Assembly: GCF_963676685.1 (NCBI RefSeq)
Contig: NC_092347.1
Location: 70,642,935 to 70,706,934 of the forward strand
Reading direction: 5' to 3'
Source: Mytilus edulis
Lineage: Eukaryota
Length of the DNA: 64,000 nucleotides
Shown: positions 1 through 64,000 of the stretch, piece by piece
Layout: the number at the start of each line of letters is the position of its first letter
Position numbering within the stretch: the first letter of the stretch is position 1
The notes under the pieces: generated by a model
What the model saw: the letters and a program-made list of their open reading frames with translations, nothing else
The model's database searches: none
What the model was told of the DNA's origin: nothing
Made by a program: the position numbers and the translations under genes

Positions 1-992
1 GTAAACCTATTGAACAAACCTTCAGTGCAGCATATTTGTAGGAAATATTTTAATGTTTTCAGCAACTTTTTTAAACACGAAAATAATCAACATACCACAT
101 AGCTTATCTCGCCTGTCTCGTATTATTTGTAGTTCATTCTTCATCTTGAGTATAGAACACAACACATTTAGTTTTACCTGAAATTGGCAGATGCAACAAA
201 AATAGCTAAAAAAGTTAAAATCGTGTTTATTTATAAATATCTACAAAAGAATATATATATCTAAAGAAAATGTTGACTTACACTCACATTTCAATTCGAT
301 CCGCGAGAATTTAAGAAATCTTTCATTATAATTATTATTTTAAAGAAATGGGTATAATATTTAAACCTTTACTTGGCTTTTGTAGTAGGATCTTTTTATG
401 GATTTATTTTTTAATAAATTAAAAATCATTCGATTCAACGAATTTCTAACATCATAAAAAAAAATGGTTGATAATAAAAATAATTTATTACCACTGAGGC
501 TAGCAAGTTCTAATTCTTACAAATTGTTAGGTACAGGTCGGTGTTTGGTTCGATATTGTCCATGTGTAGAGCGAAATTGAACTTGATTCAAATAACTTTT
601 AAACAGCATCCACCATAACATTTCGAATTTCTATCACCGCCGGTATCATACCATGGGTATTCCTATATTTTATCCATGCATAGGCTCGTAGCTCTCATGA
701 GATCGAAACTCCAAGAAAGCTAGATCAGGAGCAAGAAAATTTAGTATCATGTGTATATTTTATATTGTAAATAATCGTCTGATGGTGCTTTGGACATGAA
801 ATAAATAAATGATGTTTAGTTCTTATTTGATATTAGACTCGTCAAGAATTATAAATAAGACTGGATGCTGATCTCAACTAACTGTAATAGAGTAGAAGAT
901 ACATTTCACAATAATAAGAGTTGAATAACTATATCGACGCCAGAGGGTATTGTCAGCTCTACAGGATTAAATTCTAAAAGATAAAGACATAC

Positions 993-1496
993 CTGTCTTT
1001 CGGTTGCTGCAGTTTTCCTTGGAATCTTTCCTTTCTTTGGAGAAGGATGCTGATGACAAGATTCACGTGCATTCCTATGGGACACAGTAGCAGTTATTTT
1101 TGCAGATTCATTCAACCAGGTATCTACGTTGTAGGGTGGAATATATGCAGAATCCTCAGTTATTTCATAGATTGTGGATATAGGTTTATTTTTCTCTACT
1201 ATAGCTGGTTGTATCAAATAACGCTTTTCTCTTTTTGAAGTACCTTCATTTTTAATAATTTCTGCATTTTCTAACGGTTCTTTGAATATGTAAAGTGTTC
1301 TCTTCGGGCTTTTTGGTTGACAATTGTTATATCTATTCTCATTCTTGTTAGAATCTCTTCTTTCCTCTGAAATACTGCTATTGCTGTATTGTTTCTGTAT
1401 GATTGTTGGGTTTTCTGATAATTTTTTAACACCGGCCGACAAGGGTGAAATGAAAGGAGTTGAAAATGTTCTTTTCTGTGATGACTGAGACGACAT
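993..1496 (-). CDS. Candidate coding exon of an unidentified gene encoding a K/S/N-rich, probably disordered protein segment
   Basis: A 168-codon open frame from the ATG at 1496-1494 (MSSQSSQKRTFSTPF...SPKKGKIPRKTAATERQ) in about 70% AT DNA, where stop codons are expected frequently. It ends exactly at a good donor on the minus strand, cag|GTATGT (GT at plus 992-991), in phase 0. An acceptor-like ttttacag lies 7 nt upstream of the ATG, so it could be a first coding exon or an internal exon. No recognisable domain was found. Confidence 0.35.
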
Positions 1497-2879
1497 GAAT
1501 ATTCTGTAAAATTGCAATATAGAAATATAAAAAGATAGCCTGATTGATATATATTCTAGTCTTTCAGAACCGAAACGGAAGGATTTTACATGTTTCTTTA
1601 AATGCATTTTTCTTTCTTAAAAAGGCTTTTATTATAAAGTGAATCATGTAAAGTTCCAACTGAAAACTGTCTACATGATTACATCCATAAAAACAATTCT
1701 ATCATTATTTTTTGTCTGCAATGAAAAGAAAAACAAATGAGCAAGTCGCCATAAAAAGAGATTTAACCTATAGCCGCACAAGTTCAACGCGAAAGAGAAC
1801 ATCGTGTTTTCAAACCCCTCTTTTTTTTTAATTGGCATTCAAAGATGTTGGTCCGAGTGCCAAATTCAGGTTGGTTTTTTTTTTATTCCAAACAAAGGCT
1901 TCTAAAATAAATGAAGTATTTGCTATAGTTGGCGTAGGTAAACACCAATGAATGAATTGAATGTGTCATAATTGTTTTTTTCCATCAATATTTACAAAAA
2001 AGAAAAAGCTCAAGTGGATAAAGAAAGATGTACTACATGTTTGACTAATTAAATAAAAAAAAAAGTAAAACACAAGGAATAAGTGATTTATTCCACAACA
2101 TAATCAAGATGTTGAAAGAAATAAAGTCTATCACTCAGATATCTGTGATAATATACAATTTTGTCTTTTTTTTCTGCTTAAAAAAAAACTTCAAATCTCT
2201 TAATTGAAGGAAAAACTGCAACAAGTGTGCCCATTTTCAGATCTTCCAATTTAAAATCAGACAATGTTGCCCAAATAGGACTGCCAAAAAAATTTGTGTC
2301 TACAAATACGTAAAAAAAAACCAATATCATATCAATAAAAGACTATTTCTCATTCTAATTCGATATGTGTAAGAATTTATAACATGGTGAAGGACATTTC
2401 TGTGCGAGATAATCAGGCAATTGGCATAATTGAAAAGAAGGGGGAAATGAGAGTCTATGCAAGTTCAAAGGGGAAAGGGGGGGGGCAACAAATGACTCTT
2501 ATGATGATTTATTACGTTTTTACACAATGTTTGCTTTATACCGCTGGTCGATATGAAACCCTCAGATAACTTATAATTAGAATATAAAGAGATGGGGTAC
2601 ATGTACGAATGCAAATGAAACAACTTTCCATCTGAGTCGAAATGAGACGGATTTGAGCAACTATGGGTCTCCGTAAGGCCTTCAGTACATAATGAGCAAA
2701 ACCCATATCTTTCCGTGGAAACGCTTTTTTCTACCTTCTTCAAGTCCCTTCGAGTCAATTGTATGTCACAATTTGAAGAACAAAATATTCACGTCCAGCA
2801 CATGCAGCATTGCCGCCAGCTGTCACGTAATCAACTGTATATATATATATATATATAATCCCTTATGTTGCATCTTCAA

Positions 2880-3200
2880 GTTGAATACCCAGACAACATG
2901 AGTATGTTGGCCCAACATTGGCACAACGTATATCATTGCATTGGCCCATCGTTGTATTTTAACGTTGGCCCAACGTATAAGTGCAAAGTGGGCCTACGTT
3001 GGCCCAACATGATGGCTTCATGTTGGCCCAACGTTGTACGGTTATATGCAATACATAGAGCCAACGTTGGCCCATTGTATGAAAAACGAAATCCATGTTG
3101 GCACAACGTTGGACCAACGTAGCGATATATTTTTTCTTATGTTGGCACTATGTTGGTCCAAGGTAGGTATTTCTCATTTTTGTGTTGGCAATACGTTGGT
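2880..3200. repeat. Degenerate array of the same GTTGGCCCAACGTTGG palindromic motif
   Basis: More than 12 variants of 'atgttggcccaacgttg' occur at irregular spacing of 20-40 bp. A single copy of 'caacgttgggccagcattggcccaacat' lies at 5120-5150. (TA)n of about 30 bp lies at 2830-2860. Confidence 0.6.
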
Positions 3201-5379
3201 ATATTGCTTCAACCAAATTGCAATGGATGCTGCATTAAGAGCTGTATATGATAAATACTCCGGAGCGCATTTGATCTTTTTTTGTATTCCAAACTGCCAA
3301 AGTTTAAGGTAGCAATTCTGTATTTTTGTATTACCCATTGTTGTTACTGTCCTTGTTTTTTTCATGAACTTTGCCTCTTTAATTTTATTTATTGTGTGAC
3401 GCTAAGATATTTCTTTGACAATGTTTGATGGATCGACCAGATAAACTCTGTGTTATTTGGTATCTTGTAAAGACTTGTCTCATTAGCAATCATACCACAT
3501 CTTCTTTTTTCATATAAATTTCATTTATTTCTTTAACAGAACAAATGACGTATGGCTTATGGTTAGGCGATCATACAAATAGTTTTTTCGGAGATGTAAT
3601 TTTAGTTGTATTGGTTCCAGATCCAGAATGAAAATTAAATAATTCAGAAGATGAAACTTTATTTATTTTAAATTTGATATCATTGGTCGTCACCACGAGT
3701 AGTGTCCTCCTCAATTTGAACTTCAACAGTGTCATTATTACTTATATATGTTATTCTTTTTTTCCCTTCTGTATTTCTTGCCACCTTCTCAGTCAAGGCT
3801 TAAGTGCCGCCAATCTTTAGCTGCATCATCTATCTCCTTATCCGAAGACTATTTACAGCTATGTTTTTTTTCTAACCGACTCTGTAATAAAGTTATAAGT
3901 AAACTTGAATTGCGTATTTGTCTAATGCATGCGTGCGTAATCTCCCTTCTAGATATGTAATATAAATTAATTTATATTCTAAATAGTTTAAACACTATTT
4001 AATACAAAATCAAATCTTAAATAACCAATTTTTTATATATTGGTTATTTGTCTAATTGTCAGAAATTCATTAGTATTAGACGGATTTGTGGGTATAACAA
4101 ACCCTTATTACTTTTATTTCAGAATTCGGTATCATACTTTATATATTCGTAATATACATGATATATAAAGAATAATTTAGATGTGTATTAATGAACAGTT
4201 ATATATTTGATATATAAAAACACTGTTACACATTCAAGTGTGTATATGATCAGGTTTCACAAATATATCGTATCTGTTTGCATGCGATTTAGAAATACAA
4301 TAAAACTAACAAATTCATTTATATTTTAATGAAGTAGAAATCATTATACCACATTTTTGAAACATTACGGAATAAGGTACATCTTAAGACAATTTTATTC
4401 CATTAACTTCAGTAATGATCATACATGTTGTGGTTATAGATTTATATAATTTACCATTTGTTTGAAGATACTAATGTTCAGTGGCAACTATTTCATGATA
4501 ATTAATAGGATTGAAATGATTTAAAATCTAGAAAATATTTCGCCCAAAACGTAGGAACTTTAAGATCAGCATTATAAAATGATAGAAATTAATATATGTT
4601 TTGATATTTAATAACATCCCTCAGATTAAAAAATCATATTGTATTTGTCATTCTGAATCGTATATATATCAGATTTTTTAAAGTTACAACTTACATGTTA
4701 CTATCTTTCTCTTTGAATCTCAGATGATATGATTTTCTCTTTTTGTTTTCTTCGTATCACTGCTTTCTTACAAATACACAACAGGAAATAATCACAAAAG
4801 TGACCATCCCATTACATTCAGATTTCCGATAAACTTGATTACCATAGCAACTATCTTTGAAATTTGTCGAACATATGGTCAACCTTATCAGAATGGGCTT
4901 GATTAACAGACTGGCTGTATCAAATATCACTCTGCATATAATTGCTATTATTATGTTTCACAAAGTTTAATGAATAAAGTTATTATAAATAATGATTGCA
5001 ATAAATTTTAATTTTTAACCAGGCAATCTATGTTTACGGTATTTTTTTTATTACAGTAATGATATTCCAGTATAAATTTTATCTGACTTATATATAGAGT
5101 ATAATATATGATCACGCAACGTTGGGCCAGCATTGGCCCAACATAGAGTTGTAAATGTAATTTCAGTTGATAAACACTGTCGGTATAACATTAACTTTTC
5201 ACTAAGCCTGCTGCAATCGAAATTATCCGCCTCCCAAGAGAAATAAAGCGTAAAATATTATATAATCAATTCTATTAACAAAATTTCATATCGGCCCTAT
5301 GTTGCTACTAACATAATGCCAACATTTGCCCGATTATTTATAACCAACATGAGATAATAATATGAATTTACAACAACAG

Positions 5380-5640
5380 ACCAACGTTTGGCCAATGTTG
5401 TGCAGCCGACACCAACGTGCGACCAATGTACCGACAATTTGCCAACGTTGGGCCAATGTTGTGTAGCCAACATAAACTTGCGACCAACGGACCGACAATT
5501 TGCCAACGTTGGGCCAATGTTGTGCAGCCAACATAAACTTGCGACCAACGGACCGACAATTTGCCAACGTTTGGCCAATGTTGTGAAGCCAACACCAACG
5601 GTCGACCAACGGGCCGACCATTTGCCAACGTTGGCCCACT
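5380..5640. repeat. 60-bp-period satellite array of about 4.5 units built on the palindromic core CCAACGTTGG(G)CCAA
   Basis: Head-to-tail units of 'caatttgccaacgttgggccaatgttgtgcagccaacataaacttgcgaccaacggaccga' at 5385, 5445, 5505 and 5565. A degenerate leader occupies 5290-5380. The overlapping ORFs 5297..5645 on both strands are artefacts of the periodicity. Confidence 0.8.
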
Positions 5641-5721
5641 GTTAGTCTGCTGACTGGGTATTAACTATTATTTTACATAAATCAATTTTCCCATATCAGT
5701 AACTTCTCAGTCTACAGATCT

Positions 5722-5815
5722 TAGCATGGGTTCGAATCCCGGCGAGGGAAGAACCAAAAATTTGCGAAAGCAAATTTACAGATCTAACATTGTTGGGTTG
5801 TTGTTTAGACGAGTT
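5722..5815 (+). mobile_element. Partial SINE copy (B-box to tail) in inverted orientation to the 5845-6000 copy
   Basis: This 94-bp stretch is the reverse complement of 5845-5938 with a single mismatch. The two copies are separated by a 29-bp AT-rich spacer. Confidence 0.6.
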
Positions 5816-5844
5816 GTTTATATATATTGTTTATATATAAATAT

Positions 5845-6000
5845 AACTCGTCTAAACATCAACCCAACAATGTTAGATCTGTAAATTTGCTTTCGCAAAT
5901 TTTTGGTTCTTCCCTCGCCGGGATTCGAACCCATGCTACTATGATATCGTGACACCAAATCGCCTGCACTGCAGCCGTCCCGCTAGACCACACGACCACC
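5845..6000 (-). mobile_element. tRNA-derived SINE, full-length copy with a tRNA-like head
   Basis: On the minus strand the sequence reads GGTGGTCGTGTGGTCTAGCGGGAC...CATGGGTTCGAATCCCGGCGAGGG. It has an A-box-like TGGTCTAGCGG, a perfect B-box GGTTCGAATCC, a tRNA-unrelated body, and a tail 'aatttgcgaaagcaaatttacagatctaacattgttggg'. Related copies lie at 5722-5815, about 6100-6150 and about 43763-43895. Confidence 0.6.
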
Positions 6001-8070
6001 TGTACAAGTAAGTCTGAACCAGTTACAACTCTATGTGGGATTGTATCTATGGGATCACCAGTGATGGTGATACAAGGCTGAAGTCACATTCTGTATATAA
6101 ATTCGTCTAAATATCAGCCCAACATGTTATAGATCTGAAAATTTGCGGAAGTATTTATATATATACACGGGTTCCACATTTCCTTAGGTATTCGGATCCC
6201 TTCCTCTGCATGGATATAGGAATAAGTAAATTATTTCGTACATTTTCGAAAATGTGCATTTTTTAAATTTCAAATTTAAAAAAACCCGCATCTAAACAAA
6301 TTGAGTTTAGGGGTCAGCTGAATAAAATTATTTCGTACATTTTGTACGTGAACGGATGCGGGATTTTCTTGCTGTGTGAACCTTTTCTTCCCTTTGTTCG
6401 GGTTGTTGTCTCTTTGAAACATTCCCCATTTGCATTCTCAATTGTATCTGGTTTCATTGAGAAAATCGTTACCGTTTAAAAATAGATATCATAAACATAA
6501 AGGCGAAATCAAAAATAAATTAGTCGCAGATGCATGTATAGAAACAACAACATGTTTAACAGGAAATAAACAACCTACCACAAAACACTATACAGGAAAG
6601 TAATGAAAATTAATTGTTAAAAGTCATTATTCATTTAAATTTAACAACATAGGTACATGAAAATTGGACTACCAAAAGCATAGGTACATGCAAATTGGAC
6701 TACCAAAAATTTAGCTCTCTGTCCTACGAGGAGTCTAGGATTGCATAAGAAAAAGCGTTTTACATGGTGACGTATAGTTTTAAATTATAGAAAAAATAAA
6801 TATAACCATTTAGTTAGTGAGCATGCCTTGAATCAGAGTCATATCTAGACATATAAGTTTTTGTTTCAAGGTGTAAATTCGGTTACCATCATAATGGTAT
6901 ACTACTCTTTGTACGTGCTTTCTGTAATCATGATACTAGTTTTATCATTTGTTTTGTTCGGTTTATGAATGTTAAATAGTATAATTGTATTGTATTTGTC
7001 ACTTTATCGGCTTTATGTCATGCTTTGACTAGGAAAAGAGATGACATGCTCAGATTTCAAATATATTTTTGTTATTTGACATTTTTTTCCTGGAAATATA
7101 ATTGTCTGTTCCGGGCTGTACTGCTGTTATACTATGTGAATATAATTCTTTTCGTATTGATCGAATCGGATGCAACAGTTGGACAAGTTTCTACTTTTAA
7201 AATTTGAATTTCACACGCAACTATTAGTTTGCCATATGTTGATGTTCGTCATAATTTTTCATATTAAATGTCGTCATAATTTTATACCATCACACATATA
7301 CATATATCATTTTCTTTTGAAATGCGACATTGACCATATATGGGTTGTTTACTCGTATTATATTCTGCTTCAATTTCGTATTTAATTTGTTTATTACTAG
7401 AATATACTACAGCATTTAAAAACATCGAGGGATGGAAGATAAGAGAAAAAGCACTCTACCCATGTCTGTTTATTAACTTCTGAAATATCATCTGGCGGTG
7501 ATTCGCGTATATTCCATCCGTATTTAATATATACCCAAAATACAAAACATGAAAATACCGACTTAATCCAGTCAAAATACGATAAACACAATAATCAAAA
7601 TATAATAGTGAGTTTTTTCGATAATGTTAATGATCAAGTAGATTTAGCAGTAAAAAAAACTATCTTTAAAAGTAAAAAAATAACACACTGTTTTGAGAAA
7701 TTAGTTCGAACTTCAGAATTATTCTGTGTCAGCCATCTCTCTAAATACCACTTTGGTCTATAACCCCTTTTTTCACCCCGTACAACTCATTATTTGCAAG
7801 TTGATGATAAAGATGTGGTGGTTCTGTTCAATGGGTCACGAGAAAAATGTGACATAAAGATTTGTTTCTGGACTGACAAGTTATTTACAATATAGCCCTA
7901 CCTTTAGAGAGGGTATATTATTTTGTTTCTTGTAAACACTGAGACAAAGCTTTATGTTCGATATGTATATTCGGTATTGGTTCCTTTTATTCTTTTGGGC
8001 GTTCAATTTTCGAACAAAATTTTATGTCAAAATCTGAGACAAAATTGTTCCTATACATGTAGAATGGTAA

Positions 8071-8857
8071 CGGACTTATCGGGTTTTTGTCGGCAGCGTT
8101 TCTGCACCAATCGGGTTCGGCAACGGACTTATCGCGTTTTGTTTCCAGACAGTCTGACACAAAATGAGCCAGATAGACGAAAAGAAGTCGTAAATGTTTA
8201 TGTTTATATGATCACGGAAGGCACCGATGATCTAATTTTGCAAAAATTTTCATTTTGCTTCGGTACCACTCATGGCTTTTTCAAAGAGCTCCACACTAAA
8301 CAGGACAACCGGCCGAACATAATTAGAATTTTGACTTAATGTGCTCCTTTATTTCATGCAAAATACATATTAGAACCACTTGTGTGCATTCAAAAACTAA
8401 AAATATCATATATCAAAGCTTTTTCAAAATTGCTTGACCGTGGACTAATCGGGTTTCCCAAAAATGACGTGTTTTTTTTGGCACCGAACTGTTGGGGTTT
8501 ATTGAGCACAGGACTTATTGTGTTTTTATTGTCTTACCAGGGTAAAAAGGAAAAAGATACCGTCCAGCCTATGGCTAAACAAACGGATGAACTTGTCACG
8601 GACAAGTGTCCAAGTTCGGGTACCAAGTTGGTGGAAACAATTTGAAATAAATCGTATCTTCCCATGAATATATGATTAGATATCCAACAAAATAAATAAT
8701 TTCCCCGTTCCGTGACATCAAGCTTATTTGAAAATGTCAATTCTGCTTTAATACAAGTTGAAAGAAATAACTTCTTACGCCAAATGTTGTCATTTGAAAA
8801 CGCGATAAGTCCGTTGCCGAACCCGATTAGTGCGGAAACGCCGAAACAGGATAAACC
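8071..8857. mobile_element. MITE-like or foldback element with inverted repeats of about 65 bp
   Basis: 8097-8150 'cgtttctgcaccaatcgggttcggcaacggacttatcgcgtttt' is the reverse complement of 8801-8844, 'aaaacgcgataagtccgttgccgaacccgattagtgcggaaacg', with 2 mismatches. Internal 'ggacttatcgggttt' sub-repeats occur at 8071, 8131 and 8445-8520. ORF 7923..8339 runs through it and is spurious. Confidence 0.5.
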
Positions 8858-10534
8858 ATTGTCTCTTATCAATTTCAGTATTCAGTACCTGTTTTTTTAT
8901 TTCAGATATTTGTTTCTTCCGAGACTGTGTATGGTTATTCCACATAGAGAGATTTTGAAATAATGACATCATTTATATATACGAACTAACACTGACGTCT
9001 CTATGTTTTACTATAAAAGAAACTTTATTGGAACTAAATATTACACTATACTATATTAGTCCAGAGACATAATAATATACATGTATATACATGCATAGTC
9101 TTATGTCCAGTCACCGTCCTATTACTTAAATGCATGGTTTTGCACTTTTAGATAAGCCAGTCAAGTTTGTTAAAAACTTCCATTTGTTGTCTTTTAGATA
9201 TTTTCTTGCATCTGGTGACCGAATGCTCACATAAATGCATATCTAGTCGCCGATAATATTTGACTGACAAAAAAAAACAACGTATAAAAACCTTGTACAC
9301 ATGGTCATGAATTGTTTGAGAGTAGTGTGCCAATAAGCTGGCCAAATTAAACTGAACTTAGCCAATATATTATAATTTGGGGAAAGATGATTAGCCTACA
9401 CCCCTGTCCAATGGCATTAATACCATCTAATGATCTACCATGAGCATCAAATACAGTATACCATCTAAGGCCACCTAACATGTCCCGTCTTGTGACAGTC
9501 GGTGATAAATAAAGGCAGCAGTAATTTAACACAAAGAACCAATCTCTTAAATTCGATCCGTTGCTTAAGATAGATTCGTCATCTAACAGACCAACATTTT
9601 GTAAGCAATTGGCAATATTAAATTGGTTAATATAAGTTTTAATATATTCTTATGGACTTCGACCCCTTCACATGCAGGCAACGCCTGTCTCATATATATA
9701 CATGTATATATATAGATATACTATAAAAATAAATAGAACACAGACTGACATAAAATTGAGAGTGAAAATGGGGAATGTGTCAAAGAGACTGACAACAACC
9801 AGACCAAAGATCAGAAAACAACACAAGACCATCAATGACCAATGGGTCTTCAACATAGCGAGAAAATGAAATGTCAGAAGAAAACATATCATAGTAGTGA
9901 AATCAATCTAAATCTCAGCCCTCCCCCTTAATTTTCCATTTTCCGATTGCAATCCCCGCCTTTGAAAATTGGATGTTAAAGAATGGGCTCACAAACATAC
10001 AACGGGAACCAGAAAAAGTACAAATACAACCAAAAAAGACCCCCCCCCCCCCCCAAAAAAAAAAAAAAAAAAAAGAATAAAAGAAAAAAAACCAATAAAA
10101 ATATTTTTTTGTTAATCAATTCAAGGATTTAGTAATACTAAAGAAATCCTTGAACAATTTCGCATATTTTCGTCGGTAAATTTTAAATTAGGGTCAATTT
10201 TTTAATTGTTTTTTTAATTGCTTTTAGTTTGTATTTGTATTGTTAAATTGTTTTTATGTTATGTTGGTTTGAAAAATCTTTAACGAACCCCTTTTTCTGG
10301 CTCCACCCATTTGATATCTGCCACTCCTTTTCAGGCTTTTGTGAGCAGACGGCATCCTTGTATTTCGTTGAAAATGCTTTCATTATTTAAACATATTATT
10401 TTGTAAATTACTATAACCCAAATAATCTCAGATTGAAACTTCCTTACCAATATTTTCTAGTGCTGTGAGAAAAAATTCAGCAAAAACTCTACGGACAAAA
10501 GTACTGTCAACTTTGAACTTTCACCTGCATACGG

Positions 10535-10760
10535 TAAAATCTCTGACGTCATTGAAATATGTGTGGAGTAACCGCTCCGATTGCGACGATACATTCATAA
10601 TCAAAATCATGTTATGAAAACAAGGACCAACACAGTGAGAGACAAATCATTGGAAGTGTTTATAAAACTGTGTAATTTTATTGTTTTAGATGTGGATGAA
10701 ACAACATTTTTAATTCAACTATTGTGATTTTTTTATTAGAAGTACGTGACGTATGTCAGC
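10535..10760 (+). promoter_or_regulatory. Putative proximal promoter / 5'-UTR region of the amine oxidase gene, containing a palindromic CRE TGACGTCA
   Basis: A perfect CRE octamer, ctcTGACGTCAttg, lies at about 10543-10550, roughly 230 bp upstream of the ATG. A half-site, gTGACGTat, lies at about 10747. The region is locally CpG-enriched ('ccgctccgattgcgacgatac') in an otherwise CpG-poor stretch. No experimental support. Confidence 0.25.
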
Positions 10761-10778
10761 TGTTGAGTTTTGAAGGAT

Positions 10779-10929
10779 ATGGGTGAAACAAAGCCCAAAA
10801 TTGTGATCATCGGTGGAGGGATCGCTGGGATAGCCTTAGGAGACCATCTCGCTAACAATGGATTCAAAGATTACGTTATACTTGAAGCATCAAATAGAAC
10901 AGGCGGTAGAATATACACCGTCAATCTTG
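10779..10929 (+). CDS. Polyamine/spermine oxidase-like flavin amine oxidase, coding exon 1
   Basis: First in-frame ATG, at 10779; the ORF track starts at a TTG at 10770, and there is an in-frame TGA at 10764-66. The exon encodes MGETKPKIVIIGGGIAGIALGDHLANNGFKDYVILEASNRTGGRIYTVNLG, a Rossmann dinucleotide-binding motif (GxGxxG) followed by the EAS..GGR motif typical of FAD amine oxidases. It ends at a consensus donor, G|GTAAGT, at 10930 in phase 1. Confidence 0.8.
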
Positions 10930-11552
10930 GTAAGTTATCCCAGTGTAAAAATGTATGCCATGGTTTCATTTCGTGATAGTTCTCGTTTGAATACATTGTC
11001 ACCTTAGCAAAAAGAAAGTAACCCAGTATCATAGTAAAAATACAATATAATAATATAAAAGTGTGTTCAATTGTCATTATTATTAGGCGATTGGTCATGT
11101 CTTTGTATTTTATGAAATTACATTGCCTGAACTCGATGACACATTTTTAGATTTTTGTGAATGATTGTGTGAAGGTCAAAATAGGACATATGTACAGAAC
11201 GTCTGGCAACAAACCAATCAAATTTCTATATATAAATAGAACCAGTTTTACTACAGGGAAATACTGCTTCACAAGGAAATAATTTGTTATCAAGAAAATG
11301 TTTGAGGGACACATGGTTTTTTCATTTCACATGTTCAAAATGTGTATTTGGACCTCTTTCTCAACTTTATAAAAATTTTGCAGTTTTTCAAATTATGTCA
11401 ATTATATTCATTCTCTGTACAACATGTACAATTTTGGTATTATTTCTAGAAATAAAGAGGTTGCACAGGCACTTGTATCTATCCATTGGAAGACCCACTA
11501 TCAATGTATATTTTCTGTGGTTGGAACATTGGGCCTTTTTGTGGATAGTATA

Positions 11553-11716
11553 CAGTGGCGGATCCAGAACTTTTCAGGGGGGGGGGGGGGGGGGCCGCTG
11601 ACTGACCTAAAAGGGGGGGGGCTCCAGTCATGCTTCAATGTTTCCCTATATAATCAACCAAATTTTTCCCATGAAAGGGGGGGGCCCAGCCAGGCCCCCC
11701 CCTGGATCCGCCTATG
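11553..11716. mobile_element. Palindromic G/C-homopolymer-rich MITE, copy 1 (164 bp) with a 5-bp TSD GTATA
   Basis: Termini are cagtggcggatccag...ctggatccgcctatg. The internal sequence has G15, G9 and G8 runs plus C7/C8 runs. It is flanked by gtata|...|gtata at 11548-52 and 11717-21. Confidence 0.7.
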
Positions 11717-12149
11717 GTATACAAAAATCTTGTTTCATTTTACAAAATTTGATAGATATAGCTATTAAGCTCATGTGAATCTTCAATAGTCAATACTTTA
11801 TAAACTACAACTGTAACTGACTCTGTTTTCATAACAAAAATTGACTTACATGTACAATCTGAAAGTTGGTCTGTCTTACAGTTTCTTTAAATTTCAAAAA
11901 GATTTACTGGTCATACCATGCAGGGGTTGCATACCTGCCAACTGTCACTATTTGTGGGGGATTTCCCCCATGAAGGCGGGTACCACGATTACCCGAGAAA
12001 TACAAGAACAACGCAATATCCCCAAAACAAACGGATACATCCCAATAACAAGGTTCTTTTATGGTGTTATACAGTGTTAAATTAGTGTAACAGTATACAA
12101 TTATAAGGTTTAACTAAGACATTCATAATTGATAAAAGTACACGCAATC

Positions 12150-12311
12150 CAGTGGCGGATCCAGAAATTTTCCTAAGGGGGGGCCCGCTGACTGACCTAA
12201 GAGGGGGCCCGCTCCAGTCATGCTTCAATGATTCCCTATATAATCAACCAAATTTTTCCCACGAAAGGGGGGGCCCGGGCCCCCCAGGGCCCCCCCCTGG
12301 ATCCGCCTATG
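12150..12311. mobile_element. Palindromic G/C-homopolymer-rich MITE, copy 2 (162 bp) with a 5-bp TSD CAATC
   Basis: About 90% identical to copy 1, with the same termini. It is flanked by caatc|...|caatc at 12145-49 and 12312-16. The poly-Gly/Pro ORFs 11284..11768 and 12152..12433 are artefacts of the G/C runs. Confidence 0.7.
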
Positions 12312-13139
12312 CAATCTTAAGAGAATCCATTTGTATAACTTGTATGCAAACTCCTTGTGAAAACAATATGGTGGACGTTATACATGTATTTAATTTTGTA
12401 TACAAGACATACATGTACAAATCAAATTCTTGAAGTGATATTGCACTTTTATGGAGTAAAATTGAGTAATATCTTTATATTTTTTAATATTGTTAAAAAT
12501 AGTATAACACCATTCAAAAGTAGCATACATGTACATGTAACACCATAAAAAATCTTTATATCGGGATATATCAGGTTTTTTTTGGGATATTATAATTAAG
12601 GTTCTTGTATTTCTTGGGAAATCGTGGTACTGCATGAAGGCTCTCAAATTGAAATTTTGAAAGAGCAATTTTGTCCACAATTTAAGCAAAACAATTAATT
12701 TTACAATGACTTTAGGCTTATAAAAGTATAAAGAAGCCAAAAAACCAACATTAAAATTTATTTGCAGGCCCCCTTGAAGGTTTTTAGGACTATGACAGCC
12801 ATCTTGCACTCAAAACCCCCATGGGCATTTTGAAAAGTTGGCAGGTATGGGGTCGTGGTTGTTACAGTGTATTCATAAAAAAACCTGTTGATTTAGTAAT
12901 TTAGTAAATACAACACAAACTATTCATGTAGTCTATGTTCATTCCATTTATGGTCCCTCAAGGGAGTTATATCGACATGTACAAACAATACAGTACAAGC
13001 TAGATGACCAGTGAACAATCGGAACAAACATGTACTCAGAAGAGCAATAAGTATAATACTAGACCATTTTTAATGTTCAGTACTCTGCTTTGGGGCTCTG
13101 TGCAGCAGTGCTACCCTAGGCGAGCCAACGTTGGATTGT

Positions 13140-13990
13140 ATAGTTATAAAATTGAAAATGGAATTTGGGAATATGTCAAAGAGACAACAAAAGAGGGACG
13201 AAAGATACCAGAGGGACAGTCAAACTCATAAATTGAAAATAAACTGACAACGCCATGGCTAAAAATGAAAAAGACAAACAGACAAACAATAGTACACATG
13301 ACACAACATAGAAATCTAAAGAATAAGCAACACGAACCCCACCAAAAACTAGAGGTGATCTCAGGTGCTCCGGAAGGGTAAGCAGATCCTACTCTACATG
13401 TGGCACTCGTCGTGTTGCTTATGTGATAACAAATTCAGTAAATAGTCTATGTGTACAATTTGGAAATTAGTATGGTGTTCATTATCACTGGACTAGTATA
13501 TATATTTGTTTAGGGGCCAGCTGAAGGACGCCTCCGGGTGGGTATTTCTCGCTACATTGAAGACCTGTTGGTGATCCTCTGCTGTTGTTTTTTATTTGGG
13601 CGGGTTGTTGTCTCTTTGACACATTCCCCATTTCCATTCTCAATTTTAATTTGGTACACTGTAGGTCACATTCATGAAAGGGAAGGGGATTGTAGTTACG
13701 ACATTAGGAACATATCCTATATCATTTGTGAAATGGTTATTCCATAACGATCAACCAACTCGTGATGGTGTCCGTAAAATTTACAAAGGGATGATTTCAA
13801 CTTTACCATTTGGAACTCTTGGTTTAATAGCTTCCTTACATGTATGAGCAGCAACCCTCTATCAAGAAAATCATGATAGGAAATGCAAGCATGGGAATAT
13901 CGTATCAATTGGGAGATATATACCCCGTATGCAGGTGCTGCTGGAATGTTGCTACTTAGAAATGGAAAGTTCACAATTGGAAAGCTGAAA
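13140..13990 (+). mobile_element. Composite of nested interspersed repeats: a pearl-like foldback element with about 45-bp TIRs, inserted in or fused to a longer repeat family that carries a conserved small ORF
   Basis: 13148-13190 'aaaattgaaaatggaatttgggaatatgtcaaagagacaacaa' is the reverse complement of 13605-13650 '...ttgttgtctctttgacacattccccatttccattctcaatttta'. Solo copies of the same terminus lie at 6300-6440 (+) and 9735-9870 (-). The stretches 13260-13440 and 13640-13990 match 52540-52870, 53720-54200 and, as reverse complement, 57900-58330. Confidence 0.5.
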
Positions 13991-15642
13991 TCATCTCTTT
14001 TGTCGTAAAGTTTTGTTTTGAACCAACCCTCATTGTCAAATTCTAGATGAAAGCTAAGTCAAGATATGAGGCCGACTTTACTGTATCTGTAGTATCCTTT
14101 ATCTCTAGTTCAATGGGATAGATCGATGTGTTCAACATTCATGTAGTCACCAAATTTTAAAGTATTTAGTGAAAGAAACATCTATATAGCGGAAAGTAGA
14201 CCCGACCAAAAAGCAGACAACAGCCGAAAGCTGTAATGTATGCATTTGGATATTCACAAAGGGTTTAAGGTACATGCACATGAGATGTGGATGATACACA
14301 TTGTAGTATAATTGTAGGTGAAGACTAGACATTTTTTAGGTCAAGTTGAAGTATTTAAATATTTTTACATGTGCAACAGTAACATGGCATGCTTAAAGGT
14401 ACAAACATGAAAAAAATATACGTTTTAAATTCAATCTGAATGTTCACTGTTACTTGAAAAACAGTTTTCATTATACACTCTTTATAGTCTTGTAGCCAAG
14501 ATTTACTGTCTACATTTAGATATTTATTTTACAAACCACTTACATCAAGGCTGATGGTCGGACCTGTGGCTAAGTGAAGACTAATGTCAATAAAATTAAA
14601 TATTATTTGATGGTTTGAAATGCTCTTTGAAATTTCACCGTACTAGAACTCTAAGATTTGTGCCACATAAGTTTAAGTTTCATGTGGTATTTTTTTTGTA
14701 CATGGTAACCTATGTCTTATCATTGTTTTTGAACCTATTGAACCAGAAACAGACTAGTACAAGCTATGCATTGTACCATACACATGTCAGTTGCATACCA
14801 CAAGACATCATGATGAGATGTCACTACTTTGCACAATGCAGTATCTATTAGTACAATGGAAAATTGTACCTATCATTAAAAAAATGTGACCAACTCAATG
14901 TTACATGTATAAATAAGGAAATGCATGTGGTTTGATTGCCAATGTCTATCTGACAAGAGTCCAAATGAAATGAATATAAAAAGTTATAGGTCAACATAGC
15001 CTTGTAACAAAAATTAGTAAACCCATACTTTTATACATACATAGCTATAGTCGAATGTATAAAAAGGCCCCAACATGACAAAAAAGTCTGGTAGAAAAAT
15101 AAAACATTTTCTTAATTGTAACAAGCTTTAGAGCTGACTACCGGTACATGTATGTGGTAAAGGGTATGCACAGGGTATGTACTTGTATTCTATACAAAAT
15201 CTTCTTTGGTAACTAAAATTGCATGTCACTGCTTTAGATAAAATCCTGTTGTCATGTTCATAAACATGCATGTTTTTTTTTGCACACAAGTTTTTGAAAG
15301 TGACCATTCTTGTTAAACTCAGTTTATTTACTCATTGTATTATTGTACATGTATACTTACATAGTGTATATCGATTAAGTCTCCTTTTTATTAAACTAGC
15401 TGTTACTTATTGTACATTTTTGTAAAAACCTCTCATCTGGTTGAATGATTATTATGACTATTTTCACACACTTTCTAAAAATGGCACATTAAAAACTGAA
15501 CTTATAAAGTTTAAAACCTAAATATAAATCCTGTACGTGTACATGTATATTAAAGCCAAGAAACTGGGACCCACTACAAGTAGAAATGATTTTGAAGAAA
15601 TTAAGAATATAATAAATATTTTTTTTAAATGATATTTTTCAG

Positions 15643-16557
15643 ATGCCGAAGGCCATAAAGCAGAAATGGGGGCCAATTGGATACATGGCATAGAAAGAAA
15701 CCCAATTTTTAAAATTGCTGATGACAATAATTTGCTAGAATTGAGACATGGCAATAAAGGTCTTCGTAATAAAACATCCTTTATAATGGAAAATGGAGAG
15801 GAAGTAACTGAAAAAATAGTCAATCAAGTAAATTTGAACTATGGGCAACTAATTATGCAAGCAGAGGATTTTTATCAAAATGGTATGCCCACAATGGAAG
15901 AAAATGATAGTGTTGGGGCATTTCTGGAACGTGAATATGAAGACACTTTGGAACGATATACAAATGGTGACCGTCATATTAGAGAATTGTTGTTTGATCA
16001 GCGAAAAAGGCTAGAGTGTTGTATATCTGGCTGTGATTCATTGTCAGAGGTTTCTTTGAGTGAGTTTGGAAGTTACGAAGAACTACCAGGTGTTCATTAT
16101 ACAATCCCACCCGGTTTTACTGCAGTTTTAGAAATCCTAAAAAGTAGTATCCCAAAGGAAAATATTTTACTCAATCATCCAGTCAAATGTATACGATGGA
16201 ATAGACAATTTCCTGATCCAGAAAAAAATGTTTATGAATGTTGTGTTGAATGTGAAAACGGTGAAAAATTCTATGCAAATCACGTAATATGTACTGTTTC
16301 ACTAGGTGTTTTAAAAGCTGCATGTGATAGGATGTTTAACCCACCATTGCCTAAAATGAAATTAGATGCAATAGATGCAGTTGGATTTGGCATTGTAGAC
16401 AAAGTTATTATTCAGTTTGATGAACCAGTGACAGAGCCAGAATTGTTCCGTGTAGAACTTGTGTGGGACAATGATCTCATTGAAATGAATGATCTGCGAC
16501 ACACGTGGTATCGTAAAATATACTCCTTTGAAGTGGTACATGACAATGTTTTAGTTG
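15643..16557 (+). CDS. Polyamine/spermine oxidase-like, coding exon 2 (about 305 codons)
   Basis: Acceptor tttttcag| immediately upstream. Splicing from exon 1 in phase 1 gives ...VNLG|DAEGHKAEMGANWIHG..., and GANWIHG is the conserved substrate-binding motif of SMOX/PAOX. The long open frame in AT-rich DNA (ORF 15666..16574) includes VICTVSLGVLK, which matches the SMOX/PAOX 'VTVSLGVLK' motif. The exon ends at donor G|GTGAGT at 16558 in phase 1. The start coordinate is uncertain by about 1 bp. Confidence 0.85.
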
Positions 16558-17524
16558 GTGAGTATAATTGTTAAAGTGGCATTGGTGCTATCTGGACTGT
16601 CTTTTTTTGCTTAGATTGTATCAACGATTGAGTAATGAAATTTTTGAAGTTTACAGGGTTCTCACTATACATGTATAGTACATAGAGTCCAAGTGCCATG
16701 GACAAATCTTTTTCAAAACTGGTTAAAAAATATCAATATGTAAGTATCACTGTTGTTGCTTCATCAGTTCATAATATATACATGATATTATATATATATA
16801 TGTATAAAATACACTTTTGGAATTATTAGATGTATCAATGAGGGCTGTACATGTTATCCCGATTGGCTGTATCTAATATAATTTACACCAAGATATTAAG
16901 GTTGATACAAAAGTTTGATTTTTGATACTTTAGGAGAAGGATCTTGCAGCAAATTTATGATGAAAGCAAGATAAATGCAGGATATCCAATACATGTAATA
17001 TAACAACACCTCGGTTAAAAATTACATTTTTGTACTTGCATACTTTATTGTAGTACTACATTTTGTACATGTAATGAAGTCTTAATGAACATGAACATAC
17101 AATGTATATAGACAATGTAAAATTAGGAGGCCAACATCAGTTTGTTTTGACCAGTTATATTAACTTTTCGTGTTCATCCACATGCATACATGTATCTGAG
17201 AAAGAGAAATGTATTGAACGCTTTTTCTTTGTGGAGAGCTTTGTGTAAATATTTCTTTTTCAGATAATATTTATTAAGTTCTATTATTATCATGATTATT
17301 ATTTATTTGTTACCATGGTACATTTGTTACAGAACAAAATCAATAGTTACCAGGTGCTACAAATGTATTTGTACATGTACATAGTATATATGAATACATT
17401 TACATGTAGGTATACACAAAAAAAACTTGTGATTCTACCCACCTAGCTTGAACATGTTGAAGAATTCTGGGCCCTCAAGTGACCTATACATAGCTATTTT
17501 AAAGAGATACAAATGTAAGTTGGT

Positions 17525-17665
17525 GATCAGGGGAATATATATAGAATAACCATACATTGTCTCGAAATATCAATGTTATTTGTACAAGGCTTAGAAACAG
17601 GTAGAAAGCGAGGCTGTGAGTCGAGTACAAATAACAGATTGATATTTCGAGACAATGTATGGTTA
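17525..17665. repeat. Isolated inverted repeat with 33-bp near-perfect arms and a 70-bp loop
   Basis: 17527-17561 'tagaataaccatacattgtctcgaaatatcaat' is the reverse complement of 17637-17671 'attgatatttcgagacaatgtatggttattcttta'. Confidence 0.6.
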
Positions 17666-19950
17666 TTCTTTATATACTGCAACTCTTATAACTGTTCAAA
17701 ATGAAGTATTTAGGGTAAAAAAACGTCATTCTTTAATTGTGAGCGGACAACGTAAAATTGCCGCGAACCTGTATGTTTTATTGACGTCATAAATAAAACT
17801 CTTTGGAAACACATTGTCAACGTCATAAACAAGGTGATATAAATGTAGTCAGTGACTGTATATCACATATGAATATATACGGTCAATGCAATTTGACTGC
17901 TCAAATAGCACAGCTGCAGTATATAACAACTTACAATATCATGATATACATTTGTGTTACAACCAACCCAACTAGCCCTATTTTTTGTAGATAATTAACA
18001 CGCATTTATTAAGGGTAAACTGTTCAAAGCAGTATAAAGAAAAAAAGGCAAAAAAAAAAAACCCCAATGCCTGTTTTTCTTCTTGTTCTTAACTTTGAAA
18101 ATATATATATGTGATCCTATTTTGAAGAGAAAAGTTTGTTTCCGAAGTTAGTAATATGATGAGAAAATGATCTGATCAGCTTTTTCTATGTAAATGTACA
18201 TGTACATGTACAGCACTAAATGATGTACATGTATGTGTTTTTCTGTTACATGTTACTTTTGCAAGTGTACATTATGGTAGATCTAGCATGCCAGTACTGT
18301 TCTTCACCCTTGTATTGAATTTAGAATGATTTATTACTGTCCAGGTTCAACTGGTACTTTAATATATACAATGTATCATGTATATATTCGTTTCATTCAT
18401 TGTATACATCCATCAATAATTACAAAGGACAAGCCCATCTCGGCCAGGTCTCTGACAATTTCAAAGCTAGCTTTCAAATTATATATAAAAGAGAGAAATA
18501 AAAAGGAAAGGTTGATTGCAGAAAATATGTAAAGCAATGACTCAACAGATTATGTTGATCCTCTCAGACAGCATGCAGTGAAAACGATTAACTTTTAAGG
18601 TGAAGGGATGGTTAGAAATGTAAAGTAATATATATATACATGTGGAAAGAAAACATATTTGTCTCTGAGGACAGTAACCTGTGATTTGTCCTTGTTTGAC
18701 ATCATGAAAACTGTGCAGTGTAGTATCGATAAAACTTATATATATACTCTCACTCAGTAAGTTAATCTACCTTCAATGTGAATGTTTCTCTTACAGTAGC
18801 TGAAGTCTTAAATCTTAGCTTATCCATATTTTGTGAAATTGATATTGTTGAAGTATTATGAATTGATTGTTTGAGAATCTTAAATTTGCATTTTTACTTT
18901 ACAATTGTGTGTGTGTGCATAGATCATTACATGTATAAATGACTTTTCAATTTTAAGGGCATCCCCAGTCTGTAGAATTACAAAAGGTAAAGAGTTCATT
19001 GGCCGGTCAGTTTTCAGTCAATAGGTTAATTCATGTCTTCTGTATCGATTATAATGAAGATTCAGTGTAGCATTTGCCTTCTTTCAATTGCAGCGGTCAA
19101 TAAACTTTTTGCACTATCCTAACCTTGGGTGATGTTGATCATTTTGTGAAGAGCAAGTTGTTTTCTGTCTTGCCCAAATGCAGTTAATGATTTTTCTATT
19201 CCCAATTTACAACAAGTATTTTTCCACTTAGTACGATTTTTTAATTAACTTCATCTTGAGACACTGAAGAGAGTTTTGGAAGCTAAGTTTGATTGTAGCT
19301 ATAAGCATGGCCACATACATCTTATTACAATTTATGTTATAAATCTAATATACTGTACTGGTCATGGTTTATGTCGTTTGTAAATTTGACTTCTTTTTCC
19401 TAATAATTCTTTTGTCATTTCTAATGTCATGTGAATGTGTTTGATTTGAATTGAAATTTTCAATTTTGAATGGCTGAATGTTTACAACTTTTGTTGTGTC
19501 AAAAGAACTATGTATGCATGTTTCATTTCACGGTCGTGATGTCACTCCAGTCATACATGTACCTTGAAAACAAAATTTATGCATTTGACATCCAACATTG
19601 TTACATCTAGTTCATGGCAAATTTGCCAGCAGATCTAGATATATATATGATATTGGGATTGCTGTTGTGTATCTCTTGTCTGTTATGAAAATCTATACCT
19701 ATGTGCATCTACAAGTTCTGCTTAGGCAAAAGAAGGTGTGAATTAATAAACATTACACAACTAGTACATGTATTCAGCAATTAAAAAAAAAAAATTTTTT
19801 ATGACCCTGCTGCTGCGAAGGGGGCATTAAGTGTAACCCTTGGCCTTGTCCATATGTCTCAATATTATTTTCTGTTCTCTAAGTAACTTTAGATATCAAT
19901 ACTTGTGTATGATATTTATTCTATTGATTGTAAGGTGTATATATAAAAAA

Positions 19951-20230
19951 GATGTGGTATGATTGCCAATGAGACAACTTTCCACAAGACACCGTCACCA
20001 AAATGACACAGACATTAACAACTATAGGTCACTGTACGGCCTTCAACAAGGAACAAAGCCCATACCGCATAGTCAACCATGAAAGGCCCTGAAATGACAA
20101 TGTAAACAATTCAAACGAGAAAACTAACAGCCTAATTTATGTACAAAAAATGAATGAAAAACAAATATGAAAACAAACACATAAATAAACGACAACCATT
20201 AAATTACAGGCTCCTGACTTGGGACTGTCC
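19951..20230. repeat. Interspersed repeat of the 'gatgtggtatgattgccaatgagacaac...' family
   Basis: Related copies lie at 22245-22375, 43485-43640, 51290-51360 and 60590-60860. Bivalve genomes are known to carry abundant short non-autonomous elements, but I cannot confirm that this is one of them without a repeat library. Confidence 0.45.
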
Positions 20231-21589
20231 GTCTTGAAATTGACCTCATTTTCAACGTTCTTCAATGGTTAATGTACATGTTAAGTTTTTTGTATGGGAG
20301 TCTGTTTCTCAGGTACATTTACTATAACTAACTATAAGCAATATGGTCACCATAATCATAATACAGACTAAAAAATTCCATACAGTGACAGTCTTATTGT
20401 CCGGCAACACATATTGTTTTCAAATATGCTAACTAACATCTGGCAGGTGATCATGGTGATGGGAGACAGATTTGAAAGTACACATGCACTTACACTTATA
20501 CTTAATAGATGCATTCATCTGCTTTTAATTAAATACAAAGTATATATTTAATGGTTTTAAAACAAGTTTTATTTTCAGCAGTTGTTCACCAGTACATGCA
20601 TGTTTCTGTTTGATCTTGTGCATGTACATTTTGTAAATTATCATCTTCCTCAGACATCATGGTAAACTGTAAATATACATTTGGGTACACCATCACTACA
20701 TGCAGTACATGTTCAAATTTATATCTTATCTTTTTGCTATTTAAAAAGTATGTTTTGTGCTTTTTGGTTTTATTTGAAGAAATGCATGTTTATGAATAAC
20801 TACAATCATGACAATGTATAAATAAAAGGAGATAATGAGCAAGGTTATGCAGCAGTCATATTTGCCTAACATGTTTTATTTTGTTAAAAAATCACTGATT
20901 GATAAATATTCCAAACTAAAACATCCAGGATATATCGATAATGCTTCCAAGCTTAGGTTTGATTTTGTGGTCATATTTTTTCATGCAGCAAGCGTTAATA
21001 ATCTCCTTTTAATTATTAAATCACTGGTAGCAGTATAATACATCATACATGTATATAATAATAAAACATGTACATGTAGGTTCATTTAAAATTTAAATGC
21101 AAGGTTATTTAAGGTAACATGTACATTTAAAAACACTCTTGTATGAGTGATTCGTTGTGTAACTAACAGAGTGATGGCTGGGGATTCAAGGTTATAACAC
21201 TTACAATGTATATGACCCTGTGTTTAAGATTAGGCATACATCAGTCTAATACTTTAGCAATATATGCATAATGCAGAGCAATATTACAGAGTTAATCACC
21301 TACAATCACTAAAAATTCTCTCCATGGAGTGATATATGTAACTGAATTAACTTTTGTGTATATATAATACATATATGTACATGTATACAGGTACAAAATG
21401 TAGTATTAAAAAAAAGCCTACCACGTGCACTCATTTCACAAAAAGTCTTATAAAGAAAAATGGTTGTAAGTCAGTATAACTTATGACCTGGCCTGTTCAA
21501 ATTTAAATTTTTGAGGCCATCTCAGACATCAATTAATCTGTTATCTCTTTATATTTATACATGTTTCAGGAACTGATATATTTTTTTAG

Positions 21590-21719
21590 GATGGTTAAGT
21601 GGTAAAGAAGCACTGTATATGGAGTCATTGACGGAAGAGCAGATAGGACAAGACATTGTGGAGGCTCTGAAAAAATTCCTTAGTAAAAAAGACATTCCAC
21701 AGCCAAGAAAAGTCATCAG
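21590..21719 (+). CDS. Polyamine/spermine oxidase-like, coding exon 3
   Basis: Acceptor tttttttag|. The exon encodes (G)WLSGKEALYMESLTEEQIGQDIVEALKKFLSKKDIPQPRKVI(R), collinear with the vertebrate SMOX/PAOX segment '...GW(I/L)xGxEAxxMExLxDEEV...P.P(K/R)xxLRS'. It joins exon 2 as NVLVG|WLSG and ends at donor ag|GTACAT in phase 2. Confidence 0.8.
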
Positions 21720-24700
21720 GTACATGTAGCAATATGTTTCAAACAATTATTTATGTTAACTTGCACTTTACAAACATTTACATGATCCTATATTACTGTG
21801 ACCCCTGTTTTTTTTTAATCATGCATATTATATGTTTATTCAAGTTATTGATTGAAGCACTGATTGACATGTCATTTGATTGACAGACAAATACTCCCTC
21901 AACCAGAGATTGTATTGACTATACATTATCATAAGGATGGTCATAATTTTTGATTTCTTTAATTTAAGTGGCGGAACATGTACAGGTTGTGGGTTCCAGA
22001 GGTTGGATTTTTTTTGGCGATCAATTTTGAATGGTGACACATGGTTTGAACCCCCCTCCCTTATGCTGGGTTGAGAACCCCCTTATGAAAATGGTTGTAT
22101 CCACCCCTGAGTTTTGACATCATCTACATGATCTAGACTTGTTGTAATCTTTCATAATTGGGCCGACTTGGCACCTAGATAGAAACTTTTTAGTCATTTC
22201 CCATTGGTTCTTCTATTTATGTATTTCAGGTATACTTATAAATGGTATGATTGCAAATGAGACAACTCTCAGCTACCATAGACTTAGTTAACAACAAAAT
22301 GCCGCCATATGTCCTTCATAACAATGAATAAAACCAATACCGCATAGTCAGCTCTTAAAGGCCCCAAATTTGTATATTCGATATCAATTTTAAATTCTTC
22401 AATCCCTCCCTTTATCTGTCACTAGGGTTGTACGTGACGTGGAACATATACTTTTATTCATGGTTAAAAGGTGAGATAATACAGTGTGTTGGGTTTTTCT
22501 ACCTATCTTTTTTTATCACTCTTTTCCCACACCCCCTTCAATGAATTTTAGTAACATTGAATAACCTGTAACAAGTGTTAAACCTGTAGACAGGTAAAAA
22601 TACTCAGACTTTTGATGTTGTAATGAGATATTTAACAGTTACAAAAGGTATTTCCTGTACAAGCCTTAAAAATCAGCCGATCAGTAGACAAGCTTGAATG
22701 AGATTCATATCCCTGAATCAAGTTTCTCAAATATTCACATATTTAAGATTTTACTCAGGTCTTAGTATTGATTGTTGAAATATATGTGTAAAGATTTTTT
22801 TTCATTTTCAATTGCAAAAAATAAAGATTAGATGACACAAGATTAAACAAGTGAATCACTAGGAACTGATGATTATTGGGTAATTGATTTGTGATTCATG
22901 TATATTTTAATCAGATCAGGTTTTAGAATTTGTATGATTCATCTTTTCTTCAAGTGTTGATGAGAGAATGTATATACCCAAAAGCATTATGTATGTCCTT
23001 AGACAAGCATACATGGTTGTGTTTAAATGTTTTACAGATATATAGTCAAAGTTTAATTAAAATATAAACTGTGGACTTGTTTGCCTTAGTGAATGATAAA
23101 TACATGTAAATACCTTTACAAAGAAGTATTATAATATAAATAAGATATTAAGTATATTTGATAGAGTGCATATGAAACCGCACATTATTAAAATTCTGTC
23201 GGTTTGTCAAAGTCATCGTAATGCACTCGTTTCGCTCAATGACTTAAAGCACTCAGTTTAAAACAATTTACATCTTACTTCAATAGGGAAAATCTAAAAA
23301 CAAAACAACAATAAACAATAAACAATAAACAAACAAAGCAAGTAAAGTAAGACTATGAAATGAACCAAAATGTGTCATTTAAAAATAAAAGTTTGTCAAT
23401 TGGACAAATGTCTCTAAATCTATATTTTTCCATAATTAGTCCATAATAATTGGAAATGAATAATAAGATTTGATTATAATATTTTTGTCATAGGAAAGTT
23501 ACTTAATACAGCCAAGAAATAAAAATTTAGGTGCATATTCTTTTTCATTTCTATTTGTATGAATATTGTAACTTTTTGATAATATATGAAATAGAAGATA
23601 CATATATATATATTTCTCTAATTCTTCGTCAATTTATCCCTTTCTGCACCCGTTGTATAATAATTTTTAATCACCTTGTGGTTTGTTTGTTCTCAGTTCT
23701 TCATTGGTTAAAATACGATTATGATGTTTTATTTTTTTGCTTTCTTCTGAATTTCCTATTGTGATGGCATGAAAAAAGGCGACCGCCAAGCCTCGCGTTT
23801 TAAATTTGAAAATTTAACCGTCTCGAGTGGATAAATATCGTATCACACTCGATGACGTGGTAGAATCTACATATATTTAGATCTAACTCTGTCTCAATAT
23901 ACATCAGTTTTGTTTAATCTTAATGATTGAAAACGTAATACATTTATGTCATTATAAGCTTCATTTGGCTTTCAATGATCAATAATCCATCATTTTAAAT
24001 GCATTATAAGCTGTCAAATTCATTACCACCTAATTGACTTAAACTGTAAGCTTGAATAGTTAAGATAAATTATAATATATTACAGCAAAAAAAAAGACTT
24101 ATAAGCCAGGGCCAGGACAAACAGTGCAATACCCTCTTGGGTAGTCAAGGTTGTTAAACCTTCGTGTTAAACACACATGTAGTAATGGTATTCCCAAACC
24201 AGTAAGACCTTACTATACATTAATTTGCCTTTTCTAAATTAGAAAACTCTATGGTGGTTATCTTTGTTAATATCTAAATGTCTGAACCTGGAGCAATTCA
24301 TATGGACTAACATTATATGTCTGGACCTAAAGCATTTAAAATCTGACCCATCTGGACTAATGTTATCCACTTGTCTATTGTTGAATATTGTATAATGACC
24401 TTTTGAATTAGATGTCTTATTGCATGGTCATTTAGGCATACTTTACATACATCTCAGTTCATACATATTTAATCGTAGATATTTCATACATTTAACTTCT
24501 CTGGGAGCATATTTCTATGTATAAAGGCAATCTAGATAAGAGACAGAAGACTTGTTATGTCTCGTAGTTCGTGACAACTAATGTTACATTTACATTTTGT
24601 AAGTGGCTTCTAATGTCCCCATCTTAAGAACTGGGGAAGGCCTTCTAGACATTTGCCAATTGCAGCTTGAAGCACACATATAAATTTGTATAATCTGGGT

Positions 24701-26460
24701 AGCATGTACTGGTTAAAATGTTTTTTATTGAGTATCATTCTCAAGGCATAATGACAAATAATGCACCACATCAAATTGAAGGTTTGGTATGTACCGAAGG
24801 CTATAAATGCATATTTTTACTAGAGATCTTCAAGGTCACATACTGTAGTTGTAGCGTACATATTTTTGTCGTAATTTAACAATACGTTAAGTGACTATTA
24901 GCAGCACAGTATAAGTCTGAGCTTTATATATTTAGTATTTACATATATCAGATCTGTTGCCTACATGTGCTGGAATAATCAATATGGTTTTCAATGAGAA
25001 AGGATAGAGGTACCTTTTGGAATCTTTTGGAATTAGCTAAAAAAAAAATTGAAGTTGAAATCTGATGTCCAGTTTTGAATTTTTCCATTGTGAAACCTTT
25101 TGCTGTACAAGTTTATTACAAATTTATATGTAATGCAAGTGTTTGACCATAAGGACAGTATTAAAAGTGCTGTGAATTTTAAGAAAAAAAGGTGTATTTT
25201 GATTATGGTTGTGCAATGTTCAATGCACTTTGCATACAGTGCATGATGTCCGACTTTGAATTGTTAGACTTTAAATATATCTCATTTTATTGTCAAGCAA
25301 ACAATTATCATTTAAAAAGAATGTGTTATTTAATTTTACATTTTTGAAGACCTTGAAAATATTTAAATAGAATGTAACATGTTTATTTGCCTTTTAGATA
25401 TATAACATCTAGACAGATTTCCTGGCAGCAATAGCTGGAAAATATTTATTCATGACAGTGACCTATACCTTCAGGCTCACAACACTTTTTATAAGCTATC
25501 AAAAAGTTTCATGTTAAGAATTTCCCTGAAGTTTTTTTGTGACCAACTACCGTAAAAAAATAAACTTTTTTTAAATGTCATCAGTTTCATAATAAATTAA
25601 AGTCTGGTGAATTTGTTTTATTTGCTAAAAATAGCGTAAATATGATATATTTATGAGACATTAAGCTTTAAGTTATTTGCCAGTTAAACTAAAGTGTTAA
25701 GAGTTGTTCATATGTACATGCATAAGATTTAAGCTTTCATTTGAAAATAGTTGTTTTAAAAGACCCACAATGAGTTCTTTTACTGTAAAAGTAGTAATAA
25801 CATCAAGAAATGGATATGCAAATAAAATTCATACATGTGACTGCATGGATATATGTTTTTTGGGAATTGCAAAACAGGGTTGCAAAAAAGGGGTCCATAT
25901 CCTTAGATTATAAATCAACTTACAAATCAACAATGACTGCTTTCAATTTTGTATACAACATTTTATTCTGGCTTTTAGTTACTGTTCATTTATAAACTAA
26001 ATTAATGTATGTAAATGGCCATGGGATATGATAGTAATTATGCCATAGCACAAAAACTGTCATTTAAATGGAATACATATCTGATAATTTCTAATTAGTT
26101 ACAGGTTTTTTACAGCTTTCAGAGTTTAAACCAATTAATCAGTCTGAATTTAGAAAATCTTGAATCAACATGATATCTTGAGAAGAAATGTATAATATTT
26201 GCCAATATAATCGATTATGTATTTACATGTACTGCTTCAGGGAATGTAGGTATATTGTGCATAAATATTAGTGGTAAAGCTTATCTTTGTTTACTTTAGA
26301 AGTAGTGAAAATTACCTGTCCTATTCAAACTAACTGAATGTGCCAAAAAGTCCACATTTGATGGTAGGAGATGCTGGAATTGTAGTTTGGTATAGAATCA
26401 AATGTTAAGAAAAAAGTAAAATCACAAAAATAAGACACAGTGCTTGGTCATTAGTTTATT

Positions 26461-26646
26461 GGGGCCTCGGTGGCAGAGTGGTCTAAGTAGTTACTATCAG
26501 ATAACACTTGAGGTTTTGAGTTTAAACCCCGCTCGTGTGGGTGCACTCAACTCCAATCTTAATTGACTAGGGTTTTCAGTGAGTTTCCCTACCGAAGGTC
26601 AGTGGTTTTCTCTGGGCACTCCGGCTTCCTCCACCAAAAAAAAAAA
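26461..26646 (+). mobile_element. tRNA-derived SINE with poly(A) tail
   Basis: GGGGCCTCGGTGGCAGAGTGGTCTAAG carries the A-box TGGCAGAGTGG, and there is a B-box-like GAGTTTAAACCCCGCTC. The body is too long for a genuine tRNA. It ends in A11 at about 26636-26646. Confidence 0.5.
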
Positions 26647-27477
26647 TGGCCTCCACAAAATAACCCAAAAGTGGAGATAAAACACCAACAAACAATTTAT
26701 CATTAATAGATAGATATAGGAAGATGTGGTATGAGTTGTTCATTTGCAATTTTCCACTATATTTCATATAAAACCTAAATTAAAAAAAATATTGTAGAGT
26801 TAACTTTTTTGCTTTATGGGATGCCTAAATATCTTAAAGACATTCAACATATGATCAGTAAAACATTTCAGTGTGTGCACTCTAGAATTATTGCACATTT
26901 TGTCTTGCTGGTGCCTTTTATGGATGATAATTTAGAATATTAAGTCTTGCTGACCTTTTCTGCAATTTATTTAGTACCACCACTCTAAACAATACAACAG
27001 TAATCTAGTAATGGGAGAATATTTGATTTCATAATACAATAATAACCATAAATCAATATTTATAAATTTTCAGTCTTTGTCTTGTACCTATAACCATAGC
27101 TCCATTATGTGACATACATACATTTGATTTTAACTTTATTTCCATTAAAAAGTCAATGGTCAATATATGATAAAAAGAATAACTTATCCAAGAATTCAAA
27201 TATAGAAAAGTATTCAATTTTAAATTATGACCAAACAAAACTAATAATTAACTCAAGGACTATGCAAATTCTTTAATTAATGTGTTTGGTCACATGATGA
27301 AATTTTTTTCTCTTTTTGAATCTTGGATAAGTTATTCTATAAATAATAGATGATCATCTCATAGTCTTTGGTCTCTACTGGATACTTTTCTCATAAGCAA
27401 TCATGATAACCATTTCTCCTTAATTTAATATTCAGATTATTCTGCAGTTTTTGTTGTTTAAATATAATTAATTCAAC

Positions 27478-28063
27478 CAAAGGAGTAGGTTCAGTAAGAC
27501 CCCTTTTTGGCCCCAAAATATAGCAGTTTTACAAAATTGTAAAAATGTAAACCTTTAGTTATTTATTGGACAGTAGAATGCTTCTGCTACATACATATGG
27601 GCTGTTTTTGACAATACAATGCACATATATCCGGTACTAGCACCATTAAGTCATGCTAAATTACTGAAATCCTCATAATTCTAGCATTTTAGTTAAATTT
27701 TAGACGGTTTTCGTGTAAAACGAAAGTGGCCACATTCGTGTTCATCCTTAATATTGTAATGTAAGTTGTATTTTATGATAACACATAACATATATAAAGG
27801 TTGAGGATGAACACGGATGCGGCCACTTTCATTTTTACCAAAAACCATCTGAAAAGTGACATTTTTCGGCATATTAGGTAGATTTTTCATATTTGAGCTT
27901 GAATCGGATCGTTTTTAATGACTAAATCTGTGAAAATCTTTTACATAAACTAATTAATTCAAATAAAATAGACACTTAAGTGTTTAAAAAGTGGTCAAAA
28001 TCTTTCGTCGGATGAACCTGAAATTTGAGGCCAAAATCGGTCCTTACTGGACCTACTCCTTTG
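27478..28063. mobile_element. MITE-like element with about 25-bp TIRs and an internal 30-bp-arm hairpin
   Basis: 27478-27501 'caaaggagtaggttcagtaagacc' is the reverse complement of 28039-28063 'ggtccttactggacctactcctttg'. The internal inverted repeat at 27730-27760 'aaacgaaagtggccacattcgtgttcatcct' pairs with 27808-27840 'aggatgaacacggatgcggccactttcatttt'. Confidence 0.5.
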
Positions 28064-29716
28064 TAAACATCTTCAAATATAGAAAGTTTTGTATATGAAA
28101 TACTTATTTGCAAAAACATTGACATGTAGAAATTTTAGTTTCATAAAAAAATGAAATAGATCAGTCACATTAAATTTTTGGATTCTTTGCGACTGAAATT
28201 ATGGTTATGAGAGAAAATTGAATTTAATCGGAAAACAGATAACAAATCTTTACTTCCTATAAAGGTTTACATGTACTAAACAAGCTGTTGAATATTAGTC
28301 CATTCATATTAATTGACAAATGATTTGCTATTATCTTAAGTAGAATCAATATGAAAATGATATGTATCTGAAGTTGATAATCCTCAGGTTGCAGATGTTT
28401 ATCAGCTTGTTATATTTATAGAAATTGACCTACATTTCCAAAGGGGAGGAGTTCATGTGGAAGCTAGGTACTGACCATTCCTCAAAAATAAAAAAAGATT
28501 GCCATGAAATAAGAAAAGGAAAACAAAAGTTCTTAACTGAAATAAAATAGGCATTAAGTATAACCCTTGATCGTCCGTGTGACTTAAGTCCGTCTATCCT
28601 GTATTCCATCCTTCCTATTTCATTTCAACTTAGGTTTGCTTCATTCATATTTTTTGAAACTGATACACAATGCTAAGAACCCAAGTGACTAACAAATTGC
28701 AAAATTCCACAATCTCTAGAAATTTCAACATACAAACCATTGTTATCATGTAAATTAAATAGATAATATTTTAAGAAAATGTATTGTTGGAGACTGGGTA
28801 AAAAAAGATATCTAGTGAATAAACTGATATAAGGGACGACATCAAAAGTTCAATGTAGGATAAAAAACTTAATTCACATAGTTTTTTCACTTACCCCCCT
28901 GGACAATCATAATCTATTGGAAGGTCTTCCAAGACCTCTTAACTTAAAGCAAGACTGGTTAAATTAATTGCGCTTATGGTCTACTATTTAAAGTAAATAT
29001 GTACACAAATATTAGCAATAGAAGAGTAACATACACATAAACTTGTTCTGTAGTTGTCAATAAAAAATATATAAATTATAAATATACCCTGCTCCGGTGC
29101 CAAATAGTAAGGTTTCCAAGTCTTAACTAAAGTTACAAGTTCCCTTTATGGAATTAGATTGACCTTGGAACAAAGAGTACAAACCCATTAGTCTTAGCAG
29201 ATGTGATGTATTTGTTCAATATTATGACTTTCACCAGAGGTTATTCAATCCTTGCACAGGGAGAAATAATGTAAATCTTATATCTCTCTGGACATGAGAG
29301 AGATTATCCAGAATGAAAGCTGTTATCAAGATATGAAATATTTACTGGCATCATGGAATACTATATTGATTTTTCCTTGTTCAAATGCATTTGAAGTAAA
29401 TGGCTCACAAAATTGTATTTGTTTTATGGTGCACTTTGCAAGTCCATACATGTATAGGTAGTAAAATTAAGGTGGATTGAATAATTTATAAAACCATATA
29501 TTAAAGGAACAGAAAACCATATATTAAAGGAACAGATTTGTACATGTAATTGTATTTGATTGAATATAAGTATTTATTCTGGTGACAGCATGTAAGTTCA
29601 TAGAAATGTGGACCAAGATATTGAAAGTCTTTCTTTTGATAGAATGGCATGTTTTGTATATGATGTAGGATGAAAAATTTTATCACAAAAAAGGCCACCT
29701 ATGGACCATCTACTAG

Positions 29717-30126
29717 GAGTGCATTTGTTTCTAACCCGAAATTTTCTCATCGATGACTATCGTTTAGTAAACGTTAAGCTGCTAGAAACAAATACATCGT
29801 TTAATAAACTTTATCGACCCCAAGTTGTCAGACAAAAATAGATTACACTCACGCACTGTAAACAAACAGGTAAAAGTGCGGGAAATAAATAACCAGGACT
29901 TTGCGAAAACAACATGTGCTCGTAATTATTTAAACGACAGTTGCAGAAACAAATTTATCGTTTACACGTCTCAACGATAAACGATCAACGACTACGCGAC
30001 TATTTTGCGCGTACATCGTTTATGTGAACGATGTCAACATTGACCAAAAAATGTAAGAAACAAATGGATTAAACAACTACGCGCTTAGTCGTTTACATCG
30101 TTTAGGTTAGAAACAAATGCGCTCTA
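29717..30126. mobile_element. MITE, copy 1 (about 410 bp) with 20-bp TIRs GAGTGCATTTGTTTCTAACC / GGTTAGAAACAAATGCGCTC
   Basis: Starts 'gagtgcatttgtttctaaccc' and ends 'ggttagaaacaaatgcgctc'. It is flanked by cTAG|...|TAGg. An internal 'ctagaaacaaat' echo of the TIR is present. Confidence 0.6.
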
Positions 30127-30197
30127 GGAGTTGTTCACCCCTCTATATATGATAAGATCTACTGTCATGGCAGCAGAAGCTAAGCAAGTTTAATGAA

Positions 30198-30574
30198 GAG
30201 TGCATTTGTTTCTAACCCTAAATTTTGTCATAGATGACTATGGTTAAGTAAACATTACGCTGCTAGAAACAAATATATAGTTTAATAATCTTAATCGACC
30301 CCACATAGTAGAGACAGAAATAGATTACACTCATGCACTGTAAACAAACAGGTAAAAGTGCGGGAAATGAATAACCAGGACTTTGTGAAAACAAAATGTG
30401 CTTGTAATAATTAAAATGACAGATGCAGAAACAAATTCATTATTTACACGTCTCAACGATAAATGATCAACCATTACGCGATGTCAACATTGACCAAAAA
30501 ATATAAGAAACAGATGGATTAAATGACTCCGCGTGTAATCGTTTGCATCGTTTAGGTTAGAAACAAATGCGCTC
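30198..30574. mobile_element. MITE, copy 2 (about 377 bp, with an internal deletion), in tandem 71 bp downstream of copy 1
   Basis: About 88% identical to copy 1 and has the same TIRs. Confidence 0.6.
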
Positions 30575-32649
30575 GTAGTTCTGTACCTTGGCTACCTTTA
30601 AAGGAAAACTCCAGTATTGAAAAGAGTCCAGTAGACAGCAGCCCAACAACAAAATGAAACGAAAATGAATACTAGAGGTCAGCATAAGGTCTTTAATGCC
30701 AGAAAAGGGTACAAGTACATACTATGTGTCAAAATCTAATTAGCCTCCCCTAAATCACTGACAATATATGCTTCCAAGAATAAAAAGTGACCGGACAACT
30801 ATAGTTATATATAGTACCTAAAAATTAAAAAAGGGGAATTTACGATGACCCATAAACGTTACAATACACCATGCCACACTGTTATATCCATTATTGTACA
30901 TGTGCAAGAGATTTTCTTAAGATCTTAAATACGACAACTAACAATTAACGTAAGAGCTGTAGATTGTATGAATTTGATTTTGAGGAAGAAAATATATTCA
31001 GATTTGTGTAATGTTGACTGGCATGATGAAAATACTTGTAAACTAATATTTCTGAATGTTATATCTTTATTTAAGTCACATGTATTGGTGTTAAATATTT
31101 CTGTTGTATGTTTTATAATTCATCAAACAAGTCATATTCTAAATGGGAGATGAAACAAAGAACTCTCAACTTTGATATGAGTTATATATATACAAAGTAT
31201 ATTTATTTATTTCATCTTTGTTACTGAATTATTTTAGGTCTGAGCCCAGGGACATGACCAATTATTGACCTAAGCCATTATTCATTCTCGGTAAACTTCT
31301 TACATATTGGCTAATATCACTTCTGTATATTAATAATAATAATGTAGTACTTTTAGATAATGAATATATACGATTTGTTGCTTATATAGGCATAGATGAT
31401 CCATTTACATACATGTAATTGATGAGATATTTATGATGAGGAAAACACACCTTAATTTAGTAAATACTGGTGTTAAATGAAATGTAAATTTACACATGTT
31501 CAATGTGCGTCACAGACAATGTGTGTGAAAAAAGAGTCTGATATATATTGATCAACAACTGGAAGTTTTTCCCTTTTTCCAAATACTGGGTGAGTTTGCT
31601 GATCTTTCTCCCAGCATTTCAAGACTTGATTTATAAGACTGACCAATTCTATAATTAAGCTCTATAAGTCTGGGATTTAAAAAAAAAAGAAGGACATTTT
31701 GAACACAGGTCATCTTTGTTGTCACTGGTTGAGTAGATACTCAACCGGATGAACCCAAGTATTTTGGTGTGGTTAGCTCAATTATTAGTTCTCTGTGTAG
31801 TGTTTCGTGGGCTGTTGTTGGTCCTTTTTCCTTTTTACGATAGTGTCTGTTTTCTCTAACTTGTTGTTTTTGATTGCTACCTTGGTATATTCTCCCTGTT
31901 TTCTGAAAGTTTTACTGGATTTAGAATCATTTAGTTTTTAGAATCAATTTGACAATAGGAATGATTTGACCAGTCTTCTTCCCTGTTTTGAAGTTTTTAT
32001 TATATATATATATCTAAAAATAGTTTGGCCTAAAACAACAAATAGGTTTCTTTGACTACATGCTTTATATGTGCTTTGAATATCTTAACAGTCTGATCTA
32101 TATTAGTATACTAAGATATATATAAATAAAAGTAAACTTTCAGAACCTGACATTTTATATGAAATATATAAGTAATCCAATTTCCATATATAAATCTTAG
32201 ATTTTTTATACCTTAAACAAAATTGTTTTTTATGTATGCATTTTTATATTTGTGTAATTTTGTAAACTGTTTAAAAATTTATTTATTTATTTATTTTTTC
32301 TTCAAATAAACTATGCAATATAATTTTCATAATCTTGTCTGATTTTTGTCTAAGATTCTGAGATTCTGTAATAGGCTGAGTTTGTGAGGTGGAGTTTGTT
32401 ATAGGCTGAGTTTGGAATAGTCTTGAGAAAGTTCTTCGCTGAGTCATTAGGGAGTCCAGCGAAACTGATAATAATGACGGAAAATACATCTGGAAATCAT
32501 TTTATTACAAATCATTCCCTAAATAACAAAAAATGAATAATTGTTTGGAAGGAAAACGCACAACAGTTTGTATACTACTTTAAGGGTATAGAGCCATATT
32601 GATTTCTGTAATCTGTAAATCATCAGGTTGCTGTCCCATTGACATTTAC

Positions 32650-33375
32650 TGTGATTTAGGCCACTTCACCTATGTCTGTCAGTCCCATTAACATATAGGC
32701 CACTTCACCTATGTATGTCAGTCCCATTGACATATAGGCCACTTCACCTATGTCTGTCAGTCCCATTGACATATAGGCCACTTCACCTATGTCTATCAGT
32801 CCCATTGCCATATAGGCCACTTCACCTATGTTTATCAGTCCCATTGACATAGGCCACTTCACCTATGTCTATCTGTCCCATTGACCTATAGGCCACTTCA
32901 CCTATGTCTGTCAGTCCCATTGACCTATAGGCCACTTCACCTATGTCTGTCAGTCCCATTGACCTATAGGCCACTTCACCTATGTCTATCAGTTCCATTG
33001 ACCTATAGGCCACTTCACCTATGTCTGTCAGTCCCATTGACCTATAGGCCACTTCACCTATGTCTATCAGTCCCATTGACCTATAGGCCACTTCACCTAT
33101 GTCTGTCAGTCCCATTGACCTATAGGCCACTTCACATATGTCTATCAATCCCATTGACATATAGGCCACTTCACCTATGTCTGTCAGTCCCATTGACCTA
33201 TAGGCCACTTCACAAGTCTGTCAGTCCCATTGACATATAGGCCACTTCACCTATGTCTATCAGTCCCATTGACATATAGGCCACTTCACCTATGTCTGTC
33301 AGTCCTATTGACATATAGGCCACTTCACCTATGTCTATCAGTCCCATTGACCTATAGGCCACTTCACCTATGTCT
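32650..33375. repeat. 39-bp-period minisatellite of about 18.5 units
   Basis: The unit gccacttcacctatgtctgtcagtcccattgac(a/c)tatag is repeated head-to-tail with sporadic substitutions (ctgtc/ctatc, gacat/gacct). Because the period is a multiple of 3, ORFs 32656..33240 are open on both strands and are artefacts. Confidence 0.85.
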
Positions 33376-36300
33376 ATCATTTGTCACTTGTTAAAGTGTC
33401 AATTTCAATAGCACACACTAATTATATTTTTTTTTAAATGCTGTATAGACTATTTGCTACCTCTAGTTGTCGAGGCTTCGACTTTAGTCGAAAAAGCGAG
33501 ACTAAGCGAGACTACATTCAGTCGTCGGTGTCGTTGGCGGCGTCCACAAATATTCACTCTGTGGTTAAAGTTTTTAAAATTTTAATAACTTTCTTAAACT
33601 ATCCTGGGTTTGTACCAAACTTGGACAGAAGCTTAATTATGATCATAAAATAGTATCCAGAAGTAAATTTTGTAAAAAAAATAATTCATTTTTTCAGTAT
33701 TTTACTTTTAAATGGACTTATATTTTCTTCCAGTTAACCATACATACATGTACAGTCTGCAGTTGTTTTTAAAACATTTATTAGATTCATAAACTATCCT
33801 GGATTTTAACCAAACTTGGACAGAACATTACAATCAAAAGATTGTATCAAGGGGAATATTTGATTGAGTTTCTTCCTCATTTTTGTTGAGCCTTTGATTT
33901 ACAGCAAAAGTAGGCGAGACACTGGGTTCCGCGGAACCCTTACAATTTTTTTTTGATATTTTGACTTAAAGATGTTCAGGGTTTGATCAATTAGGTATGA
34001 CATTGTTCTTTATTTCTACACCTATGGTCTAAAAGTGTTTTGCTTAGGTATGATAAACAAGAAGACAGATGTGTAGAATGTTACAGTCTGACACCTGTAC
34101 CCTGTTAGGTTCTATGATATATGTAGTACATTTCTTTAAACTGACATATTACGGTCAGGACTTCTGTTTCTGAGGTGTGAGTTAATGAGTTTTGGGTCAA
34201 TTTGTATCTATATATGGTGTAAAAATTTATATATAACAATTTACTAAAGGAGGCTTACAACATGTACAACATATGTCTCAATTGATCAACAGTAAAACCT
34301 GTTACAAGAGCCTGCAAATCTTGTGCCAAGGCCACAATTAAAAATATTTTGGTTTGCACCCTACCCAAGGTTGAGACAATGGGTAGGTAGGTAGGCATTT
34401 TCTTTTTTTTTCTTTTTTTTAAAGAAATTGAAGTATCAGATGTTTATTAGTCTTCATGCCTATCTGATTAAAAAAAAACATCTTCAAATCAGGACAATAA
34501 AGAATTTGAGTAGGCAGCTTTTTTCTGGGTAGGTAGGGTTTGGGCAAACAAACCTATTCTTTTTTATGGCCCAATCAGTTCAAATTGTTTGAGGGCCAAT
34601 AGGCAACACAAACAAAAGTTTTGATGATTTTCACTTAGTCAATGCATAATTCATTATTCCTTCATTCCTCTATATAACTTTCATCCATCTCCTTTAAATA
34701 TTGAATTTGGTGGAAAATTTTGACAAACTAAAGTGTTATATTCATAGCTGATGGTTTAATGGTGTAAAATTGATGCTAATAATATGTTTTGGTCAGAACA
34801 GGCTTCTGAAAACCAATCCTTGATATAGTGCATTAGTGGGTAGAAAAGTTATCTTCAGGAAATTCTGACTTAATCATGTGCTTGAAAACCTGTTGTAAAA
34901 AGAAGTAAAAATTAAGACCCTGACTTCCTTTTCAATTACACTTTTGTTTTGGTCAGACACTGGATTCTTTTGTATATACATGTAGCTAGCATATTCCCCT
35001 TCTTGACCTTGAAGATAAACAAATATGTTTCAGGCTGTACATAGTTTTATTTGCCAATGTCAACAAATATCCACTTACATTTTATGAAAAGAAATCTATG
35101 TATTTTGAAATTGATTTCTCTTTTGAAACTAAACAATAACAATGATTAGACATATACTATTCACACAGTGTGAAATATATATATTTATTAAAACACTTGA
35201 CCTCGATCTAATAATAAAGATTATGCGAAACCAATACCAGTGCCAATCAATAATATCAAAATTGTATCTGACACAACATGTGATGTTAAAAGTTAGAATA
35301 TACATATTTGAAAGTAAAATTTCATTTCTATTACTTCATAATATATTGGATAATGAAGTTATGACCTAGTTTTTTTGACTTGTTGATGATGTGTTGTGAA
35401 ATATGAAGATTTAAATGTTTGTCATGACGTCAACAGTCCCAGTTACCAGACAAACAATTCTGCGTACATGTAATGGGGTGGGCTAAGTACATTTCTAAGT
35501 ATTAAATCAAGTTTATGTTTATTTGTCCTTGCTCAAACTTCCTCATGCTTGTTCTTTTATTTAAAACTTTAAAATCTTAATTAAATTATGACATATAAAT
35601 TACGTTCAAAAGGAAATATTCATCTGTTAGCAGGATGCTATGTGATCATCGATTTTTACTCCTACACTGGATTAGTAACAGTGAAAACGTTCATTACTAT
35701 AACAAAGATTGCACCACATTTTTGTGGCATCTGTTAAGGTGTGGGGTTAATGTTTGTGTCTCTTACGAATTTAAATATTCCTTTGTCCTAGTATTTTTAA
35801 ATCAGAGCGTTTCATAAATTTATGATTCAATTTTATCATTGTTGCTTGGTTCAAATCAGTCCTTGGAAACACACTTGAGTTCTGTAATTATTAGTAACCA
35901 GAATCAGGCATGACTTAATTGAAATGCAACAGGAAAACAAGGAAATTGTGGATTACTTGGAAAAAGACATAAAAATATACCTGTATAGGAAATCAGATAA
36001 TTTTGGTTCATTGATTTTTGTTTTTCTTTATTTTAAAATATGTAGTATGTTTAAGTTAGAGGAAGACATGCTTTTGATGGTCATGTTTTGAACAGGAAGA
36101 GACCGACTGAATAAACAGGATAAACCTGTATAAACAATTCTCCCTTCCCTTTGTCAGCATAGTAAAGCTCAAGAGTACATGAATTGTTTATTAGTTTCAA
36201 GTTAATGTGTTGTAGCTTTTCCTAGAATTTGAATTTTCCACAAAAATGGTGGTATTGATTATGGATAAAACTTATGAATCTAATTATATAATATATTGAC

Positions 36301-36908
36301 ATAGTGCAACATGTTGCCAAATGGAATTTGATATTTTTAAATTTGATGTGAACTGGTGTATGTACATATAGGGAGTGAATATTATTAAAATCATAAAACA
36401 GTAAAATTCTTCTTTTTCCTGTTTTATAATCCTGGTACCTTTGATAACTACTGTCACAACTAGATATGATTTTTGATTGAACCTTGCTTTTAAAAGCTTA
36501 CCAGGGAGAAATCAAATTTATTTCAAATCTGATAGAATTATCATTAAAACAAAGCATTTTCATCCAGCAACACATTACATAATCATGAGATTCTTCTTAG
36601 TTTTTACCTTCCCAGGGTCAAATGTGTGGTGTGGTGAGACATTCGATTAAATATGCTTACCAAGCAGGTTTAGTGACAATGTTAATTTTGTTTTGCATGC
36701 TACAATAGTTAAGGTACATATAGGTAAGATATAGGTTTAACTCTCGGTCAGAAGCAACACCTGCTTTCAAAATTTGTAAATAACCCCAATAAACAATATC
36801 TGCACTTTGACTTGATCTTATCTGCTTTCCCCTTCAAGTCCTTGGATTATAAAAAAAAATGTGTGGAGGTATTTCATGATGATACCTTGTCACCTGACTT
36901 TGACTCCT

Positions 36909-37072
36909 TGTTCATGCTTTCAGTCTTCACGCCGAGTGGCAGCCCAGGCAGCCCAGGCTGGTAAAATTGCTCTCGGGCCTGTAAAAATCAGACCTACAGG
37001 CCAACAGAATCTAACTAAAATTTTTCAAAAATTGAGCTGCGGGCCTGTAGATTTAGCAGTTCAGCGTGAAGA
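36909..37072. mobile_element. Short GC-rich MITE with a perfect 12-bp TIR CAGTCTTCACGC and a putative TSD TGCTTT
   Basis: The element runs tgcttt|cagtcttcacgc ... gcgtgaagactg|tgcttt. The interior is about 55% GC, against about 30% in the flanks, and contains the palindromes gggcctgtaaaaatcagacctacaggcc and gcgggcctgtag. ORF 36861..37109 is spurious. Confidence 0.5.
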
Positions 37073-40000
37073 CTGTGCTTTAGTGGGCTGGATAATTATT
37101 TCAAGATGACCCCAGTGGTTGGGTTGTGTTCAAGATGAGGTTCTGTCACAGGTAGTTTTGAGATCTTTTCGTTGGTGAGTTAGTGAAACACATCATTTCC
37201 ATGGTTTAGTAAATCAGATTTTACTTATCCATTCTGTTACTTTCTAATTACTGAACTTGTTAGTTTCAAGACCTCATTTACCTGAGCAAGACATTTCTGT
37301 GTGTCCTCTTTTGTTATTAATTTGTTTTTACTGTTGATAATAATTTTGTGGTTTACTTGTACACATTATGATCCATCTTTAATGACATTTTTTTTGCTGC
37401 GTATATGATAATTGTTAAATTACTAAACTAGATTTGTTTGCATTTAAGGTTTCAGGAAATCTATTGTTTATTCATAAGGCCTAATTAGCATGAGTCATTT
37501 ACATCTATGGTTTATATGAAAATATTGTGAAGAGACAACATTTCATCATGTATCCAAAGTTGAATTTTGAAATTCTTCCTTTGATAAGTACATAAAATCT
37601 AATTTAAACTTAATTATCATAAAATTGTCATCTTCAGTGACAAACAGAGATATAGTAAACCAGAAATGATGTCCTTGTTACAATTTAATGCACATATTTT
37701 ATTTATTAACTGCATATATATATCACCAATACGAGTCAAGCATATATAAGACAAATATATGTTAAAGTAGCAGTACTTATAGCTACAACGTATTCAGTTA
37801 TCTAGTCATTTAAGTCCAGTTGCAGGAATCCATCTAAAACTTAAAAGTGTATGTTTTCGTACATTTTTTAAAGAAAATTTTTGATATCTTTTTAATATCT
37901 TTTTAAAAAAAAGCTATTTTTACATTGTCTAGTTACCAGAACCAGTCTAAAAAAATATCACTGCATTTTTTTTTTTTTTAAAGAAAGACAACTCCAGCAT
38001 ATATGTTCATTTATAAACTAAGTCACTTTACAAAGTTGCTTCTTAAGTATTGTGTTTATATCTTTATGTTATGCCCCATCCTCTAAACGGCTGGGAATAA
38101 AGTGTTACTAATGACCATCTTTGTGTTGCTATCAAATAAAACAGTTGTCTAGCTTTAATTTCATTCTGCCTGTAGAATTTGAACAGATTTTTGGTTTATA
38201 AGTCTATAATAGTATTTACACTGTTGGCGTTGTTACATTACATCTAGTTTTATAGCAAAGCATCACAGTTCATGATATAAGTACACCATAATGTTAATTA
38301 GTACTGAATTCAGACCTCTCAGGGCCTTATTTTCACAGCATATGTGATGGAGGTGTAACTCAATAAATAAGTCAGAATTAATTGGTTTGGGATTAAAGGA
38401 TATCAGGTTGTAAAGTTTAGATCAGAGTTTGTAGAGGATTCTCAAATACTCTTTTTATTTATTTTGCTTACTAAATTGATACATGATTGTACTTTCAGAA
38501 TCATAAGAATGGAAGAATGATTTATTAACCTTTATGTACTGAACTTAGGCAATGCATACTTTACTTCATTACTTTTATAGGGAAATTAAAAAATCAAAGC
38601 ATGTTCCAGTTAAGCGAACATACATGTAGACAGTCATGTTTACCTGGAAGGAAAATTGATGAAATGATCAGTTGATTGTAACCAAAATATTGTAGACTGT
38701 CTGATTTGACATTTCTTTGGAAAAAAATTCTTATGATATGGACTTGGATTAATTTTGATTTTATTTTTTCCTGTTGCGCAGTCAAAACCAAGTGTACTGA
38801 ACAGAAAATTCATTGAAATCCTATACACCACTTGAAATTAATATTCAAATGAAAACTCTTGTGTACAGTACAGAAATGTTAGTTATTAGAATTCTATACA
38901 TGTATCAAATTAAAGAGTCAATTCTAGTCTGTTGTGTATGATTATTTTGCCTATCTAATTAAATAGAGATAAAAACCAACAAAACCCATGTCTGATTCAT
39001 ATACCTAACACTTGAAAAAATCTATAACTTTCATTAAAACATTGAGATTTCTTGAATTAACATATACACCTTCCTAGATTAAACTGTTGGGATTGTGTAC
39101 TTTTGGTATGTCTGGAATTTGATATAAAGTACAAGAAATTAGATTAACTATTTTAATCCAGGTTTTTGCAATTGGTAAATAAATCTGTTCAACAAAGCTA
39201 AGTTAAAAGGTATTACATATGTTAATTCCAGTATTAATTTCAGTAGATCATGGTAGACGGTAGTTATGCACTATTAGGCAAATTTAACCTTATGTCATTT
39301 AAAACAAAATTTTGCCTTAAGTGTAAACAAATTTTCAGATCCGCCTGGCCCTAGACGCTATACAACAAATTTATTTCACTATAATTAACTTCATGGTAAG
39401 GTTTTTTCACAATACATATAAATTGGAAGTCATTGAACTGTTGTTTATTATCTGTTTTTAAAGTTTATGGAAGTCTATATTTTAAAAAGGTATTTTTATT
39501 AACATCATAGCTGTATGGTATTTATATGACGTTAACCTAAGATAGAAAAACAGCAAAACAGCAATGACATCACAGTCTTTAACAATAGACAAGTCTATAC
39601 CACATGCCAAACTTTAATTGTCTGGAGTTTTACTTGTCTTATGTTCAGAAAAGTTGTGGCTACCAAAGATTTGCAATTGAGGCTAAACATGTTTGCAGAA
39701 CAAAAAGCTGTATTTAAAAAAAAAGATACCGACAACCACCAAGGTTCATGACTTTGTGGTGCAATATTCAGGCAAATGTTTTTGTATTGTACAATCTTTA
39801 GAAACTTGTCTTATAAATTAACAATGTAGTTTTGATGTTGAAGGTGGATAGGGACTATTCGACTGTTCATAATTTCACGCATGAATTACAATGCACACGA
39901 AAAGTATTTTTCATAAATTCGATATTATTTTTTTGAAATATTTTGATTGATTAGAAATGTTAAATCATTGTAGTTATTTCACTAAAAGAATATTTTCGTT

Positions 40001-43000
40001 ATAAGGTGTATCTGTTAAAGGCTCAAAATAACATTTCACCCATTTTCACCATTTTCCCGCCAAAATTTGGCTAAAAATTTGAGGCTAAACATGTTTTAAG
40101 GCAAAATAATTTTTTTTCCTTATCGGTGACCTATGTTTTTTATGTGCTCATTCTTTGAAATTGAAGCTATATTTCAGCTTTATATATTACAGTTTTGGAC
40201 AAAGTGTCATAGAATGTTTTTTTGATATTCCGATAAAAATATGTTAACACTTCTATTTTCCCTATCATTTCAAAATTAAAAAATGGTCCCATTTACATGA
40301 CCTGTTTAAAAGTAAAATTTTTAGCTTAAATGGTCCGTGACCCCCTATTTTTTTTCGACCAATTTGATTCACTATCTGTAAAGAATAAAATAACTGAAAA
40401 TAAGGCACTTCTGATAGAAACTTCGAATAGGCCCAAGCCACCTTAATATGAAAATGTTCTTATACTGTAGATGTTAAAAAAACAGAAATCCTTGTCCTGT
40501 ATTCATGTTTTTTTGTTGGCCAAAACACCCGAGAGATTATTATTTTGGAAGATTCTGTTGCAATATTTTGACCATGTGTTGTTCTGATCGTTTACAGTAA
40601 TCATTGAACTCTGTTACACAATATATCCTTGTTATTTTATCCCATTGCTTGGTCCGTGATAAGAAAAATTAAGTTTCATTTGTACAAAAAGGGATATGAT
40701 ACACCTCTCAATCCTCCTTGTTGTGTTTTGATCGTCTAATCCTATGCAAAATAGTATTTCTATACTGCATAACACCTTATGAATCAATTACTTTTTTAAC
40801 AAACAATCTTACGAAAAAATATACATTTCAGCATAATTTACTATCAATTGTGTTATATCATAATATTTGTTTGTGAAAGAAATGCAGGACTTTGTGTAGT
40901 GAGCAGTTCATGTTTCCTAGTCTTTATAAGTACTCCAGTACTTTACGTTGATTAGAATGAAAGATATTAACACTTTGTAGAGATACTAAACTTCTTGAGA
41001 TGCAATCTTTAATTTTTATCTGGTATCTAAAAATGGCTTCATCATGGTTATTGCACAATATCTAGTCATGCAATTGTTTGTCCCAATCAGTTTTTCACTA
41101 CATTGGTTTTTCTGATGTGTGTATGCATATTATTTTTTCCCTTCACTAATAGGATATATGATAAGTGTTTCTGCCATGTGATGTTTTGACTGTTGAGTAA
41201 AGGTCGGTCAGAGCTGTTCTAGATAGAAGACAATAATATTGTGTAAGTTCGAAGCCTTATTTCTCAACCATTGTATCCTTAGATGTCACATGAATGTTGG
41301 TAAATAAACTATATTTGTATTATCTCTTTCACCAAAGGCCAGTAAGTATATAAATGAAAGTTAAAAGTTGACATATATTGGCAGTGGTCCAAATGTTATC
41401 AAGTGTTGGAAATTCTATTAAATGATCTCTTAATTGATATATTGATACCTGGTCAGGTAATTGAATCTACTGTAAAACATGACTACTTAAGTTTATTAGT
41501 AGGTAATTGATGCAACAGTGGGTCTAGTAGGATAAAGCTTCTGTAATATCAGAAATTATTGTATGAAGGTTTTATTGCGATTTTTGAAGAATGGACAAAA
41601 ATGCAACATTTATTATTGCAATTGCAAGATAATCTGCATCATGATATATATGTATCTGATTGCGAGTTCTTATTGCAAAACACACCCAGCATTATTTGCA
41701 TTAATAAAAACCACACAATAATTACTGAATTAACAGTATTCAAATGGTAACAGATATTTTATAATGTTTTTGTCTGTTGTTATGACGGATCTTCCAATAC
41801 AAAAGAAGAAAATTGATAAAACAAAAAATTGGGGAAATTTCCAATTTATTCTGAATTTATTCAAATAAATGCAAGGAGAAAGAAAAAAAGGTTTGATTCA
41901 AGTCTTTTGAAGGACTTTTAGGTTCAAATAAAGATTTTATTCTGAGAATTAAACATCTTAAAGAAGTCACACAAACAAATACAGGAAGTTAAGCAGAAAA
42001 GGAAATACGTCAAGAAACAAGTGTTATCAATTTATGAGGGATTGTTGCGAGTCTTGAAATCATTGTTGAGTGATAATTTTCACACAAGTTGTTTTCTTTT
42101 AGCATTTAAGAAGATCTTTCTTATTAATTGGACTGTGAAACAATCCTCTCAATTCATTTGAAGTCTATCAAGTCTAAATACTACAAAGGTCTTATGTAAA
42201 GTTGTTCATCTGAAGTTCGTATGGTGAAGGGTTCTAAGTTTAGAATCATTTATAAACCAATGACCTTACAATTGTCATTTGCTGCTGCTCTATCAAGCAA
42301 GTTAGTCTGAAGCATTCTGCATTTAGTAACTATCAGAATATTATATGCTGAACAGACAAAAATCACATTCCTCATTTAAGTCCAGAAATATTAAAGGGAC
42401 CATATTAAAAGAGGTTGTTGTATCTGCATGTGTCAGGGTAATGAATTTGTGACATTTGCTATTCTTTTCTATGTTGCATTGTATCTATGACTGATTTATT
42501 GTATCTTTAAAAAAATGATTTATAGGATAGTGCCTGACCAATTAATTTACATGGAATAGTAATTGACTTCTTCATGTATTATATACCATAGTAAATGACT
42601 TATTAATCAGGTGTATTTATTGATTTTTGCTGCATAATGGGTTTTGACATGGTAGCTATTGTCTTTACAAAAATAGACTTAAAATGTAGGTTAGTGAAAT
42701 GAGGGTAATTAATGAAAAAGATAATAAAAAAATCTGAAGCCTTTCAAAAATTTCTTATAAGTTAGCTCTTTTTGACCTTGAATGTGTTTAATTGAATAAG
42801 CCTGTGGATGTTATACATATTTTTGATGTAGAATATTACTCTTGTTTTGGTTGATCACATATATCTCTGAAATAGGAGTTTTGAAATCTCGACCCAGATA
42901 CTTGACTTCAGAGAGAGATTTCATTATTTTTTCAACAGTAAAAGTTATTGTATATATATGAGTATGGTCATTTGCTCATATATATAATATACATTGCTCA

Positions 43001-43084
43001 AGGAGCATAGATTAGATCTTTAGCATGACAGTAGAACAGATGTATTTTTTTTTATTTGTATATATTCTTACCTTTCTTTTTCAG

Positions 43085-43202
43085 GACCAGATGGGGAAAT
43101 AACCCTTACACCAGAGGATCATATAGTTTCCTGAAAGTAGGAGCTCAGGCCGTAGACGTAGATGCTCTGTCAGAACCCTTAATGGGATCAGAATCTGATA
43201 AG
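43085..43202 (+). CDS. Polyamine/spermine oxidase-like, coding exon 4
   Basis: Acceptor ctttctttttcag|. The exon encodes (R)TRWGNNPYTRGSYSFLKVGAQAVDVDALSEPLMGSESDK and contains the highly conserved 'W..NPY.RGSYSY' motif of SMOX/PAOX. It ends at donor AAG|GTGAGA in phase 0. Confidence 0.8.
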
Positions 43203-43762
43203 GTGAGAGAGATTATTATGAAACCTAAATCAATAAAAGAAGTGAATCTCAGGATATGAGAAATTTTGACCCACTTATTGATTGTTGTACTGTAAATACA
43301 GAAATCATTGCGTGCATTTCTTATTGCAGTTTTGTCATTTTAGACTTAAATGAGATTTTAACTTTTATGAATTTTGAGAAAAATCCTGTTTTAATTCATA
43401 TAAAATATTTCAAAATATCTGTCGCATTTTTTGCAATAGTAAAAACCTTGCAATAATTTCCGAATTTACAGTATATAGAAATAAGAAGATGTGGTATGTG
43501 TGTCAGTGAGACAACCTTCCATCCAAGTCACAATTTGTAAAAATTAACAATTACATGTCAAAGTACCCACTTCAACTCTAAGTCTTGACTCACACCAAAC
43601 AGCAAGCCATAATGACACTTGAACAGGCAAAGCTTGATTAAGGTCCAGTTGCTAATATTAAATATTCAGCATGAGATCAATTAAACAAACTATCAAACAA
43701 AAAGGTATAAAAATGTAGGTCTGCTGGAATGGAGCTTGGGAAGTTGTGTCTGGACTGCAAAT

Positions 43763-43895
43763 AAAGAAGAGAAACAATGTTAGATCTGCAATTTTGCATC
43801 AGCAAAGTTTTGTTTTGTCCTCATTGGAACCCTTGCTGTTGTGACATCTTGGCAGCACAGTCTAGGACTGTCTCGTGCCCTAGACCACTTGACTA
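43763..43895 (-). mobile_element. Diverged member of the same SINE family as 5845-6000
   Basis: The minus-strand reading has AGTGGTCTAGGGCAC (A-box-like) ...GGGTTCCAATGAGG... and a tail 'ttgctgatgcaaaattgcagatctaacattgtt', which matches the tail of the 5845-6000 copy. It lies inside intron 4 of the amine oxidase gene. Confidence 0.4.
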
Positions 43896-45469
43896 ACTAA
43901 GCAATATAAAATATAGCTTTGTTTATTTGAGTAATGCCTTATTAATATATTCCTGTGTAATAGACACAACACAAATGTTGTAATCATCAAATGGGTTTAG
44001 ACTAGTAAAAACTGAATCAAAAGGGAAAATTTATCTGAGCACCAACTGACTCCTTGTCAACAAATCATAAACAAACCTTTATATTGACAAATTAGTATTT
44101 ACTTTAGTTACCTGTAATTCATGTCTTGACCTACTTTCAAAGAATAATCCATTATAGATTTTTTATGTACATTGACCAGGTTATATTATTTAAGTCTGAT
44201 AAAGTTTTGTTTAGGTGGGTGATATTGATTAAAAAGAATACTACATGCACATACTTTAACTTTCTTTTGATTGTATTTAGATTATCTTTTCTCTGTGTTC
44301 TGCTGAAATAGAATTAGTTTGGGAATAGAATTTAATGAGATTTTTTTTTACATTTTGAGACATTAAGCTTTTGATCAGCAGATAGTTATACTGTTACATT
44401 CATTTATATGGTTTAAGTTGAATGAAGGTCAACTTGAAGTAATAAAAGATGTCCTATAAATTTACTTTTGTTTGGCATGAGGAAGATACATGTACATGCA
44501 TCTAGTCCAAAATATTAAGCTTTGTTAATGTATTCCTATTAGAAATGAACAAGAATTGATTAACTATTGCCAATTTATAATGACTTTCTACTTGAGAAAG
44601 TCAAATAATTCAGTAGCATTATGAACGAATTTGGTTCACAGCATCTGTAAGCCATGCTTATAAGCTTTAAAAAACAAACAAAAAATAAGCGTTACCAGTG
44701 CTACTTTTTCACCAGTAAACACCGAACGGGAAAGTGTTTGATGAAATATTGACAAATTTTCTCTAAATATTTTGTCTTGTGATAACAACAGGTTTGATTA
44801 TATCACATGCAGCTTAGAGTTCAAATAAACATCACCAGATGGTGGTGTATAACATCAACTTGAATTTAACAACAAAAAAATGTCTATAACAATAAAAAAT
44901 GAAAATATTTTAGCTAAAAAATGAAAATATTTTAGATAAACAACATGATCATGACCTAATTTGTTTTATCTGTTATTTCAAAATCTTATCAAATTATTAA
45001 TTGTTAATTATGTATTTCCAACATGCACAATTAATAACAATCAAATCAAGGTTGAATAGCCCTAAACCATTTCTATTCGAAAACATTACCAAATGGCTAT
45101 AGAAATATGCAACAAAACATGAATGAGGATAGTCCTCAATTGATTTCATTACTGTTATAATTGTTTATGTTAAAACGTTATGAAATACAGTCTGAAACAA
45201 AAAATTTAATTCATTATAAATAAGAATACTGGGTTTGGTTTGCCTTGTTTATTCATTTCATGTTTACCAGCATTCTTACAATATTTTACATTACAGATAA
45301 GCAATGCACAAGTAGGAGACATGTGTCTTGAATAATTTTCATCCAGAATGTTCAAGACCAAAAATGATAGAAGCCAACAAAATAATACAATATGAACATC
45401 AGAACCAAAATATACCCAAACAAAACAATTATGATAGTCTGAAAATCATCTTTTTCTCAGGACTAATAA

Positions 45470-45612
<143 letters not shown>

Positions 45613-48600
45613 ATGATAGTTGTCATGTAGTCTCATTTTATGTTGTATCATATTGACACAAATTTTGTGAGAGTTATGAATGGTGCAAATGATCATATAT
45701 ATTATTTCTCATTTTATAGCATTATCTCCCTTTAACTTACCCATACCCGTAAATTTACTGCATATGATTATTTTAATGTCCATTTTATAATATTTGTAAA
45801 TTTATTTTACTGTTAGAGTTTGATTTGCATAAAGCTAAGTTTTCTATGACCTCTATATTTAATAGCAAGTGGAAATGGCAAATTTTATAATTATATGCTT
45901 GAAATTCACTATTTTAACTGACAAATCGACTTTAGCCAGGAAAATGAATGATGTAGAATTGTGGATTTTAGTTGATCTATATTACATACAAGTAGACTTA
46001 AAAGAAACCTTTTTAAGAAGAATAGAAAAAGAAACCATTAAGGTGGTACCTAACACTACAGGGAGATAACTCTGTAAACTCAGCTAAACATTTTAATTAT
46101 GTTTTGTTGATAAGGGAATATTATGCTTCTCAATGATCAAAATTAGTGTTTGTCAAACTGATATATAATCAGTGTAATTTTTCTGATAAAATGGTTGGTT
46201 CAAATTTTTTGAAATTTTTATAATTTTTGTCAAAGTGTCAAAGTGTTTACTGTCAAAATTTTTTGAAAATTAAACGAGCCAAATTAACTTTAGTGAAAGT
46301 GTTGGGTACCACCTTAAACTACATTTTGGGAAAGAAACAATATTTTAGAACTTGGATTGATCCTTGCACTTCATTTGTCAAATTTCTAATACTTTGATAT
46401 GAATATTGCCACTATTAAATGTAAATACAAATTTTAGGAAATTACCAGGAAAAAATAAAGTTTATTGACAAGTATGTAGAAAACCTGGAATTTTAATAGT
46501 CTGTTGGAGTCAGTATAATATTATTCAGTGCAAAAGTTGACCTCAGTATATTTTTTTTCTTGATAAGAAGGCATTTTATAAATTGTTTTATTTTTAACAA
46601 TAGAAAAAACAACAACAAGAAACTAATGATTATAAAAGAGGATAATAATTTCTAGGAAGGTTTGTCCCCCTCTAGAATATATAACGCAAAGTCTGATTTT
46701 ATTTATTCACTCATATATATAGTACAAAGGTCTTATATGAGCTGTTATATTAAATGTTTAGGGATACTATAAAAAAAAAATAAGCATAATGTTCAAGACA
46801 TTGTCCGAAATTTTTCAGGAAGGTCAGCAGGCCTGAAGAGGTATTTTAGGTATCTAGACCTATTCCATTTGTATTTTAATCAATATAACAGGCTTTTCAT
46901 AAAAGTTGGGCAGACCTCAATTGAACATTGATTCAAAAGCTGATACATGTACCTTTTATTTTTTAATGTTTTGATATTATTTTCACAAAAGTTCATGTTT
47001 TTATGAAAAGTAAGTTCAATTTTTATACATGTATCTCCTTTGACATGAATTTCCCACAAAACCAGCTTGTTGAATTTTAGCTGTATAATATTTTTATGAC
47101 AAAGGTCTAGGTTGTTGAATTTGAAGTGAAAATTTCACATTATAAGTAGCATCTGTGAATTTAGTGGAAATTTAACACACAAAAATTTAGTTTGCTGTTT
47201 TGATCACCTAATAACCTCAGGAATAATTCTAAGGTACATCAACATGTTGGCGTTGTGTATAATTATTTCAATTATTATTTATATAGCATTGTATTATCAC
47301 CTATGAGCGGGTCTTTTAATACCTCAGACTACCAACTCGTTAATGTTATTTATTAAATTTATAGCTAATTCTGTTTGAACACAGTTTATGCATTTTGTTA
47401 AAATATCTCCACATATATTTATCATATGATCATTTAAACCAATGTTAATTTTTTTCTGATAGATGAAAGATATTGTTTTGTTATTGTGGGCTTATGAGAA
47501 ATTTTAAAATGGTGCTCACTGGTCTGTGTACAAGGGAGATTATTCTCTGTTCACAGGAAAAAATATTTTACACAGATTTGATTGGAAATTCTTGAAATTG
47601 AAGCTGTCATGGACAGGTATTTGTAATTGTAGTCACTGGCAATGAGTATTTGCAAGTGGTTTGTTCAATCTTGTTGCAGAGTTTTTTATTTACTTTGTTC
47701 TACCTCATAAGTTTTGTTCAATTGTCTTATGTGAATCTAACATCTTTTTGAGAAGTCAGTATGCTACAAAAAATAAAATCACTGTCATAATCCTACAAGA
47801 AAAAGAAAGTGTTATCATTTCATTTTTTTTGGCTGCATTTACATTCACATTTTCTATGAATACATATTATACAACGAAAATGGACCAAAGATGAATTTCA
47901 CATCCTTGCCTCAGAAGCTTAGTATTTTCTCCTAGCATAACTTGGGAAATAATAAAGATGGTAGTAAATTTGTCTACCTTTTTCAAATCCTCATCAAAAG
48001 GAACATAAGTTGAAGGCAGTGATGTTTGAAGAAAACTTTTGTCAGATGGAATAGTGAATTTTTTTCCAACAGTAAAACGAGTAAAATTGCAAAAGTTGCC
48101 AAAAAATAGGGGAAAAAGAAAGAATTTAGAATGTAAGTTTGTTATAGTTTGCTTTGGTGTATTTTTTTTTATTCTTATGCACTGATAGTTGGATTGATTG
48201 AAGAAAGAGTCATGCTTTTTTTTTAAATCCACGTTGAATGGAAATGTTTTAGTTTGTCAGATTTTATAAAAAAAGGAAGGAAAAATGTAATGCAATGTAT
48301 GTTTCATTTAAGTATATCATCACATATTTATTTATGTCATTTTTTTCCCTAGTCAGTCAGTGGTATATATTGTAGTTATTTAGAATTTCTGTAATATTCG
48401 GAACTTGTATTTTTAATCATCAGTGATTGTGCAACCAAAATATCAGAGTTTTTGAAAATATGTCAATATAATCTTTTAACATAGTCATAGAGATGAATTG
48501 GAACTAATACAAAAATTAATGTTCTACTTTTATTTTAAATGAGAAGACTTATAATAAGTTAAATTTAATAAAAATTTAAAAGCAGTTCACACACTGAAAA

Positions 48601-49684
48601 AGTTGTGGGTGCTAAAATTTCCCATTTGTTAACTCTGATGTTTTGTATGTAGAATAGTAGGTTATTTCTAACAGGGCTTTTCTAGAAAATAAAACCAAGC
48701 GTGAAAATTAAAAAAATGATAATATTGAAGTAAGATTAATACTTTTATTATTTCAATTTCTTGGGGATTAGAGAAAAGGATCAAAAACAGTTGTCATTTC
48801 ATTTGATTGGGACAATTTACCTGTTTTAAAAAAATAAGTATTCTAAATTACTTAATTTATTTATTTATATGCAAGCAATTTCTTCATTAAAGTTTGGTTT
48901 GGGCATCTGCTCAGAAAAACCAAGAAAATCAACATCAAATACAATTTAATGACAACATGGCCTTTGTTTGCAGCCATAACTGTTTCTAGAAAGGCCCTTT
49001 TTTATCATCCAGATAAATTATGTTTGATGCCAAGTGAATTTATAAAAATTGTGCAATTGATTTATTTTTAATTCTGTATCAATCTTGAATGTATCTGTAC
49101 ATGTATGTTCTAAGTAAATTAAGTGATGAATGCTAATCTTATTTATACACTGTACATCAGAATTTGAATGTGTACATGTTGAAATCAATGTCAAGTCAGC
49201 TCAATTGTCATGACACTGCAAAGGCTTGTTTTGTCTTCTTAAGGTTTCTATTTTTCACCTTCCCTGACTTGTGACTTCCTACTGGTTTTTAATCTTAGGA
49301 AAACATATTGTGGCTTCTTTTTATATATACTTTACACGTTTAACTAAAATAATATTAAGTGATTGTACATGATACTGAAGAGGCAAATTTACGGAAAAAT
49401 AGGAAGTCAAGATGACTAGAAGATGTCTATGGTATGGTCAGCCTAGTGACTAGCATGATTATGAAACTTTGGTAAAATAGCTAATGTCTTGTATATAAGA
49501 TGTCAGTTTGATAAAACATGTCAGATTCTTGTTTAATAACAGACATTTTATTTTAAAAAAACTAATTGAATTGTATCTGAAATTTACGTATCAATGGCTA
49601 GTTGAAGTTCACCCATGTTGTATGTTACAGAACTGATTTTGCATTTATCATCTTTATGTCTTGGTTTTTATAAGTGATCTAATG

Positions 49685-49800
49685 ATCACTTAAAAGACCA
49701 GGACATTAATGCAAAATCACACAATCACTTAAAAGACCAGGGCATTATTGCAAAATCACACCATCACTTGAAAGACCAGGATATAAATGCACAAAATTAC
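49685..49800. repeat. Tandem repeat of a 37-bp unit, three copies
   Basis: The unit 'atcacttaaaagaccagg(a/g)cattaatgcaaaatcacac(a/c)' is repeated three times. Confidence 0.7.
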
Positions 49801-51419
49801 ATGATTACTTTGGGTTCTGATTTTTGAAATAAAAACAGTCATGTTACTAATATTTTTCATATCATAAATGAAGAAAAAACAAGCCTTTACTTTAATAATT
49901 GAAACTACCTTAATTTAAAGTTGACATTGACAGGATTATTATATCTTGAGATTTTCATTCAGTAATTATATTATAATGTTGTTTTCAATTGTTTAATTTA
50001 TGTTCATTTATCAGCAATCTAATAATTTAAAACCGTCCATGGGATGAAAATTATGCCATGCAAACTGGAGTAGGTTTTTATTTCCCTAAAGTTGGTGGAT
50101 AAGAATATGTGAATTTTAAAAACAACCATGACAAAATGTTGCCTTGGATTTGTTTTGCTAGAGAATGTACTATACTTTTGTTTGGCTATGCCTTTCTAAT
50201 ATTTATTTGATTTTTTAAATTGTATCTCTCAAAAAAGCAGTATGACCTAGAGAAGTCCTTATTTATTTGAAATAATAGTATTGTTTATTACATATATACT
50301 ACAGGTTATTTCATGCAAGTTTTTATTTATTTTTTTTGAAATAATTGTTTTGCAAAATAATTAAGAGGAAAAATAACTGATATTTTTTTCAAAATACAAT
50401 CACAAACAGTAACTGTTATAGAATTGAAAGGCCTTGTATTGCTCTGTTACAAACATGTTTTGAAAAAAAAGACATGATATAAGAGGGTATACACTTTATC
50501 TATCATCTATTGAAATACCAAGAGAAATATAGAAAAAGAAACATGTAGTACAAGAAGAGGTTCAACGCCCAAAAGATATTTTGTTTTTTTTTATTTTATT
50601 TAATACATAAATTTTTTTTTATTAATAGACTTGCCAAACACCAAGAAAGTTGAATATTACTTAGAGGCAGAATTAAAGTAAATAATACACTGAAATGTTA
50701 GGTTTGAATTGAAGAATTCATTTGATTTGATGTAGTAAAATAATGAATTGATGCCAAGAAATGTCCTCACATGGAGACAGTTGTAGGATACACATAAGTA
50801 TCAACTGATAATCAAGCAAAACAAATATAAGTCATTGCAAAGTTATTTGTTAGTTTTTGATGAATTGAAATACATTTACAAGATTTTAACAGATTTTTTT
50901 ATGAAATGGCAGAGTTGTATTGTTAAACTTTTCTATTTTCTTGTAGATAGGGTAATGTAATCTTTTGTGTCCTATACTCCAGATGATATCTTTGAGATTA
51001 TTTTATTAATGTCATTATTCAAAAATGTCTTTTCATTGTATCTACACTTAAAGAACAGATTAAAAAAGAATGAATTTTCCTGAGAAAACCAAGCATAGTT
51101 TGCTCTGTATTGGAGTAAGGAACCAGTTTCTATAAAGGGATTACATTGTCCTTTCTTATTTATAGATCAGAATTAATGGATGGTGTGTTAGATTGCTCAG
51201 TGCTGACTATAGCAGCATACTTATTGTCACATTAAAATGTTCTGAGTATTAAATAAAGTATAATAAATATATCAACAGTTGACTATTATTTTAAATATGA
51301 CCAAAAGGAGACATGGGACAAATGTCAATGAGATAGCAACCCATGTATTTAAGGAAACCAAACACAAATATTTTAAAAGTGGTATTTTTTTTAAAGGCAA
51401 ATTAAGGTTTATTGATTTT

Positions 51420-54210
51420 GATGATATTTTTTTTGTGAAATAAGATTGAAAAAGAAAGAAAAGTGCATGAGGCAACAATATGGTGTCTCAAAAATTTCAA
51501 AGGAATAGTTCTTTTATTACTAATTTTGTGTACCTATCAACGAAGTAGTGAGATACAACAAGACAGAAGATACCAAAGAGACAATCAAAATTTATAATTT
51601 CAAAGAGGAAACTAAAAAACCGCAGTTTATAAAACATTAAGAGAGACTAAGGTGTGCTATTGTCAGTGTCTGCAGTGTCAACCATTGCTAAGTTAGTGAT
51701 TAGGTCAGTTTCAGATGAACCACAAATACCATGATATTATGTTTGCAGTTGTGTTAGCATTGACACATGTCTCATTGCCATTAAGCTAATTGTCCCCTGC
51801 CTTGTCATGATTCATTGACATAGATAGTTATCAAAGGTACCAGGATTATGATTTAGTACGCCAGACGCGCGTTTCGTCTACATAAGACTCATCAGTGACG
51901 CTCATATCGAAATAGTTATAATGCCAAATAAGTACAAAATTGAAGAGCAATGAAGATCCAAAATTCCAAAAAAATTTGCCATAAAAACTTTCGCATAGTT
52001 TACATTGTTGAAGGTGGTAATTAGGTCAGTATAAGAAAAACTGCAAGGATTTATAGGTATGCAGTACTAGCCTTTATTCATACCAATTATATGTCCCAAC
52101 CCTTAAGTTGTAGTCAATTGAGGAGGGGTAAAAGATACGAGAGGAACAGTCAAACTCCTAGATCGAAAATAAACTGAACGCCATCGCTAAAAAATAAAAA
52201 TACAAACAGACAAATAATAGTACAAAAGACACAACATGAAATTGCACGTTTTGTCTGGTATCCAAGTTGAAGAGGTGCACTTTGATTTTAATTTTTGCAT
52301 ATCCTATCAAATTATACAGGTAATGTGAATCTCAATTTATGCATGGATTTAGTGCAAATCAAAAATGTCACATCTGACCCCCGGAAAAAGGCAACGTCTG
52401 GGATAGGTTAAATACTCCTCATACAAAAATTAATATGTATTGATATTGATTATGGCTGTTGGTCTTGCGATCTCTTTATGATTTGAAATGATCAGTAAAA
52501 GAGATGGTATCAAAATCATAAAGTTAAAACTGATATCGACGATGCTAAAAAAAGGAAAAAGCCAAACAGACAAACAACATAACACAAAATAGAAAACTAC
52601 ATACTGATCATCACGACCCTCTTAAAAAAAACCTGGAGGTGTTCTTATGTGTTCCGGAAGAGTAAGCACATCCTGCTCCACATGTTGCACCAATCGTGTT
52701 GCACATGGTAGTATACACCCGGTTATTAGTATAATTAGGTTGGTCACATTCGGGGTAAAGTGGACGAGTAATAAGTTGATCGAACGTTTCCTCTGACCTC
52801 TGTAAAAAAAATACTCCATAACTGCCAACCATCTCATGATGGCGTCTGTAAAATCAACGAAGACATCACTTATAACTCTTAGGTCTATGGATTTTGATGA
52901 TATTTTTTTTGCCAAGTAAGATTGAAAAAGAAAAAAAGATGCATAAAGCAACAATATGATATCTCAAAAATTTCAAAGTAATAGCTCTTTTATTTAATAC
53001 TATTTTTGTGTACCTATCAACAAAGTAGTCGGATACAACAAGGCAGAAGATACCAGAGAGACAAATTGAATCAAAATTTATAATTTTGAAGACGAAACTA
53101 AAAAACTGCAGTCTATAAAACATTAAGAGAATCTTAGACGTTCTGTTGTCAGTGTCAGCAGTGTCAACCATTGTTAAGATAGTGACAAGGTCAGTTTTAG
53201 GTGAACCACTAAGTCATCAATATTTTGTATGCAGTTGTATTAGCATTGACACATGTCTCATTGCCACTACGATAATTGCCCCCTGCCTTGGCATGATCAA
53301 TTGACACTTACATGTTCAAGGTTGTTATTAGGTCAGTGGTAGCAAAATTGCAAATGGCCAGTCAATTATTTATTTGTAAGCAGTTGTATTAGCTTTGATT
53401 CGTACCAATTCCGTGTCCCAACCTCCAGTTGTAGTCAATTGAATGTTTGCCTAGTTACCATGTTAAAGTGCTGCCCTTTGATTTTAACATTTTCACTATA
53501 ATATCAAATTACAAACAGGGGATGTGAATCTGGGTATCATCACTTTATACATGAATTTAGTGAAGAACAAAAATATCACATCTGACACCAAGAAAAAGGC
53601 AACTTGAATTGACATGGATTACGGCTGGTGGTCTTGTCATATCTTTTGATTTAAAATGATCAGTAAACGAACGGCGAAAGATACCAATACTAGTATGACA
53701 TTCAAACTCTAATTTAGAAAGCTGATCACGCCAAAGCTAAACAAGGAAAAGCCAAATAACAGTTCATAAAACACAAGATAGAAAACTAAAGACTGAGCAA
53801 TACGAACCTTACAACAACTGGGGTGATTTCAGGTGCTCTGGAAGTACAAAAACAATAATAAGTATATTTGGGTTTGTTACATTCGGGGAAAAGGGTACAG
53901 GATTGTATTCACATTAATCGGAACGTTTTGTCTTGCATCTTCCACAACGGTCAACAGACTCATTGGCTTCCGTAGAATTAACGAAGTGATGGTTTTATTA
54001 ACATCACTTGGAACTCTTGGTCTTATAGATTTTTTTGTCAACAGCAACTATCAAGGAAATCATAATAGGGTTAACGAGCCTTGGAATATCGTATCAACTG
54101 GGAGATATAATTATAATATGTATGCAGGCGCTGCTGGAATATTGCTATATAGAAATGGAAAGTTCATAATTTGGAAGCTGAAATCATCTCTTTTTTCGTA
54201 GTTTTTTTTA
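51420..54210. repeat. Tandem segmental duplication, two units of about 1.45 kb at about 85% identity, with nested interspersed-repeat copies
   Basis: 51420-51830 aligns with 52880-53305, 52000-52420 with 53320-53640, and 52430-52870 with 53610-54200. Unit junctions are at tgattttgatgatatttttttt at 51420 and 52880. Confidence 0.6.
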
Positions 54211-57200
54211 ATATATATTAGACCGTTGGTTTTCCTGATTTGATTGTTTTACACTCATCATTTTCGGGCCCTTTATAGCCTGCTGTTCTGTGTGAGCCAA
54301 GACTCAATCTTAAAGGCCGCATCTTCTTATCTATATTTGTTTTCAAACAACATTCATTGTCAGTTTCTAGATGTCAGCAGTCAATAATATGATGCAGAAC
54401 TGTATCTGTTGTATTCTTTATCTGAAAGATAGATGCGTTCATCATAGTCACCAAATTTTGAACTATGTACGGAGAGAACATTATCTACATAGCAAAAGTA
54501 AAGTTAAAAGATACTGCTTACATCTACTCTTCCCGTATGAAGTCAGCCTCAGATGAATACAAGAACAAGTCGCCAATAAGAGGAACACAGCTGGTTCCCA
54601 TGGAAATACCAATTGTTTTGTTGAAAAACATGTCCTCCAGACTTTGGATATTTTAATATCCTCATCTTAATCGCACAAATAGGTAGTTTGGAATTTGATG
54701 TTTATAATTTAGAAAGAGATTTTGTGAAGCACTTTGAAGACTTAGCAACGTTGTTTGTACGAACACTTATGTACACAGGTATGCAATACAGTGATGGAAG
54801 ATTGGTTGAAATTTTCATAGGTCTTATGATTATCAAGAATTTCCTCCTTTGTAAGGGACGATGGAGTATAAGCTCAGTTTCTAAGCGAATTGTCAAAACC
54901 CAATGAATTTATCAGAATGTGTTTTACACACAAACACAATGTTGTTTTGTGCTTTATCTGCGGGAACAATGTTCAACATTAATTCTGAGTTGTATTAACG
55001 ACCCCATGCCATTTGGAAAGAGAATATACGTCTTTTTTTCCGCGTTTAAAAGTTTGCCTGCCATAATTCCTGATTGGAAACATCATCACTTTGAAGTTGT
55101 GGTTCCAATTGATGAGTTTAGTCGCATAGAAGTGTTATCTATTGTGTTTTCTCTCAATCAATTTATGACATTCGAACAGCTGTATACTACTGTTGCCTTA
55201 TTTAGGTCACCAGAAAAATAACGTGACATGCCGGATTATATATGAATAGAGAACTGGCACAGGCGCAATCAGGAGGTTCAGACTTGAAGTCGTCAATATT
55301 GAGATCCTTCAACACGTCCACACACCGGAAAAGAACACTTCGAACGTAGACAGTTCAACACTCTAACAACAATCATTTAGACAAGAAAGTAGAGTTTAAT
55401 ACCACAATGAAATTATGCAGAAAACTATAAAAGTATCATTGAAATTTTATTCAGTTGCAGATCCATGATTCTTTTGTAAAATTAAATTAAACAACATCAA
55501 TTTTTACTATATGCGCATTCTCTTCAGTAAAACTTGTGGCCAAACTTTCGATAATCCAAAACCGTATATAAAAGCAAAAAGTCTTCACAAAACAACGCAA
55601 CGATTTCAGATACTAGTACTATTTGTAATAATACCTGATACCTTAACTTGTTTTGCGGCTTTTTTTTGCTTCACAGTTTTTGGTGGGGTTCGTGTTGCTT
55701 AGTCTTTAGTTTTCTATGTTGTGTCTTCTGTACTTTTATTTGTCTTTTTTTAGCCATGACGTTGTCAGTTTATTTTTCAATCTATGAATTTGACTGTCCC
55801 TCTGGTATCTTTGGCCCCTCTTTTTGAGATGTATATGTTGTTCGTCCTCCCAAATTACGTTGCGGATTGTAAAAAGTATCGGATATAAAATCCCGTCAAA
55901 TCAGACATGCTCAGAACAATGGAGTTTACATTTTTAGATTAGTCCATTTGTTGAAAATTTACATTTATGTTTAGCAATTCTTTATTGATATATTTACAGC
56001 TTGTTTATTTTTTTTTTTTATGTTTTTTTGTACAAAATTGATAAAATTATTAAGAAACTCCCTGAGAACAATTTGACCTTAGATGGATTTGACAATAATT
56101 TTTTCGTCCTTTTTTTGTGTCACTGAGCTCTTCAACTGTGACGGCTTTCAAAGCATTCGACTTTAAGCGTTACGATGAAGGTGATAATAAAAGCGTTTCG
56201 AAAACACATTACCTTTATATAGTTTTATTTTCAATTCTTTTTATAGCACTGTGTGGATTCCGCACCTGGTATACTATCAATTCCCAAGTATATCATCAGT
56301 TCAGAAGTTAGTAAATCGGTACTGACAAACTCATCATAGATACCGGAAATAACATTGTGAACAACTGACGTTATGTTTAACATTCCTTTACTAAATCCGT
56401 CTATGAATTGTTTTAATTATGAAGAAAGTAAGTTTCCTATTCCCTCTGAAAATGTTGACATAAGATTGATTTGTCTATTATTTAAAGGTCAATTTTTATT
56501 CATAAATCTCTCAAGTATTGCATACTGGGCTGATGATACTAACGGGCAGAGAACCTGGACCAGCATTGACATCGACCCAGAGGTTGGAAAATAAAACTCA
56601 TCAGAAATACCAGGCTTATAATAATAATCCAGTCAAGGATGTATTAGCACCGAAAGATTGGTGTGTTAACATGAATTATAATAAACTCCCTTTTAAAAAA
56701 AAACTACATTTGAACTGTTCGAAATACTCCTGTTTTCTTTTACCACATGAGTAGATTACCATAGCTGTATTTGGCAAAACCTTTCCGAATTACGGGTCCT
56801 CCTTAATGGTCTTCAACGTAATTAGTTCTTTATTTGACCTTTCATTTTTTTATTCGAGCGTCACTGTTAAGTTTTTTGTAGACGAATCGTGCGTCTAGCG
56901 TAAACTATTCACTGTCCCTCTGGTATCTTTCGTCCCTCTTTTATAAGCCGGGTATCTTTGATGAGTTGTTTCTGCAATCAATTGGTCAATGTCAATACTG
57001 TTTGAGTTTCCACCAAGAGTGTATCACCAGCCAAGTAGTCGGCACATATTAGTCAACATGAATTAATCTCGCTATGGCATAGAATATCTTAATATATATC
57101 CCCACGACACGTCTAGTCTATGTTTCTTTGGAATTTCAACCAAAGATGAAAATCAGATCTTCATTCACATTTTGGATGCCTTAACTACATAAGTGTTCCT

Positions 57201-57385
57201 ACAAACAAGGGTATATTGCTGGGTCTTCGAAGTGCTCCACGAGACCTCTTTAAATTATTTACATCAATTCAATCAGCAGTCAAAAACGGGCTTCAAGGTT
57301 AAGACTCTTACATCTTGCAATAGTCTTAAAACATGACTTTTTTACACTTTACACAAGTATTCCCCATTCCAAACTAAAAGACAAA

Positions 57386-57697
57386 TTGAAAGAGTTGCTA
57401 TTGCTTTGTTTCATAAAACAGAATGGCCAACGTAGATACAAGTATCTTGTCTTAGGGAGGAATAAATCCTACTTCGTAGATAATCACTGTGATTCAAGCA
57501 AAACATTCTCTTTAACTGACATAATCAAGATGCTTGATTTCTTGATTGACAACATAATCATAACGTTGGGAGTTTTTCAACAAACTATCGGCATTCCGAT
57601 GAGAGAGACCAGTGCCCCTCTTCTTGTCGGCTTGTTCCTTTATTCTTATGAGGTTGATTTCATAAACGGACTTCTTAAGAAGAAATATAAGAAGTAA
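57386..57697 (+). pseudogene. Fragment of a repetitive-gene or retroelement ORF with an RT-like 'GIPMG...APLL..LFLYSYE' motif
   Basis: ORF 57386..57697 contains ...ITLGVFQQTIGIPMRETSAPLLVGLFLYSYEVDFI.... The pattern G-x-P-x-G-x3-(S/A)-P-L-L-x2-L-F-L resembles reverse-transcriptase motif 4/5 (QG..SP.L). The ORF is truncated on both sides and is surrounded by other broken ORFs at 54688-56311. Confidence 0.3.
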
Positions 57698-57899
57698 GCA
57701 GTATCCTTTGTCTTTTCTTTCCTCTATATAGATGTTCTTTCACTAAATAATTCAATGTGTTGACTATGTTTAACGCATCTAGAGATAAAGGATACAACAG
57801 AAGATACAGTTAAGACTGCCTCATATCTTGACTTTAGAATTTGACAATGGGGGTCAGTTGAAAAAAAAACTTTACGACAAAAGAGATAATTTCAGCTTC

Positions 57900-58330
57900 T
57901 CATTATGAACTTTCCATTTCTATGTAGCAACATTGCAGCGCCTGCATACCGATTACATATCTCCCAATTGATACGATATTCCCTGGCTTGTATACCTTAT
58001 CATGATTTCTTTGATAGAGGGTTGCTGCTCACAAAGAATCTGTTAAACCAAGAGTTCCAAATGGTGAAGTTGAAATCACCCCTTTGTAAATTATACGGAT
58101 GCCACCACGAGTTGGTTGACCGTTATGAAATATCCGTTTCGGTATCGGATATGTTTCTTTTGCCGTAACTATAATCCACATCTCTGATGTGACCTACCGA
58201 ATTAGACAGGTGCCACATATGGAGCAAGATCTGCCTATCTTTCCGGAGCACCTGAGATCACCTCCAGTTTTTGTTGGGGTCTATAAAATTTGATGCAACT
58301 GTCGTACAAGTGAGAGGTTTAGCGCTATAA
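57900..58330 (-). mobile_element. Copy of the ORF-bearing interspersed repeat family (reverse orientation relative to 13250-13990)
   Basis: About 85% nt identity to 13340-13440 plus 13640-13990, without the 200-bp pearl-like insert. ORF 57905..58168 encodes MNFPFLCSNIAAPAY...NQEFQMVKLKSPLCKLYGCHHELVDRYEISVS, a homologue of ORF 13717..13974. Confidence 0.5.
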
Positions 58331-61300
58331 AACCAGGTTCAATCCAAACTTTTCTACAGTTGAAAATGCCTGTACCAAGTCAGGAATATGACATTCTTGT
58401 CCATTTGTTTTTTTCGTTTGATTTTGCCATGTGATTATGGACTTTCCGATTGGATTTTCCTCTGAGTTTAGTATTTTTGAGATTTTACTTTTTATGTTCC
58501 TTATTCTTAATTTTTCTGTGATGTATTTTTGTACTATAGTATTTCCGTCTTTTTTCTTTTTTAACCATGGCAGTCTCAGTTTATTTCCGATTTATTGGTA
58601 TCTTTTGCACCTCTTTTAAGTTGTCGTTTGCAAAACCATTTCGGAATCATATATATTAGTTCTCAATGTTATTTAATTTATGTCGAGCCTGCAAATTCTA
58701 TCAAAGAAAGCGAGTTTAACTATGTTTGGATGAATTGAATAATAGTAAGATGTATATTTCTGTCTTGCAGGTATCATTTGACATGGACCTCATTTTCATT
58801 GTTTATTGGACAATGATATTTTCCTAGTTACGTTTGTTTCTTAGATACTTTATTCAATAGGTCAACGATATTTGATCCAAAGAATGATTGTAAGATGTAC
58901 ATGTCTGTCTGGCATGATTCAATGGTCAATATAACTCTTTCATTGTTTGGTCTGTTTAATGTATACTACTAGCAATAGGTAAAAAAATAATTGGTGTATG
59001 GCATGATTGTCTGGTGAATACTTTTTTGGGGGGCTGGGTTTATCTGACTTGGACCTTGATTTTTTAAGACAAACCTTATAATATTCAAAATAACTACATA
59101 GTAAGTCCGGAGTTACTGAAGTTACGCCTGGAGGCCCACAGGGCAAGGTATATTTTACCACTCATCTCTGTTATGTGATGTCTTTTCTATTTCTCTCCCC
59201 CTGATTCCGTGGTCTTTCATTTCAAAATCAACTCTCCTTTTGCAAAATTATCTTTGGGCGTTCATTTTTCTCCCCGATCTGGTACCCCAACTCTAGTCTT
59301 TTCCACAGCTGGTTTAACATTACCAATTCATCTTCATATTGTTTTGCTTCATTAGAGTCTCCATGCTTTGGAATCCTAATGTTTCATTGAAGTCTTAGTT
59401 TGTGATCTAACGTGGACAGAATATCATTAACATTTTTTGAAGGAAGCCGTTGTGCCAACTGGAAAGCTTATTGATGTCTTTTTAAGTCATTAAATATTAT
59501 GCTGCCCTATATGGCAGCACTAATAATACAAAGCTATTGTATAGTATGATTTTGGTGTTCATATTGGTGTTGCCCAACTTGAAGATTTTGCGTAGCTTTA
59601 CAAAAAAAACCAGTTCGGGTTCTTCCTATTCTGACTCGGATGTCTTTATCTTCTCCTCCTTCTGATGTTCTGATGCTGCCAAAGTAAGTGCATTACAGAT
59701 ATGTCCAATTTAAATCTATTATAGGAGGCCTAAAGATGTTAAGGGGTATAACCTTTGATTCAGTCATGATTAGTCAAATCTTACTTAAATTCCCTTGTAA
59801 CTTGGTGGTTTTGGTTTGAACCTGTCTTTCAGGATGTGTCAGTAAAGCCAGATCATCTGCATTGTCCAGGGTTTGAAGTCATAAAATTTGCTCAGTGCCT
59901 GCAGCACAAAAATCATGCTCGAAACATGAAATCCAGCATTTTGATTGGTTGATTTTGGAGTATGAGTACAAAAAACTGACTCGAAAATTTTATGACTTCA
60001 AGGACAGATCTTCCAGATAGTTCAAGAGATTCAATATGATGCCTGTGTTGTTAATGCATATGGTTGATTGAATTACCAACTCGACAGCTATTTTTAAAAA
60101 AGGGAGGACATATCACAAGGCTAACTCTTGATTTTACAAAAAAGTGGTTTCTGCTGATGTACCTACAGAGCATCTGAATTCTGTATAAAACATTTCAATA
60201 AGTTGCACTACTTTTGCTCGTATCCCATAATTTCGGAAGATCTTCCATTTTTCGAGCTACACTAATGAGTCTTTTGTAGACGAAACGGTTGTCTATCGTA
60301 CACAATTATAATCCTGTTATCTTTTATTAGTTATTCTCCAGCATATTTGATTAACGTTCACCTTGTTCAGCCATTATTCTAGCTGATAATTCCCGATTGG
60401 AATTCCATGTTTATTGTTCGACACGAGATTCCGGTTTCAATATTAATATATATGAAAATTTTATTTTTTTCTTCTTTCTCGCTGAATTATAACCCACCTG
60501 CTGTTATTCATATCCAATATATATAAAACATAAATTAGGGTCATAGAAATGTCGCAAAAGAAGAAGAAAAAAAGAAAGGTGATATGGTATTATTGAAAAC
60601 GCAACAAATTTTCATCAGACTCAGAAAGGATGAGGATATGAGCAGCTATTGATGACAAATGAACACTAGTCAGTTCAAGACTCGATACGACAAAATATGA
60701 AACAATTCAAACGAGAACATCAAATCTGATTTAAGAAAAAAACCCAACGAAAAACAGATATGACCGACAATAACCAACGGAAAACACTGAATAACAGGCT
60801 TTTGACAGCCACATAAAGAATGTGATGGGCTTATGAGAGCACAACCCTCTTCTAACCAGAGAAAGCGATATACCAGCACAACATGGATAATTGCTCGACT
60901 AATACTACGATTGAGAAGAAGCTAACAACTAACACAAAGACACAAACTACCGATCATAGATTTCTCGTTGTTATAAAAAGCTAGTGCAAAACCAATTACA
61001 ACTAATGAATAAAACATTTATTTTCTCTCAAGTATCAATCAATTCAAATCGAAAGGATTAAGTATGAGACGTCATAAACATGCTGAACCGCAACAACTTA
61101 GTGCAATGGAAATAACTACCTGCAGAACTATCATAACTTTGTATAGCAATACATATTTAGTAATGTTATATATTTATCAAAAACAAAATCAATAGTTCCT
61201 AATACAGCACTATTCAAAATTAATACCTTTGTTCCAAAGACCAATGATAATTCTTATTCTACACTTGTACTTGTCACAAAGCAATGGTATGTAGTTTATA

Positions 61301-61949
61301 TGACAGTAAACATTTGATTTGAAGAAAAAACTAATACGACAAGAGGGACTTACTGACCTTCTTCACTTGAACGTGTTGAAGATTATCAATTATTAATAAG
61401 CTGTTACACGATAATGTACTTAAAAGACTCAGTTGCACTTCACCTGCATATTAACATAACATGTCAATCACATGTCCTATGGCGTTTAAAACAAACAATG
61501 CTACTGTCATTGGTTTAAAAATAACGTCATTCTCGTGCATAAGACTTACATCACAGTCAAGAAGTGCATATGCTTCCAAATGTATTTTTCTGTGGGAAAA
61601 AAATTGTTCACTCTTTTATTAGTCTATGGTTCTTTTGATATTTCTAAATGATAATTAATCTTAAGCTTGTATACTCTTTTAAATATCAAAGAAAAATAAA
61701 TCATTGATAGCTTTTATCTACAGCTTTTCATTTCATTAAAAGCCTGTCACTAAACTCTTAGACTTAATACCCGTCTAGCAGTCTAATAAAAATGCACATA
61801 TATTTACACTAACATGCGGTAAAAGAAATTTTAAACCCTGCATTTATCATGCTTTTCGCTGAAAGACCCTTTTCTTAAATTATGGATCACCATCATTCTG
61901 CATTGACAATAATATTTTGGCGTAAATATGTTACATCAAATCGGGCGTA

Positions 61950-63750
61950 CTCCCTCATCAGTGTATCTAAAACATGAATAAAATTAGGCGTTAATTATGT
62001 ATACGTCACATTAAAATCAGAAAAATACATATATAGAGAACAGAATTTGTTGATATACGTCAGCAACGACTACGTTAAAACCAGAAAACGTATCTTATTT
62101 TTGAGGTCAACGTATCTTATTCTGGAGGTCAACGTATCTTATTCTGGAGGTCAACGTCTTCAAGAATGGATAAATTCGTATTTCTTATGTCAAGCTATAG
62201 ATCTCTCGGAATTATGAACCAATTTAAGAGAGATATCAAAAACCATCAACACCCAAATGTTTTAAATGAGAGAAACACTAATATTCCATAAGATGACAAA
62301 TCTAAAGAGACTTGAAATGGATACATTTACACGACAAAAATGAAAATCATTTATAGAAAACGCGTTTAAATTGGTATTAAAGTAAGAAAAAAAGACACAG
62401 GTTATGAGACAAAAAAGAAAAAAAAAGGAAATGAAGTACAGACCAACACGCAAGTCAAGGTACTAGTAATACTATGGTACGTACGACTGTATAAAAGAAT
62501 GGTCGTTATGATTGGAACAAAGCTCACATAGTACCAATTCTTCTAGTATAGAAATCATACCTTCTTACATACATATTCTAATATTGGTTTCTTCAATTTA
62601 AACTTAAGTTCACACAGCAATGTCATTAACAATATAGAAAACACGATACGGTAACACGACACAAGGAGTAAAGTGTAGATACATAAAACATGAGTAGTTT
62701 GAAGTATTGTTCCATGCCCTAACTCCCAAAATACAAGAATCAATAAAAACAAAACAACCGTATATCTATAACATTTGTAATTAATGTTATAAGTCACGGA
62801 TAACATAATGATCTTAATATGTTGTCTTTTAAATGTCAAGAAAAAAAATGATTTATAAGTATGTCTATATTACAAGATTTTTTTCTACTGATATTCATTC
62901 GGGTAACATAATATATTACAGAACTCTTAAACAAAATACTCGACAAGCAGTTTGAGGGAATACCTTTATACGTATGCATATAAAGAGGTGTTAATTGTCT
63001 TTACGTCAATAAGGCCAGATTAAAACCAGACAAGACATATATAAAAGGAAAGAAGATGTTGATTTACGTCAGCTAATCCGACAACAATAAAACTAAAAGA
63101 AAAGCATCTCAAGGTCAACGTCTTCAATAATAGATACATATCTATATCATGTGTCAATCTTAAATCGCTCGGGAATTTTGAGACAATATAACAGAAAATA
63201 CCAAAGCAATCAAAAGAAAGTGCGTTAAACAGCGAAAAAATAATATTTCCATGATAAAGATAAAGGGAGACATTAACTAACAAGGTTTCTGACTTAAAAC
63301 AGATTCATTGGCATAACACAAATACAGATCGTTTAATATAGAATCATTATTAAAGATGATCAAAACACAGAGTTAAAAGTACAAGTAAAACTATGCCGAA
63401 TGAATTTAATACTGTACATAAAATAATGATGGTAGTTATTGAAAGAAAGCTATCTTCTAGTATAGAAGTCATGACCCCTTACATACATATTCTATTACAA
63501 TCACATTACATCAAAGTTAACTGCACACAGCGAACCCATGGACAGTATAGAAACAATAAACGGTTCAACCACTGTCAGAGAACACTGTAGATAAATGAAA
63601 CAAAAGTAGTGCGAATTGTATTTCTAACACACACCCTCCCAAAATACAAGAACCAATAATATCCAAACAAAGGTGTATCCACAACATTTGTAATTAATTT
63701 TATAAGTTATTTTTGGCATAACAGAAGGACCTTAATAAACTCATTTCCTT
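61950..63750. repeat. Tandem segmental duplication, two units of about 0.95 kb, containing a (24-bp)x3 micro-array
   Basis: 62000-62330 aligns with 63000-63240 and 62470-62830 with 63400-63720. The 24-bp unit 'aacgtatcttattctggaggtc' is repeated three times at 62095-62160 and once at 63105. Confidence 0.5.
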
Positions 63751-64000
63751 ATTTAAGATTTAATGCTTATTTATAGTTTTATCGTGATGTAAAAGCCTTG
63801 ACCGAAGCACATTTAGAATGATGTGGAAGCGACTCATATTTATATATGGGTGCTCGATCAACGCTTTAACAACCGTATAAAATTATAAAAAAGAAGCATT
63901 CAATTTTTGTAATTAGATCTAAGTATGAAGTGAAAAGTTATATTAAGCTGTTATTTTTTAAACGCTTTAAAAAAAAAGAAGGTGACGGATATCACGTGCA

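Follow-up and report, generated by a model that had tools for sequence, protein, structure and literature searches.

A 2771-bp segment (positions 2888-5658) of the window, the whole 64-kb stretch of Mytilus edulis DNA analyzed here, is very probably a non-autonomous cut-and-paste DNA transposon of the CACTA/Mirage/Chapaev (CMC) group, of the type called TRC (Transposons Related to CACTA) in animals, and the clusters of a short palindromic motif near its two ends are its subterminal repeat regions. The window copy encodes nothing, and its class rests on relatives that share its termini and motif. The element is of a well-known kind, and nothing in it should surprise a transposon specialist. For the annotation of the window, one defined transposon insertion replaces a 'satellite' and several spurious ORFs. 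The insertion also provides a bivalve example of CACTA-style subterminal arrays of predicted binding sites in an animal element. The features are listed in Table 1.

Table 1. Features of the transposon insertion, in window positions
Feature	Positions	Strand	Remarks
Left putative 2-bp target-site duplication, TA	2886-2887	.	Directly outside the terminus
Whole element, very probably a non-autonomous CMC/TRC-type DNA transposon, 2771 bp	2888-5658	+	Inverted termini CCCAG...CTGGG
Left terminal inverted repeat, CCCAGACAACA	2888-2898	+	9/11 match to the reverse complement of the right end
Left subterminal repeat region, dyad motif (A/C)(C/T)GTTGGCCCAAC(G/A)T, several 11-bp-spaced pairs	2899-3206	+	
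AT-rich non-coding interior	3207-5115	.	Short ORFs only
Innermost motif pair of the right subterminal region (GCAACGTTGGGCCAGCATTGGCCCAACAT)	5116-5144	+	
Strongly degenerate motif copies leading into the array	5283-5380	+	Repeat families and sequence inspection
61-bp tandem array, higher-order repeat of 11-bp motif units	5381-5643	+	Tandem Repeats Finder, repeat finding, autocorrelation
Right terminal inverted repeat, TGCTGACTGGG on the plus strand, CCCAGTCAGCA on the minus strand	5648-5658	-	
Right putative 2-bp target-site duplication, TA	5659-5660	.	Directly outside the terminus

The motif is concentrated at the two ends of the element. With at most one mismatch, CCAACGTTGG matches the window 12 times against 0.83 expected, a count reached in none of 100 shuffles, and 11 of the 12 matches fall in 2912-5634. 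When two mismatches are allowed, GTTGGCCCAAC is matched 34 times where 7.2 matches are expected, and 28 of the 34 lie within 2906-5640. Sites of TTGGNCCAA (up to one mismatch) number 10 in 2880-3215 and seven in 5100-5665, as against a density of 0.46 per kb elsewhere in the window, and motif enrichment in the clusters is about 40-fold. The left cluster (2901-3200) contains about 10 to 13 degenerate copies, the count being about 13 when looser variants at 2987, 3141, 3184 and 3195 are included; their spacings (11, 23, 24, 34, 24, 44, 31, 11 and 44 bp) are not those of a tandem repeat. On the right, Tandem Repeats Finder describes a single tandem array with a period of 61, 4.3 copies and 89% matches; repeat finding likewise returns four copies at a spacing of 61, and GCCAACGTTGGGCCAATGTTG occurs at 5441-5461 and again at 5502-5522. 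The central base of the motif is C in eight of the 10 left-hand sites and mostly G in the right array, which is inverted relative to the left end. Lag 11 is the top autocorrelation lag in the left cluster (0.377 versus a mean of 0.255) and the second in the right cluster (0.457, after 0.83 at lag 61), and this signal is absent from the interior of the element. Its presence in both clusters indicates that the helical-turn spacing is real and that about 5.5 degenerate 11-bp units make up the 61-bp unit. Within the element, the array represents a local amplification of higher order, and no further copy of its unit was found in the window or in the fetched loci of relatives. An earlier reading, made from the sequence only, had largely anticipated this layout: its more than 12 scattered variants on the left are roughly the number found, its isolated inverted pair and its dyad motif at multiples of the helical turn were both recovered, and its regular array is present, with a period of 61 rather than 60 bp.

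The window copy has no visible coding capacity. A tblastn search with the family transposase found no remnant of that gene in the window and the interior holds short ORFs only, so that the copy is non-autonomous. Nor is it a simple deletion derivative of an autonomous element, since blastn and tblastx comparisons with autonomous relatives found nothing similar to its interior. No second or autonomous copy lies within the 64-kb window, and Rfam and tRNA scans of the window returned nothing. The ORFs called in the arrays had been suspected to be artefacts, and we agree: none has a Pfam match near threshold, and for the minus-strand ORF at 5337-5639 a search of a 5.8-billion protein set produced 122 word candidates, none of which scored.

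Relatives were retrieved from metagenome contigs (AT-rich, eukaryote-like; numbered with the prefix L) using a scan pattern of two motif copies (TTGGCCCAAC twice). Many of the 120 matches are unrelated to the family and were set aside, including collagen-like coding repeats (L072, L088), a 33-bp satellite (L110), a different MITE with long terminal inverted repeats (L045, L017, L020) and another repeat (L002, L054). More than 20 related elements have the common terminus CCCAG...CTGGG and bear clusters of the motif at one end or at both, directly inside ...TG(C/T)T(N2)CTGGG. They include complete small copies with motif clusters at both ends (L063, L067, L081) and four autonomous relatives of 9-13 kb (L107, 9.4 kb; L122; L124; L130, 12.6 kb), in which the terminus and the motif clusters surround a transposase ORF of 680-700 aa. 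Arrays occur together at both element ends in L063, L067, L081, L107 and L130, the co-occurrence that the sequence-only reading had itself set as the test of a composite element. The sequence-only reading had proposed that the two arrays in the window were the eroded ends of one element bracketing 3200-5100; a single composite element it is, but its arrays are ordinary subterminal regions rather than eroded ends.

A motif logo was built from 148 sites at 25 ends. The retrieval pattern biases the core of this logo; AACG...CGTT nevertheless persists at flanking positions that were not used for selection. The family consensus is the dyad CAACGTTGG(C/G)CCAACGTTG, the central base being C at a frequency of 0.43 and G at 0.44. 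Elements share this motif even where their transposases have no more than 43-52% identity and their spacers are unalignable. Tandem amplification inside the subterminal regions recurs in the family, as seen from a pure 11-bp tandem of CCCAACGTTGG in L130 (32.7 copies, with higher-order periods of 24, 43, 44, 57 and 77 bp), a 27-bp array of four units in L084 and an array of about 48 bp in L062.

The terminal inverted repeats (TIRs) were located by pattern search and multi-copy comparison, and the element boundary was fixed by comparing multiple copies among the relatives; at only about 11 bp, the TIRs were too short for a blastn self-comparison to detect. The left TIR lies 13 bp outside the first motif and the right TIR 15 bp outside the last. 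With up to two mismatches, the family terminus has only 11 matches on both strands of the 64 kb, and two of these are exactly the ends of the element. The right-end terminus of the window copy is also present in L010 and L074. Elsewhere, L003, L009, L079 and L100 are near-identical through ...GGCTGGG and unrelated beyond, the first letters of contigs L125 and L127 are CCCAGCCAACA, and right after CTGGG the 3' flank of L125 differs from that of L126; the right ends of L122 and L130 are without the final GGG. Matching 2-bp flanks border four of five complete copies (TA in the window, CA in L063, AA in L067, TT in L081), a proportion from a small sample, to be read against a chance match of about 1 in 4 per copy, since most flanks are A/T-rich. 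The flanks of L107/L126 do not match (AT versus AG), and no 3-bp flank match was found among the complete copies examined. In the window, the uninterrupted site before insertion would read ...GTTGAATA followed directly by TTAACT..., with a single TA. The TTAA near the right end brought piggyBac into consideration, and this candidate was discarded because the flanks of the other copies are not TTAA.

Which class the family belongs to can be judged from the transposase of its autonomous relatives. The ORF matches Pfam Transposase_21/tnp2 at 24.9 bits (E 1.3e-5, curated cut-off 28.6), DUF1258 at 20.5 bits (E 3.8e-4, cut-off 33.1) and DUF4218 at 13.4 bits (E 0.07, cut-off 27); the families and their ranking are those expected, but every score lies below its curated threshold. 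Residues D188, D266, C285-x2-C288, H484-x3-H488 and E508 are invariant in 20 homologues (39-68% identity), and this set of D, D, CxxC, HxxxH and E is the CMC signature (PMC12730594). In a Foldseek search, the AlphaFold model of the transposase (pLDDT 81.7) had as top matches RAG1, ProtoRAG (BbRAGL) and HzTransib (E 8e-9 to 4e-6, probability 1.0, TM 0.26-0.51), suggesting a RAG1/Transib-like fold at a sequence identity of only 10-14%, whereas Hermes matched far more weakly (E about 5e-4, TM 0.17). Transib elements themselves make 5-bp duplications, have heptamer/nonamer-like TIRs and are not known to carry motif arrays. Searching PDB sequences with a transposase profile gave nothing significant. 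The ORFs between the family termini have no Harbinger-type (DDE_Tnp_4), hAT or P match in Pfam. The autonomous relatives also contain a conserved multi-exon second gene with a weak match to DUF4806 and a last exon reading ...WLRYAxDRxGGR...

Animal TRC elements include SmTRC1 of Schistosoma mansoni and relatives in Aedes aegypti and Tribolium castaneum; they have a Transposase_21 ORF, TIRs starting with CCC and 2-bp flanking repeats, the latter duplication being present in 7 of 14 copies of the reference family, and the 9.2-kb Aedes aegypti element has the 10-bp TIR CCCAGTCAAC (DeMarco et al. 2006, PMC1636069). This TIR is nearly the same as the termini found here (CCCAGACAACA, CCCAGTCAGCA, CCCAGCCAACA), and the family shares with TRC elements 2-bp flanking direct repeats, an autonomous size of about 9 kb and, in its autonomous members, a putatively Transposase_21-like ORF. 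SmTRC1 also has an internal tandem-repeat region, whereas its TIR is 54 bp long with an unrelated internal motif, and the word 'subterminal' is absent from its description (PMC1636069). The host here is moreover a bivalve and the copy non-autonomous. Most CMCT lineages end in 5'-CA..TG-3' (PMC12730594), unlike the CCCAG termini of this family. DUF1258 represents the Mirage group, which is close to Transposase_21/CACTA (PMC3985635). The match of the relatives' transposase to DUF1258 recalls Mirage of Caenorhabditis, but it lies below threshold and is weaker than that to tnp2. The CMC branch may be Mirage, EnSpm or another. Mirage is also credited with 2-bp duplications.

In plant CACTA elements, the ends consist of short TIRs and a few hundred bp of direct and inverted copies of a motif of about 12 bp, and these subterminal repeat regions are bound by TNPA, as in maize En/Spm. 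Autonomous plant elements carry a transposase and a second multi-exon gene, and their non-autonomous derivatives keep the ends only. The present family resembles them in having a short motif repeated in direct and inverted orientation at its ends, in autonomous relatives as well, and in its two genes. It differs in its termini (CCCAG/CTGGG, not CACTA...TAGTG), in a duplication of 2 rather than 3 bp, and in a motif of unrelated sequence that forms a perfect dyad by itself and follows an 11-bp register; its second gene has no detected similarity to TNPA, and DNA binding by its product is putative only. Among bivalve transposons, the non-autonomous elements pearl/CvA, DTC84 and MgE also contain tandem repeats and are regarded as Helitron/Helentron-related. 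They share with the window copy a short tandem array within a mobile element, a plausible satellite seed, and are set apart in that they are not known to have CCCAG TIRs or the dyad motif.

Part of the sequence is tandem and its 61-bp unit occurs in none of the fetched loci, and bivalve genomes carry many short scattered satellite arrays. These points would favour a free-standing satellite family, a 61-bp monomer and a decayed older array that only happen to sit here, and a satellite is what the heading of the sequence-only reading names. We consider this very unlikely. Inverted termini and a TA/TA duplication enclose the arrays. In the relatives, more than 20 in number, the motif clusters invariably border on the same terminus, and in four loci they flank a transposase gene. 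The left cluster is irregularly spaced and non-tandem; tandem periods vary from copy to copy (24-77 bp), as local amplifications would. A satellite would form long independent arrays at many loci, whereas the only tandem block here is a local amplification of about four copies, 263 bp in all, inside a transposon. There is also a very slight chance that the clusters constitute a cis-regulatory module of the host, with sites for a dimeric transcription factor (ACGT-core bZIP-like, CCAAT-box or NFI-like half-sites), to which the ACGT core of the dyad, the TTGG/CCAA half-sites in helical phase and the GGCCAAT found in some copies would lend themselves. Such sites, however, belong to a mobile element, with a mirrored set at each of its ends; this arrangement recurs at unrelated insertion sites in other organisms, and no nearby gene start is apparent around the element. 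Many motif copies show CpG-to-TpG/CpA decay, which indicates that the sites are not being maintained at this locus.

The window copy being non-coding and classed from its relatives, one may also ask whether the transposon belongs to another superfamily (the ISL2EU/PIF-Harbinger group, hAT, P or Mutator), since ISL2EU elements, too, are credited with 2-bp duplications, and hAT and P elements can have subterminal repeats. We give this little credence: the sole transposase found between the termini is probably tnp2/Mirage-like and combines the CxxC/HxxxH signature with a predicted RAG1/Transib-like fold, DDE_Tnp_4, hAT and P domains are not matched, the structural match to Hermes is far weaker, and the terminus almost coincides with the TIR published for the Aedes TRC element. 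Most improbable is a structural DNA element acting through hairpin or cruciform formation. The left cluster does fold much better than its shuffles (-33.9 kcal/mol for 2901-3037, z = -5.7), but a repeated palindrome is bound to do so. For the 61-bp unit (z = -1.9) and its dimer (z = -1.6) the folding is unremarkable, and it is the motif sequence that is conserved, not the pairing partners, while spacers vary freely. The notion of a hairpin-forming monomer, also raised earlier, therefore adds nothing beyond the palindromic motif.

For the CMC/TRC-type transposon, analogy with En/Spm suggests how the subterminal regions might work. The copies of the dyad site, on an 11-bp register within about 300-550 bp of each terminus, are predicted binding sites for an element-encoded protein and would act as cis-acting landing pads for a dimer supplied in trans by an autonomous copy. 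The bound protein would join the two ends, and the DDE transposase would then cut at CCCAG/CTGGG. Candidate binders are the helical N-terminal domain of the transposase and the protein encoded by the conserved second gene. The analysis establishes the boundaries of the element, its family, the type of transposase, and that the motif is conserved and lies near the ends; protein binding, the identity of the binder and a part in synapsis are inferred. Tandem duplication of about 5.5 motif units inside the right subterminal region probably gave rise to the 61-bp array.

To our knowledge, end recognition by animal CMC elements has hardly been studied, and the conserved dyad together with the second gene offers a handle on it. 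More tentatively, the family might be a distinct and widespread animal CMC/TRC clade (transposases 43-68% identical), marked at both ends by the 19-bp perfect dyad CAACGTTGG-S-CCAACGTTG, repeated in an 11-bp register, and using the second-gene product as a dimeric reader of the arrays; we regard this as possible rather than probable. If the second-gene product does read the arrays, it would be an animal functional counterpart of plant TNPA. A short tandem array generated inside a subterminal region also bears on the idea that many of the scattered satellites of molluscs start inside transposons, and it is a further possibility that such arrays repeatedly seed short satellites in bivalve genomes.

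Searches beyond the family yielded little. Viral contigs contain no match to a 21-mer of the 61-bp unit or to the ideal motif dimer, and in bacterial and archaeal genomes the dimer has one single site, on a GC-rich Acidobacteriota contig, which is unrelated or due to chance. A full-text literature search for motif strings returned only primers and unrelated sequences, the 11-bp dyad CAACGTTGGSCCAACGTTG not being found. Readings of the motif by eye as a THAP or an NFI site were abandoned, as the spacing does not fit. Finally, a short dispersed repeat is present at 3459-3516, inside the interior of the element.

In the window, the dyad motif is concentrated in a left (~2901-3200) and a right (~5100-5643) cluster, at a density of ~19 sites per kb versus 0.46 per kb elsewhere. 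With at most one mismatch, CCAACGTTGG occurs 12 times where 0.83 are expected, 11 of these sites lying within 2912-5634; with up to two mismatches, GTTGGCCCAAC occurs 34 times (7.2 expected), 28 of them within 2906-5640. The region 2901-3200 holds 10 matches to TTGGNCCAA (at most one mismatch) and a few weaker ones. The components described in the sequence-only reading (a regular array, copies in the left region and an isolated pair) are thus all present in the window; the regular array is indeed tandem, but its period is 61 bp rather than 60. In the left cluster, lag 11 gives the highest autocorrelation (0.377, mean 0.255); in the right one, lag 61 ranks first (0.83) and lag 11 second (0.457), and the interior of the element shows neither peak. 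Both clusters are thus built on an 11-bp repeat, formed of two palindromes in alternation, CCAACGTTGG and GTTGG-C-CCAAC, and each 61-bp unit is a higher-order assembly of ~5.5 degenerate 11-mers. At the motif centre, 8 of the 10 sites on the left have C and both intact sites of the 61-bp unit (5452, 5513) have G, so the clusters are largely inverted relative to each other. Single-strand folding gives z = -5.7 for the left cluster, an advantage that is a by-product of the palindromic motif, and an unremarkable z = -1.9 for the 61-bp unit. ORFs in the clusters had been dismissed as artefacts, rightly so: they result from an open repeat, none of those overlapping the clusters comes near a Pfam threshold, and a homologue search with one array ORF (5337-5639) found no related protein.

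When the left region is aligned with the reverse complement of the right, similarity runs outward beyond the motifs to AGTTGAATACCCAGAC / AGTTAATACCCAGTC. The two termini of the element are identical as inverted repeats at 9 of 11 positions (see table); with up to two mismatches, a search of both strands of the window finds the family terminus only 11 times, and two of these matches are the element's own ends, correctly placed and oriented. The insertion target is A/T-rich, as it is for most relatives, and a (TA)10 microsatellite lies 30 bp upstream of the insertion site.

The 64-kb window contains no second copy of the element, and viral and prokaryotic sequence collections returned nothing relevant. 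A single search of metagenomes for paired TTGGCCCAAC within 14-44 bp yielded 120 loci. Many have no relation to the element (repeats in collagen-like coding sequence, other satellites, another MITE); over 20 are eukaryote-like contigs, rich in A/T and bearing the same motif clusters, and in each of them the cluster stops 10-25 bp short of a common terminus, ...TG(C/T)TNNCTGGG. Three complete miniature copies carry clusters at both ends. Four copies of one sample (L003, L009, L079, L100) are near-identical as far as GGCTGGG and then unrelated, two contigs (L125, L127) begin precisely with CCCAGCCAACA, and L125 and L126 diverge directly after CTGGG; judged from these junctions, the element boundary at CCCAG/CTGGG is exact. 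The 2-bp flanks are identical in four of five complete copies, a small sample (CA, AA, TT, TA), and differ in L107/L126 (AT vs AG); 3-bp flanks match in none of the complete copies compared. A separate MITE family in the JAAUYA metagenome has TIRs of ~45 bp (CACCCTGGGTTAGCAGAAATTAATGCACCCGTTGGGCCACAGGAAG), internal CAGGTTGGGCCAA repeats and a TTGGGCCAA core in common with the family studied here.

Coordinates of the element, its relatives and neighbouring features
Feature	Locus	Position or length	Details
Left terminus	window	2888-2898	CCCAGACAACA; 13 bp outside outermost left motif
Right terminus	window	5648-5658	TGCTGACTGGG; 15 bp outside outermost right motif
TA flanks	window	2886-2887, 5659-5660	
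Tandem array	window	5381-5643	single array (Tandem Repeats Finder); period 61, 4.3 copies, 89% matches
Isolated motif pair	window	5116-5144	
(TA)10 microsatellite	window	2838-2857	
Hairpin	window	5722-5938	arms 2 x 106 nt, 96% complementary; loop 5 nt
Oxidase exon	window	15666-16574	
39-bp tandem array	window	32657-33379	18.6 copies, 93% matches
Dispersed repeat, ~58 bp	window	3459-3516 (within the element), 19938-19993, 22243-22269, 43472-43514	84-93% identity among sites
Complete miniature copy	L063	~300 bp	clusters at both ends
Complete miniature copy	L067	~360 bp	clusters at both ends
Complete miniature copy	L081	~490 bp	clusters at both ends
Second gene, conserved blocks	L107	6844-7044, 5875-6111, 3704-3943, 2971-3141, 2183-2348	span 2183-7044; - strand
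Second gene	L122	12695-19404	
Second gene	L130	16743-16862	
Second gene	L026	794-949	
Right end	L122	19850-19880	last 2-4 bases of terminus missing
Right end	L130	17400-17431	last 2-4 bases of terminus missing
JAAUYA MITE	L045	1-320	
JAAUYA MITE	L017	1160-1423	
JAAUYA MITE	L020	1200-1506	

The autonomous relative L107 has the terminus CCCAGCCAACA at 329, its inverse at 9702 and, in between, a single-exon ORF of 680 aa. Its Pfam matches (Transposase_21/tnp2, E 1.3e-5; DUF1258, 3.8e-4; DUF4218, 0.07) are all below gathering thresholds and mutually consistent, and the catalytic signature and the predicted fold make up for these scores. Homologues of the ORF number more than 1600; the few with names are 'transposase domain-containing' proteins of a sea cucumber and a fish. 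In 20 aligned homologues (39-68% identity), D188, D266, C285-x2-C288, H484-x3-H488 and E508 are invariant; this D-D-CxxC-HxxxH-E arrangement is the defining mark of the EnSpm/Mirage/Chapaev/Transib group (PMC12730594). The AlphaFold model (mean pLDDT 81.7) is nearest to RAG1, amphioxus ProtoRAG and Transib transposase (E 8e-9 to 4e-6). Its predicted C-terminal beta-rich domain (~550-677 of this protein, P0118) has a local Foldseek match to a BAH domain (BAHCC1, probability 0.99, 113 columns), and could be a chromatin-reading module on the transposase. Transposase homologues in L122, L124 and L130 (65%, 52% and 43% identity) again come with the CCCAG terminus and motif clusters; those of L130 are a nearly pure 11-bp tandem of CCCAACGTTGG, with 32.7 copies at the right end and higher-order periods of 24-77 bp superimposed. 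The right ends of the long-read-assembled copies in L122 and L130 read ...TTTGGC followed by AAG and ...GCTATCTG followed by AAAA in place of ...CTGGG; these copies may be terminally deleted and immobile.

The family closely fits the animal 'TRC' elements, which are related to CACTA and combine a Transposase_21 ORF with TIRs starting CCC (DeMarco et al., PMC1636069). The Aedes aegypti element measures 9.2 kb and has the TIR CCCAGTCAAC, and 2-bp flanking repeats occur in about half of TRC copies (PMC1636069); DUF1258 represents the Mirage group, closely related to Transposase_21 (PMC3985635). The element in the window has no detectable transposase remnant, and its interior no similarity to the autonomous copies. 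It belongs to the CACTA-related (CMC/TRC) DNA transposons as a non-autonomous member, and its subterminal repeat regions are typical. One composite element with putative binding-site arrays in helical phase had been proposed from the sequence, and this much stands; the 'satellite' label does not. Small groups of motif units have been amplified in tandem repeatedly in the family, with varied periods (L084, 27 bp; L062, ~48 bp; L026, ~42 bp; L130, 24-77 bp), and the 4.3-copy block, private to this element among the fetched loci, is a further instance of such local amplification rather than a satellite in the usual sense.

The logo of 148 sites from 25 ends is CAACGTTGG[C/G]CCAACGTTG. Flanks outside the retrieval pattern are still conserved (A 0.72, C 0.67 and G 0.72 on one side, mirrored on the other), and C and G are equally frequent at the centre, so that the site is a true dyad without polarity. 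The commonest variants turn CG into TG or CA, the pattern that CpG decay would produce in old copies. The motif is kept across elements whose transposases are down to 43% identical, the spacers are not, and the motif occurs only within a few hundred bp of each terminus; together, these features point to a putative cis-acting protein-binding site rather than a neutral repeat. If TNPA and the subterminal repeats of En/Spm are a guide, a dimeric element-encoded protein would most likely coat both ends in helical register and pair them, after which the DDE transposase would cut at the CCCAG termini. Candidates for this protein are the helical N-terminal region of the transposase and the product of a second gene.

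Such a gene is present: L107 and L122 are collinear across the whole element and have five conserved coding blocks in common downstream of the transposase, which, when joined, weakly match DUF4806 (E 0.0019). The N-terminal block reads YAVVEFTDDxSVEVxPCxW...CxWPPYRNERL; the last exon contains ...VKLWLRYAVDRSGGR... and reads ...KLWLRYAxDRSGGR. In L107, L122, L130 and the fragment L026, this exon lies ~130-440 bp inward of the right subterminal cluster. In plant En/Spm, a two-gene layout goes with ends filled with motif copies, and the autonomous relatives parallel it in both respects.

The window is AT-rich and eukaryotic (GC ~0.32), and tRNA and Rfam scans of it gave no match. One long exon encodes a spermine/polyamine oxidase (amine oxidase, PF01593) whose product is 91% identical to an unnamed Logan/ENA protein and 71-74% identical to proteins of bivalves, its best named relatives (Tegillarca granosa, Mizuhopecten yessoensis). 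These matches mark the host as a bivalve mollusc. A near-perfect hairpin starts 64 bp downstream of the element's right end, with a tRNA-like B-box (GGTTCGAATCCCGG, ~5730-5745) at the start of each arm; ARAGORN calls no tRNA there, and the hairpin looks like a foldback or SINE-derived palindrome. The window's largest tandem array, of 39-bp units, gives rise to a spurious 128-aa ORF. The dispersed repeat of ~58 bp may be a piece of a different mobile element that either sits nested within the element's interior or was captured by it.

Follow-up and report, generated by a model that had tools for sequence, protein, structure and literature searches.

The locus examined here raises the question of how a 217-bp, near-perfect palindrome came to lie between two Mytilus genes, and whether it serves any purpose there, for example as the source of a hairpin RNA. 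It was found in a 64-kb stretch of Mytilus edulis DNA, which was analysed as a whole and is referred to below as the window; all positions are given in its coordinates. When pairs of arms lying within 3 kb of each other were compared across the window, the palindrome was the longest and most perfect inverted repeat present. The answer reached is that it represents a young, lineage-specific pair of SINEs, placed tail-to-tail in intergenic DNA, and that retrotransposition most likely left it behind as a by-product without a dedicated function.

The inverted-repeat structure is real and far beyond what chance would produce. On realignment, the arm at 5722-5815 matched the reverse complement of 5845-5938 at 93 of 94 positions, in full agreement with the original prediction, and the single mismatch set a T at 5801 against an A (SINE sense) at 5859. 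The spacer (5816-5844, no strand assigned) had been described as 29 bp of AT only; its length was correct, but this TA-rich segment contains two G residues and is partly self-paired. It consists of two abutting SINE tails in which GTTTATATATA occurs twice, at 5816-5826 and 5829-5839, and because it is partly self-complementary the effective loop is reduced to about 5 nt (5828-5832). With the pairing part of the spacer included, a repeat search delimited arms of 106 nt (5722-5827 and 5833-5938) that were 96% identical, with 5 nt between them. The very stable hairpin or cruciform that had been expected was borne out by folding, as 5700-5960 reached -183.2 kcal/mol when folded as RNA (z = -28; 0 of 200 shuffled sequences were as good), and 5715-5945 folded as DNA reached -123.2 kcal/mol (z = -31). 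Inverted repeats are more prone to breakage when their arms are longer and more identical and their spacers shorter (PMC7999016), and by such general rules the earlier remark that the locus could form a cruciform and act as a fragile site is a reasonable one. Many other short inverted repeats occur in the window, such as 8096-8140 / 8797-8841, 17536-17574 / 17638-17676, and 27698-27751 / 27801-27854; they have arms of 39-54 nt with 81-97% identity, and resemble MITE termini or small foldback elements.

The two halves of the palindrome are unequal copies of one element. The right arm (5845-5938) is the 3' 94 nt of a full-length SINE copy of 158 bp, which lies on the minus strand and runs from 6002 to 5845, beginning CAGGTGGTCGTG and continuing through a head, which includes the B box, and a short body to a 3' end in ...GACGAGTT. 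The left arm is itself a SINE copy, on the plus strand (5722-5815) and with the same ending ...GACGAGTT, but its sequence starts only 7 nt ahead of the B box, so that it is 5'-truncated and has no A box. A Pol III B box had been assigned to the minus-strand copy, and an exact motif, GGTTCGAATCC, is indeed found there (5921-5931, minus strand); it is not exclusive to that copy, since its mirror is present in the left arm as well (5729-5739, plus strand). An A-box-like motif, TGGTCTAGCGG, is carried by the right, full-length copy only (5980-5990, minus strand), and showed two mismatches when scored by eye against the consensus TRGCNNAGTGG. At the level of motifs, then, the full-length copy has a predicted internal Pol III promoter of the kind expected of a SINE. 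Its head was not recognisable as tRNA-derived: ARAGORN found no tRNA in the 64-kb window, and Rfam searches of 5000-7000 and 5900-6010 at E<=10 returned no tRNA match. The label 'tRNA-derived' therefore depends on its box motifs and on a resemblance to tRNA-Glu. The body of the element contains, a short way upstream of the tail, a perfect 8-bp stem with a loop of GAAA, AAATTTGC-GAAA-GCAAATTT (5758-5777, mirrored at 5883-5902), which may be a structure for recognition or stalling of the reverse transcriptase. Seven open reading frames of at least 120 aa occur in the window, none of them recognisably LINE-like, and five of the seven were without a Pfam match.

Copies of the element elsewhere were found by scanning metagenome contigs with a 24-nt pattern from its body, which returned four marine contigs. 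One of these, L004, carried a full copy that was 99.4% identical over 158 nt to the full-length SINE of the window, while the full copy in L002 was 93% identical and a copy in L003, cut by the end of the contig, was 97.7% identical. L004 and L001 each also contained a 49-nt fragment of the SINE tail. All of the external copies had different flanks, and all ended in GACGAGTT followed by a (TA)n-like tail. In the window itself, an old and diverged copy of this SINE, or of a related one, is present on the minus strand at 43773-43895 (73% identity over 92 nt, with an A-box-like and B-box-like head); it sits in an intron of the spermine-oxidase-like gene described below, between the exons 43077-43202 and 45497-45610. 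In this small sample (L002, L003, L004 and 43773-43895), the copies are dispersed, have unrelated flanks, and share fixed ends, as SINE copies should. The family alignment agreed with the original view of two copies of a single family in tail-to-tail orientation, one of them now seen to be full-length and the other 5'-truncated. The locus did not behave as a MITE or foldback element, since neither its junctions nor the palindrome were repeated in the window or in the fetched loci (again a small sample), and no target-site duplication was present. Exact-pattern scans of viral and genome contig collections with two SINE patterns gave no match, a full-text literature search for strings of the SINE sequence gave no relevant paper, and a protein search with the SINE reading frame gave no candidates.

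Two further features of the external copies were observed. The tail-only fragments in L001 and L004 begin in the 3' half of the 8-bp GAAA stem, as does, approximately, the older one in the window. In L004 (968-1165) and L002 (2302-2463), the SINE head is preceded by about 200 bp of common sequence that is missing from the window copy. Over the whole 375-bp stretch these two contigs are 83% identical, their SINE parts being 93-99% identical to the window copy, and L004 has a tail-like fragment and about 85 bp more, further upstream of the pre-head sequence. This arrangement suggests either a longer composite element or a preferred context for insertion.

The palindrome is located in an intergenic space of about 9 kb that separates two divergent genes. 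On the plus strand, the exons of a spermine-oxidase-like gene were placed at 10779-10928, 15642-16559, 21580-21720, 43077-43202 and 45497-45610; they include a 302-aa open exon (15666-16571), and a protein of M. galloprovincialis falls in its 90% cluster. When the mRNA of a Mytilus paralogue with 91% identity was mapped, its 5'UTR was contiguous with exon 1 and began at about 10536. On the minus strand, the first exon of the neighbouring gene lies in the open reading frame 906-1607, which is 100% identical to a M. edulis protein and has its coding start near 1500. The two protein matches mark the window as edulis-like Mytilus DNA. The palindrome is therefore about 4.6 kb from the paralogue-mapped start of the spermine-oxidase-like 5'UTR, and the coding start of the neighbour is about 4.1 kb away from it. 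Five Mytilus species have an annotated SMOX gene, of which the spermine-oxidase-like gene is a paralogue with 91% identity, and the product of the neighbouring gene is an uncharacterised, low-complexity protein without a Pfam match, found only in Mytilus (77-100% identity). A large intron of the spermine-oxidase-like gene contains a tandem array of a 39-bp unit (32657-33379; 18.6 copies, 93% identity), which creates a spurious open reading frame of 128 aa. When L005, a contig from an independent read set (Logan SRR15505944), was compared with window 15293-16715, the 302-aa exon was identical and the DNA was 97.1% identical with indels, a divergence that would fit either the high heterozygosity of mussels or a sibling taxon.

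Through the proteins of these flanking genes, the orthologous loci of M. galloprovincialis (L008, UYJE01003352.1) and M. trossulus (L014, CM071705.1) were reached, and both matched the window collinearly to the left and to the right of the SINE block. A further locus, L009, ended about 3 kb short of the site. A left anchor (5668-5712, ending ...CAGTC) and a right anchor (from 6003, starting TACAAGTAAGTC) were found in both species at 89-95% identity, and the block between them, 5722-6002, was missing from both. The anchors are separated by 137 bp in M. galloprovincialis and by 176 bp in M. trossulus; these segments are homologous to one another (87%), and that of M. trossulus has (CA)n(TA)n at its end beside the right anchor. 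With M. trossulus taken as the outgroup, from the known relationships of Mytilus, the segment common to both orthologues is ancestral, and the SINE block, missing from two sister species, is derived and lineage-specific. The original proposal that the palindrome is recent was thus supported by the two species that do not carry it.

The junctions of the block give an indication of how it arrived. The right breakpoint is the exact 5' end of the full-length SINE, with orthology resuming at 6003. At the left junction there is a 9-nt filler, TACAGATCT (5713-5721, plus strand), which is not in the orthologues and is the same as the SINE-internal sequence 5777-5785; about 0.5% of the 9-mers of the window occur in the palindrome, which gives the chance rate for such a match. 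The filler has the look of a templated insert at a repaired junction. Among all flanks and the spacer there was no direct repeat of at least 6 nt, and so no target-site duplication; the orthologues show instead a target-site deletion, and with the arrival of the block some 140-175 bp of target DNA were lost. The sequence TACAG (5713-5717) was considered as the remnant of a duplication of TACAAG (6003-6008), but the 9/9 match to SINE-internal sequence was preferred because the orthologues show a deletion.

Older repeats border the block on its right side. The full-length SINE adjoins the end of a repeat unit (6003-6146, minus strand) made up of a SINE-tail-like fragment (6100-6146), a TA stretch, and about 95 bp at 6003-6099. 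This fragment corresponds to a third, degenerate tail copy mentioned in the original prediction; it does exist (85% identity over 48 nt), but it is old, is common to M. trossulus, and has no relation to the recent event. The unit is 78% identical to positions 1156-1296 of L004 and occurs also in L001. It is present at the orthologous M. trossulus site, and about 40 bp of its tail part are deleted in M. galloprovincialis. A continuation of the unit past the far side of the block was tried and rejected, as the alignment was not significant, with 20% and 10% of shuffles scoring at least as high. To the left of the SINE block, window 2888-5667 is a block of about 2.8 kb rich in CCAACGTTGG-type palindromic motifs, ending in 4.3 copies of a 61-bp tandem repeat (5381-5643). 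The M. galloprovincialis locus has only a short poly-T stretch in its place (L008 3060-3074), and the 2.8-kb block is probably a separate large insertion/deletion polymorphism beside the SINE block.

The near-identity of the arms had been taken to mean that inverted duplication or gene conversion, and not two independent insertions, produced them. This argument did not survive comparison with the family, for which five external sequences were available, three covering the whole arm and two being tail fragments. Over 94 nt, the right arm showed no difference from the L004 copy or from the base carried by most of the five external sequences, and the left arm was one base off the family majority, its T at 5801 being private and every other copy having A. 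Independent copies of the family differ by 0.6-7%, and the alignment revealed no variant that was common to both arms and absent from the other copies. The arms are therefore no more alike than independent members of the family, and their near-identity is no argument for a local duplication. A close match of both arms to the family (0 differences for the right, 1 for the left) is also the outcome that the original prediction had itself named as pointing to two young insertions.

The reading preferred here, held with rather better than even confidence, is that the pair arose by two insertions, the second SINE being primed in the (TA)n tail of the first. The first step would have been the insertion of the full-length copy, on the minus strand, into TA-rich or (TA)n DNA, with its (TA)n tail pointing left. 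A nick in this tail would have exposed a 3' end to which the (UA)n tail of another SINE RNA paired in the inverse sense, which is possible because (TA)n is self-complementary. Reverse transcription would then have generated the plus-strand copy, halting just before the B box, and the far end of this copy would have been joined to DNA about 140-175 bp further left, a joining that would have deleted the ancestral segment and left the 9-nt filler copied from the SINE. Reverse transcription of a sense SINE RNA gives antisense DNA, and in the block both antisense strands lead outward from the central TA tract, so that the primer for one copy must have been the 3' end of its partner's (TA)n tail. 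Twin priming, or simultaneous priming from both ends of a break, was set aside because, under the target-primed reverse transcription model, either would give a head-to-head and not a tail-to-tail geometry. The order of events, the tail priming and the absence of function are what we infer, and the last of these is the default position.

The strongest competitor is a snap-back event, which we judge to be clearly the less probable of the two but still a serious possibility. Under this explanation only the full-length copy was inserted; after a break in or beside its TA tail, the resected (TA)n 3' end would have folded back and primed about 100 nt of synthesis on its own strand, and the product would have been sealed to DNA about 140-175 bp away by microhomology or polymerase-theta-type joining, with the templated 9-nt filler left behind. 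Short inverted repeats beside breaks are documented drivers of such palindromic duplications (PMC7999016). Several traits are typical of break repair, namely that the ancestral segment is deleted, that no target-site duplication is present and that the 9-nt insert is templated; the pairing of the arms runs on from their 93/94 matches into the spacer as far as the 5-nt loop, and no single-copy intermediate was seen. The identity of the arms, however, carries no weight, since they are no closer to each other than are unrelated copies (99.4% to L004), and the sequences beside them mildly favour a second insertion. Identity drops from 93/94 in the element to 9/12 in the tail exactly at the 3' end of the SINE, so that three of the four mismatches of the 106-nt arms fall in the 12 nt of tail (binomial p = 0.005). 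The left tail opens with G, the base found at this position in four of the five external sequences, and not with the A of the right tail, its supposed template; L002 has A here, like the right tail. The left arm also carries the private substitution at 5801.

The preferred reading of two insertions has its own difficulties. It needs two events, and no allele with the full-length copy only was seen among the loci compared. The usual hallmark of target-primed insertion, a target-site duplication, is missing, and a target deletion must be invoked. As TA tracts mutate rapidly, the differences between the tails could also postdate a snap-back duplication.

A functional hairpin RNA is very unlikely. 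This explanation supposes that dsRNA, made by Pol II read-through or by Pol III transcription to a T5 run in the left arm, gives rise to endo-siRNA-like, miRNA-like or piRNA products acting on SINE-containing transcripts. A long, near-perfect inverted repeat such as an hpRNA locus requires is present, the hairpin is very stable, and Dicer processing of palindromic SINEs has been raised as a possibility (PMC11481361). Set against this are the intergenic position, some 4 kb or more from either gene start, the composition of the arms, which are SINE sequence only with no gene-derived target, and the lack of conservation, as the block is missing from both M. galloprovincialis and M. trossulus. Nothing in the sequence suggests that Pol II transcription passes through 5722-5938. 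The host clade is also unpromising. In trochozoans, including bivalves, Dicer-2 and the siRNA-class Argonautes have been lost, and oyster libraries were without an endo-siRNA signature (PMC11114477); a survey of 32 mollusc species found no dedicated endo-siRNA pathway in spite of abundant inverted repeats (PMC12479628); and very long miRNA hairpins are apparently missing from molluscs, in which dsRNA is answered by apoptosis (PMC12553114). Taken together, the intergenic site, the SINE-only arms, the non-conservation and the mollusc surveys make the original proposal of an endo-siRNA or hpRNA precursor unlikely. Nor does the palindrome qualify as a miRNA precursor, as the Rfam families MIR8007, MIR8562 and MIR4240 scored 93.9, 84.4 and 76.2 bits, far below their gathering thresholds of 195, 211 and 200. 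These and the other sub-threshold miRNA matches were rejected as generic long-hairpin matches, because they fell on both strands and to unrelated long hairpins of plants and animals.

A Pol III product is conceivable on structural grounds. The 158 nt of the full-length SINE contain no T run of four or more, and the first such run on the minus strand, 242 nt from 6002, is a T5 at 5756-5760 that is the complement of the A5 of the SINE and is a predicted Pol III stop. A Pol III transcript initiated in the full copy would be predicted to cross the spacer and stop at this T5, spanning only about 60 nt of the second arm and yielding the head followed by a hairpin of about 60 bp. Folding of 6002->5755 gave such a head and stem of about 60 bp, at -131.6 kcal/mol (z = -19). 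Since the first terminator lies inside the inverted arm, and the A-box-like motif and B box are kept, a self-terminating hairpin transcript of about 245 nt is structurally plausible. The layout is like that of the tRNA-like/pre-miRNA units of murine gammaherpesvirus 68 and of Pol III shRNA cassettes, in which a head with an internal promoter is followed by a hairpin and a T-run stop; their stem is about 22 bp, unlike the 60 bp or so of the mussel stem, and the likeness is a structural analogy to a predicted transcript. By extension, any tail-to-tail pair of this SINE family might constitute a self-contained Pol III unit, in which the T5 of the partner provides the stop and the product is a U-ended head and hairpin of about 60 bp, a 'tRNA-shRNA', although we regard this as a highly speculative model with little chance of being correct. 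If it were true, the hairpin transcripts could feed the single Dicer and a miRNA-type Argonaute, seed piRNA, or trigger dsRNA sensing, and recurrent inverted SINE pairs would gain a regulatory or immune-stimulatory role. Expression and processing of such a hairpin would then bear on how molluscs handle endogenous long dsRNA.

Also very unlikely is an assembly artefact, a chimeric fold-back read built into the assembly. It would accommodate the fact that neither of the other two species has the block, and the failure of exact look-ups of palindrome-spanning open reading frames to find an independent assembly of the locus. Such artefacts are usually perfect and extend to the ends of reads, whereas this palindrome is a short internal feature whose flanks are unique and collinear to left and right. 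Its arms differ at one base, its tails differ as well, and its right copy runs on into a complete SINE head whose end coincides exactly with the breakpoint of orthology.

The locus is another instance of known inverted or palindromic SINE arrangements. Palindromic and tandem-like SINEs have been described in bivalve genomes and credited to alternating insertion orientations (Martelossi et al. 2024, Mob DNA, PMC11481361), with 403 palindromic structures in the genome of the blood clam, and the same authors noted that hairpin RNA might be formed from them (PMC11481361). The mussel pair, with two adjacent copies of the same family in opposite orientation, is palindromic in the same sense. Their survey dealt with HCD SINEs (having a highly conserved central domain) and with hits of at least 150 bp in five species including M. 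californianus; unlike that set, the pair described here belongs to a short SINE with a head and tail and no recognised conserved central domain, has one arm of 94 bp, and is intergenic, not intronic.

In its junctions, the block is similar to L1 insertions with target-site deletion, being 5'-truncated and without a target-site duplication, with about 140-175 bp lost and templated nucleotides at the 5' junction. LINE-mediated insertions that combine target-site deletion with 5' truncation are familiar from the L1 literature; unlike these, the mussel insertion would have been primed inside the (TA)n tail of another SINE copy. Inverted-repeat Alu pairs of primates provide the classic parallel, as they too are close and highly identical inverted SINEs that can form hairpins or cruciforms, and dsRNA when transcribed. 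Alu arms are about 300 bp long and usually 10-20% diverged, and the fate of their RNA in mammals is ADAR editing and nuclear retention; the mussel arms, unlike these, are 94-106 nt long and 99% identical, with a spacer of 5-29 nt. Short spacers and high identity are what make Alu pairs break-prone (PMC7999016). The hpRNA loci of Drosophila and the hairpin siRNA loci of mouse oocytes share with the palindrome a long, near-perfect inverted repeat and the potential to form dsRNA, but those loci are transcribed, are processed by Dicer-2/AGO2 or by an oocyte isoform of Dicer into phased reads of about 21 nt, and usually have gene targets. The mussel palindrome is without gene-derived sequence, and its host belongs to a clade without the pathway (PMC11114477, PMC12479628).

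By itself the locus matters little, as it only adds a further inverted SINE pair to a bivalve genome rich in repeats. What modest value it has is that of a clean and dated example, in which the ancestral state is visible at two outgroup loci. It illustrates how SINEs with self-complementary (TA)n tails may nest in either orientation, or trigger snap-back synthesis, and so produce long palindromes together with deletion of the target. Sites at which such palindromes form may be structurally polymorphic and prone to breakage in Mytilus.

Follow-up and report, generated by a model that had tools for sequence, protein, structure and literature searches.

The described systems that come closest to the short element studied here are hAT transposons, on the one hand, and Transib and RAG-like transposons, on the other. 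hAT elements end in the motif YARNG (PMC3014272), typically have TIRs of 5-27 bp (PMC3517528) and canonically make 8-bp TSDs. At the third position of the terminus, hAT elements always have a G where the RSS and Transib have a C, and Pegasus is counted among the hAT elements (PMC1131882, Fig. S7 legend). In the silkworm, the Pegasus-like MITEs BmMITE-13 (CAAGGGCGGATCCAG), BmMITE-14 (CAGTGGCGGATTA) and BmMITE-16 (CAGTGGCGGATTT) all have 8-bp TSDs (PMC2997013). One group of hAT elements, hAT5, makes 5-bp TSDs (PMC12730594; PMC9004415), and is credited to Kapitonov & Jurka 2007, as cited in those two papers. Transib elements have a 38-bp TIR with a CACAATG heptamer and a nonamer, and prefer GC-rich targets even in AT-rich genomes (PMC1131882), while the bivalve RAG-like transposons make 5-bp TSDs and have the TIR consensus CACTWMCAAACKTYKBB, in which CAC is invariant (PMC7204232). 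In both of these, a second conserved block, A-rich or nonamer, is present (PMC1131882; PMC7204232). As for the hosts, hAT ranks second in richness among the DDE superfamilies of bivalves, and a single Transib signature was detected across the surveyed molluscs (PMC10294476).

In the window, i.e., the whole 64-kb stretch of DNA that was analysed, two copies of a MITE were delimited, both on the + strand. Copy 1 occupies 11553-11716 (164 bp; 5' TIR at 11553-11567 and 3' TIR at 11702-11716), and copy 2 occupies 12150-12311 (162 bp; 5' TIR at 12150-12164 and 3' TIR at 12297-12311) and is situated inside an older outer element, which agrees with the original prediction of two copies of 162-164 bp. 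Each copy starts with CAGTGGCGGATCCAG and ends with CTGGATCCGCCTATG, the TIR pair being CAGTGGCGGATCCAG and, as the reverse complement, CATAGGCGGATCCAG, in which 13 of the 15 positions are paired as an inverted repeat. A search of the 64 kb with the terminal 15-mer, allowing up to two mismatches, returned four sites, all of which are the ends of copies 1 and 2; the chance expectation with up to three mismatches is 0.28 matches. No third copy was found in the window using pattern and BLAST searches, and the remaining G/C runs that it contains (G9 at 2477 and C15 at 10040) are unrelated to the MITE. The GC content of the element is 60% compared to 32% for the window. The claimed identity of about 90% between the copies fits the obtained values of 94% when only substitutions are considered and 83-87% when indels are included, nearly all of the gaps being located in the G/C homopolymer runs.

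The homology between the two copies ends precisely at their termini, beyond which the flanking DNA is unrelated. Copy 1 is flanked by GTATA, which adjoins its 5' terminus at 11548-11552 and recurs at 11717-11721, and copy 2 by CAATC, which is found at 12145-12149 and 12312-12316. A distinct perfect 5-bp TSD on each copy, read originally as a signature of transposition by a MITE that had inserted twice, is thus present at both sites; at the base composition of the window, such a match of 5-mer flanks has a chance probability of p = 0.0018 per copy. Because the flanks are unrelated and the TSDs differ, copies 1 and 2 did not arise by local duplication; each is a separate insertion of a MITE of ~150-165 bp, a class II transposon that is non-autonomous.

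Further members of the family were retrieved by translating the window copies, searching a protein database and then examining the DNA around the matching ORFs. This approach was effective since gene-calling programs had annotated short ORFs that span the copies. Copies 1 and 2 are open in one frame over the whole element, and in most of the other copies the open frame covers at least the core (...PLTDLRGGPLQSCFNDSLYNQPNFSHERGGP...); this open frame is probably incidental, and it is through it that gene callers emit "proteins" from the MITE. The ENA assemblies ERZ6864376, ERZ27052906 and ERZ964674 and the Logan runs SRR29152238 and SRR29152241 yielded eight additional complete copies and several partial ones on unrelated public contigs. 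With the truncated L013, which comes from the JGI metagenome contigs, copies were thus obtained in L001-L005, L013 and L018-L024, all with unrelated flanks. Together with the two window copies, ten complete copies were therefore available for the tabulation of TSDs, and nine of the ten, from independent contigs, are flanked by perfect, mutually different 5-bp duplications: in addition to GTATA and CAATC, these are TGTAC (L001), ATACC (L002), GCTTA (L005), TACTT (L018), CTAAA (L019), TCATT (L021) and AGTAC (L024). The probability of obtaining at least nine of ten by chance is p ~2e-24. The 5-bp TSD is therefore real and a property of the MITE family, and the family itself is real and present in bivalve-type genomes. 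The tenth copy (L023:119-280, on a 552-bp metagenome contig) has no TSD, its flanks reading CGGGG and GCAAT; this may be due to a chimeric assembly, to copies having recombined with each other or to a deletion in the flank.

The same table bears on the reading in which no transposon is involved, and the repeats are an assembly or cloning artefact, a local tandem duplication, a structured RNA gene or a SINE. There are features that might point in that direction: a BamHI site (GGATCC) is present in both ends, the G/C homopolymers are error-prone and the two copies lie less than 760 bp apart. However, at least four independent assemblies contain copies, the flanks of which are unrelated and the TSDs different, and the flanks of the window copies are likewise unrelated to each other. 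No Rfam family scored above noise, the sole match being sX12 (24.8 bits against a gathering score of 106), and neither a tRNA nor a poly-A tail was found; TIRs and TSDs together are also not features of a SINE. More generally, searches against Pfam (with the ORFs spanning the copies) and Rfam and for tRNA similarity gave nothing in any copy of the MITE. The multi-locus TSD table refutes the non-transposon reading in practice, and we assign it practically no probability.

The copies share a common anatomy. The complete ones measure 134-164 bp, and the 15-bp terminal repeat is conserved in every one of them. In the alignment of the family (A4), the 15-bp TIR is followed by AAATTTTC and, past a short spacer, by a G run. 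Next come a unit of ~24 bp (GGGGGCCCRCTGACTGACCTAAGA) and a diverged repeat of that unit (GGGGGCCCGCTCCAGTCAYGC), then an AT-rich core that is well conserved (TTCCCTATATAAKCAACC), and lastly G and C runs that lead up to the 3' TIR. The window copies have the first ~24-bp unit, as do most of the copies from ERZ6864376 and ERZ964674; L005 has a part of it, and L003 and L004 lack it. The subfamily from ERZ6864376 and ERZ964674 ends in ...CTAAATCCGCCTCTG, its 3' terminus being CAGAG when read as the reverse complement. At L004:533-772, two partial copies are joined head to head, with 533-659 on the + strand and 772-652 on the - strand; they form either an inverted dimer or a nested insertion.

Long G and C runs had been singled out in the original prediction. 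In copy 1, these runs are G18 at 11577-11594, G9 at 11613-11621, G8 at 11677-11684 and C8 at 11695-11702; the first of them had been given as G15, and its actual length of 18 is an expansion specific to this copy compared to all of the other family members in alignment A4. The run lengths vary in nearly every copy of the family, which fits either slippage or sequencing error. The description of the element as palindromic, or nearly self-complementary, was not borne out. When each copy was compared with its own reverse complement, identical columns numbered 88 of 164 for copy 1 and 100 of 162 for copy 2, which is the level of shuffled sequences (93 +/- 5.7). Folding gave copy 1 a z-score of -0.53 and copy 2 one of -4.0, and in the predicted single-strand folds pairing was restricted to the TIRs and local G/C hairpins; the comparison with the reverse complement and the folding together rule out a palindrome, as only the ends pair.

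Each copy had also been proposed as a strong candidate for a G-quadruplex (G4) or an i-motif. This stood insofar as the canonical G4 motifs of the 64-kb window are found exclusively within copies 1 and 2, with a G4Hunter score of +2.8 over the G18 run, and these motifs can now be explained as the cargo of a transposon. As a family-wide property, however, it had to be rejected: the G4 motif is absent from seven of the ten family members and the C-strand equivalent from eight of the ten, and the quadruplex potential therefore comes from the expansion of runs in particular copies. The G and C runs are part of the inverted subterminal regions of the element, and changes in their length by slippage, or possibly by assembly error, could create an incidental G-quadruplex motif in a copy such as copy 1 with its G18. 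Elsewhere in the window, G4Hunter gives a score beyond -2 at one site alone, a C15 directly followed by A20 at 10040-10074, which is not related to the MITE and lies ~700 bp upstream of the start codon of a spermine-oxidase-like gene.

With regard to the superfamily, the termini of the family resemble those of hAT elements. Each of the 11 intact 5' ends starts with CAGTG or CAGAG, in agreement with the YARNG motif and with G at position 3. The 3' ends, read as the reverse complement, are more variable: CAGAG in most of the ERZ6864376 and ERZ964674 copies, CAAAG in L019 and CATAG in the window copies and L005, the CATAG of the window copies departing from YARNG at position 3. The 15-bp TIR falls within the range of hAT TIRs, while the 5-bp TSD departs from the canonical hAT length. 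A literature search with the exact terminus returned only PCR primers for the 13-mer and the silkworm Pegasus-like MITEs for the 9-mer, and when the terminus was compared with those of the Pegasus-like hAT MITEs, 11-13 of 13-15 positions were identical.

The same terminus was found on other families of elements, which are non-coding. The JGI metagenome contigs were scanned with the first 23 nt of the MITE, which gave 12 loci, nine of them distinct. Their interiors differ, with the exception of L013, which is a truncated copy of the MITE family itself, and a G run follows the terminus in most of them. One of these elements (L010:1125-1315, 191 bp) shares the first 23 nt with the MITE and is flanked by a perfect 8-bp TSD (TGCTTAGA), the classical hAT length. 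This observation comes from one locus, and chance would lengthen a genuine 5-bp TSD to 8 bp in about 1 in 64 cases. Another (L007:2169-3350, 1182 bp, non-coding) has the 5-bp TSD TTATC and a 3' end in which 11 of 15 positions agree with the TIR. Three of the terminus-sharing families (L007:2260-2325, L012 and L016) also have a GC-rich motif, GGGGTCTGGGGAGCG.YGTAARCTCCCCAGCGG, in common in their interior. No matches to the 23-nt terminus or to a 21-nt core were obtained when viral contigs and the genome contigs of bacteria and archaea were scanned.

Neither the window nor the 24 recovered loci contained an autonomous element or a hAT transposase bounded by the termini of the MITE. The search for such a partner, which covered the ORFs past the terminus in L017, L010 and L007, a six-frame regular expression for hAT motifs applied to the window and all recovered loci, and a Pfam search of candidate ORFs, returned no transposase. 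All that it turned up was a Schlafen-like gene in L003, which has no relation to the MITE, and a fragment at L017:1-318 (numbered with the shared terminus on the left), which by eye appears to be part of a Tc1/mariner transposase (...FFTDDKNFYLNPP...); this fragment lies outside the terminus-sharing element of that contig and is unrelated to it. Because no autonomous partner was found, the superfamily call rests on the terminal sequence and on analogy. On this basis, the family probably belongs to the hAT superfamily, with Pegasus-like ends and a hAT5-like 5-bp TSD, and the two copies in the window would be two independent insertions of such an element.

The original prediction had seen in the CAGTG start and the 5-bp TSD a hint, which it called weak, of a Transib element. 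Under this reading, the MITE would be mobilised by a Transib or RAG-like (RAGL) transposase, and CAGTG would be a degenerate heptamer. It is true that the TSD of 5 bp, which the MITE family also makes, is invariant in Transib and in the protostome RAGL transposons, that pteriomorph bivalves harbour RAGL transposons along with a few non-autonomous derivatives and that the termini of the MITE have the form 5'-CA...TG-3', as in the CMC/Transib clade. The sequence of the ends, however, speaks against it. The first three bases, CAC, are invariant and critical for function in the RSS, Transib and RAGL, and no end among the 12 aligned MITE copies has them. At positions 8-10, GGA is found in place of AAA, and no nonamer follows after a 12- or 23-bp spacer, the left offsets reading TTTCCTAAG and GGGGCCCGC and the right ones consisting of G/C runs. 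Moreover, the nine TSDs of the family have 14 GC bases of 45 (31%, a small sample of n=9) against a window background of 32%, whereas Transib prefers GC-rich targets; the terminus of the MITE also occurs on elements with 8-bp TSDs, and Transib DDE signatures are almost absent from molluscs. With no CAC end, no second block and AT-rich targets, the Transib hint was not upheld, and a Transib or RAGL origin appears very improbable. The underlying idea that a 5-bp TSD is a Transib hallmark is outdated, as hAT5 elements also make 5-bp TSDs (PMC12730594; PMC9004415), and caution is needed since a TSD of this length is in itself no signature of RAG or Transib.

A different objection to the hAT assignment is that the MITE could belong to another or an undescribed superfamily with 5-bp TSDs and have come to resemble the hAT/Pegasus ends by convergence. 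Its advocates could point out that the assignment was made without a transposase, that the length of the TSD is off the hAT norm and that the CATAG 3' end is off YARNG. Nevertheless, convergence hardly explains the identity of 11-13 of 13-15 positions to the Pegasus-like termini, nor does it explain a sibling element that has both the 23-nt terminus in common with the MITE and an 8-bp TSD, and a 5-bp variant of the TSD is already documented within hAT. We consider such an origin unlikely, though less so than a Transib one. A hAT element with Pegasus-like ends and a hAT5-like duplication is the most economical reading.

Whereas the boundaries, TIRs, TSD length and dispersal of the family, and its want of any coding or RNA-family signal, can be read from the copies, we infer the hAT transposase partner and the chemistry of transposition. 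A transposase encoded elsewhere in the genome would bind the 15-bp TIRs together with the conserved subterminal stretch (TIR, AAATTTTC and G run). The element would then be excised and joined to a target that had been cut with a 5-bp stagger, the repair of which would produce the 5-bp duplications.

The surroundings of copy 2 have a history of their own. The inverted repeats around this copy, which had been described as 35 bp long at 11975-12010 and 12600-12640, are real, and they are in fact considerably longer: the outer element occupies 11978-12632, is ~488 bp long without copy 2 and has TIRs of ~90 bp (11980-12069 and 12538-12630) that are 79% complementary. A perfect 9-bp direct repeat, CATGAAGGC, is located at 11969-11977 and 12633-12641, two bases outside each arm. 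Since ~90-bp TIRs and a 9-bp repeat flank copy 2, it was inserted into an older element of ~488 bp, and the proposed nesting is thus supported. The outer element falls within the 9-11-bp TSD and long TIR criteria of Mutator-like elements, and we infer from its sequence that it looks like a Mutator-like element (MULE). No second copy of it was found in the window or in the recovered loci. The outer element is in turn bracketed by a perfect 14-nt inverted repeat (CATACCTGCCAACT at 11930-11943 and AGTTGGCAGGTATG at 12836-12849) with some further similarity; no clear TSD was seen at this repeat, which may be a third, still older nested TIR element.

Both copies of the MITE, as originally proposed, are located in intron 1 of an amine oxidase gene. 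Mapping a 475-aa relative (P0001) onto the window placed the exons of a spermine-oxidase-like gene at 10779-10928, 15642-16559, 21580-21720, 43077-43202 and 45497-45610. The first coding exon (+ strand, 10779-10928/10929; MGETKPKIVIIGGG...) ends at a GTAAGT donor, and the second (+ strand, 15642-16559) is preceded by the acceptor TTTTCAG; given the positions of this donor and acceptor, both copies therefore lie within the first coding intron, in the sense orientation. An ORF of 302 aa at 15666-16574 corresponds to the spermine/polyamine oxidase exon. The best named spermine-oxidase matches were to the bivalves Mizuhopecten (73%) and Tegillarca (71%), and unnamed transcript contigs reached up to 91%. 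The two intronic insertions have no coding capacity, and an effect on the spermine-oxidase-like gene is not evident. Two tandem repeats were also observed in the window: a 39-bp repeat at 32657-33379 (18.6 copies, 93% identity) in a long intron of the gene, which gives spurious 120-aa ORFs on both strands, and a 61-bp repeat at 5381-5643 (4.3 copies, 89% identity) upstream of it.

As its ends are hAT-like and not those of the RAG-related Transib, the MITE is an ordinary mobile element. MITEs are abundant in bivalves, and hAT-type ends as well as 5-bp TSDs are documented, which gives the finding little weight for biology at large. It is of direct use for repeat libraries, as it defines a family to mask, with its clean boundaries, its subfamilies, the 24-bp duplication in its interior and its G/C runs of variable length. 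Of modest interest is the occurrence of a Pegasus-like hAT terminus on elements with 8-bp and with 5-bp duplications. The hAT end CAGWGGCGGATCCAG (AAATTTTC and the G run) is found both on families with 8-bp TSDs (the silkworm Pegasus-like MITEs and L010) and on families with 5-bp TSDs (this MITE and L007), and the 5-bp form might be an independent switch outside the hAT5 clade, a possibility that we put forward tentatively and regard as doubtful. If closely related transposases recognise these ends and differ in the stagger of the target cut, they would be a natural pair for studying what sets the length of hAT TSDs.

Compared with the known systems, the outer element is similar to the MULE MITEs in its ~90-bp TIRs, its 9-bp TSD and its lack of coding capacity, but it differs from them in being a single copy in the window and the recovered loci, with TIRs that have diverged by 21% and two mismatched terminal bases. 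The MITE itself has the 5-bp TSD and the 5'-CA...TG-3' termini in common with Transib and RAGL; unlike them, it has neither a 5'-CAC nor an A-rich or nonamer block, its targets are AT-rich and its TIR is shared with elements that have 8-bp TSDs. The resemblance to the Pegasus-like hAT MITEs, i.e., Anopheles Pegasus and those of the silkworm, is closer: the TIR is nearly the same, the elements are short (~150-430 bp) and non-coding, and their copies are dispersed, whereas the 8-bp TSDs, unrelated interiors and insect hosts set these MITEs apart. With the hAT5 group, which was reported in invertebrates and fish, the MITE has in common hAT-type ends combined with a 5-bp TSD.

Follow-up and report, generated by a model that had tools for sequence, protein, structure and literature searches.

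Open reading frames on an interspersed repeat of Mytilus edulis as probable relics of the reverse transcriptase thumb of a Naiad-type Penelope-like element

Naiads and related retroelements

Naiads are Penelope-like retrotransposons (PLEs) described by Craig, Yushenova, Rodriguez and Arkhipova (2021, Mol Biol Evol 38:5005; PMC8557442). Their units of 3.4-4.4 kb carry an ORF of ~1,000 aa with an N-terminal GIY-YIG endonuclease, a CCHH motif and an upstream Cys motif, together with a KR-rich block, the motifs CxC and GxKF/Y, a DKG motif changed to DKA, and a reverse transcriptase (RT) with thumb, which has an insertion-in-fingers domain (IFD) and a spacing between RT3(A) and RT4(B) that exceeds that of canonical PLEs by ~20 aa. 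Genomic copies are heavily 5'-truncated, with 3' ends the most abundant, and are found in partial tandem (pseudo-LTR) or inverted arrangements; they have no canonical hammerhead ribozyme and show an insertion bias toward (TA)n microsatellites, which is a tendency rather than a strict criterion. Naiads attain copy numbers in the tens of thousands in bivalves, where they are dominant (Mytilus galloprovincialis is named), and contaminating Naiad copies in metagenome assemblies are also mentioned (PMC8557442).

We analysed a 64,000-nucleotide stretch of the Mytilus edulis genome (here called the window; NC_092347.1, positions 70,642,935 to 70,706,934), in which two open frames of about 85 codons, ORF A and ORF B, lie on copies (A and B) of one interspersed repeat (Table 1). 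This repeat is very probably a Naiad-type PLE whose copies in the window are truncated and decayed, the two ORFs being relics of its thumb-coding region; the assignment to Naiads is based on diagnostic motifs and architecture as published, and not on a phylogeny with a reference set. As in the Naiad Penelope-2_CGi (extended) of Crassostrea gigas, intact relatives of the repeat have a single ~1,000-aa ORF and a GIY-YIG domain at the N-terminus, preceded by a Cys motif and with two core Cys. They also share with Naiads a basic stretch between endonuclease and RT, the CxC, GxKF/Y and DKA motifs, the thumb, and the lack of a C-terminal endonuclease, along with a ~3.4-kb unit that forms head-to-tail junctions, 5' truncation on a massive scale with 3' ends commonest, no hammerhead, and a very high copy number in marine-invertebrate-derived sequence. 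Nothing of substance differs from Naiads, except that there is no (TA)n target at copy A, where neither flank (the flanks of this copy being those inspected) has such a microsatellite. Where the two align, copy A shares ~94% (91-95%) identity with the subfamily of the intact reference used below (L003).

The canonical EN+ PLEs (Penelope/Poseidon, Neptune, Nematis, Hydra) likewise have a telomerase-related RT with thumb, a GIY-YIG domain with a CCHH-type motif, and 5'-truncated, tandem or inverted insertions. They differ in that their endonuclease lies C-terminal to the thumb, in that they have DKG, and in that hammerhead ribozymes are usually present in their pseudo-LTRs.

The intact element and its C-terminal region

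Pfam gave no match for the 85-aa ORF or for a 288-aa conceptual translation of copy B, and nothing useful for eight short database fragments; RT and endonuclease signals surfaced only with longer intact relatives. The 113-aa peptide of copy A, read from stop to stop, has 3,529 database protein matches (best 89% identity, E=3e-59). Proteins of 113-196 aa occur within the top 120 matches to the ORF A region and are gene-caller fragments of a large ORF; eight that were inspected have starts scattered within RT sequence. Longer database fragments extend upstream into ...GIPMGTNCAPLLADLFLYSYEADF...FRYIDDVLSLNN..., which are RT motifs B and C. The conceptual translation upstream of ORF B is the same RT sequence, broken by stops and frameshifts, and relatives found with it show weak RVT_1 matches. 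Two relatives are named reverse-transcriptase-domain proteins, from the bivalve Tegillarca granosa, and no organism names other than those of bivalves are attached to relatives. A profile search returned 37,920 cluster representatives at E<=1e-3; intact homologues of 930-1,050 aa are numerous and lie mostly on contigs about one unit long, and some clusters comprise thousands of sequences. Pfam PF26215.1 appears in the precomputed annotation of two relatives (P0088 and P0476) and gave no such match with our local copy of Pfam; a newer release may contain a model for this C-terminal domain.

A metagenome scan led to 80 fetched loci, L003 among them. L001 and L002 were considered as references and rejected as merely decayed or other-subfamily copies from which the full architecture is absent. 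The first 77 bp of the 3,447-bp L003 contig are exactly its last 77 bp (1-77, 3371-3447), giving a 3,370-bp unit placed head to tail. This overlap is either a head-to-tail tandem or an assembler's circularisation of a high-copy repeat, and the 3'-to-5' junction is read through in L008 too. L003 has one intact 995-aa ORF, whose C-terminus (...VNFPFLSSNIPAAPAYGVYISQLIRYSRACISYHDFLDRGLLLTRKLLNQEFQMVKLKSSLRKFYGRHHELVDRYGITVSQMISDMFLTS, then the stop) is collinear with ORF A. The relatives have ORFs of 927-1,055 aa, and many more are 994-1,049 aa long.

The architecture was examined in an alignment of the L003 ORF with seven full-length relatives that are 30-43% identical, and the motif residues numbered below, like the RT palm motifs, are invariant in all eight proteins. 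Counted along L003, the upstream Cys motif is C94/C97 within CRISKCETKGCKTC, the GIY-YIG core residues are Y132, C136, C139, Y143, G145, T147 and R154, and H173, E210 and N226 follow the core; residues ~130-167, N-terminal to the RT, read VVYGLECNLCGLVYVGET...R...H. The Pfam GIY-YIG model matches N-terminal residues ~77-220 above its gathering score in four of the seven aligned relatives (P0285, P0352, P0384, P0375) and also in P0399, and is sub-threshold in L003 (14.8 bits), P0255 and P0390. Between GIY-YIG and CxC, L003 has a short basic stretch, TPRRRRSHGHRHY. Then come the CxC motif (C426/C428, DCTC in L003), the GxKY motif (KGPKYRE in L003, with G461 and E466 invariant), DKA (D553-K554-A555, PADKAPNN in L003), PKxHK (K626/H628/K629), and the RT palm motifs DFSTLYT, GIPMG and RYIDD. 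The RVT_1 model matches the C-terminal half with E-values between 1e-3 and 1e-6, under its gathering score (22.3 bits for L003). The distance from D707 (DFSTLYT) to G794 (GIPMG) is ~87 residues, which the model described below fills with a helix, strands and a helix; an IFD may be present here.

The region of ORF A has the conserved pattern DKR(D)DF..I.NFP...N.....GV...Q..R......F..R...L..KL, and in or beside it DKR 896-898, F903, P909, N914, V923, F941 and L952 are invariant. The L003 stop lies 7 residues past the last thumb helix, and the stops of the seven distant relatives fall within about 10-80 aligned residues of the thumb; there is thus no C-terminal endonuclease. Pfam searches of the full-length proteins found no APE or RLE endonuclease, integrase, protease or RNase H. 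Rfam found no hammerhead ribozyme in the window at the gathering threshold, nor at E<=0.1 in L003, L004, L005, L006 and L008.

In an AlphaFold model of the relative P0127, covering palm through C-terminus (mean pLDDT 76.9), the region of ORF A folds into 4-5 bundled helices that follow the palm, with pLDDT ~80-86; this bundle is the RT thumb. Searching PDB chains by sequence with the 995-aa ORF gave no match of value, whereas a Foldseek search with this model did: telomerase RTs came out best (6zdq, 7qxb and 7lma, E=1e-5 to 2e-4, to the modelled palm and thumb), and group II intron, R2 and retron RTs ranked next. Shared with TERT, too, is a long insertion that separates RT motifs A and B of the element where TERT has its IFD. 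The likeness is one of fold, at 12-13% identity and TM-scores of ~0.4, and the element differs from TERT in being mobile and in having an endonuclease domain, without TEN/TRBD domains or a telomere function.

Fragments of the repeat in the window

The sequence-only reading had placed ORF A and ORF B on oppositely oriented copies of one repeat and judged their peptides homologous, and we find both to be the case: the frames agree at 212 of 243 nucleotides (87%) and at 62 of 82 residues of the protein (76%), and copies A and B overall are 77.7% identical across 539 bp. Its initial methionine is present in ORF B and wrong for ORF A, which begins with GTG (Val) and is without ATG. From stop to stop, ORF A has 28 more upstream codons (...LSFHLEFDNEGWFKTKLYDKRDDFSFPI-VNFPFL; 113 aa in all), and the ATG of ORF B is a point mutation (GTG to ATG) of the conserved Val codon seen in ORF A.

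In the ancestral ~995-aa Naiad ORF, the counterpart of ORF A is about codons 906-988, in the RT thumb region; ORF A is 93.8% identical to L003 2942-3211. One 6-nt insertion, in frame, lies within it, and a premature TAG (from Ser TCG) closes it 7 codons short of the ancestral stop (13696..13698). ORF B extends to the ancestral stop only via a frameshifted C-terminus. We rejected the idea that the in-frame stop of ORF A is read as selenocysteine, since it is a TAG derived from TCG, with no TGA at a Cys codon. Neither ORF has a native start codon or an independent function.

Table 1. Copies and fragments of the repeat, and the two open frames, in the window (reference positions are those of L003)
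Feature	Position	Strand	Remarks
ORF A	13717..13974	(-)	probable thumb-coding remnant on repeat copy A
ORF B	57905..58168	(+)	within copy B, repeat orientation opposite to copy A
Copy A, coding remnant and proximal 3'UTR	13661..14200	(-)	blastn vs L003 2729-3249, 90.6%
Nested 211-bp insertion, unrelated short interspersed repeat	13450..13660		inside copy A 3'UTR; absent from L003 and copy B
Copy A, distal 3'UTR to 3' terminus	13186..13449	(-)	L003 3255-3370 then 1-148, 93-94%
Copy B	57111..58280	(+)	5'-truncated at reference ~2007-2029; RT motifs through thumb, 3'UTR
Copy B, extra 3'UTR-tail piece	58495-58595		matches copy A 13228-13332
Copy C, older, heavily decayed	53664..55345	(-)	reference ~1423 to 3' terminus
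Copy D, extreme 5'-truncated	52510..52862	(-)	last ~30 codons and 3'UTR; L003 3122-3443 and 16-114, 72%
3'-terminal tail-only fragment	52123..52241	(-)	L003 20-141, 82%
3'-terminal tail-only fragment	55675..55824	(+)	L003 3354-3428 and 1-145, 79-89%
Element scrap, 5' leader	56514-56584	(-)	L003 149-218
Element scrap, 3' tail	56908-56944	(+)	L003 111-147

With the intact 995-aa ORF as query, tblastn matched 14175..13702 in copy A (E=7e-61) and 57170..58156 in copy B (E=5e-101; 60% aa identity across residues 622-992). It found no further element coding sequence for copy A past 14200, and no coding for this protein in the window outside the Naiad copies. The 5' truncation of copy A falls at reference position 2729, within the RT and immediately before RYIDD; aligned globally with L003 the copy is 94.8% identical, with 4 frameshifts and 1 stop, and the four frameshifting indels all lie within 250 bp upstream of ORF A. 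In copy B the reading frame is shifted by 11 indels and broken by 3 in-frame stops; copy C has accumulated 45 frameshifting indels and 7 stops, together with an insertion of ~130 bp at 54206-54335.

The 6.5 kb between 52100 and 58600 are a nest of Naiad fragments, six or more in number and of either orientation, within which copies C (-) and B (+) stand head to head, 1.8 kb apart, an arrangement that recalls the inverted and tandem insertion complexes of PLEs; B and C are only 71-78% identical and are therefore probably independent insertions.

The homology of five window fragments stops at L003 141-148, and most ends among the 80 loci that were fetched crowd into ~132-148. A common 3' end combined with varied 5' starts is the signature of 3'-primed, often aborted reverse transcription. 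The T-rich 3'-terminal tail of ~186 bp (L003 3331-3370 plus 1-146; window 13186-13370) is alignable in 58 loci at 70-78% over ~174 bp, and stays alignable even beside coding sequence with no more than ~66% identity, suggesting that the 3' end acts in cis and is conserved. Three other fragments in the window bear this tail (52123-52241, 55675-55824 and 56908-56944), and at copy A it gives rise to spurious short ORFs at 13176..13304 (-) and 13144..13299 (-).

The 211-bp interspersed repeat nested in copy A may belong to the SINEs or the MITEs. Pieces of 45-115 bp from its ends are met again at 9751-9865 (-), 6393-6446 (+) and 13147-13190, the last being an inverted 44-bp copy (vs 13605-13648) directly after the 3' end of copy A. 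We considered whether this inverted pair (13147-13190 / 13605-13648) might mark a MITE carrying the Naiad and rejected the idea, since L003 positions 3249 and 3255 are contiguous at the point where copy A carries the 211-bp insertion, and since the 44-bp module recurs in the window without Naiad sequence. The module is a separate short repeat, of which one copy was inserted into copy A and another lies beside it.

About 1.5 kb from copy A lies a 302-aa ORF at 15666..16574 (+), MGANWIHGIERNPIFKIADDNNLL...GFTAVLEIL..., which, as judged by eye, resembles a large exon from a host gene of flavin amine-oxidase-like or polyamine-oxidase-like type. Two tandem arrays in the window are unrelated to the ORFs: 32657..33379 (39-bp unit x18.6, 93% matches) and 5381..5643 (61-bp unit x4.3).

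Coding frame, rival readings and meaning

The sequence-only reading could not tell a genuine element-encoded protein from a coincidental open frame. We compared frames in 27 ungapped copies, all from other contigs, over 87 codons of the ORF region. The frame of the peptide has a dN/dS of 0.27 with 0.30 stops per copy; four of the five other frames have 1.07-1.66, and the fifth, the antisense frame that has its wobble positions in common with it, is also low at 0.40. All five alternative frames carry 2-7 stops per copy. The element is thus truly coding in the peptide frame, which is under purifying selection at the level of the family. Frame-disrupting indels, which the same reading took as a sign against coding if they proved common among copies, are indeed common in the local copies but not in the family. 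What is encoded is therefore genuine, but it is not a protein of ~85 aa: the frame is the C-terminal ~9% of a ~995-aa ORF, and the local copies are nonfunctional (5'-truncated, frameshifted and interrupted by stops).

Pairs of intact copies have dN/dS values of 0.13, 0.18 and 0.18, with one pair at 0.34. The window copies give 0.36 (A vs B), 0.43 (B vs L003) and 0.56 (A vs L003, from only 9 changes), above most of the intact pairs, and we read these values as selected divergence of active lineages plus neutral change after insertion. The ORFs in copies A and B are still open because the copies have diverged only ~5% (A) and ~13% (B) from the intact relative, and their openness reflects recent coding ancestry and not local selection.

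The thumb-region antisense frame has the fewest stops among the non-coding frames, ~2 per copy. The third copy had been said to be open on the other strand instead, and copy C does have such an ORF at 53833..54201 (+), of 122 aa and antisense to the homologous coding frame; it and its 41-aa counterpart in copy A (13883..14008, +) are there because that antisense frame is poor in stops.

A frame of this length could be open by chance on a non-coding repeat, the similarity of the peptides merely mirroring the ~85% DNA identity of the copies. Stop-to-stop stretches of at least 85 codons number 42 in the window, against 16.8 +/- 4.8 in Markov-1 simulations, so that ~17 would be expected from its composition, and the antisense strand of copy C holds its 122-aa ORF as well; in an AT-rich window 85 open codons are by themselves unremarkable, and the case is made by homology and by the substitution pattern. 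Coincidence nevertheless has next to no probability when the frame and the C-terminal ends of intact ~995-aa ORFs are collinear, when invariant residues of the frame persist down to 30% overall identity, and when a dN/dS of 0.27 with hardly any stops stands against 2-7 stops and values >1 in four of five frames. That the repeat is a retroelement of another class (a canonical Penelope with C-terminal endonuclease, Neptune, Hydra, or a LINE or LTR element) is very unlikely. The RT fold is generic, the RVT_1 matches are weak, and group II intron and R2 RTs are among the structural matches, but the best of these are telomerase RTs, the GIY-YIG domain is N-terminal, and the ORF ends shortly after the thumb, leaving no place for a C-terminal endonuclease; CxC and DKA, diagnostic of Naiads (PMC8557442), are invariant, and the Pfam searches speak against the APE, RLE, integrase, protease and RNase H domains of other classes.

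It is extremely improbable that the thumb-only peptide is a small protein in its own right, whether the repeat expresses it or the host has domesticated it. About 85 codons are open in two copies, an ATG has been gained at the first codon of ORF B, and A vs B has a dN/dS of 0.36. Against this, ORF A lacks an ATG and is just the open tail of a frame that is shifted four times in the 250 bp upstream, the ATG of ORF B replaces a conserved Val codon, one ORF ends prematurely and the other reaches the ancestral stop only through a frameshifted C-terminus; the low dN/dS is explained by divergence of active master lineages before insertion (intact copies have 0.13-0.34), and the database matches to this region are fragments of the large ORF. 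There is likewise only the slenderest chance that the thumb-only remnant or the ~186-bp 3' tail has a function of its own, for instance as a truncated thumb peptide or a tail RNA that, as a non-autonomous partner, interferes or hitch-hikes with active Naiads, or as a regulatory sequence near the amine-oxidase-like gene; the sole observations that bear on it are that the frames are open and that the tail is conserved across subfamilies.

Under the Naiad interpretation, an active element would be a ~3.4-kb unit with a single ~995-aa ORF encoding, in order, an N-terminal GIY-YIG nicking endonuclease, a linker with CxC, GxKY and DKA, and a telomerase-like RT whose helical thumb makes up the last ~90 residues. 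From established PLE and retrotransposon biology, the endonuclease would nick the target DNA and the RT would copy the element RNA from its conserved 3' end; synthesis may frequently stop early, leaving mostly 5'-truncated insertions that consist of the 3'UTR and the C-terminal part of the coding region. Copies A, B and C of the window, with several of its tail-only scraps, are insertions of this kind and have later undergone neutral decay through frameshifts, stops and nested insertions.

The ORFs are an ordinary, previously described component of bivalve genomes, and as such already known; they tell us nothing new about retroelement biology, and their main value lies in annotation. The peptide (...KRDDFxFPIVNFPF...YGVYISQLIRY...KFYGRHH...) is among the commonest "hypothetical proteins" on bivalve-derived and marine-metagenome contigs, with thousands of fragmentary database entries, some of them on contigs filed as metagenomic. 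Recognised as the thumb of a Naiad PLE, such ORFs can be masked as transposon relics and need not be counted as genes.
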